Shown here one piece after another: positions 1 to 64,000 of a stretch of 64,000 nucleotides of DNA. A program made the position numbers and the translations under genes. This DNA comes from Caldilineales bacterium. GTDB taxonomy: Bacteria; Chloroflexota; Anaerolineae; JAAEKA01. The first letter of the stretch is position 1, and every line of letters begins with the position of its first letter. The stretch covers positions 691 through 64,690 of the forward strand of contig JAWKOJ010000004.1 of the NCBI GenBank assembly GCA_041391245.1, in the 5' to 3' direction. The notes under the pieces were generated by a model. The model saw nothing but the letters and a program-made list of their open reading frames with translations, ran no database searches and had not been told where the DNA came from.

Positions 1-101
1 CGGAAGCGACAGGTAAGGTTCTTTGGGTAGGGTGTAGAGGATGACCGATGGGTCTACATGCCATCGGAACCGATTGACGCTCTGACAAGGAGGCTTACCA
101 A

Positions 102-1178
102 ATGAACCGATCACGAACACTGTTCATCGTGCTCGCCGTGTTGCTGGCGCTGACAAGCTTCAGCGCAGCGGTTGCAGCGCCCGCTGAACTTGCAGATGTT
201 GCCGGGGTCGTGCAGGATCGGCCTGCGCGCGGCAATGTCGTTGTGGCCGACCGAGGCTCCGGCACGATCTCCGTCATCGATGTCGCCACGGATCAGGTCA
301 GCGCGACCGTCGCGCTTCCGGCCGGCCCCAATGCTCCCGAGCCAATGTACGTGGTGTACAGCAATGTCGCCAAGCGGGTCTTCGTCGGTGACCGCGCCAA
401 CGATCGCGTTGTCGTCTTCAACCCTGATGACTGGAGTGTGGAGGCAACCGTAGGCGCCGGCGCTGGCGTGTTTCACATGTGGATCGACCCGCAGGACAAG
501 CATTTGTGGGTCAACAACGACGTAGACAACACCGCGACCGTCATCGACCCCAAGACTCTGGAGGTGCTGGCAACAGTGCCGATGCCGGCCGACCTGGTCA
601 GCATGGGCGGCAAGCCCCACGACGTGGTGCTGGACACGCGGTATGCCTACGTCACGATGCTCGGCTTCGCCGGCTCTGATGACTATGTCGTCAAATTCGA
701 CAAGCGAACCTTGGCCGAAGTCGGCCGGGCGCCGGTTGGCAAGGACCCGCACGTGTCGCTGACGCTGCGCAACCACCTGTTGTACGTGCCCGCCCAGAAT
801 AGCAACGAACTGCGTGTGCTTGACCGGCGGACGCTGGACGTAGTGACGACCCTGGACATACCCGGCGCGCACGGCGCAGGCATGACCAGCCAGGGCAAGA
901 CATTCTACACCACCAACCTTACCGGCGGCGGCACTGACGCCTTGTCGGCTATCGACACGAAGACCAACACCGTCATCGGCTCCCCGGTCGACGCTCCGGC
1001 AATGGTGCCACACAACATCGCCCTCACGCCTGATGGCAGCAAGCTGTACGTGACCCATTCAGGGGCAGCAAGCGACCTCGTGTCGATCTACACCGCGGAC
1101 AGGCATGACCCGACCCCGGTCCTTGTCTCGACAGTGACCGTTGGCCTCAATCCGTTTGGACTTGCCTACGTACCATGA
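102..1178 (+). CDS. Secreted YVTN/YncE-type beta-propeller repeat protein
   Basis: 358-aa ORF with AAGGAGG just upstream of the ATG. N-terminal signal peptide (MNRSRTLFIVLAVLLALTSFSAAVAAPA). Repeated ~40-aa units typical of YVTN propellers: 'GTISVIDVATDQVSATVALPAG', 'TATVIDPKTLEVLATVPM', 'ELRVLDRRTLDVVTTLDIPG', 'LSAIDTKTNTVIGSPV', 'KLYVTHSG'. Confidence 0.7.
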   Translation: MNRSRTLFIVLAVLLALTSFSAAVAAPAELADVAGVVQDRPARGNVVVADRGSGTISVIDVATDQVSATVALPAGPNAPEPMYVVYSNVAKRVFVGDRANDRVVVFNPDDWSVEATVGAGAGVFHMWIDPQDKHLWVNNDVDNTATVIDPKTLEVLATVPMPADLVSMGGKPHDVVLDTRYAYVTMLGFAGSDDYVVKFDKRTLAEVGRAPVGKDPHVSLTLRNHLLYVPAQNSNELRVLDRRTLDVVTTLDIPGAHGAGMTSQGKTFYTTNLTGGGTDALSAIDTKTNTVIGSPVDAPAMVPHNIALTPDGSKLYVTHSGAASDLVSIYTADRHDPTPVLVSTVTVGLNPFGLAYVP

Positions 1179-1224
1179 CATCGAGCAGCCGGCCGGGCGG
1201 GGGCAGTCCAGGCCGGTAAACTGC

Positions 1225-1266
1225 AACGGGCCGGATCGCAGTTCTGCGATCCGGCCCGTTTTGTTG
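1225..1266 (+). terminator. Rho-independent terminator-like hairpin after the propeller gene
   Basis: 16-bp GC-rich stem (AACGGGCCGGATCGCA / TGCGATCCGGCCCGTT) with loop GTTC, followed by TTTTGTTG. It lies 47 nt after the stop codon, between convergent genes. Confidence 0.6.
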
Positions 1267-1286
1267 ATTCTTCGCAACCTGCCAGG

Positions 1287-1892
1287 TCAGGCAATTCCAG
1301 GCAGGTGTTGCAATGCCAGCCGCGTCGAGTCGACGATCAACCGGTGCTCGATTGCGTGAATCTGTCTCTCCAGGTCTTCCAGCGTGTCGCCAGCCTTGAT
1401 TGCAACTGCCGCACTCGCGATGACCTCGCCTGCATCGACTTCGGGAATGACCCAGTGTACCATGACGCCGGTGTGGTCGATCTTGCCCTGCTGAAACGCT
1501 TCGAAGGCGCGCTCGATGGCGTGTGTGCCAGGGAACTGGCCGGGCAGCGCGGGATGCAGGTTGATGACCTGTCCGGTGAAGCTGCTCAGAAAGAGCGGGC
1601 TGAGGATCAGCATCCAACCGGCCAACGCGATCAGGTCCGGCTCGAACGCGGCCACAAGGCGAGCCAGATCCTGGTCGTAGTCGCTGCGCGGCCGGCCAGC
1701 GGTCCGGTAGGGTGCCAGCGGAAATGTGACGGCAGGAATGCCGGCCCGCTCGGCCCGCGCCAGCCCGTAGGCATCGGCGCGGTTGGAGAAGACGGCCACG
1801 ATGCGGGCATCCAACTCTCCGTTTTCACAGGCGTCGATCAACGCCTGCAGATTGGTGCCGCTGCCGGAGATCATTACCACCAGGCGCTTCAT
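1287..1892 (-). CDS. purN: Phosphoribosylglycinamide formyltransferase
   Basis: 201 aa. N-terminus 'MKRLVVMISGSGTNLQALIDA', 'INLHPALPG' and 'PEVDAGEVI' match the PurN/formyl-transferase pattern. The start overlaps the purM stop by 4 bp (ATGA). Confidence 0.9.
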   Translation of the reverse strand: MKRLVVMISGSGTNLQALIDACENGELDARIVAVFSNRADAYGLARAERAGIPAVTFPLAPYRTAGRPRSDYDQDLARLVAAFEPDLIALAGWMLILSPLFLSSFTGQVINLHPALPGQFPGTHAIERAFEAFQQGKIDHTGVMVHWVIPEVDAGEVIASAAVAIKAGDTLEDLERQIHAIEHRLIVDSTRLALQHLPGIA

Positions 1893-2914
1893 GCGATCAC
1901 CACCCGCGGCCCGTCGCGGTGCGCTATGACTTCGCCCACCCGCCAGGCGTCGCCGCTCAGGACGCTCAACGCCTCGTCAGCCTGTTCGGGCGCCACCACG
2001 ACCAGCATTCCCAGTCCCAGGTTGAAGACGTGAGCCATCTCGTGGCTGTCGATCTGCCCCGTTCGCTGGATCACGTCAAACAGCGGCGGCGCCGGCCAGC
2101 TTCCCTGCTCCAGCCGCATGCCCAGTCCGTCAGCCAGGATGCGCGGCGGGTTGTCGATCAGCCCGCCGCCGGTGATGTGGGCGAGCCCGCGGATGTCAAC
2201 CGTTGCTTGCTGGAGTTGCTCGATGGCTGGCAGGTAGCAACGATGGGGCGCCAGCAGGGCCTCGCCAAGGGACGTGCCGAGTTCTGGCACGTCCATGGTC
2301 AGATCCCGGCCCTCGAAGACACGTCGCGCCAGGGAGTAGCCGTTGGTGTGCAGCCCTGACGACGCCAGGCCGATGACCACGTCTCCGGCCTGGATGCGGC
2401 TGCCGTCGATAAGCGCGGCGCGATCTACCACGCCAACCACTGTGCCGACCAGATCGAACTCGCCGGGCGCATAGATGCCGGGCATTTCGGCCGTCTCGCC
2501 GCCCAGCAGCGCGCAGCCGGTCGCCTGGCAGGCTGCCGCCGCGCCGCCGACCACTGCCGCGACCATCTGCGGGTCAAGCTTGCTGCAGGCGATGTAGTCT
2601 AGGAAGAAGAGCGGGCGTGCCCCTTGCACCAGGATGTCGTTGACGCAGTGGTTGACGATGTCGTGGCCGATCGTGTCGTAGCGGCCAAGCGCGCTGGCGA
2701 TCTTGGTCTTGGTGCCGACGCCGTCGGTAGACGCCACCAGCACCGGCGCCTGCATGTCACGCAGCACAGAGGCGTCGAACAACCCGCCAAACGCACCGAT
2801 CCCCAGCAACACCTCCGGTCCGTACGTCGCCCGCACCGCGTCGCGCATCAACTCGACCGCGCGCGCCCCGGATTCGATGTTCACACCGGCGTCCCGATAC
2901 TGAGAGGGCGTCAT
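1889..2914 (-). CDS. purM: Phosphoribosylformylglycinamidine cyclo-ligase (AIR synthetase)
   Basis: 341 aa. Contains 'YRDAGVNIESG', 'GIGAFGGLFD', 'STDGVGTKTKIA' and 'AHITGGGL', characteristic PurM motifs. Confidence 0.95.
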   Translation of the reverse strand: MTPSQYRDAGVNIESGARAVELMRDAVRATYGPEVLLGIGAFGGLFDASVLRDMQAPVLVASTDGVGTKTKIASALGRYDTIGHDIVNHCVNDILVQGARPLFFLDYIACSKLDPQMVAAVVGGAAAACQATGCALLGGETAEMPGIYAPGEFDLVGTVVGVVDRAALIDGSRIQAGDVVIGLASSGLHTNGYSLARRVFEGRDLTMDVPELGTSLGEALLAPHRCYLPAIEQLQQATVDIRGLAHITGGGLIDNPPRILADGLGMRLEQGSWPAPPLFDVIQRTGQIDSHEMAHVFNLGLGMLVVVAPEQADEALSVLSGDAWRVGEVIAHRDGPRVVIA

Positions 2915-2917
2915 GAC

Positions 2918-3910
2918 TCAGTTGTAGATGCTCTGCAAATCTTCCGGACTTTCCGCGGTCTCGATGCCTTCGTATACGGCGTGCAGAACCTCCAAATCAT
3001 CGATTCTGCGTATCTCCGGCAGCAGCCGCAAGCCCGCGCTGCCAAACCGCAGCTTGAGTCCAAGGTTGATTGCATCAAGCAAGCCTTGTCGACGTCCCTG
3101 GACAATCCCTTGTTGCAGTCCTTGTTGCAGTCCTTGCTGCAGTCCTTGCTGGATCCAGTTCTCGGCAATTGTAGACATGATCACAACTCCTTCTGGCCAC
3201 TGCTTCTCCATGGCCGCGCGCAAATCAGCCTCTGTGATGGTGCTGCTTCCGGTCACCAGATAGCGCAACACCGTCGCCACGAACTCTGCCGTGCTTTCAG
3301 TCATCGACAGTTTCTCCATCAGTTCGAAGAGGGCAGTCGCTTGCTCCAATCCATGATCGTCGTATATGTGCTTCATCGCCAAGAGCGCCAGACGCAACAT
3401 CATTTCGCCCTTGATCTCAGCATCGCTGAACCTCGTCAGGTCAACCAGCCAGTAGTGGAAGTCAGGGAAGTAGCCAAGCAGATCGCTCGGTCCATCATAC
3501 ATACCAGCCAGGTTCAAAGGAATCCGCCACTCGGGCTGGCCATGGTAGACGACCAACGGAATAATCGGCTGCAGACCGCCGGACGCCTTTGGCCAGCGCT
3601 GCCAGATGCGCACCATGTAGCGCAACAGCTGGATAGCTACGTTCACATCGGGGTAGCTCTTGTGCTCAAAGAGCACATAGACCGCAGCCGGTCGATTGTC
3701 CTTCAGGCGGACAGAAAAGAGCAGGTCTGAGTAGTGCGCGTGCAGGCTTTCATCGATGAACGTGTCGGCCTGCGGTTGCACCGACGACAGGTTTATCTGC
3801 GCCACAACCTCGGGCGGGAGATAGTTCCGCAGGAAGTCAGTGGCTACATCCTGGCGTGCCAGGCTTTGCCTGAAGAATCGATCGTGGGGATTGGTCAGAG
3901 TCTCGGCCAT
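2918..3910 (-). CDS. Rpn-family (YhgA-like) PD-(D/E)XK recombination-promoting nuclease / putative transposase
   Basis: 330 aa. N-terminus 'PHDRFFRQSLARQDVATDFLRNYLP'. D...ExK core ('YSDLLFSV'...'VYVLFEHKSYPD'). C-terminal helical tail with a (QQGL)n repeat, as in DUF4351-type tails. The gene is wedged 9 bp after purD and 3 bp before purM. Confidence 0.75.
   Translation of the reverse strand: MAETLTNPHDRFFRQSLARQDVATDFLRNYLPPEVVAQINLSSVQPQADTFIDESLHAHYSDLLFSVRLKDNRPAAVYVLFEHKSYPDVNVAIQLLRYMVRIWQRWPKASGGLQPIIPLVVYHGQPEWRIPLNLAGMYDGPSDLLGYFPDFHYWLVDLTRFSDAEIKGEMMLRLALLAMKHIYDDHGLEQATALFELMEKLSMTESTAEFVATVLRYLVTGSSTITEADLRAAMEKQWPEGVVIMSTIAENWIQQGLQQGLQQGLQQGIVQGRRQGLLDAINLGLKLRFGSAGLRLLPEIRRIDDLEVLHAVYEGIETAESPEDLQSIYN
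3108..3150. repeat. 12-bp tandem repeat (about 3.5 copies) inside the rpn-like gene
   Basis: ccttgttgcagt / ccttgttgcagt / ccttgctgcagt / ccttgct.., encoding QQGLQQGLQQGLQQG on the minus strand. Confidence 0.8.
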
Positions 3911-3919
3911 GGAGTTATT

Positions 3920-5215
3920 TTAGCCCAAGAGAGCCTTTGCGCCAATGTCACGGCGGAAATGCATGCCCTGGAACCGGATTTGGTTGATGCCGCGATAGGC
4001 CTGTGCCAGCGCCGCAGCCAGATTTTCGCCGGTGGCAGTGACGGCCAGCACACGGCCGCCGTTAGTGAGCACGCGGCCGTCATCGGACAGCCTGGTGCCG
4101 GCGTGAAACACTGCCACGTCGCGCAGCGCCTCAGCCGCAGCCAGGCCGCTGATCTCCCGGCCTTTCGGGTAGCTGCCGGGGTAACCCTCCGACGCTGCGA
4201 CCACGGTCGCGGCCGCGCCGGCATGCCAGCCCACATCCATTTGATCCAACGTTCCCTCAAGGCAAGCGTCGAACACATCCAGCAGGTCGCCGGCCAGCAG
4301 CGGCAGGATGACCTGCGTCTCCGGGTCGCCGAAGCGGCAGTTGAACTCCAACACCTTCGATCCGCCAGCGGTCAGCATCAACCCCGCGTAGAGGATTCCG
4401 GTGTATGGCGCGCCCTCAGCCCGCATGCCATCGACAGCAGCTTGCAGCACGTTGACGCGTACGTCTTCCAGCAACTCGGCCGTCATGACCGGCGCGGGCG
4501 CGTAGGCGCCCATGCCGCCTGTGTTCGGCCCCTGATCGCCGTCGAAGACCCGCTTGTGGTCCTGGGCGACCGGCATCAGCGACACGCTGCGGCCGTCGCA
4601 GAATGCCAGCACGGATGCTTCTGGCCCGGCCAGCCGTTCCTCGATCACCACCTCGTCGCCGGCGTCGCCGAAGGCACGCTCGACCATGACCTGGCGCAGC
4701 GCGGCCTCGGTTTCGGCCAACGACTCGGGCAGCAGCACCCCTTTGCCCGCTGCCAGCCCCGAGGCCTTGACCACAAGGGGGTAGTCGATCGTTCGGGCGT
4801 GGGCCATGGCGGCGTCAAAGTTCGTGAAGACGGCGTAGCGAGCGGTCGGAATGCCGTGGCGCTGCATGAACGCCTTGGCGAAGGCCTTGGAGGACTCCAG
4901 TTGCGCGGCGGCCTGGGTCGGGCCGAAACAGCGAATGCCCGCGGCGCGAAACGCATCGACCGCGCCAGCGGCCAGGGGCGCTTCCGGCCCGACCACGACC
5001 AGATCGACGGTCTTCTCTTTCGCCAGCCGCACCAGCGTTGCGATGTCGCCAGCGGCGGCGGAAACATTGCTGATCTTGCCGCCGGCCAGCGCTGTGCCGC
5101 CGTTTCCAGGCGCCACCAGCACCCCGGCCACGCGCGGCGACTGCGCCAGCTTCCACGCCAGCGCGTGCTCCCGCCCGCCGTTGCCGATCACCAACACGGA
5201 GTGGCCATGAGTCAT
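3920..5215 (-). CDS. purD: Phosphoribosylamine-glycine ligase
   Basis: Homology starts at the internal Met 'MTHGHSVLVIGNGGREHALAWKLAQS' (ATG at 5215, AAGGAG 8 nt upstream). ATP-grasp body with 'QLESSKAFAKAFM' and 'LEFNCRFGDPE'. The ORF-track extension to 5452 only translates the GA-rich spacer. Confidence 0.93.
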   Translation of the reverse strand: MTHGHSVLVIGNGGREHALAWKLAQSPRVAGVLVAPGNGGTALAGGKISNVSAAAGDIATLVRLAKEKTVDLVVVGPEAPLAAGAVDAFRAAGIRCFGPTQAAAQLESSKAFAKAFMQRHGIPTARYAVFTNFDAAMAHARTIDYPLVVKASGLAAGKGVLLPESLAETEAALRQVMVERAFGDAGDEVVIEERLAGPEASVLAFCDGRSVSLMPVAQDHKRVFDGDQGPNTGGMGAYAPAPVMTAELLEDVRVNVLQAAVDGMRAEGAPYTGILYAGLMLTAGGSKVLEFNCRFGDPETQVILPLLAGDLLDVFDACLEGTLDQMDVGWHAGAAATVVAASEGYPGSYPKGREISGLAAAEALRDVAVFHAGTRLSDDGRVLTNGGRVLAVTATGENLAAALAQAYRGINQIRFQGMHFRRDIGAKALLG

Positions 5216-5342
5216 GATAGTGCTCCTTGCGGGAAGGGAAGCGAGGGAAACAAGGGACAAAAGGGAATGAAGGGAAAAGGGAAGACAAGAGGACGCTTTC
5301 CTCTGAGACTTGCCCTCATTTCCCTTCTTTTCCTCCCTTTCC
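5216..5342 (-). other. Polypurine/polypyrimidine mirror spacer between purF and purD
   Basis: In mRNA sense, a ~50-nt GA-only arm (GGAAAGGGAGGAAAAGAAGGGAAAUGAGGGCAAG..) is followed by a ~70-nt CU-rich arm (..CUUGUCUUCCCUUUUCCCUUCAUUCCCUUUUGUCCCUUGUUUCCCUCGCUUCCCUUCCC). The arms can pair as a long imperfect hairpin. Confidence 0.5.
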
Positions 5343-6827
5343 TTATCCCCACACGCCCTCGAACGCCAGCTTCTCCTTTGACGTCCAGTACGCCTCCAGC
5401 CGTATCGGGTAGTTGCCGTTGAAGCAGGCGCTGCAATGTCCCGTCTCGACATCGATGCCGGACTCGACCGCGCGCAGCATGCCCTCGTGGGACAGGTAGG
5501 CCAGGCTGTCGGCGTCGATGTGCTGGCGGATCTCCTCGACCGTCTTGCTGAAGCCGATCAACTCCTCGCCGCGCGCCATGTCGATGCCCATGAAACAGGG
5601 ATGGCGCACGGGCGGCGAGCTGACGCGCACGTGGACCTCGGTTGCGCCGCCCTCGCGCAGCAACCGCACCAGCGGGCCGGACGTGTTGCCGCGCACGATG
5701 CTGTCGTCCACCAGCACCACCCGCTTGCCTTCCAGGTTGGCCCGCAGCGGGTTGTATTTTAGGTGTACCCCGGAGCGCCGCAGCCGGTCGTCGGGCTGGA
5801 TGAACGTCCGGCCGATGTAGCGGTTCTTGGTCAGCCCTTCGGTGTACGGGAGATCGGACGCGATGGCGTAGCCGATGGCGGCCGGTGTTGCCGAGTCGGG
5901 TACGCCAACCACGATGTCGGCGTCGGCCGGCGCCTCGCGGGCCAGCGCCTCGCCCAGCCGCTGCCTGACCCGGTGAACGCTCTGGTTTTCGATGACTGAG
6001 TCGGGGCGGGCAAAGTAGACGTACTCGAAGATGCAGAAAGCGCGGCTGGCAGGCGGCCGGTTGAACGGTCGAAGGCTGTGAACGCCCCTGTCGTCCAGTC
6101 GCACGATCTCGCCCGGCTCCACCTCGCGCACAAACTCAGCGCCGATGGTGCCCAGCGCGCACGACTCCGAGGCGACCACATAACCGGCCGGGTGCCCGTT
6201 GGCGGGGAGATGGCCGATGCAAAGCGGGCGCAGGCCCAGCGGATCGCGCACGGCAAACACCGCGTCCCGGGTCAGGATCACCAGCGAATAGGCGCCCTCG
6301 GCCTCCGCCATGAAGTTGCTGAGGCGCGCCTCCCAGTCTGGCCTGCCCGAAACCGCACCCGGCGCCGGCGCGGCCAGCATCTGCGTGATCACCTCGCTGT
6401 CGCTGGAGGAGATCAGCCCGACGCCGCGCTCCAGCAGGTTGCGGCGCAGCTCCAGCGCGTTGGTCAGGTTGCCGTTGTGGCCGACGCCCAGCGGGCCGTA
6501 CATCGTCTCGATCAGATAGGGCTGAACGTTGCGCAGGTGGCTGCCGCCTGTCGTGGAGTAGCGGTTGTGGCCAATGGCCAGATGGCCCTTCAGCGGGCGC
6601 AGGTTGTCCTCGTTGAAAACCTGATGCACCAGACCCATCCCCTTGTGCGAATAAGCGGCCCAGCCGTCACAGGTCGTGATGCCGGCGCTCTCCTGGCCGC
6701 GATGCTGCAACGCGTAGAGCGCGAAAAACGCCACCCGTGCGACATCACTGCCCGGCGCGTAGATGCCGAAAACGCCGCATGCTTCGTGCGGTCGGTCGAG
6801 GTCGTCGTCAAAGATGGGTTGGGTCAT
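5343..6827 (-). CDS. purF: Amidophosphoribosyltransferase
   Basis: Likely start is 'MTQPIFDDDLDRPHEACGVFGIYAPG' (ATG at 6827). Ntn Cys in 'ACGVFGI', 'HRGQESAGI', PRPP loop 'VVLVDDSIVRGNTS', C-terminal Cys cluster 'CSACFNGNYP'. The upstream extension to 6917 has no homology. Confidence 0.93.
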   Translation of the reverse strand: MTQPIFDDDLDRPHEACGVFGIYAPGSDVARVAFFALYALQHRGQESAGITTCDGWAAYSHKGMGLVHQVFNEDNLRPLKGHLAIGHNRYSTTGGSHLRNVQPYLIETMYGPLGVGHNGNLTNALELRRNLLERGVGLISSSDSEVITQMLAAPAPGAVSGRPDWEARLSNFMAEAEGAYSLVILTRDAVFAVRDPLGLRPLCIGHLPANGHPAGYVVASESCALGTIGAEFVREVEPGEIVRLDDRGVHSLRPFNRPPASRAFCIFEYVYFARPDSVIENQSVHRVRQRLGEALAREAPADADIVVGVPDSATPAAIGYAIASDLPYTEGLTKNRYIGRTFIQPDDRLRRSGVHLKYNPLRANLEGKRVVLVDDSIVRGNTSGPLVRLLREGGATEVHVRVSSPPVRHPCFMGIDMARGEELIGFSKTVEEIRQHIDADSLAYLSHEGMLRAVESGIDVETGHCSACFNGNYPIRLEAYWTSKEKLAFEGVWG

Positions 6828-6934
6828 GATGGTGGTAGTGTTTCCCGACTGAAACGTAATGCGTGAAACGGACACGGAGGCCCCGGAATCGCATGACTCG
6901 TCTCGCCTCCCAATCACGTCTCACGTTTCACGAT

Positions 6935-7414
6935 TCACTCCTCACGCAACGACCTGTCATCGTCCATGATCGTCTGCCGCGCGGCCTGCTGTGCACTCTG
7001 GATCCGCCCGCGCAGGGCCGGCTCGGCCAGGCTGAGGATCTTGGCGGCCAGCAGCGCCGCGCCCGACGGCTCCAGTACGACGGCTGGGGCGATGCCGGAG
7101 GGCATCCGCAGCGACGAGAACACGTCCGCGCCGCCGTAGCGGTCCGAGTAGGGCGGGCAGGCGATGACCGGCGCCGTGACCGCGCCGTCCACCAGACCGC
7201 TGAGGGCGTTGCTGCGCCCGGCGACGGTGATGTAGACCTTGGGTCGTGGGTCAGCTTCGTAGGCTGCCAGCACCTCGAGCGCGAAGTGCGGCGCCTTGTG
7301 CGCCGACGCAACCCGGATCTCGCTGGCGATGCCGAACGCAGCCAGCGCGTCAACGATAGCCTGCCCGTGTTTCAGGTCTGACTTGGAACCCATGATGATT
7401 GGGACAATAGCCAT
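6935..7414 (-). CDS. purE: PurE-family AIR carboxylase / N5-CAIR mutase
   Basis: 159 aa. Contains 'VPIIMGSKSDL', 'VASAHKAP' and 'PVIACP'. GAGGAG RBS upstream. No purK is visible in the window, so the class (I vs II) is not determinable here. Confidence 0.85.
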   Translation of the reverse strand: MAIVPIIMGSKSDLKHGQAIVDALAAFGIASEIRVASAHKAPHFALEVLAAYEADPRPKVYITVAGRSNALSGLVDGAVTAPVIACPPYSDRYGGADVFSSLRMPSGIAPAVVLEPSGAALLAAKILSLAEPALRGRIQSAQQAARQTIMDDDRSLREE

Positions 7415-7454
7415 TGTATCTCCTCATAGGAATAAAAGTGCGATAAACCGACTC

Positions 7455-7482
7455 GCACCCTGCACCCTGCACCCTGCACCCT
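7455..7482. repeat. Heptamer tandem repeat (GCACCCT)x4
   Basis: Four perfect copies lying 1 nt beyond the GNAT stop codon and 40 nt upstream of the purE start. In mRNA sense the unit is AGGGUGC x4. Confidence 0.85.
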
Positions 7483-7483
7483 T

Positions 7484-7951
7484 TCACGCCATCCGTTTGG
7501 ACATGATGTGCATGTGGCGGCGATAGGTGAAGCCCTGCGACTCGTAGAGGCGCTGCGCGGCCTGGTTGCCTTCTTCTACCTCGAGATGGAGCGCCTGTAT
7601 GCCGGTCGACCCGAGCAGCGCCTCGACCTGCTGCATGACAGCACGACCGATGCCCTGGCCGCGCACCTGTGACGCGATGAACAACTCGTCTACGAAGGCG
7701 TCCCTGCCGTAGAACTCCAGGCTGTAGCCGAACGTAACCACCACGTAGCCAACTGGCTGGCCGTCCAGGTGGATCATCCACCCGCGGCCCAGGCGGTCGG
7801 CTTCCAGCAGGCCCGCCAGAGCGGCAGCCCACGCAGTCTCGTCGGGCGGCACGTCATCGTTTTCGTACAGACCGTGCATGAACTGCACACACAGGTCGAG
7901 GTCGCGGCGGGTAATGGGTGTCAGGGCAACGTCCATGGAAGGCAGGTCCAC
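7484..7951 (-). CDS. GNAT-family N-acetyltransferase
   Basis: 155 aa. Acetyl-CoA pocket motif 'VRGQGIGRAVMQQVEALL' followed by 'LHLEVEEGNQAAQRLYESQGF'. Confidence 0.8.
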   Translation of the reverse strand: MDLPSMDVALTPITRRDLDLCVQFMHGLYENDDVPPDETAWAAALAGLLEADRLGRGWMIHLDGQPVGYVVVTFGYSLEFYGRDAFVDELFIASQVRGQGIGRAVMQQVEALLGSTGIQALHLEVEEGNQAAQRLYESQGFTYRRHMHIMSKRMA

Positions 7952-7990
7952 TGCGGGTCACGCCCTTGCGCACTTGCTTGTCCAGACGCC

Positions 7991-8947
7991 TCAACCTGCC
8001 AGCGCCCGCCTGATCCGTTCGGCGGCAGGTTGTGCTCCTGGCACGAACGCCTGCCCGGTTAGCCGCTCGTAGGCAGCAATGTAGCGCGCCGCGACCTGGG
8101 CGATGAACTCGGGCGGCATGGCCGGCGCGGGGCCGTCGCCGCGGTAGCCCTGGCCTACGAACCAAAGGCGCAAGAACTCCTTGTCGAAGTTCTCAGGCTC
8201 CTGATCGGTGGCCCGGGTCGCCTCGTAGCTGTCGGCGACCCAAAAGCGGCTTGAGTCGGGGGTGTGCACCTCGTCGATCAACGCCGGCTTGCCGTCGATC
8301 AGTCCAAACTCATACTTCGTGTCCACCAGAATCAGCCCGGCGCGGCGGGCGATCTGCTGGCCGCGTTTGAACACCGCCAGCGCCGCCTGCTGGATCTCCG
8401 CCCACAGCGCCGGCTCTACCAGCCCACGTTCAACCACCTCCGCCGAGGTCAGGCGCTCGTCGTGCGCGCCGCCCGTTGCCTTGGTGGTCGGTGTGATGAC
8501 CGGCTCCGGCAGCGGATCGTTCTTCTGCAAGCCAGCCGGCAGGTCGAGGCCGTAGGGGCGCTCCACACCGGCATTGTACAGCGTCCACAGCGAGGTCGAT
8601 GTCACGCCGGTGATGTAGCCGCGCACGATCACCTCGACCGGCAGGGCGCCTGCCTCGCGGGCGATCGTCACGTTGGGATCAGGCACGTCGATGACGTGGT
8701 TGGCCACGATGTCGCCGACCTGTTCGAACCACCATGCGGCCAGTTGGTTGAGTACCTGGCCCTTGAACGGGATCGCGCCCAGCACGCTGTCGAAAGCCGA
8801 CACGCGGTCCGTGGTGATCAGGATGCGCCGGTCGCCCTGCACGTAGATGTCGCGTACTTTGCCCTCACTGCGCGGCCCCAGCCCGGGCACGTCGGCCCGC
8901 AGCAGCGCGTGGGGGATGGCAGCGATGATCTCGTCGGTAGATACCAT
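7991..8947 (-). CDS. purC: Phosphoribosylaminoimidazole-succinocarboxamide (SAICAR) synthase, long form
   Basis: 318 aa. Contains 'EGKVRDIY', 'ITTDRVSAFD' and 'LILVDTKYEFG'. Confidence 0.92.
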   Translation of the reverse strand: MVSTDEIIAAIPHALLRADVPGLGPRSEGKVRDIYVQGDRRILITTDRVSAFDSVLGAIPFKGQVLNQLAAWWFEQVGDIVANHVIDVPDPNVTIAREAGALPVEVIVRGYITGVTSTSLWTLYNAGVERPYGLDLPAGLQKNDPLPEPVITPTTKATGGAHDERLTSAEVVERGLVEPALWAEIQQAALAVFKRGQQIARRAGLILVDTKYEFGLIDGKPALIDEVHTPDSSRFWVADSYEATRATDQEPENFDKEFLRLWFVGQGYRGDGPAPAMPPEFIAQVAARYIAAYERLTGQAFVPGAQPAAERIRRALAG

Positions 8948-8972
8948 GGATCCTCCGTGTCTCGGTGTTGGT

Positions 8973-9779
8973 TCAGAGCTGCGCTGCGTAGCGCACGCCG
9001 TTAATGAAGAGTGGCAGGCCCAGCAGGCCGCGCTCGCCGCGGTGGACGCGCGGGTGTTGCTGCGGCAGGATATGGTCCTCGGGGTGCGGCATCAGCCCCA
9101 GAATCGTCCCGCTGGCGTTGCAGATGCCCGCGATGCCGTTCTGCGATCCGTTAGGGTTCCACGGGTAGACAACATCGCTGGTAGTCACGGCTTCAGCCGC
9201 TTCCGGTGTGCTTGCGTAGCGCAGCGCGACCAAACCGGCGCGCTCAATGGCTGCCAGCGTCGTCGCGTCGCGCGCCACGAATTTGCCCTCGCCGTGGGCC
9301 ACCGGGCAGTAGATCGGCTCATCAAGCCCGGCGGTCCAGATGCTCGGGCTGGCCAGCTGCGGCTGGAGGTAGACCCAACGACACTCGAACCGCGCCGAGT
9401 CGTTGCGCGTCAGCGTCGCAAGCTGCGTTTCCGATCCATCCGGGGTAGCCAATCCTGGCAGCAGACCCGCCTTGACCAGGACCTGAAACCCGTTGCAGAT
9501 ACCGATGACCGGCCGCCCAGACTCGACGAACGCCTGGATCTGCTCGCCGAGTTGGTGGCGAAGCATCACCGCCCACAGCTTGCCCGCGCCCAGGTCGTCG
9601 CCGTAGCTGAACCCGCCCGGAAGCGCCAGCACCTGATAATCGGACAGCGATCGCTCGCCGGCAGCCAGTCGATTGAGGTGCACGATCTCAGGTGCGCCGC
9701 CGGCCAGCTCGAACGCCAGCGCTGCCTCGCGGTCGCGGTTGGTGCCCGTCGCGTGCAGGATCAGGATACGTGGTTTCAT
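8973..9779 (-). CDS. purQ: FGAM synthase glutaminase subunit
   Basis: Homology begins at 'MKPRILILHATGTNRDREAA' (ATG at 9779). Nucleophile elbow 'ICNGFQVLVKAGLLPG'; 'GLMPHPE' near the C-terminus. The ORF-track extension to 9926 is rejected. Confidence 0.9.
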   Translation of the reverse strand: MKPRILILHATGTNRDREAALAFELAGGAPEIVHLNRLAAGERSLSDYQVLALPGGFSYGDDLGAGKLWAVMLRHQLGEQIQAFVESGRPVIGICNGFQVLVKAGLLPGLATPDGSETQLATLTRNDSARFECRWVYLQPQLASPSIWTAGLDEPIYCPVAHGEGKFVARDATTLAAIERAGLVALRYASTPEAAEAVTTSDVVYPWNPNGSQNGIAGICNASGTILGLMPHPEDHILPQQHPRVHRGERGLLGLPLFINGVRYAAQL

Positions 9780-9839
9780 GAATGTCGGTGGCAAAGGCGG
9801 CCGGGCTGAGCCGGCAAGTTCAATGGGATGTCTTGGCAT

Positions 9840-9867
9840 AGTGTAGCCCTTTGGCCGGGTTTTGCAA
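9840..9867 (-). promoter_or_regulatory. Candidate sigma70-type promoter for the pur operon
   Basis: On the minus strand: TTGCAA (9867..9862), 16-nt spacer, TACACT (9845..9840), ~60 nt upstream of the purQ ATG. Pattern match only. Confidence 0.35.
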
Positions 9868-9938
9868 ACCAGGGCCTGCCCTGGACTGGCGGAACACAAT
9901 CCCCATTGCTTGACGAATGCGTTCAAAACACAGGTTGT

Positions 9939-9966
9939 TTGACGTTGAACGTGATGTAGGTAGAAT
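9939..9966 (+). promoter_or_regulatory. Candidate sigma70-type promoter for the FAAL-PKS gene
   Basis: TTGACG (9939..9944), 16-nt spacer, TAGAAT (9961..9966). Overlapped by the inverted repeat CGTTCAA (9920..9926) / TTGAACG (9945..9951). Pattern match only. Confidence 0.4.
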
Positions 9967-10158
9967 GAGCCATTCGAAGTTCATTGCCAGCAATGATATT
10001 CCGCGGGATTCGTCAACCGATCGCATCTATTTCACAAGAGTCGCGCGCGGCGCCATCGTTGAGCCGCACCGGCAGACAACCATCGCGGTGATCTCAGTGG
10101 CAACCTGTATCTGCAAGGTCACCCGGACTCGACCATCCACAAAGGACGGCCATTTCTT

Positions 10159-11751
10159 TTGTTTGCCTCATTGATCGACCTGCTTCATCGTCGGGCTGAA
10201 GAACAGCCTGATCAGTCAGCATATGTGTTTCTGGCAGACGGCGAGACCGACGAACATGTTGTTACCTACTCCGAGCTGGATCGGCAAGCGCGTGCCATCG
10301 CAGCTGTCTTGCAGGCGCGACACGCTGCCGGCACACGTGCACTGCTGCTCTACCCGCCGGGGCTGGACTACGTCGCTGCCTTCTATGGCTGCTTGTACGC
10401 TGGTGTGATCGCAGTCCCCGCCTATCCGCCGCGGCCGCGGCGACCCATGCCGCGCATCCAGGCCATCGTTGCCGACTGTCAGCCGTCCGTCGCGTTGACA
10501 GATGCCCGCATCCTGTCTGGCCTCGAGCACCGGCTGGCCGAGCTGCCAGACATGGACGCGCTGGATTGGATTGACACCACGGCCGTTGACTCAGCGTCGG
10601 CGGAGCGGTGGCGGCATGTGCCGGTCGCACCCGACGATCTGTCCTACTTGCAGTACACGTCCGGTTCCACCGCGACGCCCAAGGGCGTCATGGTCAGCCA
10701 CGGCAACCTTGACTTCACCCTGGCCGATCTTGACGCCGGGTCGGATGGCGAGGAGCCTTCCACCATGGTGACGTGGCTGCCGCCCTTCCACGATATGGGG
10801 CTGGTTTTTGGCATCCTGCTGCCGCTCTACGGCGGATATCCCTGCGTCATGATGGCGCCCGTCTCCTTCATCCAGCGGCCGTTGCGCTGGCTGCCGCGCT
10901 GTCCACCTACCGCGGCACCCATAGTGCCGCGCCAACTTCGCCTACGAGCTCTGTTTGGAGAAGATCAGGCCGGAGGAGCGCGCCGCTCTGAACCTGAGTC
11001 GCTGGCGCGTTGCCCTCAACGGCGCAGAGCCGGTGCGCAAGGATACCATGGATCGCTTCGCGGCTGCCTATGCCGCCAGCGGCTTTCGTCTCGATGCCTT
11101 CTCGCCCGGGTACGGGCTGGCCGAGGCGACCCTACAAGTCACCGGAATCCTGGCAGGCAGCGGCCCGACCGATCTGCTCGTGGATCCAGTTGCGTTGGAA
11201 AGGCACGAAGTCGTTCCAGCACTCGCTGGACAGACGGAGGCTCGCAGCCTGGTCGGCTACGAGCCGTCTCCCTTGCAGACGCGCTGGTGCATCGCCGACC
11301 CGGACCAGTTGACTGCCTGTGCTCCCGGCCGTGTCGGCGAGATCTGGGTGGCCGGTCCGGGCGTTGCCCAGGGCTACTGGAATCGCGCCCAGGCTACCCG
11401 CGAGACCTTTCAAGCGCACCTGGCGGACACCGGGGACGGCCCTTACCTGCGCACCGGCGACCTGGGGTTCGTGCACGACGGCAAGCTATACGTGACAGGC
11501 CGCATCAAGGACCTGATCATCGTCCGCGGGCGCAACCACTACCCGCAGGACATCGAGCTGACGGCCGAGCAGAGCCATCCGGCCCTCGAGCCGGGCGGCG
11601 GCGGCGTTCTCGCTGGAACGGAACGGTGAAGAGCGGGTCGCGCTGGTCTGCGAACTGCGGCGCGAACAGCGCAAGACCGACCCACAAGAGGTCATCGACG
11701 CGATCCGCCGGGCCGTGGCAGGGGAACACGAACTGCAGCTCTGCGCCGTAA
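10159..11751 (+). pseudogene. Fatty acyl-AMP ligase (FAAL) loading domain of the downstream PKS; frame broken three times (decay or indel errors)
   Basis: TTG start with AAAGGA upstream. Canonical FAAL sequence ('LQYTSGSTATPKGVMVSHGNL', 'WLPPFHDMGL') runs to '..SFIQRPLRWL' (~10893). Homology then continues in other frames: 'ALSTYRGTHSAAP'; 'NFAYELCLEKIRPEE...GDLGFVHDGKLYVTGRIKDLIIVRGRNHYPQDIE' (ORF 10955..11629); and 'AAFSLERNGEERVALVCELRR...SSGKIQR', in the frame of ORF 11715..18911. Confidence 0.8.
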
Positions 11752-14700
11752 CCCTGACTATGCCGGGCCAGATGCCCAACACCTCCAGCGGCAAGATCCA
11801 GCGCCAGGCTGCGCGCGCCATGTTCCTGGCGGACGAGTTCAAGACCCTGGGCCGGTGGATCGAACCAGAACACGAACCCAACCAGGGCGATCTTTCGCCT
11901 GAGCCTGCTCTGGGTGGCCTTTCGCCTGAGCCTGCTCGGGCCGGTCTCCGACCGAGTCCCGCTGAGATCGCGCCGATTGACCACCAGGATTCCAGAGACT
12001 TCCACGCGATCCGTGACTGGCTGGTGGCCCGCATCGTCGCGCAGGTCAAGGTGCCGCCCAGCCAGATCGATGTGCGCGAGCCACTGGATCGCTACGGTTT
12101 CGACTCGGTGGCGGCTGTCGCGATCACCGGTGAGTTGGGCGACTGGCTTGGACGCACGCTATCCCCCACCCTCTTCTATGAGTTCCCCACCGTGGAAGCC
12201 GTGGCGCGCCACCTGGCGGACCAGGCGGTCGTTGCGCTGCCAGACGACACGCCGCCCGGCGCCTCGTTGATTTCGCCCGGCGGCGGCCAGGAACCTGTCG
12301 CCATCATCGGCATCGGCGTGCGATTCCCCGGCGCGAACGGGCCGCAGGCGTTCTGGGAGCTGTTGCGCGACGGCATCGATGCCATCACCGAGGTGCCGCC
12401 TGACCGTTGGGACGGCCGTGCCTACTACGATCCCAACCCCGCCGCGCCGGGCAAGATGAATACCCGCTGGGGTGGCTTTCTGGAGCAGGTCGACCAATTC
12501 GACGCGGCTTTCTTTGGCATCACGCCGCGCGAGGCCGCGCGCATGGATCCGCAGCAGCGGTTGCTGATGGAGGTTGCCTGGGAAGCGCTGGAAGACGCCG
12601 GACAGGCGCCTGCCCGACTGGCCGGCCAGCGGATCGGCGTCTTTGTCGGCATCTCCAGCTTCGACTACGGCCTGTTGCAACTGGGCGACAACAGCTTGAG
12701 TGACGCCTACGCCGGCACCGGCAGTGCGCTCAGCATCGCTGCCAACCGCCTCTCCTACTTCTTCGACTGGCGTGGACCGAGTATGGCTGTGGACACAGCC
12801 TGCTCCTCGTCGCTGGTCGCGGTTCATCTGGCCTGTCAGAACCTGCGGCTGGGCGAGTGTGACATGGCTCTGGCGGCCGGGGTCAACCTGCTACTGTCGC
12901 CTGCGATGACGGTCAACTTCGCCAAGGCCGGCTTTATGGCGTCCGACGGGCGCTGCAAGCCGTTCGACGCCAGCGCCGACGGCTACGTGCGCAGCGAAGG
13001 CGCCGGGGTTGTCCTGCTCAAGCCGCTGTCGCGGGCGTTGGCCGACGGCGATCCGGTCTACGCCGTTGTGCGCGGCAGCGCGACCAACCAGGACGGCCGC
13101 AGCAACGGCCTGACGGCACCCAATCCCCAGTCCCAGATCGATGTGCTGCGCCGGGCGTACCGCCAGGCAGGCGTCTCTCCGGGCGACGTTCACTACGTGG
13201 AGACCCACGGCACCGGGACGCCGCTGGGTGATCCCATCGAGGCGCAGGCGCTGGGCGCAGTTCTGGGCGCGGGCCGGCCGGCCGGTCAGCCGGCGGCCAT
13301 TGGCTCGGTCAAGAGCAACATCGGCCACCTGGAGGCCGCCGCCGGAATCGCCGGGCTGATCAAGGTCGCGCTGGCGTTGAGACACGGCCAATTGCCGCCC
13401 AGCCTGCACTTCCGCGAGCCTAATCCCCTGATACCCTTCGAGGACCTGGCGCTGCGCGTCCAGCAGACGCTGTCCGACTGGCCGGTGGAGCCGTCCGCGG
13501 CATTGGCCGGCGTCAGCGCCTTTGGCTTCGGCGGCGCCAACGCCCACCTGGTCGTGCAGGGTCCGCCCGCGCGGCGCCCGCGGCTGGGTGCGGCTGCGTC
13601 GCGTGCTCAGGTGATTCCCCTGTCGGCGCGCAGCCCGGAAGCGCTGCGCGATCTGGCGCTGGCCTACCGCGGGTATCTCCATGCCGCGCCGTCTGGCCGC
13701 TTCGGCGACGTTGCCTACACGGCCGGCGTACGTCGCAACCATCACGATCACCGGCTGGCGCTGGTAGCTGACACGGCTGATCAGGCCGTGTCCCGGCTCG
13801 ACGCGTTTCTGGCCGGCCGCAACGCTAAGGGCCTGGAGTTTGGGCGCCGTCCGCGCCAACGGGCTGCACGCGTGGTCTTCGTTTTCTGTGGTCAGGGTTC
13901 GCACTGGTGGGCCATGGGCAGGCAGCTTCTGGCCGAAGAACCGGTCTTTCGCCGGACGGTGGAACGGTGTGACGCCTTGCTGCGCCCGCTGGCCGGCTGG
14001 AGCCTGCTTGCCGAGCTGACGGCGGACGAGGCCGACTCGCGGCTGGACTACACGACCTACGCGCAGCCGGCCATCTTCGCCGTGCAACTGGCGCTTGTCG
14101 AACTGTGGAGCACCTGGGGCATCACGCCCGACGCGGTGGTCGGCCACAGCATGGGCGAGGTCGCCGCAGCAGTGGCCGCCGGCATCCTCGACCTGCCCGA
14201 CGCGCTGCGCATTGTCTATCATCGCGGCCGGCTGATGGAGCAGGCACGCGGGACGGGCAGGCTGGTGGTCGTGGAGCTTAGCCCGGCCGAGGCTGAACTG
14301 GCTGTTGCCGGGCTGGACGACCGCATCGGCGTCGCGGTGGTCAACAGCCCCAATTCTGTGCTGCTGGGCGGCGAGACCGAAACGCTGGAGACGCTGGTCG
14401 GCAGCTTGCAGCGGCGCGGGGTTCATTGCCAGTACCTGTCGCTGGACTTCTCGTCACACAACCCGCAGATGGACCCCTATCTTGCGGAGATGGCCGGGTC
14501 GGTGGGCGAGGTCGTCTTGCGCCCGGCGGCCCTGCCACTGATCTCGACGGTTACCGGCCAGCCTGTCGGCGACACGTTGCTAGACGCGGGCTATTGGGCG
14601 CGCAACATTCGCGAGCCGGTACAGTTTGCTCAGGCGATGGAGTATCTGTTGCAGGACGGGTACGACACCTTCCTGGAGATCGGTCCGCATCCTGTGCTGG

Positions 14701-17700
14701 CGCCGGCCATCATGCAGAACATGCTGCATCACGGCGTCAGGGGAACCGTGTTGCCGTCGCTGCGGCTCAACCGGGACGACCGGAATGTCATGCTGCGCTC
14801 GCTGGCCGCGCTCTACGCAGGTGGCCGCGATCCCGACTGGTCAGCGCTGGCTGAACCGGACGCGCGGCCCGTCAGGTTGCCAACGTATCCCTGGCAGCGC
14901 GAGCGGTACTGGGTTGAAGATAGCCGGCCCGCCGGTCCACAGCCGGCGCCTCGTCCCGTTCCGATCAACGACCGTGCGACCCGACCGGCGGCGGGTGGAG
15001 ACGACAATCTGGTGTACGAGTTGGGGTGGATACCGCGCCAACTTGCCGGCAACGGTTCACAGGTTCCCCCGCGTGACGGAGCGGGCCGCTGGCTGATCTT
15101 TGCCGACCGTGGTGGGGTTGGTCAGGCCGTTGCCGGCCGCCTGCGCATGGAAGGCGACCGCTGTACGCTGGTCTTCGCTGGCGCAGAGTTCGCTCAATCG
15201 GGCGCTGACCACTTCCGGGTCGATCCTGCCAGGCCGAAGCACTTCTCACAGCTTCTGAACGCCGTGTTCGCCGATGACAAGGCGAGTTGGCGCGGCGTGC
15301 TGCACTTCTGGGCCCTGGACGCCGGGTCGCCGGAATCGGATGACAGCGCGCTGGTCGATGCCCAGACCCTCGGGTGCGGCAGCGTGCTGCATCTGGTGCA
15401 GGCGCTGGTTGCCGATCACTCCCCGACCTCCCTGCCGCTCTGGCTGGTGACACGTGGCGTTCAGCCCGTGGACGCCGCGCCGTCCGCCGAGTCGCTGGCG
15501 CAGTCGCCGCTGTGGGGGCTGGGGCGGGTTGTCGCACTGGAACATCCTGAGCTGTGGGGCGGCCTGATCGACCTGGAGCCGGGCGCGATGCGGGTCGACG
15601 CCGAGGATTTCCTCAACGCGATCCGCCACGCCGACGGTGAGGACCAGTTGGTCTTGCGCGGCCGCCGAACGTACGTGGCACGCCTGCTACGCGCCGAAGC
15701 GGTGTCCGGCGAGCACGCGACCGGCCGGATTCGACCCGATGCAACGTACCTCCTCACCGGTGGTCTGGGTGAGTTAGGGCTCGAGGCGGCGCGCTGGCTG
15801 GTGGACCGCGGCGCGACGAGCCTGGCGCTGCTGGGACGCACCCCGTTGACGCCGGGCAGCAAGGCCGCGGCCGCGGTGCGGGCGTTGGAGGAGAAGGGCG
15901 CCTCGGTGGCGACGCTGGCTGCTGACGTGGGCGACCGCGCACAAATGACCGCCGTGTTCGGCCAGATCGCCGCTACTCTGCCGCCGTTGCGTGGTATCGT
16001 CCATGGGGCAGGCGTTCTGGAGAATCGATCGCTGGCTGAACTGAGCCTGGAATCGCTGCACGCGACGATGCGGCCCAAGGTTGCCGGAACCTGGGTGCTG
16101 CAACAACTGGCTGGTGAACTGGACCTGGACTTCTTCCTGCTGTTCTCGTCCATGACGGCGGTCTTGGGCTGGCGCTACGCTGGCCACTACGCCGCGGCCA
16201 ACCATTTTCTCGACACCTTTGCGCACTATCGCCGGGGCGCCGGGCGGCTCGCCACGAGCATCAACTGGGGGCCGTGGGGCGAGGTCGGCATGGTCAGGCG
16301 CGGCCAACTGGAGGAAAGCTTCACGCGCATGGGGATTGCGCCGCTGCCGCCCGCGGCCGGCCTTACCCAGCTGCAGAAGCTAGTGGCCGCTGCGCCTACC
16401 CAGGCTGCGGTCATCGACGCCAACTGGGAACGGTTTGATGCGCTCTACCAGTCGATCCGGCCCACTCGCCTGCTCACGCAGCTTGATCCCTCTCCCGCAA
16501 CAAACCATACTGCTTCTGACCAGACGGTCGTGGAGCGGCTCAGTGCTGCGTCGTTCACCCAGTGGCAGGATATTCTGGCGGTGTTTCTGCGCCGCAAGGT
16601 CGCCCATGTGCTGCGCGTCGACCCGGACCAGGTGCCGGGCGATCTGAGCGTGGTCGAGCTAGGACTGGATTCTATCATGGCGATGGAGGTCACTTGGGCG
16701 TGCAACGAGGAGCTTTCCGTGCGGCTGATGCTGCGGGAGGTGTTCGAACAGCCGTCGCTAACCGCTCTCGCAGGCACGCTGGCCGAGAAGCTGGCCGAGA
16801 TGCCGTCGATGCGTGTCAACGGCAACGGGTCTGCAACACGCTGGGATGACTCTGCCGCGAACCCGCCACCTCATGTCAACGGCATGGCTGGCAGGCCAGC
16901 CGCTGAGATCAAGCCGGCAACGCCACCGGATGCTCTGACATCGCTGGTTCCGCTGCGGGCCAGGGGAACCAGGACGCCGTTGTTTCTGGTTCCCCCGGGA
17001 GCGAGCACCGTGTTGAGCTTTGGCGCGCTGGTGCAGTGTCTGGACGCTGACCAGCCGGTCTATGGGCTGGAGCCGCTGGGGATGGATGGCAGGCACCCGC
17101 CGCAGTGGCGGGTGGAGGATATGGCGTCCCACTACATCAATGAAATCATGACCGTTCAGCCTCGCGGTCCCTACCTCTTGGGCGGGCGCTGTTTCGGCGG
17201 GCTGGTCGCATTGGAGATGGCGCAGCAGTTGCGCGCCCAAGGGCAGCGAGTGGCGATGTTGGCAATCCTCGACACCCTCCAACCGCCCAAGCCCAGCTGG
17301 TTGCGAGATCAGTCGCCAGAGGGCCAGGAGGAGGATTCCAGCCTTGTGAGACGGATGGCAGGTCGCTGGGTGCGCAACACCTATCGGCTATGGAAACGAC
17401 TGACGATCACCGATGCGTTTACGCTGTACACGCTGAGGCAGGTGCTTCCTGAAGACCGTTTCCCCAACATACTGAGCGCGGAGGCGCGCCACATTCGCAA
17501 CACGGCGCGGGCGCACTACCAGGCCAACGAGTTGTACCTGCCGCGACTCTACGAGGGGCGGTTGACGCTCTTTTCCAACGCCGGCCACAACGGCAGCCAT
17601 CAACTCAACTGGGCCGCGCTGACTTCGCAGGCAGTGGACATCCATGTTGTCCCCGGCAACCACCTCACGATGTTCAAAGAACCGTATGTCCGCGTGCTGG

Positions 17701-18911
17701 CCGATGTGTTGACCAACACCATGGCGCAGGCCTTGCAGCGGGCCGAGTCTTCGAGGACACGCCGGACCGCGCTGAGCCCTGGCGTGGAGGCCGGCCAACT
17801 CGACGTTGCGATGCGGACGTCGGCGGTGCAGGTCCGCGACACGGATCACACCGTCCAGTTGTCCGATGATCGGCTGGAGCAGGGCATCTTGCAGGCATGT
17901 ACAGCCGTGTTTGGCGACCGGCCGGCCGGCGACGGTCGCATCCCGGACGTGGCGGAGTTTCCGTTTGTCGAGGCCTATCTGGCAGCGGAGTTGGCACGCT
18001 CGACGGGCCGAAGGTTTTCGACGGCCTCGATGATAGGGAAGCCTGCCGTCAGCCGGCTGGCCAGCCGGGCGGCCGACGACGGGAACCCTGCCGCTTCGGG
18101 CACGCTGGTGCCACTGAAACCGGCCGGCGCGCGGTCTCCGCTCTTCCTCGTGCCTGACATCGATCAGACGGCCGCCAGCCTGGTGAAGTTGGCCGGTCTG
18201 CTGGATGTGGGGCAACCCTGCTTTGGCTTTCAGCCGCCCGGCCTCGAGCCGGGTCAGCGACCCTTCGCCAGCATTGAGGAGATGGCAGCCGCTTTTGTGG
18301 ATGACATGCGACGGGTTCAGCCCCATGGTCCCTACGCTTTGGGCGGGATTGGCTTTGGCGGCATTGTGGCCTTCGAGATGGCGCAGCAGTTGGCGGCGAC
18401 TGGCGAGATTGTCTCACTGTTGGCCGTGCTGGATACCCTGGTGCCGCCCAACGCCACGCTGCACTACTGGTATCCACCGGCTTCCGTGGGTGCAAAGGGG
18501 CCCGCGCCGCGCTGGTTGGTGCAGCGAGCCATTGGTCGCCTGGTGTATCAGATACAGCGGCGTCAGCAGCGCGGCAGCATTCCGCGCCGCGCCCGGTCGC
18601 AGATGAGCTGGCCGCGCAGGTTTGGTCAGCGCTTCAGCCCTGCCACGCGCCGTATTCAGGCGATGTTGACGGCCCATTTTGAGGCGCGCTTGCGCTACCA
18701 ACCGCAGGTCTACCCCGGCAGGATTACCCTGTTCTCCAACGCCAAACACACCGGCGCGCATCAGGTCAAGTGGGCGCTGCTGACCGAGGTGGGCATGGAG
18801 ATCGAGGTGATTCCGGGCGATCACCGGTCCATCTTCAGACAGCCCGGCATCGCGGAGCTGGCCCACCGGCTGTCGATGCACCTGGAGCAGGCGCAGGCAG
18901 GGCCAGTCTGA
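11715..18911 (+). CDS. Type I PKS: (FAAL C-terminus)-ACP-KS-AT-KR-ACP-TE(Cys)-ACP-like-TE(Gly)
   Basis: - ACP1 'YGFDSVAAV' (Ser codon 12105..12107).
- KS 'DTACSSSL' (Cys 12801..12803), 'HGTGTPLGD', 'KSNIGHLEAAAG'.
- AT 'GHSMGE' (Ser 14148..14150), 'FSSH' (14448..14459).
- KR 'YLLTGGLGELG' and 'GHYAAANHF'; no DH or ER.
- ACP2 'LGLDSIMAME' (Ser 16671..16673).
- Two thioesterase folds follow. Confidence 0.9.
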   Translation: MAGEHELQLCAVTLTMPGQMPNTSSGKIQRQAARAMFLADEFKTLGRWIEPEHEPNQGDLSPEPALGGLSPEPARAGLRPSPAEIAPIDHQDSRDFHAIRDWLVARIVAQVKVPPSQIDVREPLDRYGFDSVAAVAITGELGDWLGRTLSPTLFYEFPTVEAVARHLADQAVVALPDDTPPGASLISPGGGQEPVAIIGIGVRFPGANGPQAFWELLRDGIDAITEVPPDRWDGRAYYDPNPAAPGKMNTRWGGFLEQVDQFDAAFFGITPREAARMDPQQRLLMEVAWEALEDAGQAPARLAGQRIGVFVGISSFDYGLLQLGDNSLSDAYAGTGSALSIAANRLSYFFDWRGPSMAVDTACSSSLVAVHLACQNLRLGECDMALAAGVNLLLSPAMTVNFAKAGFMASDGRCKPFDASADGYVRSEGAGVVLLKPLSRALADGDPVYAVVRGSATNQDGRSNGLTAPNPQSQIDVLRRAYRQAGVSPGDVHYVETHGTGTPLGDPIEAQALGAVLGAGRPAGQPAAIGSVKSNIGHLEAAAGIAGLIKVALALRHGQLPPSLHFREPNPLIPFEDLALRVQQTLSDWPVEPSAALAGVSAFGFGGANAHLVVQGPPARRPRLGAAASRAQVIPLSARSPEALRDLALAYRGYLHAAPSGRFGDVAYTAGVRRNHHDHRLALVADTADQAVSRLDAFLAGRNAKGLEFGRRPRQRAARVVFVFCGQGSHWWAMGRQLLAEEPVFRRTVERCDALLRPLAGWSLLAELTADEADSRLDYTTYAQPAIFAVQLALVELWSTWGITPDAVVGHSMGEVAAAVAAGILDLPDALRIVYHRGRLMEQARGTGRLVVVELSPAEAELAVAGLDDRIGVAVVNSPNSVLLGGETETLETLVGSLQRRGVHCQYLSLDFSSHNPQMDPYLAEMAGSVGEVVLRPAALPLISTVTGQPVGDTLLDAGYWARNIREPVQFAQAMEYLLQDGYDTFLEIGPHPVLAPAIMQNMLHHGVRGTVLPSLRLNRDDRNVMLRSLAALYAGGRDPDWSALAEPDARPVRLPTYPWQRERYWVEDSRPAGPQPAPRPVPINDRATRPAAGGDDNLVYELGWIPRQLAGNGSQVPPRDGAGRWLIFADRGGVGQAVAGRLRMEGDRCTLVFAGAEFAQSGADHFRVDPARPKHFSQLLNAVFADDKASWRGVLHFWALDAGSPESDDSALVDAQTLGCGSVLHLVQALVADHSPTSLPLWLVTRGVQPVDAAPSAESLAQSPLWGLGRVVALEHPELWGGLIDLEPGAMRVDAEDFLNAIRHADGEDQLVLRGRRTYVARLLRAEAVSGEHATGRIRPDATYLLTGGLGELGLEAARWLVDRGATSLALLGRTPLTPGSKAAAAVRALEEKGASVATLAADVGDRAQMTAVFGQIAATLPPLRGIVHGAGVLENRSLAELSLESLHATMRPKVAGTWVLQQLAGELDLDFFLLFSSMTAVLGWRYAGHYAAANHFLDTFAHYRRGAGRLATSINWGPWGEVGMVRRGQLEESFTRMGIAPLPPAAGLTQLQKLVAAAPTQAAVIDANWERFDALYQSIRPTRLLTQLDPSPATNHTASDQTVVERLSAASFTQWQDILAVFLRRKVAHVLRVDPDQVPGDLSVVELGLDSIMAMEVTWACNEELSVRLMLREVFEQPSLTALAGTLAEKLAEMPSMRVNGNGSATRWDDSAANPPPHVNGMAGRPAAEIKPATPPDALTSLVPLRARGTRTPLFLVPPGASTVLSFGALVQCLDADQPVYGLEPLGMDGRHPPQWRVEDMASHYINEIMTVQPRGPYLLGGRCFGGLVALEMAQQLRAQGQRVAMLAILDTLQPPKPSWLRDQSPEGQEEDSSLVRRMAGRWVRNTYRLWKRLTITDAFTLYTLRQVLPEDRFPNILSAEARHIRNTARAHYQANELYLPRLYEGRLTLFSNAGHNGSHQLNWAALTSQAVDIHVVPGNHLTMFKEPYVRVLADVLTNTMAQALQRAESSRTRRTALSPGVEAGQLDVAMRTSAVQVRDTDHTVQLSDDRLEQGILQACTAVFGDRPAGDGRIPDVAEFPFVEAYLAAELARSTGRRFSTASMIGKPAVSRLASRAADDGNPAASGTLVPLKPAGARSPLFLVPDIDQTAASLVKLAGLLDVGQPCFGFQPPGLEPGQRPFASIEEMAAAFVDDMRRVQPHGPYALGGIGFGGIVAFEMAQQLAATGEIVSLLAVLDTLVPPNATLHYWYPPASVGAKGPAPRWLVQRAIGRLVYQIQRRQQRGSIPRRARSQMSWPRRFGQRFSPATRRIQAMLTAHFEARLRYQPQVYPGRITLFSNAKHTGAHQVKWALLTEVGMEIEVIPGDHRSIFRQPGIAELAHRLSMHLEQAQAGPV
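11892..11937. repeat. 27-bp-period direct duplication in the FAAL-ACP linker
   Basis: ctttcgcctgagcctgctc occurs at 11892..11910 and again at 11919..11937, encoding 'LSPEPALGG LSPEPARAG'. Confidence 0.7.
16944..17745 (+). other. Thioesterase domain with Cys at the nucleophile elbow (GxCxG)
   Basis: 'RTPLFLVPPGAS'; 'QPRGPYLLGGRCFGGLVALEMAQQL' (TGT codon at 17190..17192); 'AILDT'; 'VVPGNHLTMF' (His codon 17661..17663). Confidence 0.75.
17874..18908 (+). other. Degenerate carrier-like segment plus second thioesterase fold with Gly at the nucleophile position
   Basis: 17874..18080 has carrier-protein spacing but 'FPFVEAYLAAEL' where GxDS(L/I) is expected. The TE fold from 18105 has 'RSPLFLVPD', 'QPHGPYALGGIGFGGIVAFEMAQQL' (GGC codon at 18351..18353) and 'VIPGDHRSIF'. 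Confidence 0.65.
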
Positions 18912-19062
18912 GAAAATCGTGTGATTTCCGTTGGTTGATATCCGTGCATATTGTGTGTTTCGTGGATCAACTGCGATGAAGGCTGCCCAGCATGAGCTAC
19001 AAAGAGCGACAAAATCGCTCACTTTCCACTGTTCTGTAGCCTAGAGAATGGAGATGTCTTAC

Positions 19063-19092
19063 TTGCATGATCCCACAGATGTGTGTTACACT
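19063..19092 (+). promoter_or_regulatory. Candidate promoter with extended -10 upstream of the ER-KS-AT-KR gene
   Basis: TTGCAT (19063..19068), 18-nt spacer, TGtTACACT (-10 hexamer at 19087..19092). Implies a ~260-nt leader. Pattern match only. Confidence 0.3.
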
Positions 19093-19354
19093 AGTTTTCG
19101 AACGAGTAAGCCAACGCAATAGACGCAGCGATCGAAGTAGTCAACGCGGGGATGGCAACTTCAGTCTTTTCGCTGTTGCCCGTTTGTTGCCTGTGCCACG
19201 GGCGAGTTCTTGCCGGTCAACCCTTCGGCGCCTTTCCTGATCCATGTTTTGCGAATGCAGCCGGATGTTGGGCCGGTTGTGCGTTCAAAGCACTGCCACT
19301 ACCGATGCCTGACTTGGGTCGCGATTGACCGCGACCGTTGTAGAAGACCATCAT

Positions 19355-22300
19355 ATGACGGACACACTTCAATCTATCGTCGTTACGCCTGTCGGCCAGT
19401 TGGAGCCTGCGCTGGCAATTGCCGCGACCCGCGCCGGCGCGTTGGGCTGCCTTGACCTTGAGTTCGCCGTCGACAATAGCGCTGCGCGCCGGGCTGTCAG
19501 GCGACTGGAGCAGCACGCCGGCGGACCGTATGGTGTCAAGGCCAGCTATCGCCAGACTGAACTTCTGGCGGCCTTGGACGATGGTTCTCTGCCGCGTTTG
19601 ACGTTTGTGCTACTCTCGGCTGACGGCGAGATCGATCGCGACGCGCTTCAGCGGCATGTGGAGGCAGCCCGCAGCCGCGGCCTGCGCGTGTTGCTCCAGG
19701 TCAGCGACATCCTCCTGGCTCAGACAGGTGAAGGCCTGGGAGTGGACGGCGTGGTGGCCAAGGGGCACGAGAGCGGCGGCTTCGTCGGCGAAGAGACGAC
19801 GTTCGTTCTGCTGCAGCGTTGCCTGATGCACCTGTCGTTGCCCGTCTTCGCCCATGGTGGAATCGGCCTGCACACCGCGGCTGCCTGTTACGCGGCCGGC
19901 GCGGCCGGCATCGTTCTCGACGCGCAGCTGGCGCTGGCCAAGGAGTCTCAACTGCCTGAAGCCGTCAAGGACGCCGTCGCATCCATGGACGGCAGTGAGA
20001 CCGTTTGTCTGGGCGCCGAGCTGGGGCAGGCCGTTCGTCTGTACAGGCGTCCACACACGGTGGCGACGAGACAGTTGGCGGAGACCGCATCTGCGCTGGA
20101 TAGTGAGGCGCAGAGCGACCGGCAGCAGGCCTGGCTGGACGCGGTAGAGAGCCGCATCGGCTGGGGCGATCTGGAGCAGCAGGCGTGGCCGTTGGGTCAG
20201 GACGCCGCCTTTGCACGCGCGCTGGCGGAACGCTATCACACCGTCGGCGGCATCTTGCAGGCCTATCGCGACAGCGTTGCCAGCCACATCGAGGCAGCGG
20301 CGCTCAGCCAGCCGCTGGATGCCGGTTCAGCGCTCGCGCAGTCCCACGGCACCCGTTATCCCATCGTTCAAGGACCTATGACGCGGGTCAGCGACACAGC
20401 CCGCTTTGCGTTCGACGTGGCCGAGGCTGGCGGACTGCCGTTCCTGGCGCTGGCGCTGATGCGCAAGGAGCAGGCCATGCCGGTGCTGGAGGAGACGAAA
20501 CACCTGTTGGGCGACCGTCCCTGGGGCGTGGGCATTCTGGGGTTCGTGCCGGCTGCCATACGCTCGCAGCAGCTTGAGGCCATTGCGGCGGTCGGACCCG
20601 ATTTTGCGATCATCGCCGGTGGCCGGCCCGATCAGGCCAAGACGCTGGAGAAGCAGGGCATCGCAACCTATCTGCACGTGCCGTCGCCCGCGCTGCTGCG
20701 GCTGTTCCTGGACGACGGCGCCAAGCGCTTCATCTTCGAGGGGCGCGAGTGCGGCGGACACGTTGGGCCGCGCGCCAGCTTCGTGCTCTGGAACGCCATG
20801 ATCGACGCGCTGCTGGCCCATTTCGACACCACCGGCGCCGATCCCGCAGCGTATCATATCCTTTTCGCTGGCGGGGTCCACGACTCGTTGTCGGCGCTGA
20901 TGGTGGCCAGCCTGGCCGGCCCGCTGGCCGAGCGAGGCGTGCGGATCGGCGTCCTCATGGGAACCGCCTATCTCTTCACCCACGAGGCGGTGACATCGGG
21001 CGCCATCACAGCACGCTACCAGCAGGAGGCTGTGCGCAGCAGGCAGACCGTGCTGGTCGAGTCGGGCGTCGGCCACATGACGCGCTGCCTGCCAACCCCC
21101 TTCGTCGAGGCGTTTGCGCAGCGCAAGCGCACCCTCGTTCAGGAAGGCGCGGACGGCGACCGTTTACGCCAGGAGCTGGAGGACCTGAACATTGGCCGCC
21201 TGCGCATGGCCAGCAAGGGGATCAACCGCAACCCTGACGCCCGCACCCAGCCCGGCGCTCCCGCCTACATCACGCTGGACGAGCAGGAACAATACCAGCA
21301 GGGCATGTACATGATCGGCCAGGTGGCGGGGCTGCGGGATGAGGTCTGCTCGCTGGAGGAGCTGCACCGGGAGGTGTCAGTGGCTGGCGCGCGGCGGCTG
21401 GCGAGCCTGGCTGCCACCCAGCAGCCTGCATCAACGGAGGCGCTCCTGCCGCCGCCGGCGCGTGTTGCCATCATCGGCATCGCCACTGTACTGCCTGGCG
21501 CCGCCGACTTGCAGACCTACTGGGAAAACATCCTTGACAAGGTCGATGCCATCAGCGAGATACCGGTCGAGCGCTTCGACTGGCGGCGCTACTACGATCC
21601 CGACAAGAGCGCCCGCGACAAGATCTACTCGCGCTGGGGCGGGTTCATCGACGATGTGCCGCTCAACCCGCTGGACTACGGCATGCCGCCCAACTCGATC
21701 CCCTCCATCGAGCCGATGCAACTGCTGATGCTGGAGGTCGTGCGCGCCGCGCTCAAGGACGCCGGCTATCTCGACCGCCCCTTTGCCCGCGAGCGGACTT
21801 CCGTGACAATGGCGGTCGGCGGCGGCCTGGGCGACCTGGGATTCAACTACGGCGTGCGCTCCTACTTGCCGCATTACCTGTCAGCCGCCTCTCAGGAGGT
21901 CATTGACAGGCTGGACGACGCTCTGCCGGAGTGGACCGAGGACTCGTTCCCCGGCATCCTGCTCAACGTGCTGGCCGGGCGGATCGCCAACCGCTTCAAC
22001 CTCAACGGACCGAATCTCGTCGTGGACGCCGCCTGCGGCTCGTCGCTGGCCGCACTCGATATCGCGGTCAAGGACCTGCAGACCCACCGAACCGACGTTG
22101 CCATCGTCGGCGGCGCCGACACGGTGCAAAGCCCATTCGGCTTCCTGGCTTTCAGCAAGACCCAGGCGCTGTCGCCGCGCGGCCGCTGCCGCCCCTTCGA
22201 CGTCGAGGCGGACGGAATCGCCATCAGCGAAGGGCTGGCAGTGGTGGTGCTGAAGCGTCTTGAGGACGCCGAGCGCGATGGCGACCGCATCTACGCGGTC

Positions 22301-25300
22301 ATCCAGGGTGTCGGTGCATCCAGCGACGGCCGCGACCGCAGCCTGACCGCGCCCCGGCCGCTGGGCCAGTTGCTGGCGCTGCGGCGAGCTTACGGCCAGG
22401 CTGGTTTCGACCCGGCGACGCTGAGTCTGATCGAGGCTCACGGCACCGGCACCCGGCTGGGCGACCAGGTCGAAGCCGAGGCGCTGGCGACTCTCTTCCA
22501 GGAATCGGGACTGGATCGACCGACCTGCGCAGTGGGTTCGGTCAAGTCGATGATCGGACACACCAAGAGCACGGCCGGGCTGGCCGGGATGATCAAGGTC
22601 GCCCTGGGTTTGTATCACAAGGTGCTTCCGCCGACGTTGGTGGACACGCCCAACCCCGACATCAGCCTCAACGGCAGCCCGATCTATGTCAACAGCGAGC
22701 CGCGTCCGTGGCTGCGACCTGACGACCGCGCGGCCCGGCGGGCAGGCGTCAGCGCGTTCGGCTTCGGCGGCACCAACTTCCACGCCGCGCTGGAGGAGTA
22801 CCGCGGCGACTATCTGCCGCGCAGCGCCAGCCGCCACACCTGGTCTGAGGAGATCGTTGTCCTGCGGGCAACCGATCGCGAGGGGTTGCTGGACGAGATC
22901 GACCGGCTGGCGGGCTGGCTGGAGGCCGGCAACACGCCGCCGCTGCGCCACCTGGCCTACACCATGGCTCGCCGCGCGCGCCGTGTTCGACAAGAGTCGG
23001 CGCTGACCCTGTCGTTGGTCGCCAGTTCGCTGGTGGATCTGCGCCAGATGTTGGCCATGGCCAGAAGCGAACTGCACGCGGGCGCCGACTTGATCCTGAA
23101 CCCGCAAGGAATCTACTTCGCCGACGAACCGCTGGGGCGAGCCGGCAAGGTGGCGTTCCTGTACCCCGGCCAGGGGTCACAGTACCCTAACATGCTGGCC
23201 GATCTGGTCATGCAGTTTCCGCATGTGGGTGAGCCGTTTGAGCGCGCCAATAGCCAGCTTGCCGGCAAACTGAAGCGGCCATTGGGCGAATACGTATACC
23301 CTGTTCCAGCCTACGACGACGACACGGCCAGCCGGCAGCGGGCTGAGTTGACCGACACGCGCATTGCGCAGCCGGCCCTGGGCGCAGCCGGGCTGGCGGT
23401 CAGCCGCTTCCTGGCGGCCGTGGGGCTGCAGCCCGACTTCGTTGCCGGGCACAGCTACGGCGAGCTGGTGGCCCTGTGCCAGGCGGGCGTCTTCGACGAG
23501 GACACGCTGTATGCGGTCTCGCTGGCCCGCGGGCAGTTCATGGCCGAGGCCACGGGCCCGGACTCCGGCACCATGGCGGCCGTCATCGCCGATCGGACCG
23601 TCGTCGAGGAGGTCATGCGCGGCTTGTCCGATGTGACGATCGCCAACCTCAACTCGCCGCGCCAGACGGTGATTTCCGGCCCGACGGCGGCTGTCGAACG
23701 CGCGGTCGAGGTGTTCATCCAGCGCGGCATCCAGGCCCGGCGCATTCCCGTTGCCTGCGCGTTCCACTCGCCGCTGGTCGAGCCGGCCCAGCAGCGGCTG
23801 GCCGAGTACCTGGAGGCTGTCGAGTTTCACCCGCCGCAGGTAGGTGTCTATTCCAACAGCCTGGGCGGCCCGTATCCCGACGATCCGGCGCAGATTCGTG
23901 ATGTCCTGTCGCGGCAACTGGCGCAGCCGGTGCGTTTCACCGAGGAGATCGAGGCGATGTACGCGGCCGGCGCGCGCATTTTCGTGGAGACCGGACCGCG
24001 CAGCGTGCTGACCGGGTTGGTGCACCAGATCCTGGGCAATCTGCCCCACCTGGCTGTGGCGGTCGACTCGGGCGGCCGCGGCTTATCGGCCGTCCAGCGG
24101 GCGCTGGCGCAGGTGATCGCCATCGGCGCAGACATCGACCTCAGCGTGCTCTACGAAGGCCGAGATGTGCAGGAGATCAGCCTCAACGCGCCCTACGCGG
24201 ATCCCGCCAGGGCAGCCTACGGTCCGACGACCTGGCTGGTCAACGGCGGGCGGGCGCGCCGCTGGCTCGATGTGGAGCGAGGGCTGCCGGAGCCGGTCGT
24301 CAAACCCCTCGACGTTGCGCTGGCGGCGAGTGCTGTGCCTGATCAGCCCGGCGTCTCTGCTGGGCAGCGCGAGCAGGTTGCCGAACCGCCGAGACCTGCG
24401 CCCGACCAGCCGCCGATCCCTGCCAAGCAGGTCGCAGCACAGCAGCAGAGCGCGCCGTTGCCGCAGGCCGCCGCTTACGGCGACGCGGCCCAGGTGATGG
24501 TCCAGACCCAGGAGTTAATGGCTCGTTTCCTGCAGATGCAGGCCAACGTGATGAGCAGTTATCTGGACGACGCTCCTCTGGCGCCTGCTCCTATCCTGCC
24601 TGGTGTTCCGGGTGGACAGACGGAGGTCACGCCGCCGGCTACGGAGCCGTTGCAGGCGGAGCCGGCGGCCGTGCTGAAGCGCCAGCCGCGGCTGCCCACG
24701 AGCCAGCCGGTCGCCGCCCCGTCGCCCATCCTGCGCTTCACGCTGGCCGCCGACCGGGCGCCGGTGATCAACGCAACGGCCGGCCTTGCGCCGGGCCGCG
24801 CGGTGCTGATTGCAGCCGACGCTTACGGCGTGGCGGACCAGGTGGCGGCGGCCCTGCGCGAGCAGGGTTACGACGCGGTGATAGTCCGTAACCGCCCGGC
24901 CAAGCATTCGAACGGCGCCAACGGGGCCAATGGCTCTGGCAGCAACGGGCGAGCCGCGCACTCAGATGACTGGCACTATGCGGCGACGCTGACGGACGGT
25001 GCAGATGTGAGGGCCGTGCTTTCGGCCGTTCGTCGCGAGCACGGGGCCATCGGCAGTCTGCTGTATCTGGCCGCCCTCAGCCCGGCGCAACCGTTCGCCG
25101 AGATGACGCTCGCCAGGTGGCAGCAACACGTCGAAGCTGATCTGGTCGCCTTCTTCAACCTGCTGCAGGACGTGCAGGCGGACCTGGTTGGCGCGGCCGC
25201 GGCCGGCGGAGCCTGCTTGCTGGCGGCAACGCAGATGGGCGGCGACTTTGCCGTTGGCGCTGAAAGCGCGGGCGACTTCTCGCCCGCGCAGGCCGGCATC

Positions 25301-25594
25301 GCCGGCTTGCTCAAGACGGCCGCGCACGAGTTGCCTGCAGTGCGCGCCAAGGTTGTCGACTTTGGCGCGACCGACGAAGCCAGCGAGCTTGCGCGGGCGA
25401 TTCTGGCCGAAACCGGCGCTGCCGACGGCTTGACAGAGGTCGGCTACCGCGACGGCGTGCGCACGATGATCACGCTGCGCCATGCGCCGGTCGATTCACG
25501 CCTGGCGAACACGGCAATCCTCGACGACCAGTGCGTGGTCCTGGTGACGGGCGGGGCGCGGCATCACGGCCAGCGTTGTGCAGGCGCTGGCTGA
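19355..25594 (+). CDS. PKS subunit: tandem NMO/PfaD-type enoylreductase domains-KS-AT-(KR N-terminal part); frame breaks at ~25556..25561
   Basis: Likely ATG at 19355 ('MTDTLQSIVVTPVGQ').
- ER-a: 'GVVAKGHESGGFVG', 'LPVFAHGGIGL'.
- ER-b from ~20342: 'YPIVQGPMTRVSD', 'EGRECGGHVGPRASF', 'GVLMGTAYLFTHE'.
- KS: 'VDAACGSSL' (Cys 22034..22036), 'HGTGTRLGD', 'KSMIGHTKSTAG'.
- AT: 'FLYPGQGSQYPNM', 'GHSYGE' (Ser 23453..23455), 'CAFH' (23756..23767).
- Pro/Ala linker, then KR 'VVLVTGGAR'.
- No carrier domain found. Confidence 0.88.
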   Translation: MTDTLQSIVVTPVGQLEPALAIAATRAGALGCLDLEFAVDNSAARRAVRRLEQHAGGPYGVKASYRQTELLAALDDGSLPRLTFVLLSADGEIDRDALQRHVEAARSRGLRVLLQVSDILLAQTGEGLGVDGVVAKGHESGGFVGEETTFVLLQRCLMHLSLPVFAHGGIGLHTAAACYAAGAAGIVLDAQLALAKESQLPEAVKDAVASMDGSETVCLGAELGQAVRLYRRPHTVATRQLAETASALDSEAQSDRQQAWLDAVESRIGWGDLEQQAWPLGQDAAFARALAERYHTVGGILQAYRDSVASHIEAAALSQPLDAGSALAQSHGTRYPIVQGPMTRVSDTARFAFDVAEAGGLPFLALALMRKEQAMPVLEETKHLLGDRPWGVGILGFVPAAIRSQQLEAIAAVGPDFAIIAGGRPDQAKTLEKQGIATYLHVPSPALLRLFLDDGAKRFIFEGRECGGHVGPRASFVLWNAMIDALLAHFDTTGADPAAYHILFAGGVHDSLSALMVASLAGPLAERGVRIGVLMGTAYLFTHEAVTSGAITARYQQEAVRSRQTVLVESGVGHMTRCLPTPFVEAFAQRKRTLVQEGADGDRLRQELEDLNIGRLRMASKGINRNPDARTQPGAPAYITLDEQEQYQQGMYMIGQVAGLRDEVCSLEELHREVSVAGARRLASLAATQQPASTEALLPPPARVAIIGIATVLPGAADLQTYWENILDKVDAISEIPVERFDWRRYYDPDKSARDKIYSRWGGFIDDVPLNPLDYGMPPNSIPSIEPMQLLMLEVVRAALKDAGYLDRPFARERTSVTMAVGGGLGDLGFNYGVRSYLPHYLSAASQEVIDRLDDALPEWTEDSFPGILLNVLAGRIANRFNLNGPNLVVDAACGSSLAALDIAVKDLQTHRTDVAIVGGADTVQSPFGFLAFSKTQALSPRGRCRPFDVEADGIAISEGLAVVVLKRLEDAERDGDRIYAVIQGVGASSDGRDRSLTAPRPLGQLLALRRAYGQAGFDPATLSLIEAHGTGTRLGDQVEAEALATLFQESGLDRPTCAVGSVKSMIGHTKSTAGLAGMIKVALGLYHKVLPPTLVDTPNPDISLNGSPIYVNSEPRPWLRPDDRAARRAGVSAFGFGGTNFHAALEEYRGDYLPRSASRHTWSEEIVVLRATDREGLLDEIDRLAGWLEAGNTPPLRHLAYTMARRARRVRQESALTLSLVASSLVDLRQMLAMARSELHAGADLILNPQGIYFADEPLGRAGKVAFLYPGQGSQYPNMLADLVMQFPHVGEPFERANSQLAGKLKRPLGEYVYPVPAYDDDTASRQRAELTDTRIAQPALGAAGLAVSRFLAAVGLQPDFVAGHSYGELVALCQAGVFDEDTLYAVSLARGQFMAEATGPDSGTMAAVIADRTVVEEVMRGLSDVTIANLNSPRQTVISGPTAAVERAVEVFIQRGIQARRIPVACAFHSPLVEPAQQRLAEYLEAVEFHPPQVGVYSNSLGGPYPDDPAQIRDVLSRQLAQPVRFTEEIEAMYAAGARIFVETGPRSVLTGLVHQILGNLPHLAVAVDSGGRGLSAVQRALAQVIAIGADIDLSVLYEGRDVQEISLNAPYADPARAAYGPTTWLVNGGRARRWLDVERGLPEPVVKPLDVALAASAVPDQPGVSAGQREQVAEPPRPAPDQPPIPAKQVAAQQQSAPLPQAAAYGDAAQVMVQTQELMARFLQMQANVMSSYLDDAPLAPAPILPGVPGGQTEVTPPATEPLQAEPAAVLKRQPRLPTSQPVAAPSPILRFTLAADRAPVINATAGLAPGRAVLIAADAYGVADQVAAALREQGYDAVIVRNRPAKHSNGANGANGSGSNGRAAHSDDWHYAATLTDGADVRAVLSAVRREHGAIGSLLYLAALSPAQPFAEMTLARWQQHVEADLVAFFNLLQDVQADLVGAAAAGGACLLAATQMGGDFAVGAESAGDFSPAQAGIAGLLKTAAHELPAVRAKVVDFGATDEASELARAILAETGAADGLTEVGYRDGVRTMITLRHAPVDSRLANTAILDDQCVVLVTGGARHHGQRCAGAG

Positions 25595-26399
25595 GCGCTA
25601 CCGGCCCACGGTCATCCTGGTCGGACGCTCGCCGGCGCCGCCGGAGCAGGAAGCCGCGGAGACTGCCAACCTGACGACGGCGCGCGAGATCAAGGCGGCG
25701 CTGCTGCGCGGCATGGGCAGCCAGGACAAGCCGGCCGCGCTGGCCGAGGTCGAGGCGGCCTATGGGCGTTTGCTGCGCGAGCGGGAGATGCGAAGCAATC
25801 TGCGTCGTCTGCAGCGCACCGGCGCCCGGGTCGAGTATCACTCGCTGGATGTGCGTGACGAGGCGGCGTTTGCGGCGCTGATCGAGGGCATCTACACGCG
25901 CTTTGGCCGCCTTGACGGCGTGATCCACGGTGCGGGCGTGGTCGAGGACAGACTGATCAAGGACAAGACGGTCGACTCGCTGCGGCGGGTAGTGAGCACC
26001 AAGGTGGACAGCGCCTTCGTCCTCAGCCGCTCGCTGCGGCCCGAGTCGCTCAAGTTCCTGGTGTTCTTCTCGTCGGTGAGCGGGCGCTTCGGCAACCGCG
26101 GCCAGGGCGACTATGCCGCGGCCAACGAGGTGCTCAACAAGCTGGCGGTGCTGCTGGATCGCGCCTGGCCGGCGCGCGTTGTGGCCATCAACTGGGGACC
26201 ATGGGATGCGGGCATGGTATCCGACGAGCTGCGCCGCCAGTTTCAACAGCGGGGAGTCAGCCTTGTGCCCGTCGATGCGGGGTCGCAGCGGTTGATCGAG
26301 GAGCTGAACGCCGGCCAGAAGCGCGCCCCCGAGGTGCTGATCTGCGGCGAGGACAACCAAGTCATGGCGCGCGCAGCGTCCACCAGGGTTGCCGGGTGA
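25578..26399 (+). CDS. Ketoreductase catalytic part, continuation of the 19355 gene in a shifted frame
   Basis: The shifted frame reads '(GITASV)VQALAERYRPTVILVGRS', i.e. the rest of the TGGARGIT Rossmann motif. Later 'HGAGVVEDRL', 'FFSSVSGRFGNRGQGDYAAANEVLNKLA' and 'INWGPWDAGMV'. Confidence 0.85.
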   Translation: MQALAERYRPTVILVGRSPAPPEQEAAETANLTTAREIKAALLRGMGSQDKPAALAEVEAAYGRLLREREMRSNLRRLQRTGARVEYHSLDVRDEAAFAALIEGIYTRFGRLDGVIHGAGVVEDRLIKDKTVDSLRRVVSTKVDSAFVLSRSLRPESLKFLVFFSSVSGRFGNRGQGDYAAANEVLNKLAVLLDRAWPARVVAINWGPWDAGMVSDELRRQFQQRGVSLVPVDAGSQRLIEELNAGQKRAPEVLICGEDNQVMARAASTRVAG

Positions 26400-26911
26400 C
26401 TTGATTGGATCTTATGGCTGTAATGGTGACTACCGCAGCAAGGGCCGGCATACAATTACCGCAACAAATCGATGTTGCCCCGCAATGTTGAATGCAAGGA
26501 TCACACAAACATAGATCCCGGCCTATGTTAGTACCTAATGCTGGAAACCGCGCCAGAATCGTTCAACATGCATCGTTGAACATATTGAAATCCCCACAAA
26601 GTTGTGAGCCGCTCCACCCTGGCTGTGCAGAGAGAACCAATCTTGCTTGAGTTCTCTCGTGCTCCCTAACCGGCGCTATTAAAGTTATCGGCCGCACGAA
26701 TCCGCGTGATTGGTGGCAGTGGTTTTGGCTTTGTTGGGAAAACGACGCGCGGACTTGAGGCAACTTCACCGTAAGAACACAAGAAACCGCGGTATTGACA
26801 TCGCAAGATGAGTTCACCACACCGATACTGTCCTGTCAACGACACGGCAGGACGGTTGCGGTACCAAGAGACTCTTTTTCAATACCTGTGCAACCATCAG
26901 GCATCTGAGAA

Positions 26912-29900
26912 ATGACAGGAATATCAGCATTGAGCGAAAGAGCGGACCCCGCCAGCCGGGGAGTTGCCATCATCGGGATGTCATGCATGTTTCCCGGTGC
27001 GAAGGACCTGGCGACGTTCTGGCAGAACATCGTCGACAAAGTAGATGCAGTCACTGATCCTCCTCCAGAGGCGTGGGAGTCGAACATCTTCTATGATCCT
27101 TCATCGGCTGCCAACGACCGCGTTTATTGCAAGAAGGGAGGCTTTCTTGGCCCGCTGGCCGAGTTCAACCCATTGGACTACGGGATCATGCCGATTGGTC
27201 TGGACGGGGGCGAGCCGGATCAATGGCTGGCGCTCAAGCTGGCCTACGACGCGCTGGCCGATGCCCGCTACTTAGACCGCCTGAAGGAAAACTCGGACGA
27301 GCGACACCGCACAGCGGTCATTCTGGGCAAGGGAACCTATCTGAACCGGGGTAACCTCAACATGGTTCAGCACAGCCTGGTGGTTGACCAGACGCTGCAA
27401 GTTCTGCAATCCCTCCATCCTGAGTACGGCGAGGAGGACTTGCAGGCGGTGCGCGCCGAGCTGAAGCGCAAGCTGCCGCCTTTCGACGCCGGGACTGCCC
27501 CCGGACTCGTGCCGAACATTGCCGCCGGCCGCATCGCCAACCGGCTCGACCTGATGGGACCCTCGTACACGGTGGACGCGGCCTGCGCCTCGTCGCTGAT
27601 AGCGGTCGAGATCGCGCTGCGCGACCTGGAGAGTGGGCGCTGCGATCTGGCGCTGGTTGGCGGCGCCCAGGTAACGACGCCGATTCCGATCCTGACGCTG
27701 TTCTCACAATTGGGCGCGCTCTCGCGCCAGGAGCAGATCCGGCCGTTCGATGCGGCTGCCGACGGTACCATCCTCTCAGAAGGGATCGGCATGCTGGTGC
27801 TCAAGCGGGAGGAAGATGCCATACGCGACGGCGACCGCATCTATGCGGTCATCAAGGGCGCCGGCTCCTCCAGCGATGGCCGCGCGATGAGCGTACTCAC
27901 GCCGCGGTTGGAGGGCGAGGTGTTGGCGCTGCGGCTGGCCTACGAGAACGCGGGTATCGACCCGGCAACCGTCGGCCTGATCGAAGCTCACGGAACGGGG
28001 ACGCTGGTCGGCGACGCGACCGAGATCGAGGCGTTGCGCATGGTCTTTGGCGAGCGCGAGGGAGCGGTTGCCCGCACAGCGCTGGGCACTGTCAAGTCGA
28101 TGATCGGCCATACCATGCCCGCCGCCGGCGTCGCGGGCATCATCAAGGCGGCGCTGGCGCTGCACAACAAGGTGCTGCCGCCGACCATCCACTGCGAGAC
28201 GCCGAATCCGAAGCTGGGGCTGGAAGACTCGAACTTCTATCTGAACTCGGAGTCCCGCCCGTGGATCCGCAACCGCGAGACACCGCGCCGCGCCGGAGTG
28301 AACGCGTTTGGCTTTGGCGGCGTCAACGCCCACGTCGTGCTGGAGGAGGCGCAACCGCTGACCGGTGCAGACTCCACCAGCCATCTGAACGCATGGGACA
28401 GCGAGGTCGTCGTCGTGGCCGCGGCAGACCGGGACGGGCTGCTCGAAGCGGCCGCCGATCTGGTTGCCTTTCTGAACAGCGTTCCAGACCTGGAAAGCCC
28501 TGGCTTTAGCCTGCTGGACCTTGCCTGGACCGTGAACCGGGGTGCGGGCGAACAACCCGTCCGGCTGGCGGTGGTGGCAACCTCGGTCAGCGACCTGCGC
28601 GACAAGCTGGCGCGGGCCGTCGAACGGCTGCAGAAGCCCGATACCCGCCGCATCAAGGATGTGCGCGGCATCTACTTCTTCGAGGAGCCGTTCTATCCGC
28701 AGGGCAAGCTGGCTTTCCTTTTCCCCGGCGAGGGATCACAGTATCCCAACATGCTGGCCGACCTGGCGATACATTTCCCGGAGGTCAGAACCGCCTTTGA
28801 CCGCATCGACCGCATCTTTGCCGGCCATCCGCGGGGCTACGTGCCCAGCGATTTCATCTTCCCGGCGCCCGGGCTGCCCGAGGATTCTGTGGTTGCCCGG
28901 CAGCTTTGGGAGATCGACGGCGCGGTGGAGGCAGTGCTGACCGGCAACGCCGCGATGCACGCGCTGCTGCTAAAGCTGGGCGTGCAGCCTGACGCGATGG
29001 TCGGTCACAGCACGGGAGAGTACTCGGCTCTGCTGGCGTCCGGCATGATCGCGGTCGGCGAGGACGAGTTTGTGGGCCGCTATCTGCTTAACCTCAACCA
29101 GATGTACGAGGAGGTGACGCAGGACAACAACGTGCCGCGGGCGTTTATGCTGGCGGTGGGCGCGGGACTGGACACGGTTGCCCCACTGGTCGAGCAGGCC
29201 GGCGACCGCGTGTTCGTGGGCATGGACAACTGCCCGCACCAGTCGGTGGTGGTGGGCGACGAAGCGGCGCGCGATGGCCTGACCGCGGCCATGAACGCCG
29301 AAGGGTTGATCTACGAGAGCCTGCGTTTCGACCGCGCCTACCACACACCCCTGTTTCAGCCTTACAGCAGTCTTTTCGAGGATTTCTACACGCAGCTTCC
29401 GTTGGCCGCGCCGGGTGTCACCACCTATTCCTGCGTGACGGCCGCGCCCTTTGGCGATAGCCCGGACGATATTCGGACGCTGGCCGTGGCAAACTGGGTC
29501 AACCGGGTGCGTTTCCGCGAGACGGTTCAGGCGATGTACGACGACGGTGTGCGCATCTTTGTCGAGGTCGGCGCGCGCGGCAATCTGACAGCGTTCGTTG
29601 GTGATGTCCTGAGAGGCCAGCCCCATCTGGCCGTGCCTGCCAACATTCAGCAGCGCTCGGGCATTACCCAACTCAACCATCTGGCTGCGCTGCTGTGCGC
29701 CCAGGGTGTGCCGGTGGATCTGGAGTTCCTCTACGCACGCCGGCGCCCGCAAGCCGTGAACCTGTCAGGTGCGCCGAAAGGGCAACGAAAAGGTACGCTG
29801 AAGCTGGCCTCAGGCTGGGCCGGCATGGAGGTTTCTCCAGATGCAGCAAAGCAGATTCGCGGCCGGCTGGCCGGCAATCCCGCCATCGGTCAGCACAGCC

Positions 29901-32419
29901 CAGCGCCGCGCGCTGCGGCGCCAGCTACTTCGCCGCGACAGCAACACAAGGAAGAGAATGCAGCTGAAATGACTCACACTTCACAAGCCAATGGAAACCA
30001 GGGTGGTCTACGCCCACAAGCGCCGCCGGATACAGCCGCCCCGTTGCTCACCCAGGCAGCGGTGGATGGCCGCACGTTGGTCATGCAGAGCCATCTGCAA
30101 CTGATGGACCAGTTCTTGCGTACCCAGGAGACGTTGGTGCAGCAGTTCCTTTCGGGTTCTCCCGCGCCGGCGAGCACTGCCTATCGGCCCAACCTGATGC
30201 CTGCTTCGCCGTCACCGGTGGTGGCGCCTGCAGCGCCACCCGTTCAGCCGGCGCCGCCGCAGCCCCTGGCCGTTCCGGCCTCGGTGCAAGAGCCGGCGGT
30301 TCCGTCCTGGACCATGCCGCCGGCAGAGGCATCACAGCCGCCGGATCTGAAGGATCTGCTGCTGAACCTGGTGAGCGACAAGACGGGCTATCCGGTGGAG
30401 GTGCTGTCGCTGAACGCCAACCTGGAGGCCGACCTCGGCATCGACTCGATCAAGCGGGTCGAGATATTGGGCGCGTTCAACCAGGAGACGGGTCTCGTGG
30501 AAGGCGACACCATGGAACAGGTCTCAGCACTGAAGACGTTGGGGGCGATTCTTGATTTTTTTCGCTTGACGGCCACCCCGCAGACCAAACCGCCCGCGGG
30601 TTGGCCGTCCTCTCCCCTGCCGGCTCCCTCGCCTGACCTGCCGAGACGCATGCCATTCATGCGAGACACGCGCGCGTTCGTGCCGGGCCAGGAGTTGGAC
30701 GCTCTGTGCCCGCTGGACGTCAACGAAGATCTGTTCATGCGCGACCACACGCTGGGCCGCGACATATCCCGTCTGGACGCCGATCTGCTGGCGTTGCCCA
30801 TCGTGCCGCTAACCGTCACCATGGAGATCATGGCGGAGGCAGCGGCTGTGCTGGCGCCGGAAATGGTGCTGACAGGGATGCGCAACTTGCGCGCCTACCG
30901 CTGGATCATCCTGGAAGAAGGCCGAGGCACGTTGCAGGTGACCGCCAGGCGGCGGGCAAGCGAGCACGGCGCCGAGTTCGACGTCGTGGTGCGCGCCCTG
31001 CCGGGAGGCGATGCGGCGGAGCCTTCTGGCCTGCTGCCGGCCGTGGCTGAAGGGATTATGGTGTTCGCACCTGGCTATCCTGAGCCACCGGCCGTGCCGC
31101 CGCTGGTGTTGCAGGACGAGCGGCCCAGCCGGTGGCAGCCTGAGCTGCTCTATCGCGATGGGATGTTCCATGGGCCGGCGTTTCGCGCCGTCACGTCGAT
31201 CGAGCGGGTGGGCAGCAACGGTCTGACGGCGACGATGGAAGCGCTGCCAACCGACAAGTTCCTGCGCTCGAACGCCAGTCCTGACTTCATCGCCGAACCG
31301 ATCGTTCTCGACGCTGCCGGCCAGTTGGTAGGATTCTGGACGCTGGAGACGCTGGAGCAGGGCTTTGTGGTCTTTCCGTATCACCTGGACGCGCTGCACT
31401 TCTACGGGCCGCCGCTGCCAGCGGGCGAGCGGGTGACCTGCCAGGTCGGCACGACGCTGCTGGAAAACCTGCAGATGACCTCCGACATCGACATCCTGGA
31501 CGAGGCAGGTCGGTTGCGCATGCGGCTGGAGGCGTGGGACGACAAAAGGTTCGACATTCCGCGCCCGTTCTATCGCTTCATCCTCAGCCGCGGCGAGGCG
31601 CAGCTCAGCGAGCCGTGGACTGCGCCCCTGGCAGGCTATCCGGCAGGAGACGCATACCGCGCCCGCAAGATCAGCGGATTCCCCGCTGGCTTTTTCCAGG
31701 CCCACTACGGGCTGTGGGAGAAGACTCTGGCGCACCTGGTGCTGACGCGGTCTGAGCGGCAGGTTTGGCGCGGCATGACCGGCGCCGACCGGCGGCGCAC
31801 CGACTGGCTGCTGGGGCGCGTGGCAGCCAAGGAGGCGCTTGCCGTTTATCTGCACGATGTGTATAATCTGCCACTCAAGCCAGCGGACATCGAGATCTCT
31901 ACCGACGAACGCGGGAGCCCGTATGTGACGGGCGATTGGCTGCCAGCAACAGATCAGCCAATCGCGGTCACTATTGCCCACGCGGGCGGGGTCGCCGTGG
32001 CCGTGGCCGGGCAGGTGCGCAACGACGGCCGGATGCCGGGAATCGGCGTCGATCTGGAGCCGGTGCAGCGGCAGGACGCCTCCTTCGCCGACGTGGCGTT
32101 CACCAGGCAGGAACAGTTGCTGCTTGCTGACCTGGGCGATCCCCAGGTGGACAAATGGCCGTTGCGAGTATGGTGCGCCAAAGAAGCAGTCGGCAAGGCG
32201 TTGGGCTATGGGTTGGCGGCCGGCCCGCACAGCGTCACTGTTGAACGGGTCGACACGGACAGCGGTTTTGTCACCATGAACCTGGCGGGAACGCTGGTCG
32301 ATCTGTTCCCCAACCTGTCAGGCGAGAAGATCGCTGCCTATACCGCGCGTGAGAACGGCTATGTGCTCGCCAGTGTTCTCGGTCGCGAAGCGCAGCAACC
32401 AGCGCACGGTGACTCGTAA
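26912..32419 (+). CDS. PKS subunit KS-AT-ACP-DH-PPTase (PUFA-synthase / enediyne-PKSE-like layout, no KR)
   Basis: - KS: 'VDAACASSL' (Cys 27584..27586), 'HGTGTLVGD', 'KSMIGHTMPAAG'.
- AT: 'FLFPGEGSQYPNM', 'GHSTGE' (Ser 29009..29011), 'RAYH' (29333..29344).
- Long Pro/Ala/Gln linker.
- ACP: 'LEADLGIDSIKRVEILGAF' (Ser 30446..30448).
- DH: 'FMRDHTLGR...LPIVP' (His 30746..30748) and 'LDAAGQL'.
- C-terminal Sfp-type PPTase. Confidence 0.88.
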   Translation: MTGISALSERADPASRGVAIIGMSCMFPGAKDLATFWQNIVDKVDAVTDPPPEAWESNIFYDPSSAANDRVYCKKGGFLGPLAEFNPLDYGIMPIGLDGGEPDQWLALKLAYDALADARYLDRLKENSDERHRTAVILGKGTYLNRGNLNMVQHSLVVDQTLQVLQSLHPEYGEEDLQAVRAELKRKLPPFDAGTAPGLVPNIAAGRIANRLDLMGPSYTVDAACASSLIAVEIALRDLESGRCDLALVGGAQVTTPIPILTLFSQLGALSRQEQIRPFDAAADGTILSEGIGMLVLKREEDAIRDGDRIYAVIKGAGSSSDGRAMSVLTPRLEGEVLALRLAYENAGIDPATVGLIEAHGTGTLVGDATEIEALRMVFGEREGAVARTALGTVKSMIGHTMPAAGVAGIIKAALALHNKVLPPTIHCETPNPKLGLEDSNFYLNSESRPWIRNRETPRRAGVNAFGFGGVNAHVVLEEAQPLTGADSTSHLNAWDSEVVVVAAADRDGLLEAAADLVAFLNSVPDLESPGFSLLDLAWTVNRGAGEQPVRLAVVATSVSDLRDKLARAVERLQKPDTRRIKDVRGIYFFEEPFYPQGKLAFLFPGEGSQYPNMLADLAIHFPEVRTAFDRIDRIFAGHPRGYVPSDFIFPAPGLPEDSVVARQLWEIDGAVEAVLTGNAAMHALLLKLGVQPDAMVGHSTGEYSALLASGMIAVGEDEFVGRYLLNLNQMYEEVTQDNNVPRAFMLAVGAGLDTVAPLVEQAGDRVFVGMDNCPHQSVVVGDEAARDGLTAAMNAEGLIYESLRFDRAYHTPLFQPYSSLFEDFYTQLPLAAPGVTTYSCVTAAPFGDSPDDIRTLAVANWVNRVRFRETVQAMYDDGVRIFVEVGARGNLTAFVGDVLRGQPHLAVPANIQQRSGITQLNHLAALLCAQGVPVDLEFLYARRRPQAVNLSGAPKGQRKGTLKLASGWAGMEVSPDAAKQIRGRLAGNPAIGQHSPAPRAAAPATSPRQQHKEENAAEMTHTSQANGNQGGLRPQAPPDTAAPLLTQAAVDGRTLVMQSHLQLMDQFLRTQETLVQQFLSGSPAPASTAYRPNLMPASPSPVVAPAAPPVQPAPPQPLAVPASVQEPAVPSWTMPPAEASQPPDLKDLLLNLVSDKTGYPVEVLSLNANLEADLGIDSIKRVEILGAFNQETGLVEGDTMEQVSALKTLGAILDFFRLTATPQTKPPAGWPSSPLPAPSPDLPRRMPFMRDTRAFVPGQELDALCPLDVNEDLFMRDHTLGRDISRLDADLLALPIVPLTVTMEIMAEAAAVLAPEMVLTGMRNLRAYRWIILEEGRGTLQVTARRRASEHGAEFDVVVRALPGGDAAEPSGLLPAVAEGIMVFAPGYPEPPAVPPLVLQDERPSRWQPELLYRDGMFHGPAFRAVTSIERVGSNGLTATMEALPTDKFLRSNASPDFIAEPIVLDAAGQLVGFWTLETLEQGFVVFPYHLDALHFYGPPLPAGERVTCQVGTTLLENLQMTSDIDILDEAGRLRMRLEAWDDKRFDIPRPFYRFILSRGEAQLSEPWTAPLAGYPAGDAYRARKISGFPAGFFQAHYGLWEKTLAHLVLTRSERQVWRGMTGADRRRTDWLLGRVAAKEALAVYLHDVYNLPLKPADIEISTDERGSPYVTGDWLPATDQPIAVTIAHAGGVAVAVAGQVRNDGRMPGIGVDLEPVQRQDASFADVAFTRQEQLLLADLGDPQVDKWPLRVWCAKEAVGKALGYGLAAGPHSVTVERVDTDSGFVTMNLAGTLVDLFPNLSGEKIAAYTARENGYVLASVLGREAQQPAHGDS
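31742..32416 (+). other. Fused Sfp-type 4'-phosphopantetheinyl transferase domain
   Basis: 'GRVAAKEALAVYL', 'GIGVDLEPV' and 'WCAKEAVGKALG', the classical PPTase motifs, at the C-terminus of the 26912 gene. Confidence 0.8.
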
Positions 32420-32541
32420 GCAGAGAATTGGAAGCGGTCAGATGGTGTGCGGCATTGCCAGGCGCGATGAGCCGGTCACAGGCCGTCAATGCCCAACCAC
32501 CTCTCTGTCCACAAGAAGGCAAACAGCAAACACTCAAACCT

Positions 32542-32847
32542 ATGCAACCTATTACACGAACCGAAGTTTGGGACGCAACATTGCGTCTGTTGGAGCAACT
32601 GTCCGAAGATTGGGACTATGACGACGAGATAACCGGCGAAACCTGGCTGTTCTCCGAGCTGGGTTTCCAGTCGCTGGATGCCGTTGTGCTGGGCAACACG
32701 TTGCAGGAGCGATTCGGCCGCCCGATCCCCTTCGCCGACCTCCTGGTAGACATCGGGCAACGGCCGGTCAACGACGTGACGGTCGACGAGTGGGTCGATT
32801 TCACTACCAAAAGCCTGCAATCCTACGACCTTGAAAAGGCATCATGA
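32542..32847 (+). CDS. Discrete acyl carrier protein
   Basis: ~101 aa from the ATG at 32542 ('MQPITRTEVWDATLRLLEQL'). Attachment motif 'ELGFQSLDAVVLGNTL' (Ser codon 32671..32673). The stop overlaps the next gene's ATG (ATGA). Confidence 0.75.
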   Translation: MQPITRTEVWDATLRLLEQLSEDWDYDDEITGETWLFSELGFQSLDAVVLGNTLQERFGRPIPFADLLVDIGQRPVNDVTVDEWVDFTTKSLQSYDLEKAS

Positions 32848-34454
32848 GCAAGAAGACGGTGTTAGTTGGGTTGGACGGCGCCACCTTCACACTCCTTGAT
32901 CCCTTCATGGAGCAAGGCGTGATGCCGTTCCTGAAGTCGTTTGTCGAGCGCGGGGTGCGGGCCGAGCTGCGCAGCGTTGTGCCGCCGCTCACTCCGCCTG
33001 CCTGGACAACGGTGCTTACCGGCCGTTCTCCCGGCCACCATGGAATCTTCGATTTCTTCCAGGCTGATGGGCCTGGCAGCAAGGCTATCAGGCTGGCAAC
33101 CTCGGGCGACATCCAGGTCGATCACGTCGCTGAGATGGTCAACCGGGGCGGAAAGCGGGCTACGGTTGTCAACTTCCCGGTTCACTTTCCGCCGCCTGCT
33201 ATCGACGGCGTGGTCATCGCCGGCTGGATGCCGTGGCGGCAACTGCGGCTTGGCTGCCATCCGCCCGATCTCTACGACCGGCTCAAGCAACTGCCGAACT
33301 TCAGCCCGCGCGAGCTGGCCATGGATATGGCACTGGAAGCCAGGGCGACCGAAGGGTGCGATGAGGCAGAGTACGTGGAGTGGGTCGGGCTGCACACGCG
33401 CCGCGAGGAGCGCTGGTTGGACGTGCTTGGCTATCTGCTCGATGACGAACCCAGCGACCTGACTGCTGTGCTGCTGGACGGCCCGGACAAGGTGCAGCAT
33501 CTCTGCTGGCGGTTTCTCGATCCGGCGCTGTGGCCGGCCGAGCCGACCGCCGAAGAGGTTCGCATTCGCGAGGCAAGCATCGGCTACTACCGGCGGCTGG
33601 ACAACATCCTGGCCGCGCTGGTTGACAAGGCCGGGCCCGATGCCACGGTGGTCATGGTTTCGGATCACGGCTTCGGCGCCTCCACTGAAGTCTTCCACGT
33701 CAACAGTTGGCTGGAACGGGCCGGCTATCTGGCGTGGTCGCAGGACGTGGCAGCGCAACTGGGCGAGGGCGACACGCTGGGCATGGGACACCTCTCGCGG
33801 CACAGCCGCTGGCTGGACTGGGAACGGACCACAGCCTACGTCTCCACGCCGACCAGCAACGGCATCCACATCGTGCGCGCCGAACAACATGGCGGGCGCG
33901 GCGTGGCGGCAGCGGACTACGATCGCTTCCGCGCCGAACTGGTGGACGCGCTGCTGGGCTATGTGGACGAGCGCGACGGCAAACCGGTGGTGACAGCCGT
34001 GGCAACGCGGGAGGAGGCATTCGACGGCGCCGCAGGGGCGCTGGCTCCCGACCTCACGCTGACGCTGCGCGATGGCGGATTGGTGTCGATCCTGCCCTCC
34101 AGCGAGATCGTGGCGCCCCGGCCACAGCCGGTCGGCACGCACCGGCCGCTGGGCGTGTTCCTGGCTGCCGGCCCCGGCATCCGCCAGGGAGCATCCATCG
34201 AGGAGCTGTCGCTGGTGGACGTGACGCCGATCCTCCTGTACAGCCTGGGTATCGCCTTGCCCGATGATCTGGAGGGACACGTGCCTGTCGACATGGTTAC
34301 GCCGGAGCAACTGGCCAGCCATCCGGTCGAGGTGGATGGGCGGCAGCCGGCCAGCCGTGAGGATCGGAGCAGCGCAAGCCAACAGATCCTGTATGACGAC
34401 GAAGCAGAGGCGATTTTGTTAGCACGATTACGAGAGTTGGGCTATGTCGAATAG
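32844..34454 (+). CDS. Alkaline-phosphatase-superfamily enzyme (type I phosphodiesterase/nucleotide pyrophosphatase-like)
   Basis: 536 aa. N-terminus 'VLVGLDGATFTLLDPFM', nucleophile region 'PPLTPPAWTTVLTGRSPGHHGI', later 'VVMVSDHGFG'. Pattern of the PF01663/COG3379 type. Confidence 0.7.
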   Translation: MSKKTVLVGLDGATFTLLDPFMEQGVMPFLKSFVERGVRAELRSVVPPLTPPAWTTVLTGRSPGHHGIFDFFQADGPGSKAIRLATSGDIQVDHVAEMVNRGGKRATVVNFPVHFPPPAIDGVVIAGWMPWRQLRLGCHPPDLYDRLKQLPNFSPRELAMDMALEARATEGCDEAEYVEWVGLHTRREERWLDVLGYLLDDEPSDLTAVLLDGPDKVQHLCWRFLDPALWPAEPTAEEVRIREASIGYYRRLDNILAALVDKAGPDATVVMVSDHGFGASTEVFHVNSWLERAGYLAWSQDVAAQLGEGDTLGMGHLSRHSRWLDWERTTAYVSTPTSNGIHIVRAEQHGGRGVAAADYDRFRAELVDALLGYVDERDGKPVVTAVATREEAFDGAAGALAPDLTLTLRDGGLVSILPSSEIVAPRPQPVGTHRPLGVFLAAGPGIRQGASIEELSLVDVTPILLYSLGIALPDDLEGHVPVDMVTPEQLASHPVEVDGRQPASREDRSSASQQILYDDEAEAILLARLRELGYVE

Positions 34455-34476
34455 CCGGACAAGGAGCGAGTAGCCA

Positions 34477-35343
34477 GTGGGAAATGTCGAAGTCAATGGA
34501 GTCAACCTGCATTACTGGACGGTTGGCGAGGGGCCGGATATCGTCATGTTGCATGGTCTGGGCGGCAATCTTGCCATCTGGCACATGCGCGTGGTGCCGT
34601 TGCTGCGGGATCGATACAGATTAACCAGTTTTGACATGCGCGGCCATGGACGCAGCGGGATGCCGGCCACCGGCTATACGACCCGCGATATTGCCGAGGA
34701 TCTTCTCCAACTGATGGATGCGTTGGGCATCGAGAAGGCGCATCTGGCCGGCCACAGCATGGGCGCCGATGTGTCGCTGCACTTCGCCATGTGCTATCCG
34801 GAACGGGCTGACCGGCTGGTGCTGGTCGAAGCCGGCCTGCCGGCGCTGGTAGCGGCGCGCAAGGACGCTACGTGGATCGGGTGGGACTATTGGGCTGAGA
34901 TGATCGAGAAATACACCGGGGAGCCGGTGCCGCCGGAAAGCCGCACCGACTACCGCTACCTGCTGCACCAGAGCCTCAAGGTGCCGATCATGTTCGGCCC
35001 GTCGGCAGGCAAGTCGCGCCGCCGGCAGGACAAGTTCAAAGCGCTGCTGGACGATACGACCTTGATCGAGGATTACGAGGTGGTCGGCGAGTTAACGCTG
35101 GAGAACATCGCCACCGTGCCGCATCCCAAGCTGCTGATGTACGAGCAGGGGTCGCCCTACATGGGCACCTTCTACGAGATCTGCGAGGTCGCGACCAACT
35201 ACGAAACGGTCGTCCTGCCACCCACCAGGCTGCGCCACTTCTTCCCGCTGGAGAAGCCAGAGATTCTGGCAGCCCACATCGAGGAGTTCTGCAGACCGGA
35301 CCACGAGATCGTGAATGGTCGTCAACTCGACCCCATCCTATGA
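34477..35343 (+). CDS. Alpha/beta-fold hydrolase
   Basis: 288 aa, GTG start. Contains 'IVMLHGLGGN' and nucleophile elbow 'LAGHSMGADV'. 4-bp overlap with the next gene. Confidence 0.8.
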   Translation: MGNVEVNGVNLHYWTVGEGPDIVMLHGLGGNLAIWHMRVVPLLRDRYRLTSFDMRGHGRSGMPATGYTTRDIAEDLLQLMDALGIEKAHLAGHSMGADVSLHFAMCYPERADRLVLVEAGLPALVAARKDATWIGWDYWAEMIEKYTGEPVPPESRTDYRYLLHQSLKVPIMFGPSAGKSRRRQDKFKALLDDTTLIEDYEVVGELTLENIATVPHPKLLMYEQGSPYMGTFYEICEVATNYETVVLPPTRLRHFFPLEKPEILAAHIEEFCRPDHEIVNGRQLDPIL

Positions 35344-36224
35344 CCGACAGCATCTCGCAACAGCACCGGCCGGCCAACGTGTTGATCACCGGCGCCGGCA
35401 CCGGTCTTGGCCTGCAAGCATCGCTTGCGTTGGCCGGGCGCGGGTTCAACGTCTATGCCAGCGTGCTGGATGCCGATCAGCAGGCGCGCGTGATGCAGGA
35501 AGCGCTGGAGCATGGTGTGACCGTGCACGCCCCGCTCCTGGACGTCACCGACGAGGCCGCAGTTCAGGCGACCATCGACGATATCCTGACCAACGACGGT
35601 GAACTTCTGGGCGTTGTCCACAACGCTGGCATCAGCCTGCGCGGCTATTTCGAGGACTGCGACGACGAGATCCGGCGGGTCTTTGAGGTGAATCTGTACG
35701 GCGCCATGACTGTCACGCGGGCAGTTCTGCCTCACATGCGCGCGGCGCGGCGCGGCCGGCTGATCTTCGTCAGCTCCATCGGCGCACGCGTCGCATCCAT
35801 GGGCAGAACAGCCTACTGCGCCAGCAAGTTCGCGCTGGAAGGCTTCGCCGAGTCGCTGATGCAGGAGGTGACTCCGCTGGGGCTGCATGTCAGCATCGTC
35901 GAGCCGGCTATCATAAAGACCGAGCGCTGGACCGTTCACCGCGGCATCGCCCGACGGGCGCAGGATCCGGCCAGCGCGTACCATGACTGGTTTCAACGCC
36001 AGGAGCAACTGGCAGACGAGTTGGTACGGACCTCGCCCACGACCCCTGAGCAGGTGGCCGATACCATCTATCGGGCGCTGACGGAGAAAAAGCCACGGTT
36101 GCGCTACGTCGTCGGACGGCGGGCGCGGCTGGTGGTTGCGCTGCGGCGTTATGCGCCGGCAGAACTGTTCGAGCGTGTGTACTTCGGTGAAGCAATGCGT
36201 CGGGTAACCGGGGCGCGAACTTAA
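35340..36224 (+). CDS. Classical short-chain dehydrogenase/reductase
   Basis: 294 aa. Contains 'VLITGAGTGLG', 'HNAGI' and catalytic 'AYCASKFALEG' (YxxxK intact). Confidence 0.85.
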   Translation: MTDSISQQHRPANVLITGAGTGLGLQASLALAGRGFNVYASVLDADQQARVMQEALEHGVTVHAPLLDVTDEAAVQATIDDILTNDGELLGVVHNAGISLRGYFEDCDDEIRRVFEVNLYGAMTVTRAVLPHMRAARRGRLIFVSSIGARVASMGRTAYCASKFALEGFAESLMQEVTPLGLHVSIVEPAIIKTERWTVHRGIARRAQDPASAYHDWFQRQEQLADELVRTSPTTPEQVADTIYRALTEKKPRLRYVVGRRARLVVALRRYAPAELFERVYFGEAMRRVTGART

Positions 36225-36278
36225 GCGGTCTTTCTGATACCGCTTTTGAAATATCTCTATCGGACAGGAAACCTCTGA

Positions 36279-37316
36279 ATGTTCTCAAAACTGCGTGCCG
36301 TCAATCTGCTCGGACCTACCCTGGCCGCCCGCATCGGCAAGAGCAAGGAGTTGAGCAACAGCACGATCCGCGGCTACTACGCAACGCAGGTGCTGATTGC
36401 GCTGATCGATGTCGGGTTCATCGATGCGTTGGCTGCCGGCGATACGATCTCAGTCGGTTCATTCGCCCGATCTGAGAACCTCGATGCGACGATCCTGCAG
36501 TCCTTGTGCGACTACGCCTATGAGCTGGGGTACCTGGACCGGAGAGACCCGGGATACATGCTCAGTCAAAAGGGTGTGCTTGTCAACGAGTTGATCAAGG
36601 GCGCGCTGTTGTCAGTCCATGCATATGCAGATATCTTCAACAACCTGGATAGCCTGCTGCGCGGAGAGTCGGCCTATGGCGTGAACATCACGCGCAAGTC
36701 GAAGTACGTGGCCATCGGCAGCGGCTATTCGGCGCAGGTGCTGGCAATTCCGGTGTTGTCCAGGCTTCTTCTGGAACATAAACGCACGCGTATCCTTGAC
36801 CTGGCCTGCGGCGACGCCACATTTCTGGTCAACATGTGCGCCAGCAGCCCGCAGTTCAGCGGCTATGGCGTAGACATCGCTCCCGAGGCGGTCGAGGCCG
36901 GTAATCAGCAGCTTGCCGCGCGCGGTTTCAAGGATCGCGTCCAACTGGTGGTCGCCGACATGTTTGCGATGGATGGTTCGTTTGGCGAGGTTGGCGCCAT
37001 CGATGCAACCACGTGCGTCTATGCGCTGCACGAGTTTCTCAGCGACGACAACGAGCGGCTGATGTCGCTGCTCAGGAAGTACCGGACACGTTTTCCCGGC
37101 GTGCCGCTGGTCGTATGCGAGGTGATTCGCCACTCGCCCGCCGAGTTGCGCAGCAAGCCGGGCGGCGTGATGGAGATTCAACTGCTGCACGACCTGTCCA
37201 ACCAGCGGTTGGCGACCCGCGGCGAGTGGCAGGAGATATTCCGGCAGGCGGGCTTCGCCAATGTGGATGAAACATATCTGGACTTCGCCCGCACGGCGGT
37301 CTTTGTAGCAGGTTGA
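36279..37316 (+). CDS. Class I SAM-dependent methyltransferase
   Basis: 345 aa. SAM motif I 'ILDLACGDATFL'. N-terminal helical region as in small-molecule O-/C-methyltransferases. Confidence 0.75.
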   Translation: MFSKLRAVNLLGPTLAARIGKSKELSNSTIRGYYATQVLIALIDVGFIDALAAGDTISVGSFARSENLDATILQSLCDYAYELGYLDRRDPGYMLSQKGVLVNELIKGALLSVHAYADIFNNLDSLLRGESAYGVNITRKSKYVAIGSGYSAQVLAIPVLSRLLLEHKRTRILDLACGDATFLVNMCASSPQFSGYGVDIAPEAVEAGNQQLAARGFKDRVQLVVADMFAMDGSFGEVGAIDATTCVYALHEFLSDDNERLMSLLRKYRTRFPGVPLVVCEVIRHSPAELRSKPGGVMEIQLLHDLSNQRLATRGEWQEIFRQAGFANVDETYLDFARTAVFVAG

Positions 37317-37430
37317 GCATTCATCCTGGTTGAGCCGGGTCTGTGCACAGCCACCGGGCGGCGAATTGCACAGAGCAGCGACACCAGTTTAGATGCATCT
37401 GCGACATTCGAACGTTCAAGAGGAGACTCC

Positions 37431-38297
37431 TTGGTGACTGATAGTGTTTTGGTAACTGGCATTTCCACCGGATTTGGCCAGGAGATCGCCCTGATGCTGG
37501 GCGAACGCGGGTACACCGTGTACGGGACCGTGCGCAACATGGATCTCAAGCCGCAACTGGAAGACCTGGCAGCGAAACGCACCGCTGACCTGCGGGTCGT
37601 CTACATGGATGTGACCGATCAGGCCTCCATTGACGCCGTAGTGAAGCAGATTGTCGCGGAGTATGGCACGATCTATGGCGTGGTCAACAACGCCGGGATA
37701 CTGCTGCGGGGCTATTTCGAGGATCTGACCGACGGCGAGATTCGCCACCTGTTCAACACCAACTTCTTTGGCACTCTGGCGGTGACGCGCGCTGTTCTGC
37801 CGGCTATGCGTACGGCGCGGCGCGGCCGCGTGGTGGTCATCTCCTCGGTGGCCGGCAGGATTGGCTCGCCCTCGGGCAGCGCCTACAGCGCCTGCCGCTT
37901 TGCCCAGGAGGGCTTCGCCGAATCGTTGCGCCAGGAGATGCAACCGCTAGGCGTGTACGTCAGTCTCATCGAGCCGGGCATTACCAAGACCGACACATGG
38001 AAGCGCGGCACTGCATCGGGTGCTGGGGCGAACACCTCGAACCCTGACAGCCCGTATTATCAGTGGTTCAAACAGTCGCAGGCGCTTTTCTACAACGCGA
38101 TGGAGTCCTCGCGGATCACGGTCGAGGACGTCGCCGGCGCCGTACACCGGGCGATCAGCGAGCCGCAGCCGCGGTGGCGCTATACGATCGGCCCGCGGGC
38201 GCGACTCGTAATCAACGCGCGCCGATATATCCCTGGAGAGCTGTTCGAGCGTTTCTACTTTGGTGCGATCATGCGCCGGGTGACTCGCTCGGGCTGA
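37431..38297 (+). CDS. SDR paralogue of 35340..36224 with YxxxR in place of YxxxK
   Basis: 288 aa. Collinear with the first SDR ('VLVTGISTGFG', 'NNAGI', 'FEDLTDGEIRHLFNTNFFG') but the catalytic region reads 'AYSACRFAQEG'. Confidence 0.8.
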   Translation: MVTDSVLVTGISTGFGQEIALMLGERGYTVYGTVRNMDLKPQLEDLAAKRTADLRVVYMDVTDQASIDAVVKQIVAEYGTIYGVVNNAGILLRGYFEDLTDGEIRHLFNTNFFGTLAVTRAVLPAMRTARRGRVVVISSVAGRIGSPSGSAYSACRFAQEGFAESLRQEMQPLGVYVSLIEPGITKTDTWKRGTASGAGANTSNPDSPYYQWFKQSQALFYNAMESSRITVEDVAGAVHRAISEPQPRWRYTIGPRARLVINARRYIPGELFERFYFGAIMRRVTRSG

Positions 38298-38337
38298 TTC
38301 GATAGACTCCTTCGAAATAGAACTTGGAGATTATTGC

Positions 38338-40401
38338 ATGACAGAGCGACCGGCGGCCGGGACTGTTCCCGTGTTAACGCCTTCTCAGTTGACCCAGAAC
38401 GACTCGTTTTACGCCGCAGACGATCTGGTTTTCCGCCAGGCGGCTCCACAAGGGTTTGGAGATCGGCAAAACAGTTGGGCATGGAGTATGTACTGGTGGA
38501 AGGGAAAGCTCTATGTCGGAACCAACCGCGCCTGGCACTGCGCTGAGCATGCCGGTTTGAATTCGGCTTTCCCCCTGTTTATCAAGTATCCACCCAAGGA
38601 TCCCGATGCGCAGTGCACGCCCGATCCCACGGAACTGCCGCTGCGGGCCGAGATCTGGTGCTGGACGCCGGGCAATGACAGTTGGGAGCGGCTCTACCAG
38701 TCGCCTCAGGATGTTGCGATTCCGGGCAAATCGGGCAAGCTGACGGCACGTGAGGTTGGGTATCGCTACATGGCCGAGTTCACCGAGCCGGATGGGACGG
38801 AAGCGCTCTATGTCTCCGGTGTCAACGCCCGTTTCATCTTTCGCCCTGTCCCGTCGCCGCGCATCCTGCGCTCGGTGGACGGGAAAACCTTCGAGCCATT
38901 GCCGCAGGATGCCGGAACTTTCATGGGCACGCTGGACAAGTGCTCTTTCCGTACGCTGGTGGTTTACAAGGATCGATTGTTTGTCCACGTCGGTTCGGTG
39001 CGCGGCGAGGGGATCATCCTCGAATCGACCGATCCCGCGCGCGGCAACGACAGCTTCCACCAGATTAGCCCGAAGGATATGCGCGCCTTTGAAATGGTGG
39101 CCTACAATGGATACCTGTATGTCGGGCTGCGCGACCCGAAGAAAGGATACTCGGTTTGCAAGACCGACGCCACTGGCTCGGCGCCCTACCGATTTACGAC
39201 GGTGGTAGAGCCAGGCGCGTTTGCCTCAAACCCATCGTTTAGCGTGATCAGCATGTTCGTCTTTCGGGATCGGCTGTTTGTCGGCACCGACCGCCCGGGC
39301 GAGATCATTCGTATCAATCCCGACGACACATGGGATCTGGTGTGCGGAGCGCCGCGCGAGACGCCCGATGGATGGAAATACCCGCTCAGCGGGCTGGATA
39401 CAGGCTTCGGCAACTGGCTCAACGCCCATATCTGGCGTATGCAGGAGTACAACGGCCGGCTTTATATCGGCACCTGGAACATGGCGACCGATTTCCGCCG
39501 CGTGGCCGATGCCGATGCCTATCTGCGCCCCCACTACGGCTTCGACCTGTTTGAAACCGCTGACGGCTGGCATTTCACACCCGTCACTACCAGCGGTTTC
39601 GGCGATATCTACTCCAACGGCGTTCGTTCCTTCGCCAGCACCCCGCACGGCCTGTTCGTGGGAACAGCCAACAAGTGGCAGGGGTTGCGTGTGTGGCGGG
39701 GAACTGAGCGTGCTGGCGCATCTGAGTTGGACCGTTCTCCGCGAGCGCCGTTGCGCCTGGAGGCAGAAACGGTCGACAATCGGGTGATTCTTTCGTGGGA
39801 AGACCCGGGTTCAGCGGGCCGCTATCGGGTCTATCGAGCGCAGGTAACTAACATCCGCGACCAGGTGATGTCCAACTCCTTCATGACGCGCATGATGCGG
39901 ATCATGAAGACGATTCTGTTCTTTATGCCCGATCTGTACGTGCCGCCTGTTCCGCAAGAGTTGTGGGTTCCCGGCGCATACGAGGAGATCGCTGAAACCG
40001 ATCAGTGGTTCTGGAGCGATAGCAATGTCTCACCGGGCGCGCGCTACCAGTACCTGGTGCGAGCAGTGGACGCCACAGGGTCGCTTTCGACGGACTCAAA
40101 CATTGTCTCGGCGCCCTATCTTTCCCCCGCGGTTACTTTTGACAGGGTGCTGAAGGAGACTGCCTCACTCCCTGCGGCAACGGAAGAAATGGCGACCGGA
40201 TCGGTCAGCGAGGCAAAGCAGAGGCTTGACGGCGGCGATATGATCGGCGCGCTGGCGCGGCTGGAAGATCTGGCTGGCAAGCTGGCAGACTATCCGGCCG
40301 ATCAACCCGCCCTGGTCGATGACGTGCAGGTGTTGGTTGCAAAGCTTCAGCGCCGAGTTTTGCTGCATCAGGCGGGTGTGTTGGCACACTCGGCGCTGTA
40401 G
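38338..40401 (+). CDS. Conserved hypothetical protein, propeller-like repeats + Fn3-like + helical tail (paralogue A)
   Basis: 687 aa, GGAG RBS, no signal peptide seen. Contains 'PQGFGDRQNSWAWSMYWWKGKLYVGTNRAWHCAE' and recurring '(L/F)(Y/F)(V/I)GT' strands. Also 'IRINPDDTWDLVCGAPRETPDGWKYPLSG' and 'VILSWEDPGSAGRYRVYRA'. No family recognised. Confidence 0.6.
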   Translation: MTERPAAGTVPVLTPSQLTQNDSFYAADDLVFRQAAPQGFGDRQNSWAWSMYWWKGKLYVGTNRAWHCAEHAGLNSAFPLFIKYPPKDPDAQCTPDPTELPLRAEIWCWTPGNDSWERLYQSPQDVAIPGKSGKLTAREVGYRYMAEFTEPDGTEALYVSGVNARFIFRPVPSPRILRSVDGKTFEPLPQDAGTFMGTLDKCSFRTLVVYKDRLFVHVGSVRGEGIILESTDPARGNDSFHQISPKDMRAFEMVAYNGYLYVGLRDPKKGYSVCKTDATGSAPYRFTTVVEPGAFASNPSFSVISMFVFRDRLFVGTDRPGEIIRINPDDTWDLVCGAPRETPDGWKYPLSGLDTGFGNWLNAHIWRMQEYNGRLYIGTWNMATDFRRVADADAYLRPHYGFDLFETADGWHFTPVTTSGFGDIYSNGVRSFASTPHGLFVGTANKWQGLRVWRGTERAGASELDRSPRAPLRLEAETVDNRVILSWEDPGSAGRYRVYRAQVTNIRDQVMSNSFMTRMMRIMKTILFFMPDLYVPPVPQELWVPGAYEEIAETDQWFWSDSNVSPGARYQYLVRAVDATGSLSTDSNIVSAPYLSPAVTFDRVLKETASLPAATEEMATGSVSEAKQRLDGGDMIGALARLEDLAGKLADYPADQPALVDDVQVLVAKLQRRVLLHQAGVLAHSAL

Positions 40402-40418
40402 ATGGTGGAGATATAACG

Positions 40419-42557
40419 ATGAGTGATACAACAGGTGTGACTATGAAGCGAAGATCCGTGTTGGGTATTCTTGGCGGCGCGCTGATCGCTGCTGTGCTCA
40501 TGATTGTGTTGATGGCGCCGTTGGACGTCCTGGCGGGATATCCACCCGACGCAGACGACTTTGTGTCGATGGCTCCCCAGGGGTTTGGCGATCGCCAGAA
40601 CAGCTGGCCGTGGTCGATGCAATGGTGGAACGGCTATCTCTACGTTGGGACCAATCGGGCATGGCACTGCGCCGAGACAGCATCGTTCCATAACCTGTTT
40701 CCTGGCAGCGTGACCTACCCGCCCGATGATCCCGACATGGAGTGTCCCGAGGATCCGGAGGACATTCCGGCTCAGGCTGAAATCTGGCGTTGGTCCCCGG
40801 GGACCAACGCCTGGCAGCGAGTCTACCAGTCTCCCAACGACGTGCTCCTGGCCAGCGGCAAGTACACATCGCGCGATATCGGCTTCCGCGGCATGACGGT
40901 ATACACCGAAACCAACGGAACCGAGGCGCTTTATGTCACCGGCGTGGCAGCCAAGTTCATCAACTTCGAGGGCGCGCGCGACCTGCCACCGCCGCGCATT
41001 CTGCGCACCACCGATGGACTGAACTGGGAGGCCGTGCCGCAGACGCCGGGCACCGGGTTGGGTGATTTCCCCTGGGCCAGCCTGCGCAATCCATTCGTCG
41101 ACAAGGGGCGTCTCTACGCGATCGGCGGCTTCGCCCAGGGCAGCGGCGTTCTCCTCGAATCGTCTGACCCGGCCGCCGGCGACGATTCTTACGGCGTTGT
41201 CAGCGCCTGGGGGATGCTGGCGTCGGCCGGCGCGCCCTTCAACAACCAGTTGTATGTGTCAACCCAGAGTCTGAGCGGCTACAAGATCTACCGCACCGAC
41301 AACAGCGGAAGCGCGCCGTATTCCTATACGCAGGTGATCAACAACGGCGGCTATCTGAGCAGGCCAAACAACGAGGTACTGTCCATGATGGAGTACAACG
41401 GCCGGCTCTATGCGGGGGGCAACGGCGTAGTCTTTCGTGGTACGCCAGCCGAGCTGATCCGCATTAACCCCGACGACACGTGGGACGTAGTTGTGGGTGA
41501 TCCGCGCGACACGCCGGACGGCTGGAAATACCCTCTCAGTGGCTTCACTTCGGGATTTGGCAACGATTACAACGGGCACATGTGGCGCCTCGAGTCCTAC
41601 GAGGATAACCTGTTTGTTGGAACCTTTGACAGCTCGACGGTCTACAAAGATGATCCGGTGCTGGAACCAATTCTGCGCGACCTGATGGGCTTCGATCTGT
41701 GGCGCTCGCCCGATGGCACCGAGTTCTACTCAATCACAACTCAGGGGTTCGGCGACAAGTTCAACTTCGGCGTTCGATCGATGGAAGCCACACCCGCGGG
41801 ACTCTTCGTCGGCGCGGCGAACTACTACTACGGGCTGCAGATCTGGCGCGCCCCGCAGATGCGGCATGTCTTCATGCCGTCGGTGGTGACAGGGCAGGGC
41901 GCCCGAGCCGCCGGCCAGCCGGCTGCCTATGGGCCGTCCATGAGCGCCAACTGGCGCAGCCACGTGGAAACGGCCACAACGGGCGATGGGGTTGTCGTCT
42001 CATGGGAACCGGCGGCCGGCGCCGCGCGCTACCGCGTCATGCGCTCCTCGTTGATCACCCTGTCTGCGGCGGACTACCCCAGCCTCGACGCTGACATGAC
42101 AGCATGGGGCAAGCCGGTAGAGGTCGGTGAGACGACGGACGCGTACTTCAAAGACAGCACTGCAGCGGCCGGCCGGAAATATGTCTACGTTGTCGAAGCT
42201 CTCGGCAATGCGGGAGAGGTCGTCCGGTCGAACGTGGCGCCTGCGCCTGCCATGAAGCCGCCGGCCACCTGTGCGGCGATTGCCGGCAAGATATCAGACT
42301 ACAGCACGCGCGGCAGGATCGCGGGTGACACGAATGATCTGATCATGTCTGATCTGACCGCTGCGCAGACAAGCGCGGCAGCGGCGCAGTATGCCGACGC
42401 CGCTGCGACGCTGATCGGCCTGCAGCATAAGATCGAACAAGCGGACCCGTCCATGATGACCGAATGGGAAGCCGAGGATCTGGGAACGCTGTTGAGCAGG
42501 TTGGTCCGGCAGCTATCGCTCATCCAGTCCGGCGCACTCCCGGCTGAAGCGCTGTAG
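40419..42557 (+). CDS. Conserved hypothetical protein, membrane-anchored/secreted paralogue B of 38338..40401
   Basis: 712 aa. N-terminal hydrophobic segment 'RRSVLGILGGALIAAVLMIVLMAPL'. Shares 'PQGFGDRQNSWPWSMQWWNGYLYVGTNRAWHCAE', 'IRINPDDTWDVVVGDPRDTPDGWKYPLSG' and 'VVVSWEPAAGAARYRVMRS' with paralogue A. Confidence 0.6.
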   Translation: MSDTTGVTMKRRSVLGILGGALIAAVLMIVLMAPLDVLAGYPPDADDFVSMAPQGFGDRQNSWPWSMQWWNGYLYVGTNRAWHCAETASFHNLFPGSVTYPPDDPDMECPEDPEDIPAQAEIWRWSPGTNAWQRVYQSPNDVLLASGKYTSRDIGFRGMTVYTETNGTEALYVTGVAAKFINFEGARDLPPPRILRTTDGLNWEAVPQTPGTGLGDFPWASLRNPFVDKGRLYAIGGFAQGSGVLLESSDPAAGDDSYGVVSAWGMLASAGAPFNNQLYVSTQSLSGYKIYRTDNSGSAPYSYTQVINNGGYLSRPNNEVLSMMEYNGRLYAGGNGVVFRGTPAELIRINPDDTWDVVVGDPRDTPDGWKYPLSGFTSGFGNDYNGHMWRLESYEDNLFVGTFDSSTVYKDDPVLEPILRDLMGFDLWRSPDGTEFYSITTQGFGDKFNFGVRSMEATPAGLFVGAANYYYGLQIWRAPQMRHVFMPSVVTGQGARAAGQPAAYGPSMSANWRSHVETATTGDGVVVSWEPAAGAARYRVMRSSLITLSAADYPSLDADMTAWGKPVEVGETTDAYFKDSTAAAGRKYVYVVEALGNAGEVVRSNVAPAPAMKPPATCAAIAGKISDYSTRGRIAGDTNDLIMSDLTAAQTSAAAAQYADAAATLIGLQHKIEQADPSMMTEWEAEDLGTLLSRLVRQLSLIQSGALPAEAL

Positions 42558-42574
42558 GGCCGGGAGGATCTGTC

Positions 42575-43924
42575 TTGGCACGGTTCCTGCTTGCCTGCTA
42601 TCCCATCGCGGGACATCGCACTCCCAACATCGCAGTCGGCCACGATCTTGCGGCGCGGGGCCACGATGTTGCGATCTACAGCGGCTCCCTGGCGCGCCCG
42701 TCTGTCGAGCAGGCCGGCTTCGAGTTCATTCCCTATGCTGAGGAGGTTGATGAACGCATCACGGACATTCTCCTGGCCAGGGACGAGGCATCCTTCGCTG
42801 GTAGCGTTTCGATGAAGCGGGCCTCGGCCCTGGATTTCAGGAAGACCAGCGCGGTGATGAGCGACTGGTTTCTGTCAACGGTTCCCCAGCAGGTCAGTGA
42901 CCTGCAAGTCGCAATCGACCGGTGGCATCCCGATGTTCTGGTAACCGACATCAGCCTTTTTGGTCCGATCCTCATCCTGAAGGAACTTGTTTCCATACCG
43001 GTCGCCGTCTTTTGTGTGCTCATCGCCTGCCCGCTGCCCGGCCCGGACGCGCCTACCTGGGGCCGCGGGCTGCCGGCGCCTCGCAATCGGCGCACGCGGC
43101 TGCGCTCGACGGTGGAGCGGCTCGCCCAGGATCGGGTGTTGGCGCGATTCCGTGCGGATGCCAACCAACTGAGGGCTGACTATGGGTTGGCGCCGCTGGA
43201 CGAGACAGTGACAGCCTATTCGGGCAAGACTCCGCTGTACATGGTCGCTAGCGCGCCGGAGTTGGACTACAACCGGCAGGACCTGCCGCCGTCGGTGCAA
43301 TACGTTGGCCCATGTCTCTGGCACGGGGCAGGGCAGCAAGACGTTCCGGACTGGCTGGCCGCGCTGGCCGCGCGCCAACGCCCGGTCATCCATGTGACAG
43401 AAGGCACTGTCCACCTGCGCAAGCCGGTGGTGCTGGGCGCCGCTGCCCAGGGGTTGGGCGGCATGAATGCAGATGTCATCATGACTACCGGCCAGCAGCG
43501 CGATCCGGAGTCGCTCGAGCTTGGCCCGCTGGCCGACAACATCCGCGTCGAGAGCTTCGTGTCGCATGGCGCGTTGTTTCCGCATACCGATGTCGTCATC
43601 ACCACCGGCGGCGCGGGCACGGTGTTGACCGCGTTGACATTCGGTGTCCCGTTGATTGTGGTCCCGACCGGATGGGACCTGCCGGAAAGCGCGCAGCGCG
43701 TGGCCGAATGCGGCGCGGGTGTGCGCATCGACCCCAAGAACTGCACCGCGGAGAGCCTGCGGGCAGCCGTAGAACTGTTGTTGAACGACCCGTCCTATCG
43801 CGAGAACGCGCGGCGGGTGGGCGCAGCACTGGCCCGGCAGGGCGGGCCGGCGCGTGCGGCTGAGCTGCTGGAGCGGCTCGCACCAGCGCAGTCTTTGACT
43901 GATATCGATGAGCTTTCGTACTAA
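42575..43924 (+). CDS. GT1-family (MGT/UDP-glycosyltransferase-like) glycosyltransferase
   Basis: 449 aa, TTG start. N-terminus 'FLLACYPIAGHRTPNIAVGHDLAARGHDV'. C-terminal donor-binding region 'FVSHGALFPHTDVVITTGGAGTVLTALTFGVPLIVVPTGWDLPESAQRV'. Confidence 0.8.
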   Translation: MARFLLACYPIAGHRTPNIAVGHDLAARGHDVAIYSGSLARPSVEQAGFEFIPYAEEVDERITDILLARDEASFAGSVSMKRASALDFRKTSAVMSDWFLSTVPQQVSDLQVAIDRWHPDVLVTDISLFGPILILKELVSIPVAVFCVLIACPLPGPDAPTWGRGLPAPRNRRTRLRSTVERLAQDRVLARFRADANQLRADYGLAPLDETVTAYSGKTPLYMVASAPELDYNRQDLPPSVQYVGPCLWHGAGQQDVPDWLAALAARQRPVIHVTEGTVHLRKPVVLGAAAQGLGGMNADVIMTTGQQRDPESLELGPLADNIRVESFVSHGALFPHTDVVITTGGAGTVLTALTFGVPLIVVPTGWDLPESAQRVAECGAGVRIDPKNCTAESLRAAVELLLNDPSYRENARRVGAALARQGGPARAAELLERLAPAQSLTDIDELSY

Positions 43925-43939
43925 TCCAGGAGAAATGAG

Positions 43940-44968
43940 ATGAAGGTTCTGGTAACAGGTGGGTGCGGGTTCCTCGGATCCCACACCTGTGAGTTTTACG
44001 CCAAGCGGGGAGACCAGGTTGTCTCCTACGACAACATGACCAAGTACGAACTGAAAAGAACCGGCTACGGCAGCGACCGGGCGCGCAACTTCAACTGGGA
44101 CTACCTCTCCAGTCTTGGCGTCGAGATGGTGCGCGGCGATGTGCGCGACCATGAACAGTTGCTTGACAGCGCCGCCGGTGTTGATTTCATTATCCATACC
44201 GCAGCCCAACCGGCAATGACGATCTCCATCGAAGATCCCGACCTGGACTTTTCGACCAATGTGTTAGGAACCTACAACGTGTTGGCAGTCGCCAGACAAC
44301 TGCGGGTGCCTGTGGTCTACTGTTCGTCGATCCACGTCTACGGCAACGCCATCAACGACACATTGGTGGAATCCGACACGCGCTACCTGCGTACACCGGC
44401 CGAGATCGACGAGTCGCATCCACTTCTGGAGGGACTAGTCACACCGCTGCATGCCTCCAAGCGCACCGGCGAGATCTACCTGCAGTCCTTTGTGGACACC
44501 TACAAGATCGAAGCGGCGGCCTTCAGGCTGACTGGATTGTATGGGACGCGGCAGTTCGGCGGCGAAGATCACGGCTGGGTTGCCAACTTTGCTATTCGCT
44601 CCGTACTGGGATGGCCTATCACCCTTTTCGGCACCGGCAAGCAGGTGCGTGACATTCTGTTCGCTCCCGACGCGGTGGCGGCTTTCCACGCATTCTACGA
44701 GCGCCGCAGACCGGGCATCTACAATATCGGCGGCGGCGAGGGCCACTCGATCTCACTGCAGGAGTGTATCGATCTGATCGGTGAGATTCTGGGCCGGGAG
44801 CCTGATGTGACGTTGAAGGACAAGCGGCTGGGCGACCTGTGGTACTTCATCTGTGACATCTCCAAGGCCCGGCGCGAGTTGGGCTGGCAGCCGCTAGTTG
44901 CGCCCAAGGAAGGGGTCAGCAACCTGATCCAGTGGATCAGCGACAACCGTGATTGTTTCCAGCAATGA
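43940..44968 (+). CDS. Extended-SDR NAD-dependent sugar epimerase, CDP-paratose/tyvelose 2-epimerase-like
   Basis: 342 aa. Contains 'MKVLVTGGCGFLGSH', 'GTGKQVRDILF' and 'YNIGGG'. The expected 'SPYGxSK' reads 'TPLHASK' (Tyr position is Leu). The family call is from my recollection of RfbE-type sequences. Confidence 0.7.
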   Translation: MKVLVTGGCGFLGSHTCEFYAKRGDQVVSYDNMTKYELKRTGYGSDRARNFNWDYLSSLGVEMVRGDVRDHEQLLDSAAGVDFIIHTAAQPAMTISIEDPDLDFSTNVLGTYNVLAVARQLRVPVVYCSSIHVYGNAINDTLVESDTRYLRTPAEIDESHPLLEGLVTPLHASKRTGEIYLQSFVDTYKIEAAAFRLTGLYGTRQFGGEDHGWVANFAIRSVLGWPITLFGTGKQVRDILFAPDAVAAFHAFYERRRPGIYNIGGGEGHSISLQECIDLIGEILGREPDVTLKDKRLGDLWYFICDISKARRELGWQPLVAPKEGVSNLIQWISDNRDCFQQ

Positions 44969-44990
44969 GAGGCAGCGCAAGGAGACTGGC

Positions 44991-45731
44991 ATGAAAGCGT
45001 TGGTTTTGGCAGGCGGACGCGGGTCACGGCTCGAAGGGGTCACGGACGACAAGAACAAATGCATGCACGAGTTCCGCGGCCAGCCGCTGATCGAGTACAG
45101 CCTGCAGAATGCCGTTCGAGCCGGAGTGAGCGAGATCATCATCGTGGTCAGCTATCGCGCCGAGTCGATCATCAACCATTTCGGCAACTGCTATGGCGAC
45201 ACGCCCGTCAAGTATGTGATTCAATGGGAGCGCAAAGGGCTGGTGCATGCTATCGAGTGCTGCCAGGACGCGATCGGCGGCTCTGACTTCATGATCTTCC
45301 TGGCCGATGAGATCCTGTTCGAGCCGCGCCACGAGGCCTTGATGGAGCGCTTCCGCGCTCAGGATGTCTTCGCGATCTGCGGTGTCGTGCAGGTAGCGGA
45401 CCTGTCGCAGATCAGCAAGACCTACGCCATCATCTACAGCGACACCGACAACCGCATCTTCCGGTTGATCGAGAAGCCCCGGAATCCCATTAACGCTCTG
45501 ATGGGCACCGGCAACTGTGTGTTCAGAAACGAGATCTTTGACTATATTCAGTACACTCCCATCAATCAGAAGCGCGGCGAGAAAGAGCTGCCCGACCTGA
45601 TCCAGTGTGCGGTCGATGATGGTCGCCTGGTGAAGTACTTCGACATCGGCGGCACCTACATCAACATCAACACGGGCGATGATCTCCAGCGGCTAGAAAG
45701 CTACGAAAACGGCCGCGGGCCGGCCGGCTAG
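44991..45731 (+). CDS. Sugar-phosphate nucleotidyltransferase
   Basis: Start at 'MKALVLAGGRGSRL' (ATG 44991, GGAG upstream), the GGxGxRL signature of the NTP-transferase fold. The ORF-track start at 44949 is rejected. Confidence 0.8.
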   Translation: MKALVLAGGRGSRLEGVTDDKNKCMHEFRGQPLIEYSLQNAVRAGVSEIIIVVSYRAESIINHFGNCYGDTPVKYVIQWERKGLVHAIECCQDAIGGSDFMIFLADEILFEPRHEALMERFRAQDVFAICGVVQVADLSQISKTYAIIYSDTDNRIFRLIEKPRNPINALMGTGNCVFRNEIFDYIQYTPINQKRGEKELPDLIQCAVDDGRLVKYFDIGGTYININTGDDLQRLESYENGRGPAG

Positions 45732-45748
45732 CTGGCTGGTGAGTTGGT

Positions 45749-47452
45749 ATGTGTCGCCATACGATTTGGATGTTGCGCACCGCCGCTCTCGCTATGCTGA
45801 TCGCGGTCACGGCGGTGGTGTCTGCATGCGGCAGTCCGGTTTCGCCTGGCGACCCGGCACCGGTTACGGAGACAGTTGTGGTATCAGTGGATTCGGCTAT
45901 CGTTGAACGTTCTGTCACGCGGCAGCTCTTGGGTCAGGCTGTCTGGTATTCGTGGCAGGCTTATGCCTGGGATAGCTCGATGGGCGCTACCGTGCCTGCC
46001 TTTCTGGACCAATTTGCCGGCCTCGGAGCAGGCATTCTGGGCCACTATCCCGGCGTCGGCGTCATCACGCATGATTTTCACTGGAAGAACATGATTGGTC
46101 CCGTTGATCGGCGAACGGATCCAACACCGCGACAGTCGAGCTTCGATACGCCCCGCTTTCTGGAGTTCGGACCGGACGAGTACGGTCAGATGCTGGAGGA
46201 GTATCGCACCGCCACCGGACTGCCGGTCGATGGCTCGATACAGGTCAACATCGTCAACGGCACGGCGGAGGAAGCGGCCGACTGGGTCGAGTACATGAAC
46301 GCACCGAACGACGGTTCAAATCCGGGCGGCGGCACGGATTGGGCCAGGGTGCGGGCTCAGAACGGTCATCCGCAGCCCTACGGAATCCGTTACTGGGAAC
46401 TGGGCAACGAACCGAATTTCACGGCCTCAAACATCGGCAGCCTGACTGCCGAGGAGTATGTGAGTCGCATACAATCGTTCGTTCCGCGGATGAAACAGCG
46501 CGATCCGTCCATCCAGGTGATGGCCTTCGTCAATCCCTTTGAGATCGGCCAGGCTGCCAAGATAGGCACGGCAACCAGGGATATCGCGGCTGGTAACGGC
46601 TTGACCTGGAGCCAACTTGTGATCCGCGACGCAGGAGAGCTGCTCGACGGCCTGTATTTTCACTGGTACGGCGGCTGGAACGACCTCCGCACCAAATACG
46701 AGTTCCTGATGACCTCTATGAACACCGGGTTGGCCCCGCTGCTGGACCGCATTGCCGGTGATGTAGCCAGGTTCGCGCCCTCCGATGCGGCGCGCGCCCG
46801 GCTTGGCCGGATCATGATTACGGAGTGGAACCCGTACGGCGGCTGGGTCAGGCCGCTGGCAAAAGGCACGGCGCTGCAAGGCGCCATCGCGTATTCGCGT
46901 ACGTTGCACGAGATGGCATCGCGGGATGATGTGGTCGGCGCGATCCATGAGGGGCTCTTCGCGCCCTTCCCTGATCCTGCGATGAGGCCGCGGCTGGCCG
47001 ACATCCGCGAGGGCTATGTCCTCTTCCGGGGTCAGGCGGACCAATCTGCGGTGATGGGTACGGCCGCAGCGGCCGTCGCGCAGCTTTGGTCCGAGGCGTT
47101 TCAACCCAATGTCGTTCAGGTCAAGGCGCAGCCAGGGCCGATGTTCAGCAACGGTGTTCCGGCGCTGGATGTCACGGCGCTGCAGTCAGACGACGGCGCG
47201 GCCCTTAGCGTGATCGTAACCAACGCCGCGAGGTCGCCTGTGTCCTTGCAGGTCAATCTGAGCGGCCATGCTGGCGGCGCAGCCACGCTGCTGACCGTGT
47301 CCGGCAGCAGTCTTTCCGACAACAACTCCTGGAAGGAACCCAACAAGGTGGCGCTGAACCGCAGCACGCTTGCTATCAGTGATCCGGGGGCCATCACAAT
47401 GAACGTTCGCGGGTACTCGGTGCAGGCGTTGCTGATAGGAAGCGCGCGATGA
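45749..47452 (+). CDS. Clan GH-A glycoside hydrolase, probable lipoprotein
   Basis: 567 aa. Lipobox 'AVVSAC'. Acid/base-type 'IRYWELGNEPN' and nucleophile-type 'IMITEWN' motifs, the (beta/alpha)8 retaining glycosidase pattern (GH51/39/79-like). Confidence 0.65.
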   Translation: MCRHTIWMLRTAALAMLIAVTAVVSACGSPVSPGDPAPVTETVVVSVDSAIVERSVTRQLLGQAVWYSWQAYAWDSSMGATVPAFLDQFAGLGAGILGHYPGVGVITHDFHWKNMIGPVDRRTDPTPRQSSFDTPRFLEFGPDEYGQMLEEYRTATGLPVDGSIQVNIVNGTAEEAADWVEYMNAPNDGSNPGGGTDWARVRAQNGHPQPYGIRYWELGNEPNFTASNIGSLTAEEYVSRIQSFVPRMKQRDPSIQVMAFVNPFEIGQAAKIGTATRDIAAGNGLTWSQLVIRDAGELLDGLYFHWYGGWNDLRTKYEFLMTSMNTGLAPLLDRIAGDVARFAPSDAARARLGRIMITEWNPYGGWVRPLAKGTALQGAIAYSRTLHEMASRDDVVGAIHEGLFAPFPDPAMRPRLADIREGYVLFRGQADQSAVMGTAAAAVAQLWSEAFQPNVVQVKAQPGPMFSNGVPALDVTALQSDDGAALSVIVTNAARSPVSLQVNLSGHAGGAATLLTVSGSSLSDNNSWKEPNKVALNRSTLAISDPGAITMNVRGYSVQALLIGSAR

Positions 47453-48432
47453 GTGATTCGGTCACGCTGGACCGCAGCGATCGCGATACCCGGTACGACG
47501 ACCTGCTGGCCGATGTGGACTTCCGCCCCGTGTTCGTCATGGGCGACCATCGCAGCGGCACGACCATTCTGTACAAGATTCTGGGCGCGACCGGTTGTTT
47601 CAACATCGTCACCGTCTATCACATCGCCCGCTTCAATCGGCTGGTCTACGATCATGTGAACCGGTGCGGCGGTGAGTCCAGGGAGGAGTTGAACGACTAT
47701 CTGCGCGCACACGGTATGCAGGATCGGGTTTTCGACCGGATGACGGTAGACGCGGATACGCCGGAGGAATATGGCTTCATCCTGCGCAACGGCGGCGCGC
47801 GCCCGCAGTTGAAGCCGGACAACGTGGCTGACCTGGTGACCCTCTGCAAGAAGCTGCAGCTCACGTCGGGCAACACCATGCCCATCCTTCTCAAGAACCC
47901 GTGGGATTACTTTCGGAATTTTCTGTATGTCAAGCAGGTGTTTCCTGACAGCAAGTTTATCTTCATTCACCGCTACCCGCCGCCGGTGATCAACTCGCAG
48001 ATGACGACCATGCACTCACTGCTCAGCGCGAGAAACGAGTATGTTGCGCTGGTGGCCGATTGGTACGATGCGCTCTTCCGCCAGCCGGCACGCCTGGCGC
48101 TGACCCGCTTCATGTTCTCTTCGCACTTCGACCTCGGGCTGCGTTGGGCTGTGCGCCACGTGCAACGCGCGGTAGATTACTACCTGGAACATTCCCCCTA
48201 TCTTCCCGGCGAGGATTGTGTTACCATACGGTATGAAGACCTGTGCGCTGATCCTGGTGGAACGGTTGACGGCATCATGCAGGCGCTGGAACTGAACGGC
48301 TACGCGGACATCGACTACGCCCGCTATATCAAGGCGCGCGATGTGCCGCTGGCAGACTCGCTGGCGCGCCGCTGGCCCAAGATCAGCCGCTCGCTGAAAC
48401 CTTATCTGGACCGGTTTGGATATGAGGCATAG
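47449..48432 (+). CDS. PAPS-dependent sulfotransferase family protein
   Basis: 327 aa. 5'-PSB loop 'VMGDHRSGTTILYKIL'. Candidate 3'-PB 'IFIHRYPPPVINS'. ATGA overlap with the glycosidase gene. Confidence 0.7.
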   Translation: MSDSVTLDRSDRDTRYDDLLADVDFRPVFVMGDHRSGTTILYKILGATGCFNIVTVYHIARFNRLVYDHVNRCGGESREELNDYLRAHGMQDRVFDRMTVDADTPEEYGFILRNGGARPQLKPDNVADLVTLCKKLQLTSGNTMPILLKNPWDYFRNFLYVKQVFPDSKFIFIHRYPPPVINSQMTTMHSLLSARNEYVALVADWYDALFRQPARLALTRFMFSSHFDLGLRWAVRHVQRAVDYYLEHSPYLPGEDCVTIRYEDLCADPGGTVDGIMQALELNGYADIDYARYIKARDVPLADSLARRWPKISRSLKPYLDRFGYEA

Positions 48433-48442
48433 GAAGACCCCG

Positions 48443-50446
48443 ATGAAGGCGATGATCGTGCGAATCCTGCTGGCTCTGGCGGTACTTGCCGGTGTCGTTG
48501 GCGCACCTGCGCCTGCGCGGGCCGAGCAGTTTCGCCAGACGCTCCCGCCAGATCCGCAGCCATTGCCACGCACCGGCGATTGCGTCGTTGACAACATCTT
48601 CTACGGGACGGTGCCGCCCGGTGGGGACGACGCGCCCGTGCTGGTCTTCGTCCACGGTCTCTCCGGGCTGGCGCTGGACTGGTGGACCGACCAGACCTAT
48701 GCCGGGCTGAACGAGATGTACGCCCGGGCCTACAACGCCGGCTATCGGACCGCCTTCGTCAACCTCAACGTCGATGACAACACGCCGCCCAGTTGTGCCG
48801 TGGAGCGGCGGCCTGCCAACGACAACTATGTGAACGGTGCAGTGCTGGCGCAGCAACTGGACGCCATCACTGAGCACTACGCGGTCACCAAGGTCGATAT
48901 CATAGCTCACTCCAAGGGCGGCATCGACGCGCAGACAGCTATCGTCTGGTCGGGTGCGTACGACAAGGTGCGCAGTCTGTTCACCATGGGCACGCCTCAT
49001 CAGGGGTCGATTCTTGTTGACCAGCTTTGGAGCCCCGAGGGAACCTGGCTGGCCGGGCTGCTGGGGCAGCTTGACGATGCCACCTACTCCATGCAGACGC
49101 CCGTGATGCAGCAGTTCAGGTCTGTCACCGATCCGATGACGAACGACGACGGCGTGGACTACTACACCGGCGCGGGCAACTATTGGGACGTGCGTGGGCT
49201 GCCCATTCTGCGGCTGACCGGCAACTGGTTGCAGAACCACCCTGATGGCGGCGACAACGACGCGGTCGTCACTGTCAACAGCACCGACCTGCCGGGCGCA
49301 TCATCACTCTTCCTGGAGCCGTGGACCCACATCGAACTCTACATGGGCCAAAACTCCTTCGAGCGCATCAAGCCGTATCTGCCGGTGAACCTCAACGCGC
49401 CTGCTACGGTTGCGATCAACGGGCCGGCTATCGGCGTTGTCAACCGAGACTACACGTTCACGGCCACGACCACGCCTGGTTATGTCAGTGTGCCGCTGAC
49501 CTACACCTGGCAGGCTACCGATCTCGCCACGCTGGAGGTTGTTGGCGGGATCAGCGATGCCCGCACGCTCCGTTGGCAACGACCCGGACTGAAGGGAGTC
49601 AAGGTCACGGTTGCCAACCCTGCAGGCACTGTCTCGACCACCCAGTATCTGTATGTCTATCCGAACACGGGTCAGATCCGGGTCGTGCAACTGCCGCTGG
49701 TGCTTTATCAAGCGCCGCGCAGCGCCGCGCCTCGTGTGCCGTCGTCTACCGGCGATGCTGCCCCTCCCGTATCCGTTTCATCTGTTGATGGTCCGCCTGC
49801 TTCCGCCCTGCTGAGCCAGATCGCGCGCGGCGGTTTGCTGGGCGACTCTGCTGTCGAGACGATCCCCATCGAGCCGCAAGCTGCGGCCGCGAACGTCATG
49901 CTGCTGGCTTCCGATGAGACTGTAACGCCCAGCCTGCGTGCCCCTGACGGGACAGTCTATTCGCTGGAACCGGTGTCTACCGAAGGTGCGGTACTGTTCG
50001 AAGGCGCGGCTGCCTGGCAGGCTGATCTGCCGCATCCACAGCCGGGCAATTGGCAATTGCTGCTGGACGGTCCTGCCGGTGCAGCTTACTACGCCCTGGT
50101 AACGTTGGACAGCAGCCTGGACGTTGCACTGACAGGCTTTCCCGGCACGGCACTATCTGCCAACCAGTCGATTCGCCTGCATGCATCAGTGCAAGACGGC
50201 GATCAAGCTCGGGTCGATGCAGTGACGCTCACGACGACCGATGAAGGTCGCGGGATGGATGAGTCGCAGCGCAGCGTGGTGTCGGCAGCAGGCGCGACGC
50301 TGGATGTTCGGGCGAGTGGACTGAGCGGCGTACACGGCGCGACGGTTCGGATCGTCGGCGAGACGGCGGACGGATACGCGTTCGAGCGAACCTATTCCCG
50401 GTCGCTGATGGTTGCGGTTCCGGGAGAGCCTGCCAATGGGCCGTGA
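48443..50446 (+). CDS. Secreted lipase/esterase-like alpha/beta hydrolase with PKD-like insert (paralogue A)
   Basis: Signal peptide 'MKAMIVRILLALAVLAGVVGAPAPARA'. Contains 'PVLVFVHGLSGLALDWW' and nucleophile elbow 'IIAHSKGGIDAQ'. PKD-like segment 'INGPAIGVVNRDYTFTATTT..YTWQATD'. Confidence 0.65.
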   Translation: MKAMIVRILLALAVLAGVVGAPAPARAEQFRQTLPPDPQPLPRTGDCVVDNIFYGTVPPGGDDAPVLVFVHGLSGLALDWWTDQTYAGLNEMYARAYNAGYRTAFVNLNVDDNTPPSCAVERRPANDNYVNGAVLAQQLDAITEHYAVTKVDIIAHSKGGIDAQTAIVWSGAYDKVRSLFTMGTPHQGSILVDQLWSPEGTWLAGLLGQLDDATYSMQTPVMQQFRSVTDPMTNDDGVDYYTGAGNYWDVRGLPILRLTGNWLQNHPDGGDNDAVVTVNSTDLPGASSLFLEPWTHIELYMGQNSFERIKPYLPVNLNAPATVAINGPAIGVVNRDYTFTATTTPGYVSVPLTYTWQATDLATLEVVGGISDARTLRWQRPGLKGVKVTVANPAGTVSTTQYLYVYPNTGQIRVVQLPLVLYQAPRSAAPRVPSSTGDAAPPVSVSSVDGPPASALLSQIARGGLLGDSAVETIPIEPQAAAANVMLLASDETVTPSLRAPDGTVYSLEPVSTEGAVLFEGAAAWQADLPHPQPGNWQLLLDGPAGAAYYALVTLDSSLDVALTGFPGTALSANQSIRLHASVQDGDQARVDAVTLTTTDEGRGMDESQRSVVSAAGATLDVRASGLSGVHGATVRIVGETADGYAFERTYSRSLMVAVPGEPANGP

Positions 50447-51767
50447 GCGCGCCGTGACGAGCCGCCGCCAGTTCCTGAAGCTGGGCGCGGCCGGTCTGGT
50501 AGCTGCCGCGTTTCCATGGCCCCTTCAGGCCGCGTCCGGCTACCGGGTTGGGGTTGGCCGCAGCTCGGACCCGTACGCGGCCACCCTGCGGGCGATCAGC
50601 GCCAGCACGGAATGGCAGCCCGGGTTGGTTGCGGGCCGGACGGTGCTGATCAAGCCGAATCTGGTGGTGGTTGCCAGTCCCGACTCGGGCGCGGTCACCG
50701 ATCCACAGGTTGTGCGGGCCGTTGTCGATCTGGCGCTGGGCGCAGGCGCTGCGCAAGTCAAGATCGTCGAGGGCTATCCAGGTGGCTCTAGCTTCACTGC
50801 TTGCGGCTACGGCTTTCTGGACAACTACGGCGGCACGGGCCGCGTGTCGCTGGTCGATTTGGACAGCCAGCCGGCGCTGCTGGCTCCGGTAACAGGCGGT
50901 CTGGCGTACCGGCAGATTACCATGCCTGAGTTGACGCTGGCTCCAGACACCTACCTGATCAGCGTCGCGAAGCTGAAGACCCACAGTGAGGCGCTGGCGA
51001 CCCTGGCGACCAAGAACGTTTTTGGCCTGCCGCCTTTGGCCCCGTACAAGCCGCCCCAGGAAAACGGGCGTTTTGCCATGCACTATCGCGGCTTGCATCA
51101 GGCGACCGTGGACATCAACCTGACGCGACCCATCGATTTTGCCGTGGTCGATGGGATCTGGGGCATGGAAGGTTACGGGCCGTTCAGTGGCGCACCGGTG
51201 AGAATGAACATCGTCGTCGCGGGTCGTAACCCGGTGGCGGTCGACCGGGTTTGTCTGGAGGCGATGGAAGTCGCGCAGCCCCTGGTTCAACACCTGACCT
51301 ACGCAGCGCGTCTGGGGCTTGGCCCGGCCGACCTTGGCAGCGTGCAGGTTCGGGGCGATTCTCTCACAACACGCGCTTTCAGCCTGCCGCTGTTCCCGCC
51401 TCAGGTTGAGTATCCCAGGCTGGACAGGCCCGTTTTCTATCCGGCCGGCGGGCAGGAGACCACAGCCAGTTTCACCGTCAGCCGCCCGTGTGTCTATCGC
51501 GTTGCCGTGGTGCGCACGTCCGATACGGTGATGGATGTGGAACACGTTCGCCTGCTGCGCGGCTGGACGGGCACGCAAGCTGGCAGCATCGTTCTGTCGT
51601 GGGACGGGCGCGACGATCAGGGCGCGTTGGTTGCTCCCGGACTGTACACCGTGCGCGTCGAAGCTGATGGCGGCCAGCCGGCGCGTAACGCATTCGCTAC
51701 CGCACCAGTCGAGGTGGTGGCGCAGCCGATTGTCCGCCGCGTCTTCCTTCCTATGATCGCCCGTTAG
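50436..51767 (+). CDS. Tat-signal DUF362 domain protein with FlgD-Ig-like C-terminus
   Basis: Twin-arginine signal 'TSRRQFLKLGAAGLVAAA'. DUF362-type blocks 'VLIKPNLV', 'KLKTHSEALATLATKNVFG' and 'VVDGIWGMEGYGP'. C-terminus 'LSWDGRDDQGALVAPGLYTVRVEA'. The start could be 50412 or 50436. Confidence 0.65.
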   Translation: MGRERAVTSRRQFLKLGAAGLVAAAFPWPLQAASGYRVGVGRSSDPYAATLRAISASTEWQPGLVAGRTVLIKPNLVVVASPDSGAVTDPQVVRAVVDLALGAGAAQVKIVEGYPGGSSFTACGYGFLDNYGGTGRVSLVDLDSQPALLAPVTGGLAYRQITMPELTLAPDTYLISVAKLKTHSEALATLATKNVFGLPPLAPYKPPQENGRFAMHYRGLHQATVDINLTRPIDFAVVDGIWGMEGYGPFSGAPVRMNIVVAGRNPVAVDRVCLEAMEVAQPLVQHLTYAARLGLGPADLGSVQVRGDSLTTRAFSLPLFPPQVEYPRLDRPVFYPAGGQETTASFTVSRPCVYRVAVVRTSDTVMDVEHVRLLRGWTGTQAGSIVLSWDGRDDQGALVAPGLYTVRVEADGGQPARNAFATAPVEVVAQPIVRRVFLPMIAR

Positions 51768-51806
51768 GCCAACCGCGGGTTACAAGACCGACAGCAGGAG
51801 ATCCAG

Positions 51807-53285
51807 ATGACCACCGAATCCATTCCGGTCCCGTCAAATTTGGCGACGCCTACAGCATCATCCGCGAGCGCGCTGCGCTTGCACACCAAGGTGCTTTATG
51901 GCATCGGTGAGATCAGCAATTCGATCAAGTCCTATGCCTTTGGCCTGCTGCTCCTGTTCTTCTACACCTCAGTGTTGGGGCTGCCAGGCACGCTGGTCGG
52001 CGCTGCGACTGCCATCACGCTGGTGTGGGACTCGCTGATCGACCCGCTGATCGGTCACTGGTCGGACCGGGTTCACATTCGCTTCGGACGCCGCCACTCC
52101 TTCATGGTCGTGGGCGCGGTCAGTATGGGCCTGTTCTTCTTTCTGATCTTCAACCCGCCGGCCGGGCTGGCAGCCGGGGCACTGTTTGCATGGCTCATGG
52201 TGACCAACATCCTGCTGCGCACGTCCAACTCGGTCTACATGGTCCCCTACCATGCTCTGGGCGCGGAGTTGAGCGACGACTACAATGAGCGGACCTCCAT
52301 TACCGGTATCCGCGCGGCGCTCTCGCTTTTTGGAACGCTGCTTGTTGCCGGTCTGGTCTTTGTCGTCTTCTTTCCCAACGTGACTCCGGGCGTCGATCCC
52401 AAGTTCAACGTGGGCGGCTACTCGTCCATGGGCATGGCGCTGGGCATCGCTATCACGGTCCTCGGGTTGATCGCTGTGGCTGGCACACTTTCCCAGCGGT
52501 CACGGCTGGTTGAGCCATTAAAGTCGGACGACGACGAGACCGGCTTTTTTGGCGGACTGCTGTTGGCGCTGAAGGACCAGTCATTTCTTGTGCTTGTGAT
52601 CTCTTCGTCGATCTTCTTCCTGGCCAGTGTCATCAATGCGACCCTTGCGGTACACTATCTGACCTACTATGCACAGATCACCGACAGCCGCGCGCTGAGC
52701 CTGTTCACGCTGAGCTTCTACGTTGGAGCGCTGGTAGGCGCGTTTGTCTGGACGCGGGTGTCGAAGCGGGTCGAAAAGCAGCGGCTGTTCATCGTCAACA
52801 CCCTGATCCTGGCGGTGATCATGTCGGCTGCTTACTGGCTCGTGGGGCCGGGCCATCTGCTGGGCACGGGCAATGTGACGCCGCTGATCATTGGCAACAC
52901 GCTGGGCGGCTTCTTTGCGGCCGCGCTGTGGGTGGTTCCTGCGTCGATGGTGGCTGACGTGACCGACGAGGACGAGTTACGGACCGGCAAGAAACGCTCT
53001 GGCACCTTCTTCGGCATCAACTCCTTTTTCGTGCAGGAAGCGACGGCGATTGCGGTGCTTGTCACCGGCGTCTTGATCGACCACTTTGCCGGCCTGGTGC
53101 CCGGACAGGTGGCGCAATCGGGGCAGACCGTCGAGCGGCTGGCGATGTTGTTCGCCCTCCTGCCGGCCGCCCTGTACATCGTGGCGGCGCTTCTCATGTT
53201 TCGCTATCGTCTCACGCGCCAGCGCGTTGCCGAGATTCGTGTTCAACTGGAATCACTTCATAGTGGAGGAGAGACCCATGTCTAG
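51807..53285 (+). CDS. MFS transporter, glycoside-pentoside-hexuronide (GPH)-type symporter
   Basis: 492 aa with ~12 hydrophobic segments. GPH signature 'LVWDSLIDPLIGHWSDR'. AGGAG RBS. Confidence 0.75.
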   Translation: MTTESIPVPSNLATPTASSASALRLHTKVLYGIGEISNSIKSYAFGLLLLFFYTSVLGLPGTLVGAATAITLVWDSLIDPLIGHWSDRVHIRFGRRHSFMVVGAVSMGLFFFLIFNPPAGLAAGALFAWLMVTNILLRTSNSVYMVPYHALGAELSDDYNERTSITGIRAALSLFGTLLVAGLVFVVFFPNVTPGVDPKFNVGGYSSMGMALGIAITVLGLIAVAGTLSQRSRLVEPLKSDDDETGFFGGLLLALKDQSFLVLVISSSIFFLASVINATLAVHYLTYYAQITDSRALSLFTLSFYVGALVGAFVWTRVSKRVEKQRLFIVNTLILAVIMSAAYWLVGPGHLLGTGNVTPLIIGNTLGGFFAAALWVVPASMVADVTDEDELRTGKKRSGTFFGINSFFVQEATAIAVLVTGVLIDHFAGLVPGQVAQSGQTVERLAMLFALLPAALYIVAALLMFRYRLTRQRVAEIRVQLESLHSGGETHV

Positions 53286-54969
53286 CAAACTGAGCGCCAA
53301 ACTGGCAGCGCGCGGCCTCCTAGCTTTCTTGGTGCTGGTCATTGTATCGATCACGGCGGTTCCGGTCTACGCCGATCCGCCCGATCCACAGCCGCTGCCG
53401 GCGACCGGAAACTGCTACCGTGACAACATCTTTTACGGCGCCGTGCCGCCCGGCGGCCAGAACGCCCCGGTTATCGTCTTTGTCCACGGCTACAGCGGGC
53501 TGGCTATCGACTGGTGGCTGCGCGTACCTCCCGTCTTCGACAACGACATGTACGTGCGCGCCTACAATGCCGGCTATCGCACGGCCTTTGTCAACCTGAA
53601 TGTCGATCCCGCGGCGGCCAACTGCGCAGTGGTCCGGACACCCGCCAAGAGCACTATCTACAATGGCTTCGTTCTGGGGCTGCAACTACAGGCGATCACC
53701 CAGCACTATGGTGTTGCGAAGGTTGATATCGTGGCGCACTCCAAGGGCGGCATCGATAGCCAATCCGCTGTCCTCTGGTTTGGCGGCGCAGCCAGGGTGC
53801 GCAATATCTTTACACTGAGCAGCCCGCATCAGGGGAGTTTGCTGGCCGATCTGCTCTGGAGTCCCCAGGGCGCAGCGCTGGGTTGGCTGCTGGGCCGCCG
53901 AGACGACGGCACCTTCAGCATTCGCACCGGGTCGATGCAACTCTTCCGTGCAGTAGCCGATCCCAGCCCAGTGGACGACTTGGTCGCCTACCATTCTGCC
54001 GCCGGCACCGAGTGGCGCAACGGTGGCCCCGGCCTGGCAATTACGGGTGCGTGGCTGGAAGCTCAGCCCACCGGCGGCATCAACGATGGGGCCGTAACGG
54101 TCAACAGCACCTACTTGCCCTATGCCAGCACCCTGTTCCAGCAGCCTTGGGATCACCTGCAAATGTACATGGGAAGGAACGCCTTCCCCTACATCCTGGC
54201 TGCCTTGCAGGGCAGTGCGGCGCCCGAGCCGGCGAGTTTGGCGGCTCCCGGCGCTTCGCACTCGCTGTTTTTGCCCTCTCTGGGCAAGGCATACCGTCCG
54301 GCCGCGCCGGTGAACGCGGCAATGCTGCCTGCCATTGTGCATGGCGGATCGCTCGCGGCGCCGCTGCATGAGGAACTGCCCATCGAGCCGCAGGTTCGGT
54401 CGGTACAGTTCAAGCTGTACACGTCCGGCTCAGGACTGGACGCCGCGATGGTTGGCCCGGACGGCACGGTCTACCCCTTCGGCGCTGCGCCGGCAGCCGG
54501 TTATGGCCTGCCGCAGATGGCCGCCATCCAGCAGGTCACCGTCCGGCAGCCCGGCGCCGGCCAGTGGCGGCTGCGCGTAAACGGCCCGGGCAGCGGCGGT
54601 TACCTGCTGACCGCCGATCTGGACAGCCCGCTGCGCGTTCAGTTGGGAGGGCTGCCTGACCGCGTGTTGTCGCCTGGCGCAACGCTGCACCTGTCCGCGG
54701 CCGGCCAGCCGGCCGGCGCGCTGGATATCCAGCGGCTCGCGGTCCAGCTCTCGTCAGCGTCGGGCAACATCACGACGCTGTCGGCGGGCGCCGCGAACCT
54801 CGACGTGCCGCTGCCAAACGAACAAGGCATCCAGGGCTTCTCGGCTACGGTGAGCGGCGAGACCAGCGGCTTCCCCTTCGAGCGCACCTACGTTCGTTCG
54901 GTGGCTGTGGTCGATCTTGCAGCGCTGGCGGGCGATCCCTGGCGACTCGATCAGCTCCTGCGGCCGTAG
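53278..54969 (+). CDS. Secreted lipase/esterase-like alpha/beta hydrolase (paralogue B)
   Basis: Start 'MSSKLSAKLAARGLLAFLVLVIV' (ATG 53278, overlapping the MFS stop). Contains 'PVIVFVHGYSGLAIDWW' and 'IVAHSKGGIDSQ'. Collinear with 48443..50446 but lacks the PKD-like insert. Confidence 0.65.
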   Translation: MSSKLSAKLAARGLLAFLVLVIVSITAVPVYADPPDPQPLPATGNCYRDNIFYGAVPPGGQNAPVIVFVHGYSGLAIDWWLRVPPVFDNDMYVRAYNAGYRTAFVNLNVDPAAANCAVVRTPAKSTIYNGFVLGLQLQAITQHYGVAKVDIVAHSKGGIDSQSAVLWFGGAARVRNIFTLSSPHQGSLLADLLWSPQGAALGWLLGRRDDGTFSIRTGSMQLFRAVADPSPVDDLVAYHSAAGTEWRNGGPGLAITGAWLEAQPTGGINDGAVTVNSTYLPYASTLFQQPWDHLQMYMGRNAFPYILAALQGSAAPEPASLAAPGASHSLFLPSLGKAYRPAAPVNAAMLPAIVHGGSLAAPLHEELPIEPQVRSVQFKLYTSGSGLDAAMVGPDGTVYPFGAAPAAGYGLPQMAAIQQVTVRQPGAGQWRLRVNGPGSGGYLLTADLDSPLRVQLGGLPDRVLSPGATLHLSAAGQPAGALDIQRLAVQLSSASGNITTLSAGAANLDVPLPNEQGIQGFSATVSGETSGFPFERTYVRSVAVVDLAALAGDPWRLDQLLRP

Positions 54970-55026
54970 AGCACAATCAGCAACCCGATTACCTGCCAGT
55001 CCTCTGGCTTCCTTTTGGAGACAAAC

Positions 55027-56464
55027 ATGACAATGAAACGACGCCTTTTTCTGATCGCAGCACTGATCGGCGCGCTGCTCCCCGGAGCGGTTTTCGCGGG
55101 CAGCCACGCCGATGAAGCGACGCCGCCAGCCGAAGTCAGCGCGCTGGATCGCACGCGCGAGCCGGTGATCATCGCCGGTCTGTTCAACGGCCGGCCGGTC
55201 AACCAGATATTCGTCTATCGCTGGAACGCGGGCGCCTGGGAGCAGATTCCGTTCCAAATCGATGAGCGCAACGCGGCGGGCGACTATGTTCCAAACGAAG
55301 ACGGCATCATGGACAGCAATGATGAGTTGGTGTTCATGTCGGGCGACACAGGGACGCTGGCCAGCGGCTCAATCGGCAGTGCGCTACCGGTCAGTGGCGT
55401 GTGGTATCGTGCCGAGGTGACCAATCCGCTCAACCCGTCGTCCAAAGGCTGGGTCTACATCGTTCATTCCACATCGCTGTCGGTCACCAATCCCACCGAT
55501 TACGTCAGCTACAACGCCGGCAACCTGCGGGTCAGCACGGCCAACTATGCGCTGGGCTGGGCCGCTTCCGGGCATAACGGCCTCGACTACATGAGCATGT
55601 TCGGTGGCGGCGACATCCTGGACCGCACGAAGCTGCGCATCGATTACCGTTTCATCGTGCTGATCCATCTCACGGAGAACGACTTCCAGCAGGAGAACGT
55701 CGTGTTGATCAAGGACGGCCGCGTGCGTGCGTTGGTCAAGCGAGGCGGGACTGTGACGGAGAACTATCAGTCGTACGCCAGCACAACGTTCCCCGTCGAT
55801 CTGCGCTCTCTCCCCGGAAACCTGGAGCAGGTGCGGACTTCGGTTGATCTGGCCGCAGGTGTGACCGGCACCTACTACGACGAAAACAACGCAGGCGGCA
55901 AGCCGATCGATGGGGTACCGGACAATGTGGCCCAAACGCCGTTCTCGCAGGCGTGGCGGCAGATCACAGTTGGCGCCGGTTCCAACATTCAGGTGGCTGA
56001 GGCTGACCGAACTGGGCGGCGTGCGCAAACATTACTACAAGGACGACTCGGCTGTCGATCCGGCAGATACCGGCGACCAGCGATCTTTTGGCGACTCGGG
56101 GTTTGAAGTAACCAATCCCTCCAGCAAGAACTTTACGATCACTACCGGCCAATACTTCATTCCGGCCGCGCAGGGCAACCAGGGCGCGACGTACAACCAG
56201 TATTTTCTCAACCCGCTGCAGGTAACGACCGCGGTCCGAAGCACAGTTCAGCACCTTCTTGCCCTCGCTGAAGAAACAGTAAACAACGCCTTTATCGGCG
56301 ACGGTGATCTCTATACGGCCAGAGTACATCAGTGCTCTGGCCGTTCAGTCTCTGCGCTGTGGAATCGTCCCTCATCCCGCCTTTCATGCTGCTATCGACT
56401 TCACGAGGCGTTTGGCGCAGTTCTCTTGCAGGAAGGGACTACAGAATGTAGGGAAGTATTGTAA
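55027..56464 (+). CDS. Secreted hypothetical protein, frame break near 55996
   Basis: ATG at 55027 after GGAG. Signal peptide 'MTMKRRLFLIAALIGALLPGAVFAG'. Coding-looking sequence switches from the frame of ORF 55015..56106 ('..ITVGAGSNIQVAE') to that of ORF 55910..56464 ('LTELGGVRKHYYKDDSAVDPADTGD..'). The 3' end is uncertain because the tail looks non-protein-like. Confidence 0.5.
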
Positions 56465-56811
56465 TCAAATTCTGGTTTTTATTTTCGCAAGGGAGCAGGA
56501 GAGGAGCGTCATCTACGATATACAGTATGTGCGACGCGGGAACGTCCTCTATATAGTATTGCCTAACTAAATGGCCCGACCATCTGACGGGAAACGGTTG
56601 GTTGTCTCGCTGCCGGCCATTGACCTGAAGATTTTTCTATGTTTTAATGTCAGTATCCCGTTTTGAATGATCTTGCGTTCGGGCAAATCGCATATTGTCT
56701 ATGGGGCAATGCCGGCCAATGGGTCTTACGCTGTTGACCACAGGACAGTTCCTGGCACAAACCATCAATTCCAGGCCAGGGATTGCATCTTGCTATAGGA
56801 GGAATAAGGCG

Positions 56812-59360
56812 ATGCATAGTCAGAAGGGTATGCCCATGTGTAAACAGGTTGGGCTATTCTGTCGTGCCGGTCTGCTGGCGTTGCTGGCGGTCGTCCTTGC
56901 GGCGCCGGTCGGGGCTCCTGCGGCTTCCGGTCAACAACCCGAAGCACCTCAGGGGTCCCCACCCGCGTTCGGATCAGCCAATACGGGCCAGGCAACCGAC
57001 AACGGTGATGACGGTGTCACCATCGGTCTGCCGGCAGGGACAACGTCGGGCGACCTGCTCCTGGCGTTCATTGTTTCCGATGGAATCGAGACCATCGGCG
57101 CGCCGGACGGCTGGGCCGAAGTCAATCAGGCATACAGCGGCCAGTCGTCCAACAATGTGACCGTGGCGCTGTTCAGGAAGTTTGCCAGCGGTTCCGAGCC
57201 AGCCAATTACAGCTTCACCTGGACCAGCCAACAGGGCGTCGGTGCAATCCTGCGCTACACAGGCGTTGATCCGTCCAGCCCGATCGATGTCTGCAGGGCG
57301 CCCAGAACGGCAACAGCAACGGTTGTACCGCACCGGCCGTCGCATCCACCGTTGCGGACACCATGGTGGTGCGGCTGTGCGGCGCTGAGGGCAGCTACTC
57401 AAGCATGAGTCCGCCACCCGGAACAAGCGAGCGCGCCGACCTGGAGTCCGGCAGCAGCAACACGGACTCCGCTGCGCTGGGTGCGGCTGATGCAACGCAA
57501 GCAGCAGTTGGCTCCACCGGCAACGGGGTGTTCAATCTCTCAGGCTCCGGCAGCACGCCCTGGCGCGCCCTGACAGTGGTCCTGCGGCCGGCGACCACTG
57601 AACCGGTACCGCCTGCTTGCCGCACGAAGATCGACTTCGAAGCAGACGCACAGGGTCTGCCGATGACAACCGGCCAGATCATCGATGATGAATGGACCGC
57701 CTGGGGCATCACGGTAACGACCAACGATCCGGTCAACCATCCTGCCATGGTTTTCGACAGCGCTGCGCCGACGGGCGGCGATCCCGACCTCGGCACGCCA
57801 AACCAGGATTTTGGCGGTCCGGGTATCGGCTTTGGCGGCTCTGCTGGCCAGCCGGGAGAGAACAGTCTTGCTCTTGGCAAGATACTGATCATCTCGGAGG
57901 ATGGCGATTCTTCGGATCCCGACGACAACGCCGGCGGTGGAATGATCTTCTTCGACTATGCCGCCGATGTGACCATCGACTCGTTGGAGATTCTCGACAT
58001 CGAGGAGACGGCAGCAGCGTATGTGCGGGTGTATGATGCCGGCAATACGCTGTTGAAGCAGGTGGCCATCCAAACGCTTGGCGACAACAGCTATCAAACT
58101 GTGGTTGTTGACCAGAGCGGCGTGCGTCGGCTCGAGATTGATTTTGCCGGCAGCGGCGGCGTGCCTTCGGTGACACAATCGCTGCCGCTGTTGGGTTGTC
58201 TTGGCGACTACGTTTGGCACGACGACAATCGCGACCAGAACGAGGACTACGGCGTGGAGAATCCGATCGCCGGCGTGCGGGTGCGACTCCTCAGGAAGGT
58301 CGGCGCTTCGTTAACGCTGTTCAGGATAACGACGACCGATGCCAACGGTTTCTACCTCTTCGACAAGCTGGAGGCGGGCGACTACATCGTCGATGTCAAC
58401 GAGTTCGATCTGTTCACCTACTTCCCCGGCGGATTTACCATCACGACCTTCAACGAGCCGTACAGCTACGCTCTGGCAGCGGGCGAAGAACATCGGGAAG
58501 CCGACTTCGGCTATGACAACCTGGACGGTGAGGTCGCGCTGGGCGACTGGGTGTGGTACGATGTCGATGGCAACGGGCTGCAGGATGACGGCGGGCCGGA
58601 CGACGTCGGTATTCCCTGTGTCACCGTGGAACTGCTGGACAACAGCGGCGCGCCAATCGGACTTACCAACACTGATAGCTGGGGCATCTACCACTACTAC
58701 GGATTGCCGCCGGGCTCCTACTCAACGCGCGTCTATCCGCAGGACCCCGACATCGACGCCTTCATCCTCTGGAAAACGGCCGGATCTCCCGACCCAACGT
58801 GCAGCATTGACGATCTGCCAACGGCTGCGCCGCGAGCGCCTATCACTACCCCACCTGAGAAGTCCACTGATCTGCCCGACCCGGGCGACTATGACTGGAC
58901 GCTGGACTACGGGTTCACAGACGCGCCTCTGGCGGTCAGCCTGGCCAGCTTCGATGCCCAGGCTGACGCAGGTGCTGTCCGTGTCAACTGGGAGACGGTC
59001 AGCGAGCTGAACAACGCCGGATTCAACCTTTACCGCGGCTCCAGCACAGCTCCGGAGATTCTGCTCGCAAACGTGCCTTCAGCTACTCCCGGCGCCAGCT
59101 ACGGTGCTGCCTACGAGTGGACGGACGCTGACGTTGTCGCCGGCGATGTCTACTGGTACTGGCTGGAGGACGTTGACTTCAACGGCGCCACGACCCTGCA
59201 TGGGCCGGTGAGCGCGCAGGCCGCTGCCCCCACCGCGGTGACTCTGGGAGTGTTTGATGCTGCTTCGACAGCATCGCCCGGCGGCGGCTATCTGCTCGCT
59301 GCCATCGCGGCCCTGGTGCTGTTGCTACGCGGCCGGCGGGCGAGAAGTCTGGCCCGGTAG
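56812..59360 (+). CDS. Large secreted/surface protein with SdrD-B-like (Cna-B type) domains and C-terminal membrane anchor; frame break near 57292
   Basis: AGGAGGA RBS with ATG at 56812. Signal peptide 'LLALLAVVLAAPVGAPAASG'. Sequence continues across frames ('..SSPIDV' | 'QGAQNGNSNGCTAPAVASTVADTMVVRLCG'). 'GDYVWHDDNRDQNED..TTTDANGFYLFDKLEAGDYIV' and 'GDWVWYDVDGNGLQDD' repeats. C-terminus 'GGGYLLAAIAALVLLLRGRRARSLAR'. Confidence 0.65.
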
Positions 59361-59371
59361 CGGCGCGGGAC

Positions 59372-62300
59372 TTACACGGAACGCAAGACACCGGCGTCGA
59401 CCGACGCCGGTGTCTTGCGTTCCGCCCACGATAGTTGCTGGTTTTGCCAGGCATCACTGACCTGTGCCAGCGATGCGGCCGCTACCGCTTGCCCGCTTCG
59501 TCCGATCAGAGCAACTACGGCATCTGCTGTCACAACGCCCACAGGTGCGACGGGCAAGCCGGTCATCGTCTCAATGAACGTTTCGACGTCCTGCGGTGCA
59601 ATCTCAACCAGGAAGCGGCCCAGCGACTCGCAGAACGCGATGGTCGCGTCGCTCAGGTCACCAGTCTGCGGCACATCGGCCAGCCGCAGTTCGATGCCGT
59701 GTCCGCCGGCCAGCGCCATCTCCGCCGCCGCAACCGCCAGCCCGCCCTCCGAGCAGTCGTGGCAGGCCCGCACCAGGCCGGCTGCGATGGCGCGGTGCAG
59801 GGTGCGGTACAGTTCGAGGGCGCGCCTTCCCTCACCCCAACCCTCTCCCAAGGGGAGAGGGAGCAGGAAGCCAGAGACACCCTCTCCGTCGGATGTTCCC
59901 TCTCCCACAGGGAGCAGGAAGCCAGAGACACCCTCTCCGTCGGATGTTCCCTCTCCCACAGGGAGCAGGAAGCCAGAGACACCCTCTCCGTCGGATGTTC
60001 CCTCTCCCTGTGGGAGAGGGTTAGGGTGAGGGAAGTTCCGCCACCAACTCGACCCACCCATTTCTCCCGCGTCTCTCCGATCGCGTAGATCAGATCCCGG
60101 CAGCCTTCAGATCCAGTGTCACGGTCCGGGCAACGTCGGGCACGACCGCCAACGCCGAAATCACCAGCGTCCCCGGAATGGCGTGCTTCTGGCCGTCGGC
60201 GCCGGTGTATTCGTTGTTGAGGCTGTCCTTGCCGGAGACGAACGGCGCACCGTAGGCGACCGCGGCGTCATGGCACCCCTGCGCACAGCGCACCAGGCTG
60301 CCCAGGCGATCGGGCAGATTGGGGTTGCCCCAGGCGAAGTTGTCCAGCAACGCCACCTGGTCCGGATCGGCGCCTACCGCGACCACGTTGCGCATCGCCT
60401 CGTCCACCGCAGCCCAGGCCATGTGATAGGGATCCAGGTCGGTGAAGAACGGGTTGACCCCGACCGCGAGTGCGACGCCACGGACTGGGCTGATGGACCG
60501 GTAAATTGGTAGATTAGTAGATTGGGGGAGAGACAACCCGTCCGCGGGCACAAGTCGTGTGTCTAAGGGAACGATGACGGCTGCGTCGCTGGGGCCGTGG
60601 TTGCGGATGCCGGTGAACGGCTTGACCACTGTGCCGCCCTGTACCTCGTGGTCGTACTGGCGCACCACAGCCTCCTTGCTGCGGGTTTCTGGCGCGGCCA
60701 GCAGCGCCAGCAGCGCGCCGGTCAGATCGCCGGCTTCTGGCTGCTGCCGGACAGGTGTTGCCGCAGGAGACGACCACTCGGCTTGCAGATGCCGCCGCGG
60801 GATACCGTCGTGCAGGAATGTGCAGTCCAGCGCGCCCACAACCTCGCCCTGATAGCGGATCGTCAGCCGGCCGTCGCCGGTGAACTCGCCCAGCGCGGTT
60901 GCCTCCACATCCAGACTGGCGCAGATCGCTTGCAGCCGCGGCCAGTTGGAAGGCGGCACGGCCAGCACCATGCGCTCCTGCGCCTCGCTGAGCCAGATCT
61001 CCCACGGGCGCAGGCCGGGGTACTTCAGCGGGGCGCGCTCCAGGTGGACCTCGGCGCCCAGCGCCTCGCCCATCTCGCCCACGGCCGAGGACAGCCCGCC
61101 CGCGCCGCAGTCGGTGATGGCGCTGTACAACCCCTCGTCGCGTGCGATCAGGATCGCCTCCAGCGTCTGCTTCTCGTGGATCGGATGGCCGATCTGCACC
61201 GAGCTGCTGGCGATTTCGCCCGTCTGATGATCCATCTCCATGCTGGAGAAGGTCGCGCCGCGCAGCCCGTCGCGGCCGGTGCGGCCGCCCATGACGACCA
61301 CCAGATCGCCGGCTTGCGGCTCGGTGCGGTGCGAACCGTTTGGCAGAATCCCCAGGCAGCCGCAGAACACCAGCGGGTTCGCTGTGTAGCCGGGGTCGTA
61401 GAGGATTGCGCCGTTGACGGTCGGGATGCCCATCTTGTTGCCGTAGTCCTCGATGCCCGCCACCACGCCGTCCTGGATGCGCCGCGGGTGCAGCACGCCG
61501 GCCGGCAGCTGGTCAGGCGGCAGGTCCTGGGGACCAAAGCAGAGGATGTCGGTGTTGGCGATCGGCCTGGCGCTGACGCCGATCACGTCGCGCACTACCC
61601 CGCCCACACCTGTGTTGGCGCCGCCGAACGGCTCCAGCGCCGATGGGTGGTTGTGGGTCTCGACCTTGAACGCAAGGTCGAAGGTATCGTCGAAGGCCAC
61701 GATGCCCGCGTTGTCAACAAACGCTGAGCACACCCAGGGTTTGTTCGCCTTTTCGGTAGCGGCGCGGATGTAGGTCTTGAGGATCGAGTCGATCTGCTGC
61801 TCGCGCACGACCCCGCGAGCGTCCGTCTCGCGGTAGTCGATCAGCGCCTTGAAGGTCTTGTGGACGCAGTGCTCCGACCACGTTTGCGCCAGCGTCTCCA
61901 GTTCGACGTCGGTCGGCTCGCGGCTTTCCTCGCGGTAGTACGTTTGAATCGCCTGCATTTCTGCCAGGTCCAGCGACAGCCGCCGCTCGCGGCTGATCGC
62001 AAGCAACTGCTCGGGCGTGGCTCCGGTCAGCGGGATCGTCTCGACCCAGGCGCGCGGTCCGGCGTCAGCCTGCGCCACGAAAGGCGGCAGGACTCGCCGG
62101 TTGACCGTCCACGTCTGGATCACCTCGTTGGCCAACAGGCTGGCAGCAACGCGTTGGACTGTTGCGTGGGACAGCTCGCCGGCGAGGTCGTAGCGCTGGC
62201 CGGTGGCGACCTTGGCCAGCCCGCTGACGCCGATCAGCGCCGCGCCGGCCAGCAGGTTCTCAGCCACGCTGTCGGTGACTCCCGGGTGCAGCGTCACTTC

Positions 62301-62564
62301 TACCGACCAGCGGCCGGCTGGCAGTTCCGGCGAATCGTCCGCGAGGGGGAACCAGCGAATGTGCTCAACCACCGGATCGTGCAGCAGCGTGTTGCTCAGC
62401 CGGCTGACGGCCGCTTCGTCCAGATCACCCTTGAGGAAGTAGAGATCGGTGACCGTCAGCGATTGTACGCGAGTCACGCCCAGGCTGGCAGCCTGGCGGC
62501 GCAGACTCTCGCCCCGGACATCGGCCTCTCCTGGTTTGATTGAGACTTCGACGCGATAGATCAT
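59372..62564 (-). CDS. purL: PurS-PurS-PurL fusion (FGAM synthase II), with two frame breaks (60096..60098, 60066..60068) and an in-frame repeat insertion
   Basis: ORF 60090..62564 contains two PurS-like modules ('[20 protein letters not shown]..', '[30 protein letters not shown]'). It then has PurL motifs '[10 protein letters not shown]' and '[26 protein letters not shown]'. After '..LDLKAAG' homology continues as '[10 protein letters not shown]' and then 'EMGGSSWW...[19 protein letters not shown]' (ORF 59372..60061) in successive frames. Confidence 0.85.
59377..59424. other. Perfect 23-bp-stem palindrome at the convergent gene junction
   Basis: CGGAACGCAAGACACCGGCGTCG-AC-CGACGCCGGTGTCTTGCGTTCCG. 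It starts 17 nt after the surface-protein stop and lies inside the last 17 codons of the purL ORF. No U-tract on either strand. Confidence 0.6.
59829..60032. mobile_element. MITE-like element: 33-bp terminal inverted repeats flanking 3 x 51-bp tandem units, inserted in-frame in purL
   Basis: Left arm CCCTCACCCCAACCCTCTCCCAAGGGGAGAGGG (59829..59861) is the near-exact reverse complement of right arm CCCTCTCCCTGTGGGAGAGGGTTAGGGTGAGGG (60000..60032). Internal units start at 59862, 59913 and 59964. Total 204 bp = 68 codons with no stop in the purL frame ('[12 protein letters not shown]([17 protein letters not shown])x3..WGEGR'). Coordinates are anchored on the ORF track and may be off by 1. Confidence 0.7.
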
Positions 62565-62580
62565 GAATGGGTTGCTCGCG

Positions 62581-64000
62581 CTAGGGTCTATGAGTGACCA
62601 ACGGCAGGTAGGTTGCGTGGGGCTGCCGCGTCAGGTCCAGCAGCACGTCCAGCCCGCCGTGGCCGTCGGCCACATAAACCAGGCCGTCCACTGCCACGTC
62701 CCATGCCTCGCCGGCCGTGTCGTAGCTGGCGGTCTGCATGGGCGCAGTGGGTGTGGACACGTCGATGCCGCGCAGGACGCCGTCGGCCAGATAGGCGGTC
62801 GAGCCATCCAAGGCAACGCCCAGCGCGAGACCGTGGGAGGACGCCGCACCGATGAACCTCGGATTGGCCGGATCGCTGATGTCAACGATACGCAGGCCGG
62901 AGTTGCGGCCGTCCGCCACGTATGCCAGGTCGCCGGACACGGCTACGTCCATGGACCATTTGCGCAGCCGGACGAAGCCGGTCTCCACTGGGTTGGTCGG
63001 ATCGGTGACATCCACAACCCGCAGGCCGCCGGGACCGTCGGCAACGTAGGCGAAGTTGCCCTGCACCGCGACGCCTTCGACGTTCCACTGCATCACCAGA
63101 TGACCCAGTTCGAACGGGTTGGTCGGGTCCGAGATGTCGAGGATCCGCAATCCGGCCACCTGGTCGGCCAGGTAGAGGCGGTCACCGGCGACCGCGCTGG
63201 CCGACGCCCAGCCGGGCAGATCGTAAAAGCCGATCTCGGTTGGTGCAGTGGGATCGCTGACATCCATGATGCGCAAGCCGGCCGTGGCTGCCGAGAGGTA
63301 GGCGAGGTCGTCGCGCACTGTCACGGCCTCGACGAAGTCAGGAAGCTCAGCGACGCCGACCTGGACCGGTTTCGACGGGTTGCTCACATCGGCGATGCGG
63401 AAGCCGTCCAGGCCTGATGCCAGATACGCGTAGCCGCCAGCAACCGCCAGCGATTCTGACGTAACCGGGTGGGTCGATCAGGCCGGACATTGCCGGCGAC
63501 GTGGGATCGGGAGCGGTGAAGGCGATCAGCGACAACGTGTCGGCAATGTATCCCTGCCCGGGCGCCTGATCTATGTCGCGGGCATCTCCGGGCGTCTCCA
63601 GGTGGCCCGTTTCCACCGGTAGCGCGGGGTTGCTGGCGTCGATGATGCGCAGCCCGCCCGGCCCGTCGGCTAGCTGAACCCTCATGCCGGACGCAGTCAT
63701 GAAGGCTGTCAGGTCGTACGCTACGCCGGGGCTGTCGAGCGATCCCACGATTGCAGGTGCGGTCGGATCGGCGATGTCCACGACCTGCAGTCCGCTGATG
63801 CTGTCGGCAACGTAGGCGTAGGTGTCATGCACGGCGACGCCGGCGGCAAAGTCCGGCGTCTGAACTGCGCCCAGCAGCACCGGATGGGCCGGGTCGCCCA
63901 GGCTGGCGATGCTCAGCCCGGCGCCGTCGGCTATGAAGAGGCGGCCCTCGCTGACGGCAACGCCCACGGGCGTCCCGCCGGTCTCCAGGGTGTCCACCAG
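62581..64000 (-). CDS. LVIVD-repeat beta-propeller protein (5' end beyond the window), frame break near 63466
   Basis: Repeats of the type '[25 protein letters not shown]', '[25 protein letters not shown]' and '[25 protein letters not shown]'. ORFs 63347..63997 and 62581..63387 join as '..GLIDPPG' | '[33 protein letters not shown]..'. The stop lies 16 nt upstream of the purL start. Confidence 0.8.

Follow-up and report, generated by a model that had tools for sequence, protein, structure and literature searches.

An acquired BoxC-type inverted repeat pair as the probable origin of an in-frame, partly triplicated block in purL of a Caldilineales bacterium

The purL locus of this Caldilineales bacterium raises the question of how a block of inverted and tandem repeats came to lie within the codons of a core metabolic enzyme, and whether such a block is native to the protein, of use to it, a mark of a dying gene or acquired DNA that the protein tolerates. 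The locus was analysed within the window, i.e. the whole stretch of DNA (64,000 nucleotides). The block is quite probably an inverted pair of BoxC (triplex-motif) repeats that was acquired in purL, is tolerated in frame in a loop, and had its middle part triplicated in this lineage. The features of the locus are the following, with 5' and 3' arm named in the sense of purL.

60090-62564, minus strand: 5' part of purL (ORF1, 824 aa, a PurS-PurL fusion by profile search), ending early with ...LDLKAAGI at a TGA stop (60092-60090)
60096-60098, minus strand: frameshift site 1, GGG where the orthologues' frame needs GGGG (DNA alignment with G003, G004 and G010)
60066-60068, minus strand: frameshift site 2, GGG where the orthologues' frame needs one base more (ETR-G-EMGGSS; same DNA alignment with G003, G004 and G010)
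59372-60061, minus strand: 3' part of purL (ORF2, 229 aa, in a different frame, by profile search), with the insert as residues 10-77 and the C-terminal AIRS_C domain after it
60000-60032, minus strand: 5' arm, BoxC/TM motif CCCTCACCC-TAA-CCCTCTCCC-ACA-GGGAGAGGG, 33 nt, translating to 11 residues
59858-60008, no strand assigned: tandem array of three 51-bp (17-codon) units, each a spacer plus hairpin core (TRF)
59829-59861, plus strand: 3' arm, inverted BoxC/TM motif, 33 nt, translating to 11 residues

Both arms match CCCTCACCCNNNCCCTCTCCCNNNGGGAGAGGG with 0 mismatches in a motif scan, and matches to the arm motif were obtained in 0 of 100 dinucleotide-preserving shuffles of the window. The arms are reverse-complementary, as stated in the preliminary description, but 3 of their 33 positions differ, each of them within a loop, instead of the one or two mismatches given there. 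An inverted-repeat search extended the pairing to 47 nt with 85% complementarity. The three exact 51-bp units were recovered by TRF (3.0 copies, 100% matches and no indels, as assembled); the arms were said to bracket them, which is not the case, since the array extends into the inner ends of both arms and the 138 nt between the arms amount to about 2.7 units. The whole block (59829-60032, 204 bp) is stop-free in the local minus-strand frame of purL, which reads the 17-residue unit three times; junction-spanning peptides would be such as RNYPHPN... and ...GEGWGEGAPSVD. The RNA of the region has a predicted fold of -145.8 kcal/mol (z = -7.7 against shuffles).

By their sequence, the arms are assigned to the dispersed, G/C-rich repeat named BoxC, PIT or 'intrastrand triplex motif' (CCCTCACCC-TAA-CCCTCTCCC-NNN-GGGAGAGGG), first described decades ago in E. 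coli and still unexplained. The arm consensus was matched in 5426 of 5426 E. coli genomes, at a median of 18 places and with 80-95% identity, and the purL arm is identical to the E. coli BoxC downstream of ugpB in the three 9-nt blocks and the TAA loop. BoxC arms are also present in other families of the class. A genome-wide count gave 35 arms at about 20 loci, with a common outer flank GACTYN, so the arms are not unique, in keeping with the repeat element supposed earlier. Their loops on the C-rich strand are of the TAA/CAA and CGG types, and many arms form inverted pairs. The repeat occurs in intergenic DNA of this genome and, without breaking the frame, in five or more further genes. Two of these encode a DnaE-like PHP domain and an MmeI-type methyltransferase domain, and in each the Pfam match runs across the insert; others code for a SAM methyltransferase that has 48-nt tandem units of its own, for an ADH-like protein and for a PMT_2-like membrane protein. 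The term 'MITE-like', used in the preliminary description, fits the inverted arms and is otherwise descriptive only: no target-site duplication is visible at the purL junctions in comparison with the empty sites, and neither a parent IS nor an adjacent transposase was seen. No agent that spreads the repeat was found in this genome. Two Y1 transposase genes (PF01797) were considered as a RAYT link and have no arm within about 1 kb of either; a link to a DUF559 nuclease would depend on a single weak match (20.5 bits), which lies 25 kb from the nearest arm and has no arms around it.

To judge from its orthologues, the insert is acquired and not native. Alignment with orthologous purL genes, proposed earlier as the way to define an empty site, revealed such sites in other genera, with GGSSWLRRFGAAAVGVPPQPPTDALDLY at the insert position, and the loop is short in most of the 120 closest PurL homologues. 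The modal distance from TMDLK to HDCSEGG is 63-64 residues. The figure of about 20 residues given for the stretch between GGSEY and HDxSEGGL was wrong, as about 39 residues lie between GGSS and HDCSEGG in the empty-site orthologues. The accompanying suggestion that some native sequence had been replaced was sound, since about 9-14 native loop residues are missing. A simple, unamplified element of 28-39 residues lies at the identical codon in three relatives, one of them a same-genus genome (G003, with PurL P0003) and the other two metagenomic (P0002 and P0001); their PurL proteins are intact (1004-1017 aa) despite the insert. Elsewhere among the lineages, related elements are found a few residues off, within the same PurL loop. 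Since the simple element occupies the same codon in relatives, the insertion predates the tandem triplication. The 51-bp unit and its array were found at the purL locus only, in this genome and among the 18 genomes of the family, so that the triplication is lineage-specific as far as these genomes were compared. The earlier proposal of insertion followed by tandem amplification agrees with this distribution.

A BoxC pair would have entered purL in the ancestor of the genus-level clade, to go by the relatives, and the missing native residues would have been lost at insertion or afterwards. Three properties would account for the retention of the insert: a length divisible by three, the lack of a stop in the frame, and a position in a loop of AIRS_C that is variable and unstructured. 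Being in frame, stop-free and in a tolerant loop, the insert is putatively translated with the rest of PurL, as a loop rich in Pro, Gly and Glu. A palindromic hairpin core (CCCTCTCCC-NNN-GGGAG...) is present in each arm, so the inverted arms also give direct repeats of 17-21 nt, 51-57 nt apart. Slippage in replication or unequal exchange between these direct repeats is the most likely mechanism by which the spacer-plus-core unit could have become threefold in this lineage only, and selection would spare in-frame expansions only. The place of the insert in the protein was taken from an AF2 model of the same-genus relative's PurL, which carries the simple insert (P0003, pTM 0.90). There the insert (residues 846-873) is predicted as coil, with pLDDT below 50 at 849-857, between the well-predicted helices 841-845 and 879-891. 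The model puts the insert in an unstructured loop predicted with low confidence, consistent with the surface loop that had been envisaged.

The preliminary description correctly reported the 204 bp as free of stops in the purL frame locally, but overlooked two frameshifts, and purL as assembled is not one open frame. The full-length profile match of PurL (the purine-synthesis enzyme FGAM synthase II) is split over two ORFs in different frames: ORF1 matches TIGR01736 PurL (E 4e-147, profile positions 4-554 of 718), with PurS matches in addition, and is 83% identical to the 1017-aa same-genus orthologue, while residues 83-208 of ORF2 match PurL profile positions 597-718. In the relatives a single frame encodes all of PurL, about 1000 aa. 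PurL of this PurS-PurL type has no glutaminase domain. When purL is aligned with its same-genus orthologue, two 1-nt deletions appear, in G-runs that lie 64 and 34 nt upstream of the insert, and with GGGG at both sites an intact purL frame of 1064 aa would be obtained. A search of 5.8 billion proteins with the read-through PurL gave no intact, near-identical allele, the best matches being the three related species. With two 1-nt deletions upstream of a stop-free block, the local frame is preserved by the element, yet the assembled gene is broken.

The broken frame could mean that purL is a real, recently inactivated pseudogene in the population, with the expansion, the frameshifts and a diverged C-terminus all due to relaxed selection; this is judged unlikely, although several observations are in its favor. 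In the assembly, no more than 30 nt separate the two frameshifts, and BoxC/TM loci are reportedly unstable in E. coli (PMC4666352). The last approximately 70 residues of PurL are unusually diverged: from HDCSEGG to the end the protein is 56-61% identical to its three closest relatives, which share 79-85% mutually, a pattern that relaxed constraint would give, and over the N-terminal 810 residues the relatedness of this genome and the three relatives is equal throughout. The genome is only about 79% complete, so that a second purL could be missing. Against inactivation, the 824 + 229 codons contain no stops or further lesions, conservation remains lowest at third codon positions (identity of 0.73, 0.79 and 0.57 by codon position), purL occurs only once in the assembly, purM and purF are undamaged, and so is purQ, which has no role without PurL, and the insert is retained in the intact genes of the relatives. 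Moreover, both lesions are 1-nt contractions of short G-runs beside a strong hairpin. In the DnaE-like gene, 3 of 3 frameshifts lie near its repeats and two of them have the same G-run-contraction signature. The long PKS ORFs of the window (2449, 2093 and 1836 aa; 19 kb), which served as the yardstick for the frameshift rate (rpoC is absent from the assembly), are intact and have none. The pattern of lesions suggests that the two purL frameshifts are most likely consensus or assembly errors beside a strongly structured repeat, and not signs of a dead gene.

The acquired BoxC pair has not behaved as a single old insertion in neutral decay. Among this genome, G003 and P0002 the 5' arm shares 91-94% identity, and 76-79% with P0001, as against only 56-69% at four-fold degenerate sites of the flanking purL, and the spacers between the arms are unrelated among the relatives and vary in length. 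With arms so far above four-fold sites and spacers unrelated, neutral decay is insufficient, so that homogenisation, re-insertion or a constraint at the DNA level must be added. One unlikely possibility is that BoxC pairs are not passive debris but an actively maintained pan-bacterial element, ranging from Proteobacteria to Chloroflexota, which repeatedly enters or overwrites tolerant loops of housekeeping proteins, has its arms kept uniform by a conversion or mobilisation machinery, and generates in-frame length polymorphism of enzymes by slippage. If true, its signature would be three observations made here, namely arms conserved far above synonymous sites, unrelated spacers at an orthologous site, and independent colonisation of the PurL loop in several lineages.

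The excess of arm conservation over four-fold sites could instead reflect a function of the insert, either as a nucleic-acid structure (a hairpin or triplex with an effect on translation, on the stability of the mRNA or on recombination nearby) or as a peptide loop of use to PurL, and the very stable predicted structure and the occupation of the same loop by related elements in several lineages would agree with this. It is nevertheless improbable. The arm hairpin is decaying in P0001 (26 of 33 positions identical, with mismatches in the stem), the spacers are neither related nor of constant length, most PurL homologues, including those of sister genera, have no insert, and the same repeat occurs in unrelated genes and in intergenic DNA. 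BoxC/PIT was found to have no promoter or terminator activity in E. coli and to leave RNA polymerase unaffected (PMC4666352). An Rfam search of the region returned only sub-threshold, miRNA-like noise and no family above it. No evidence for a function of the purL insert was found.

An assembly artefact (a collapsed, expanded or chimeric repeat) as the source of the block, or at any rate of its three-copy tandem part, is slightly less probable still. BoxC arms do disturb assembly, as they lie at the starts of contigs C10 and C12 of this assembly and at many contig ends in related short-read assemblies; on the other hand, three independent assemblies of other samples have the arm pair at the identical codon, either flank of the block is colinear with purL, and the reading frame is kept, which a random mis-join would manage one time in three. 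A native, lineage-specific PurL linker that merely resembles the repeat, as might be thought from its presence at the same position in four related lineages, can practically be dismissed, since identical arms occur 35 times in unrelated contexts here and also in other families of the class and in E. coli, and the site is empty in sister genera.

The purL sites form a natural series from empty site to simple pair to amplified pair, which could serve to test structure-driven slippage and the tolerance of loops. For annotation, BoxC-type repeats can split genes in assemblies and inflate the counts of hypothetical proteins, and frameshifts adjoining them are suspect. The locus also ties the literature on the 'triplex motif' to that on palindromes inside genes (Rickettsia palindromic elements and intragenic REPs).

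Among known systems, the arms are closest to BoxC/PIT/TM_ECO, a repeat of 37 nt with three 9-nt blocks and short loops, of types TTA (A) and CCG (B), that occurs in inverted pairs (Holder et al. 2015, PMC4666352); earlier descriptions of BoxC and the triplex motif by Bachellier and co-workers and by Hoyne, Maher and co-workers are cited there. The purL arms share the blocks CCCTCACCC, CCCTCTCCC and GGGAGAGGG, the 3-nt loops and both loop types (TTA, CCG), and the repeats of this genome likewise form close inverted pairs in tens of copies without an associated transposase. The likeness to the triplex motif is one of sequence and computed hairpin folding only. The difference lies in location and not in sequence: 23 of 23 BoxC copies of E. 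coli MG1655 are intergenic (PMC4666352), whereas the purL pair and the copies in at least five other genes lie within ORFs. The purL pair differs further in lying within codons of a gene of an essential pathway, where it is putatively read through, and in its host, a member of the Chloroflexota, a phylum absent from the main text of PMC4666352. The tandem-amplified spacer is another difference.

REPIN-RAYT systems (PMC3116915, PMC3337134) resemble the purL pair in having two inverted palindromic units with a spacer between them, able to form a single long hairpin, with solo units in addition; they differ in that REPINs are extragenic, and here neither a GTAG tag nor a flanked single-copy RAYT was found. 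Intragenic REPs are short palindromes tagged by GTAG or CGTC, often dimers, that lie in ORFs, add 20-82 residues (Di Nocera et al. 2013, PMC3733652) and are frequent in genes of DNA synthesis and repair, including dnaE and dnaE2 (PMC3733652). This genome likewise has copies in a DnaE-like gene, but its arms have the outer flank GACTYN and no GTAG or CGTC tag, and the RAYT-like genes are not flanked by arms.

Rickettsia palindromic elements (RPE) are about 100-150 bp long and are described as coding for a conserved peptide (PMC10969869, PMC3733652). They differ from the present repeats in that the arms here are of BoxC-type sequence and several reading frames are used, and tandem amplification as in the purL block is not reported in PMC10969869 or PMC3733652. 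As in Rickettsia, palindromic dispersed repeats lie in frame in several unrelated housekeeping genes of one genome, where the fold tolerates them, and are inherited by related species. Since its arms match BoxC, the purL element is classed as working like an RPE and not as a member of that family. The comparison with RPEs drawn in the preliminary description, for an event in a core metabolic enzyme, is upheld by the in-frame repeats, the tolerant loop and the older, simple version in relatives; by this analogy, the purL insert looks like tolerated repeat DNA of the kind found in Rickettsia genes, and not like a new function.

The preliminary description of a repeat element in purL was essentially right, and the element is real. 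The gene lies on the minus strand and the element comprises the following features.

59829-59861, plus strand: BoxC arm, pattern CCCTCACCC-NNN-CCCTCTCCC-NNN-GGGAGAGGG
60000-60032, minus strand: BoxC arm, same pattern
59858-60008: tandem array, 51-bp period, 3.0 copies (Tandem Repeats Finder)

When the window was shuffled 100 times with its dinucleotides preserved, the arm pattern never matched. With their flanks the arms make up an inverted repeat of 47 nt with 85% complementarity; they are reverse-complementary as described, although three positions differ, all in loops, rather than one or two. The 51-bp units are exact (100% matches, no indels in Tandem Repeats Finder), but they are not merely bracketed by the arms: the array runs into the inner end of each, so that four copies of the hairpin core (CCCTCTCCC-NNN-GGGAG) follow one another as direct repeats, at spacings of 57, 51 and 51 nt. 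The local purL frame is open across the element and contains a 17-residue unit three times. Folded as RNA, the element region yielded -145.8 kcal/mol (z = -7.7 against shuffles).

By sequence, the purL arms match the published BoxC repeat, also named PIT element or intrastrand triplex motif TM_ECO. Every one of the 5426 complete E. coli genomes searched matches the 46-nt arm consensus, at a median of 18 places with 80-95% identity, and an E. coli copy downstream of ugpB has the same TAA loop and the same three 9-nt blocks as the purL arm. TM_ECO is 37 nt long with 23 copies in MG1655, all intergenic; its loops are of type A (TTA) or type B (CCG), inverted pairs are frequent, no mobility gene is associated, and it is tied to local genomic instability (PMC4666352). 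The genome under study (5.2 Mb, 67 contigs, 64% G+C) holds 35 dispersed arms at about 20 loci, sharing the outer flank GACTYN and arranged as inverted pairs of 85-100 bp, solo arms and larger arrays. Across the class the arms are patchy, being present in 15 of 121 genomes, a few with 38-58 copies (the reversed pattern, used as control, gave 0-1 matches). Neither of the two RAYT-like Y1 transposase genes in the genome adjoins an arm, nor does its one weak DUF559 match. An intergenic array on contig C22 (17474-17771) consists of four tandem 72-74-nt units with one BoxC arm each, closed by an inverted arm. The starts of contigs C10 (1-206) and C12 (1-200) are mutually reverse-complementary through a BoxC arm; these contigs probably overlap, the assembly having broken at the repeat.

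Alignment to orthologous genes defined an empty site, GGSSWLRRF-GAAAVGVPPQPPTD-ALDLY, in G004, G010 and G009, which are sister genera within the family, and in other families. Among close PurL homologues, 66 have recognisable anchors (one of them mis-assigned), and 47 of these show the modal distance of 63-64 residues from TMDLK to HDCSEGG. A simple pair is inserted at the identical codon in the intact purL of the same-genus genome G003 (protein P0003, 28-residue insert) and of two metagenomic relatives, P0001 and P0002 (the latter from a wastewater metagenome); the arms of these and of the genome under study are alignable and the spacers unrelated. Relative to the empty site, about 9-14 residues of the native loop have been lost, in agreement with the suggestion that native sequence was replaced. 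The insertion thus appears to be acquired, old and tolerated. In G013, G016, G006 and P0004-P0006, related elements (for example HPHPQ.LSLRGRG...PLPLGEGLGVRV) sit in this loop too, a few residues beyond that codon, and represent independent events. Unrelated inserts were found in this loop in P0020 (DFGFRISDFGLEDDH...) and P0103, both from other Chloroflexota, which suggests a general tolerance of the loop for foreign sequence. A second variable loop, before the second AIRS domain, carries heptads (QWSMVNG/QWPMVNG) repeated in tandem and in frame in G004 (locus L003, about residue 640) and a low-confidence Gly/Trp-rich stretch in P0003 (residues 602-612). In some relatives (L014 of G030, P0077, P0091, P0096 and P0103) PurS, PurL and PurQ are fused into one protein of about 1280-1350 aa that ends in a glutamine amidotransferase domain.

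The 138-nt inter-arm block has no match elsewhere in 18 genomes of the family and the 51-bp unit no other occurrence in the genome under study; the triplication is thus recent and lineage-specific. The proposed later amplification agrees with this, the units being identical and the relatives carrying the simple pair. Amplification most probably proceeded by slippage or unequal exchange between directly repeated hairpin cores, which exist because each core is itself palindromic. Only lengths divisible by three would survive selection, and a single unit, at 51 nt, adds 17 codons; the insert would be translated by read-through. The 5' arm (purL sense) is 76-79% identical to that of P0001 and 91-94% identical among the genome under study, G003 and P0002, against 56-69% at four-fold degenerate sites of the flanking gene. 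A single old insertion with neutral decay does not account for this conservation and would have to be joined by repeated replacement, homogenisation with other copies or a constraint acting on the DNA. The hairpin of the 5' arm shows decay in P0001, an argument against a strict constraint of this last kind.

The suggested surface loop is consistent with an AlphaFold2 model of P0003 (105-sequence alignment, mean pLDDT 86.7, pTM 0.90). The insert (residues 846-873) is predicted as coil, with pLDDT <50 at 849-857, between a short helix (841-845) and a well-predicted helix (879-891), after which comes the HDCSEGG strand of AIRS_C, the C-terminal domain. At the insert position, matches by sequence to PurL proteins of solved structure are interrupted.

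The element is stop-free in the local frame, as first described, but purL as assembled is not one frame, a split that the preliminary description missed. Alignment with three orthologues revealed two single-base deletions.

62564-60090: ORF1, 824 aa, PurS-PurL fusion, PurL profile positions 4-554 of 718, ending ...LDLKAAGI and a stop
60096-60098: G-run with deletion 1, 64 nt upstream of the element
60066-60068: G-run with deletion 2, expected reading ETR-G-EMGGSS, 34 nt upstream of the element
60061-59372: ORF2, 229 aa, in a different frame from ORF1, profile positions 597-718

Read through, PurL would be 1064 aa long; relatives have single frames of ~966-1027 aa and one PurQ fusion of 1279 aa. 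The frameshifts are probably assembly errors. Each shortens a small G-run by 1 nt next to a very stable hairpin, and two of three frameshifts in a DnaE-like gene are contractions of the same type beside its own repeats. Window ORFs of 2449, 2093 and 1836 aa are unbroken, purQ, purM and purF are intact, the remainder of purL is without lesion, and relatives keep the insert in intact purL. That the frameshifts are real and the gene a pseudogene is rather unlikely, although two points speak for it: the clearly greater divergence of the last ~70 residues compared with relatives, and the incompleteness of the genome. At 59372-59600 (minus strand) this end, together with a roughly 20-residue C-terminal extension, has 56-61% identity to the three closest relatives, far below the 79-85% that those three share with one another. 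The purL of G007, a member of the family (L016, contig C32), has an in-frame TGA and split matches, and may be a further assembly or pseudogene case. The genes purM, purF and purQ are grouped at the window start (1922-2902, 5406-6779 and 9060-9767, minus strand), ~50 kb from purL and separated from it by a PKS cluster.

At least five further genes of the genome contain BoxC in frame.

C2:409,700-413,300 (outside the window): DnaE-like polymerase gene, 223-bp BoxC cluster in the PHP domain; the Pfam PHP match spans the insert
C42:14346-14704, C27:61474-61569, C13:131920-132000 and C36:22519-22550: in-frame arms or pairs in four genes

A pair flanks the 48-nt tandem units (ESLSDTFSQRESVPVP repeated) of a SAM-dependent methyltransferase, and a copy just before the NPPF motif of an MmeI-type methyltransferase is spanned by the domain match; an ADH-like protein and a PMT_2-like membrane protein each contain an in-frame copy. 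The DnaE-like gene also has two further G-rich repeat inserts and is split in the assembly by three frameshifts of 1 nt each: two fall in short G/C runs immediately upstream of the BoxC cluster, and one lies some 180 nt away from a G-rich repeat.

The purL element is a known, named repeat, BoxC/TM, whose position, intragenic and apparently translated, is unusual; in purL the pair bears an in-frame tandem expansion. BoxC/TM is wholly intergenic in MG1655, whereas the purL copy lies in codons. The same in-frame intragenic behaviour is known from Rickettsia palindromic elements (PMC10969869) and from intragenic REPs, which favour dnaE and dnaE2 (PMC3733652); likewise, the DnaE-like gene of the present genome holds BoxC.
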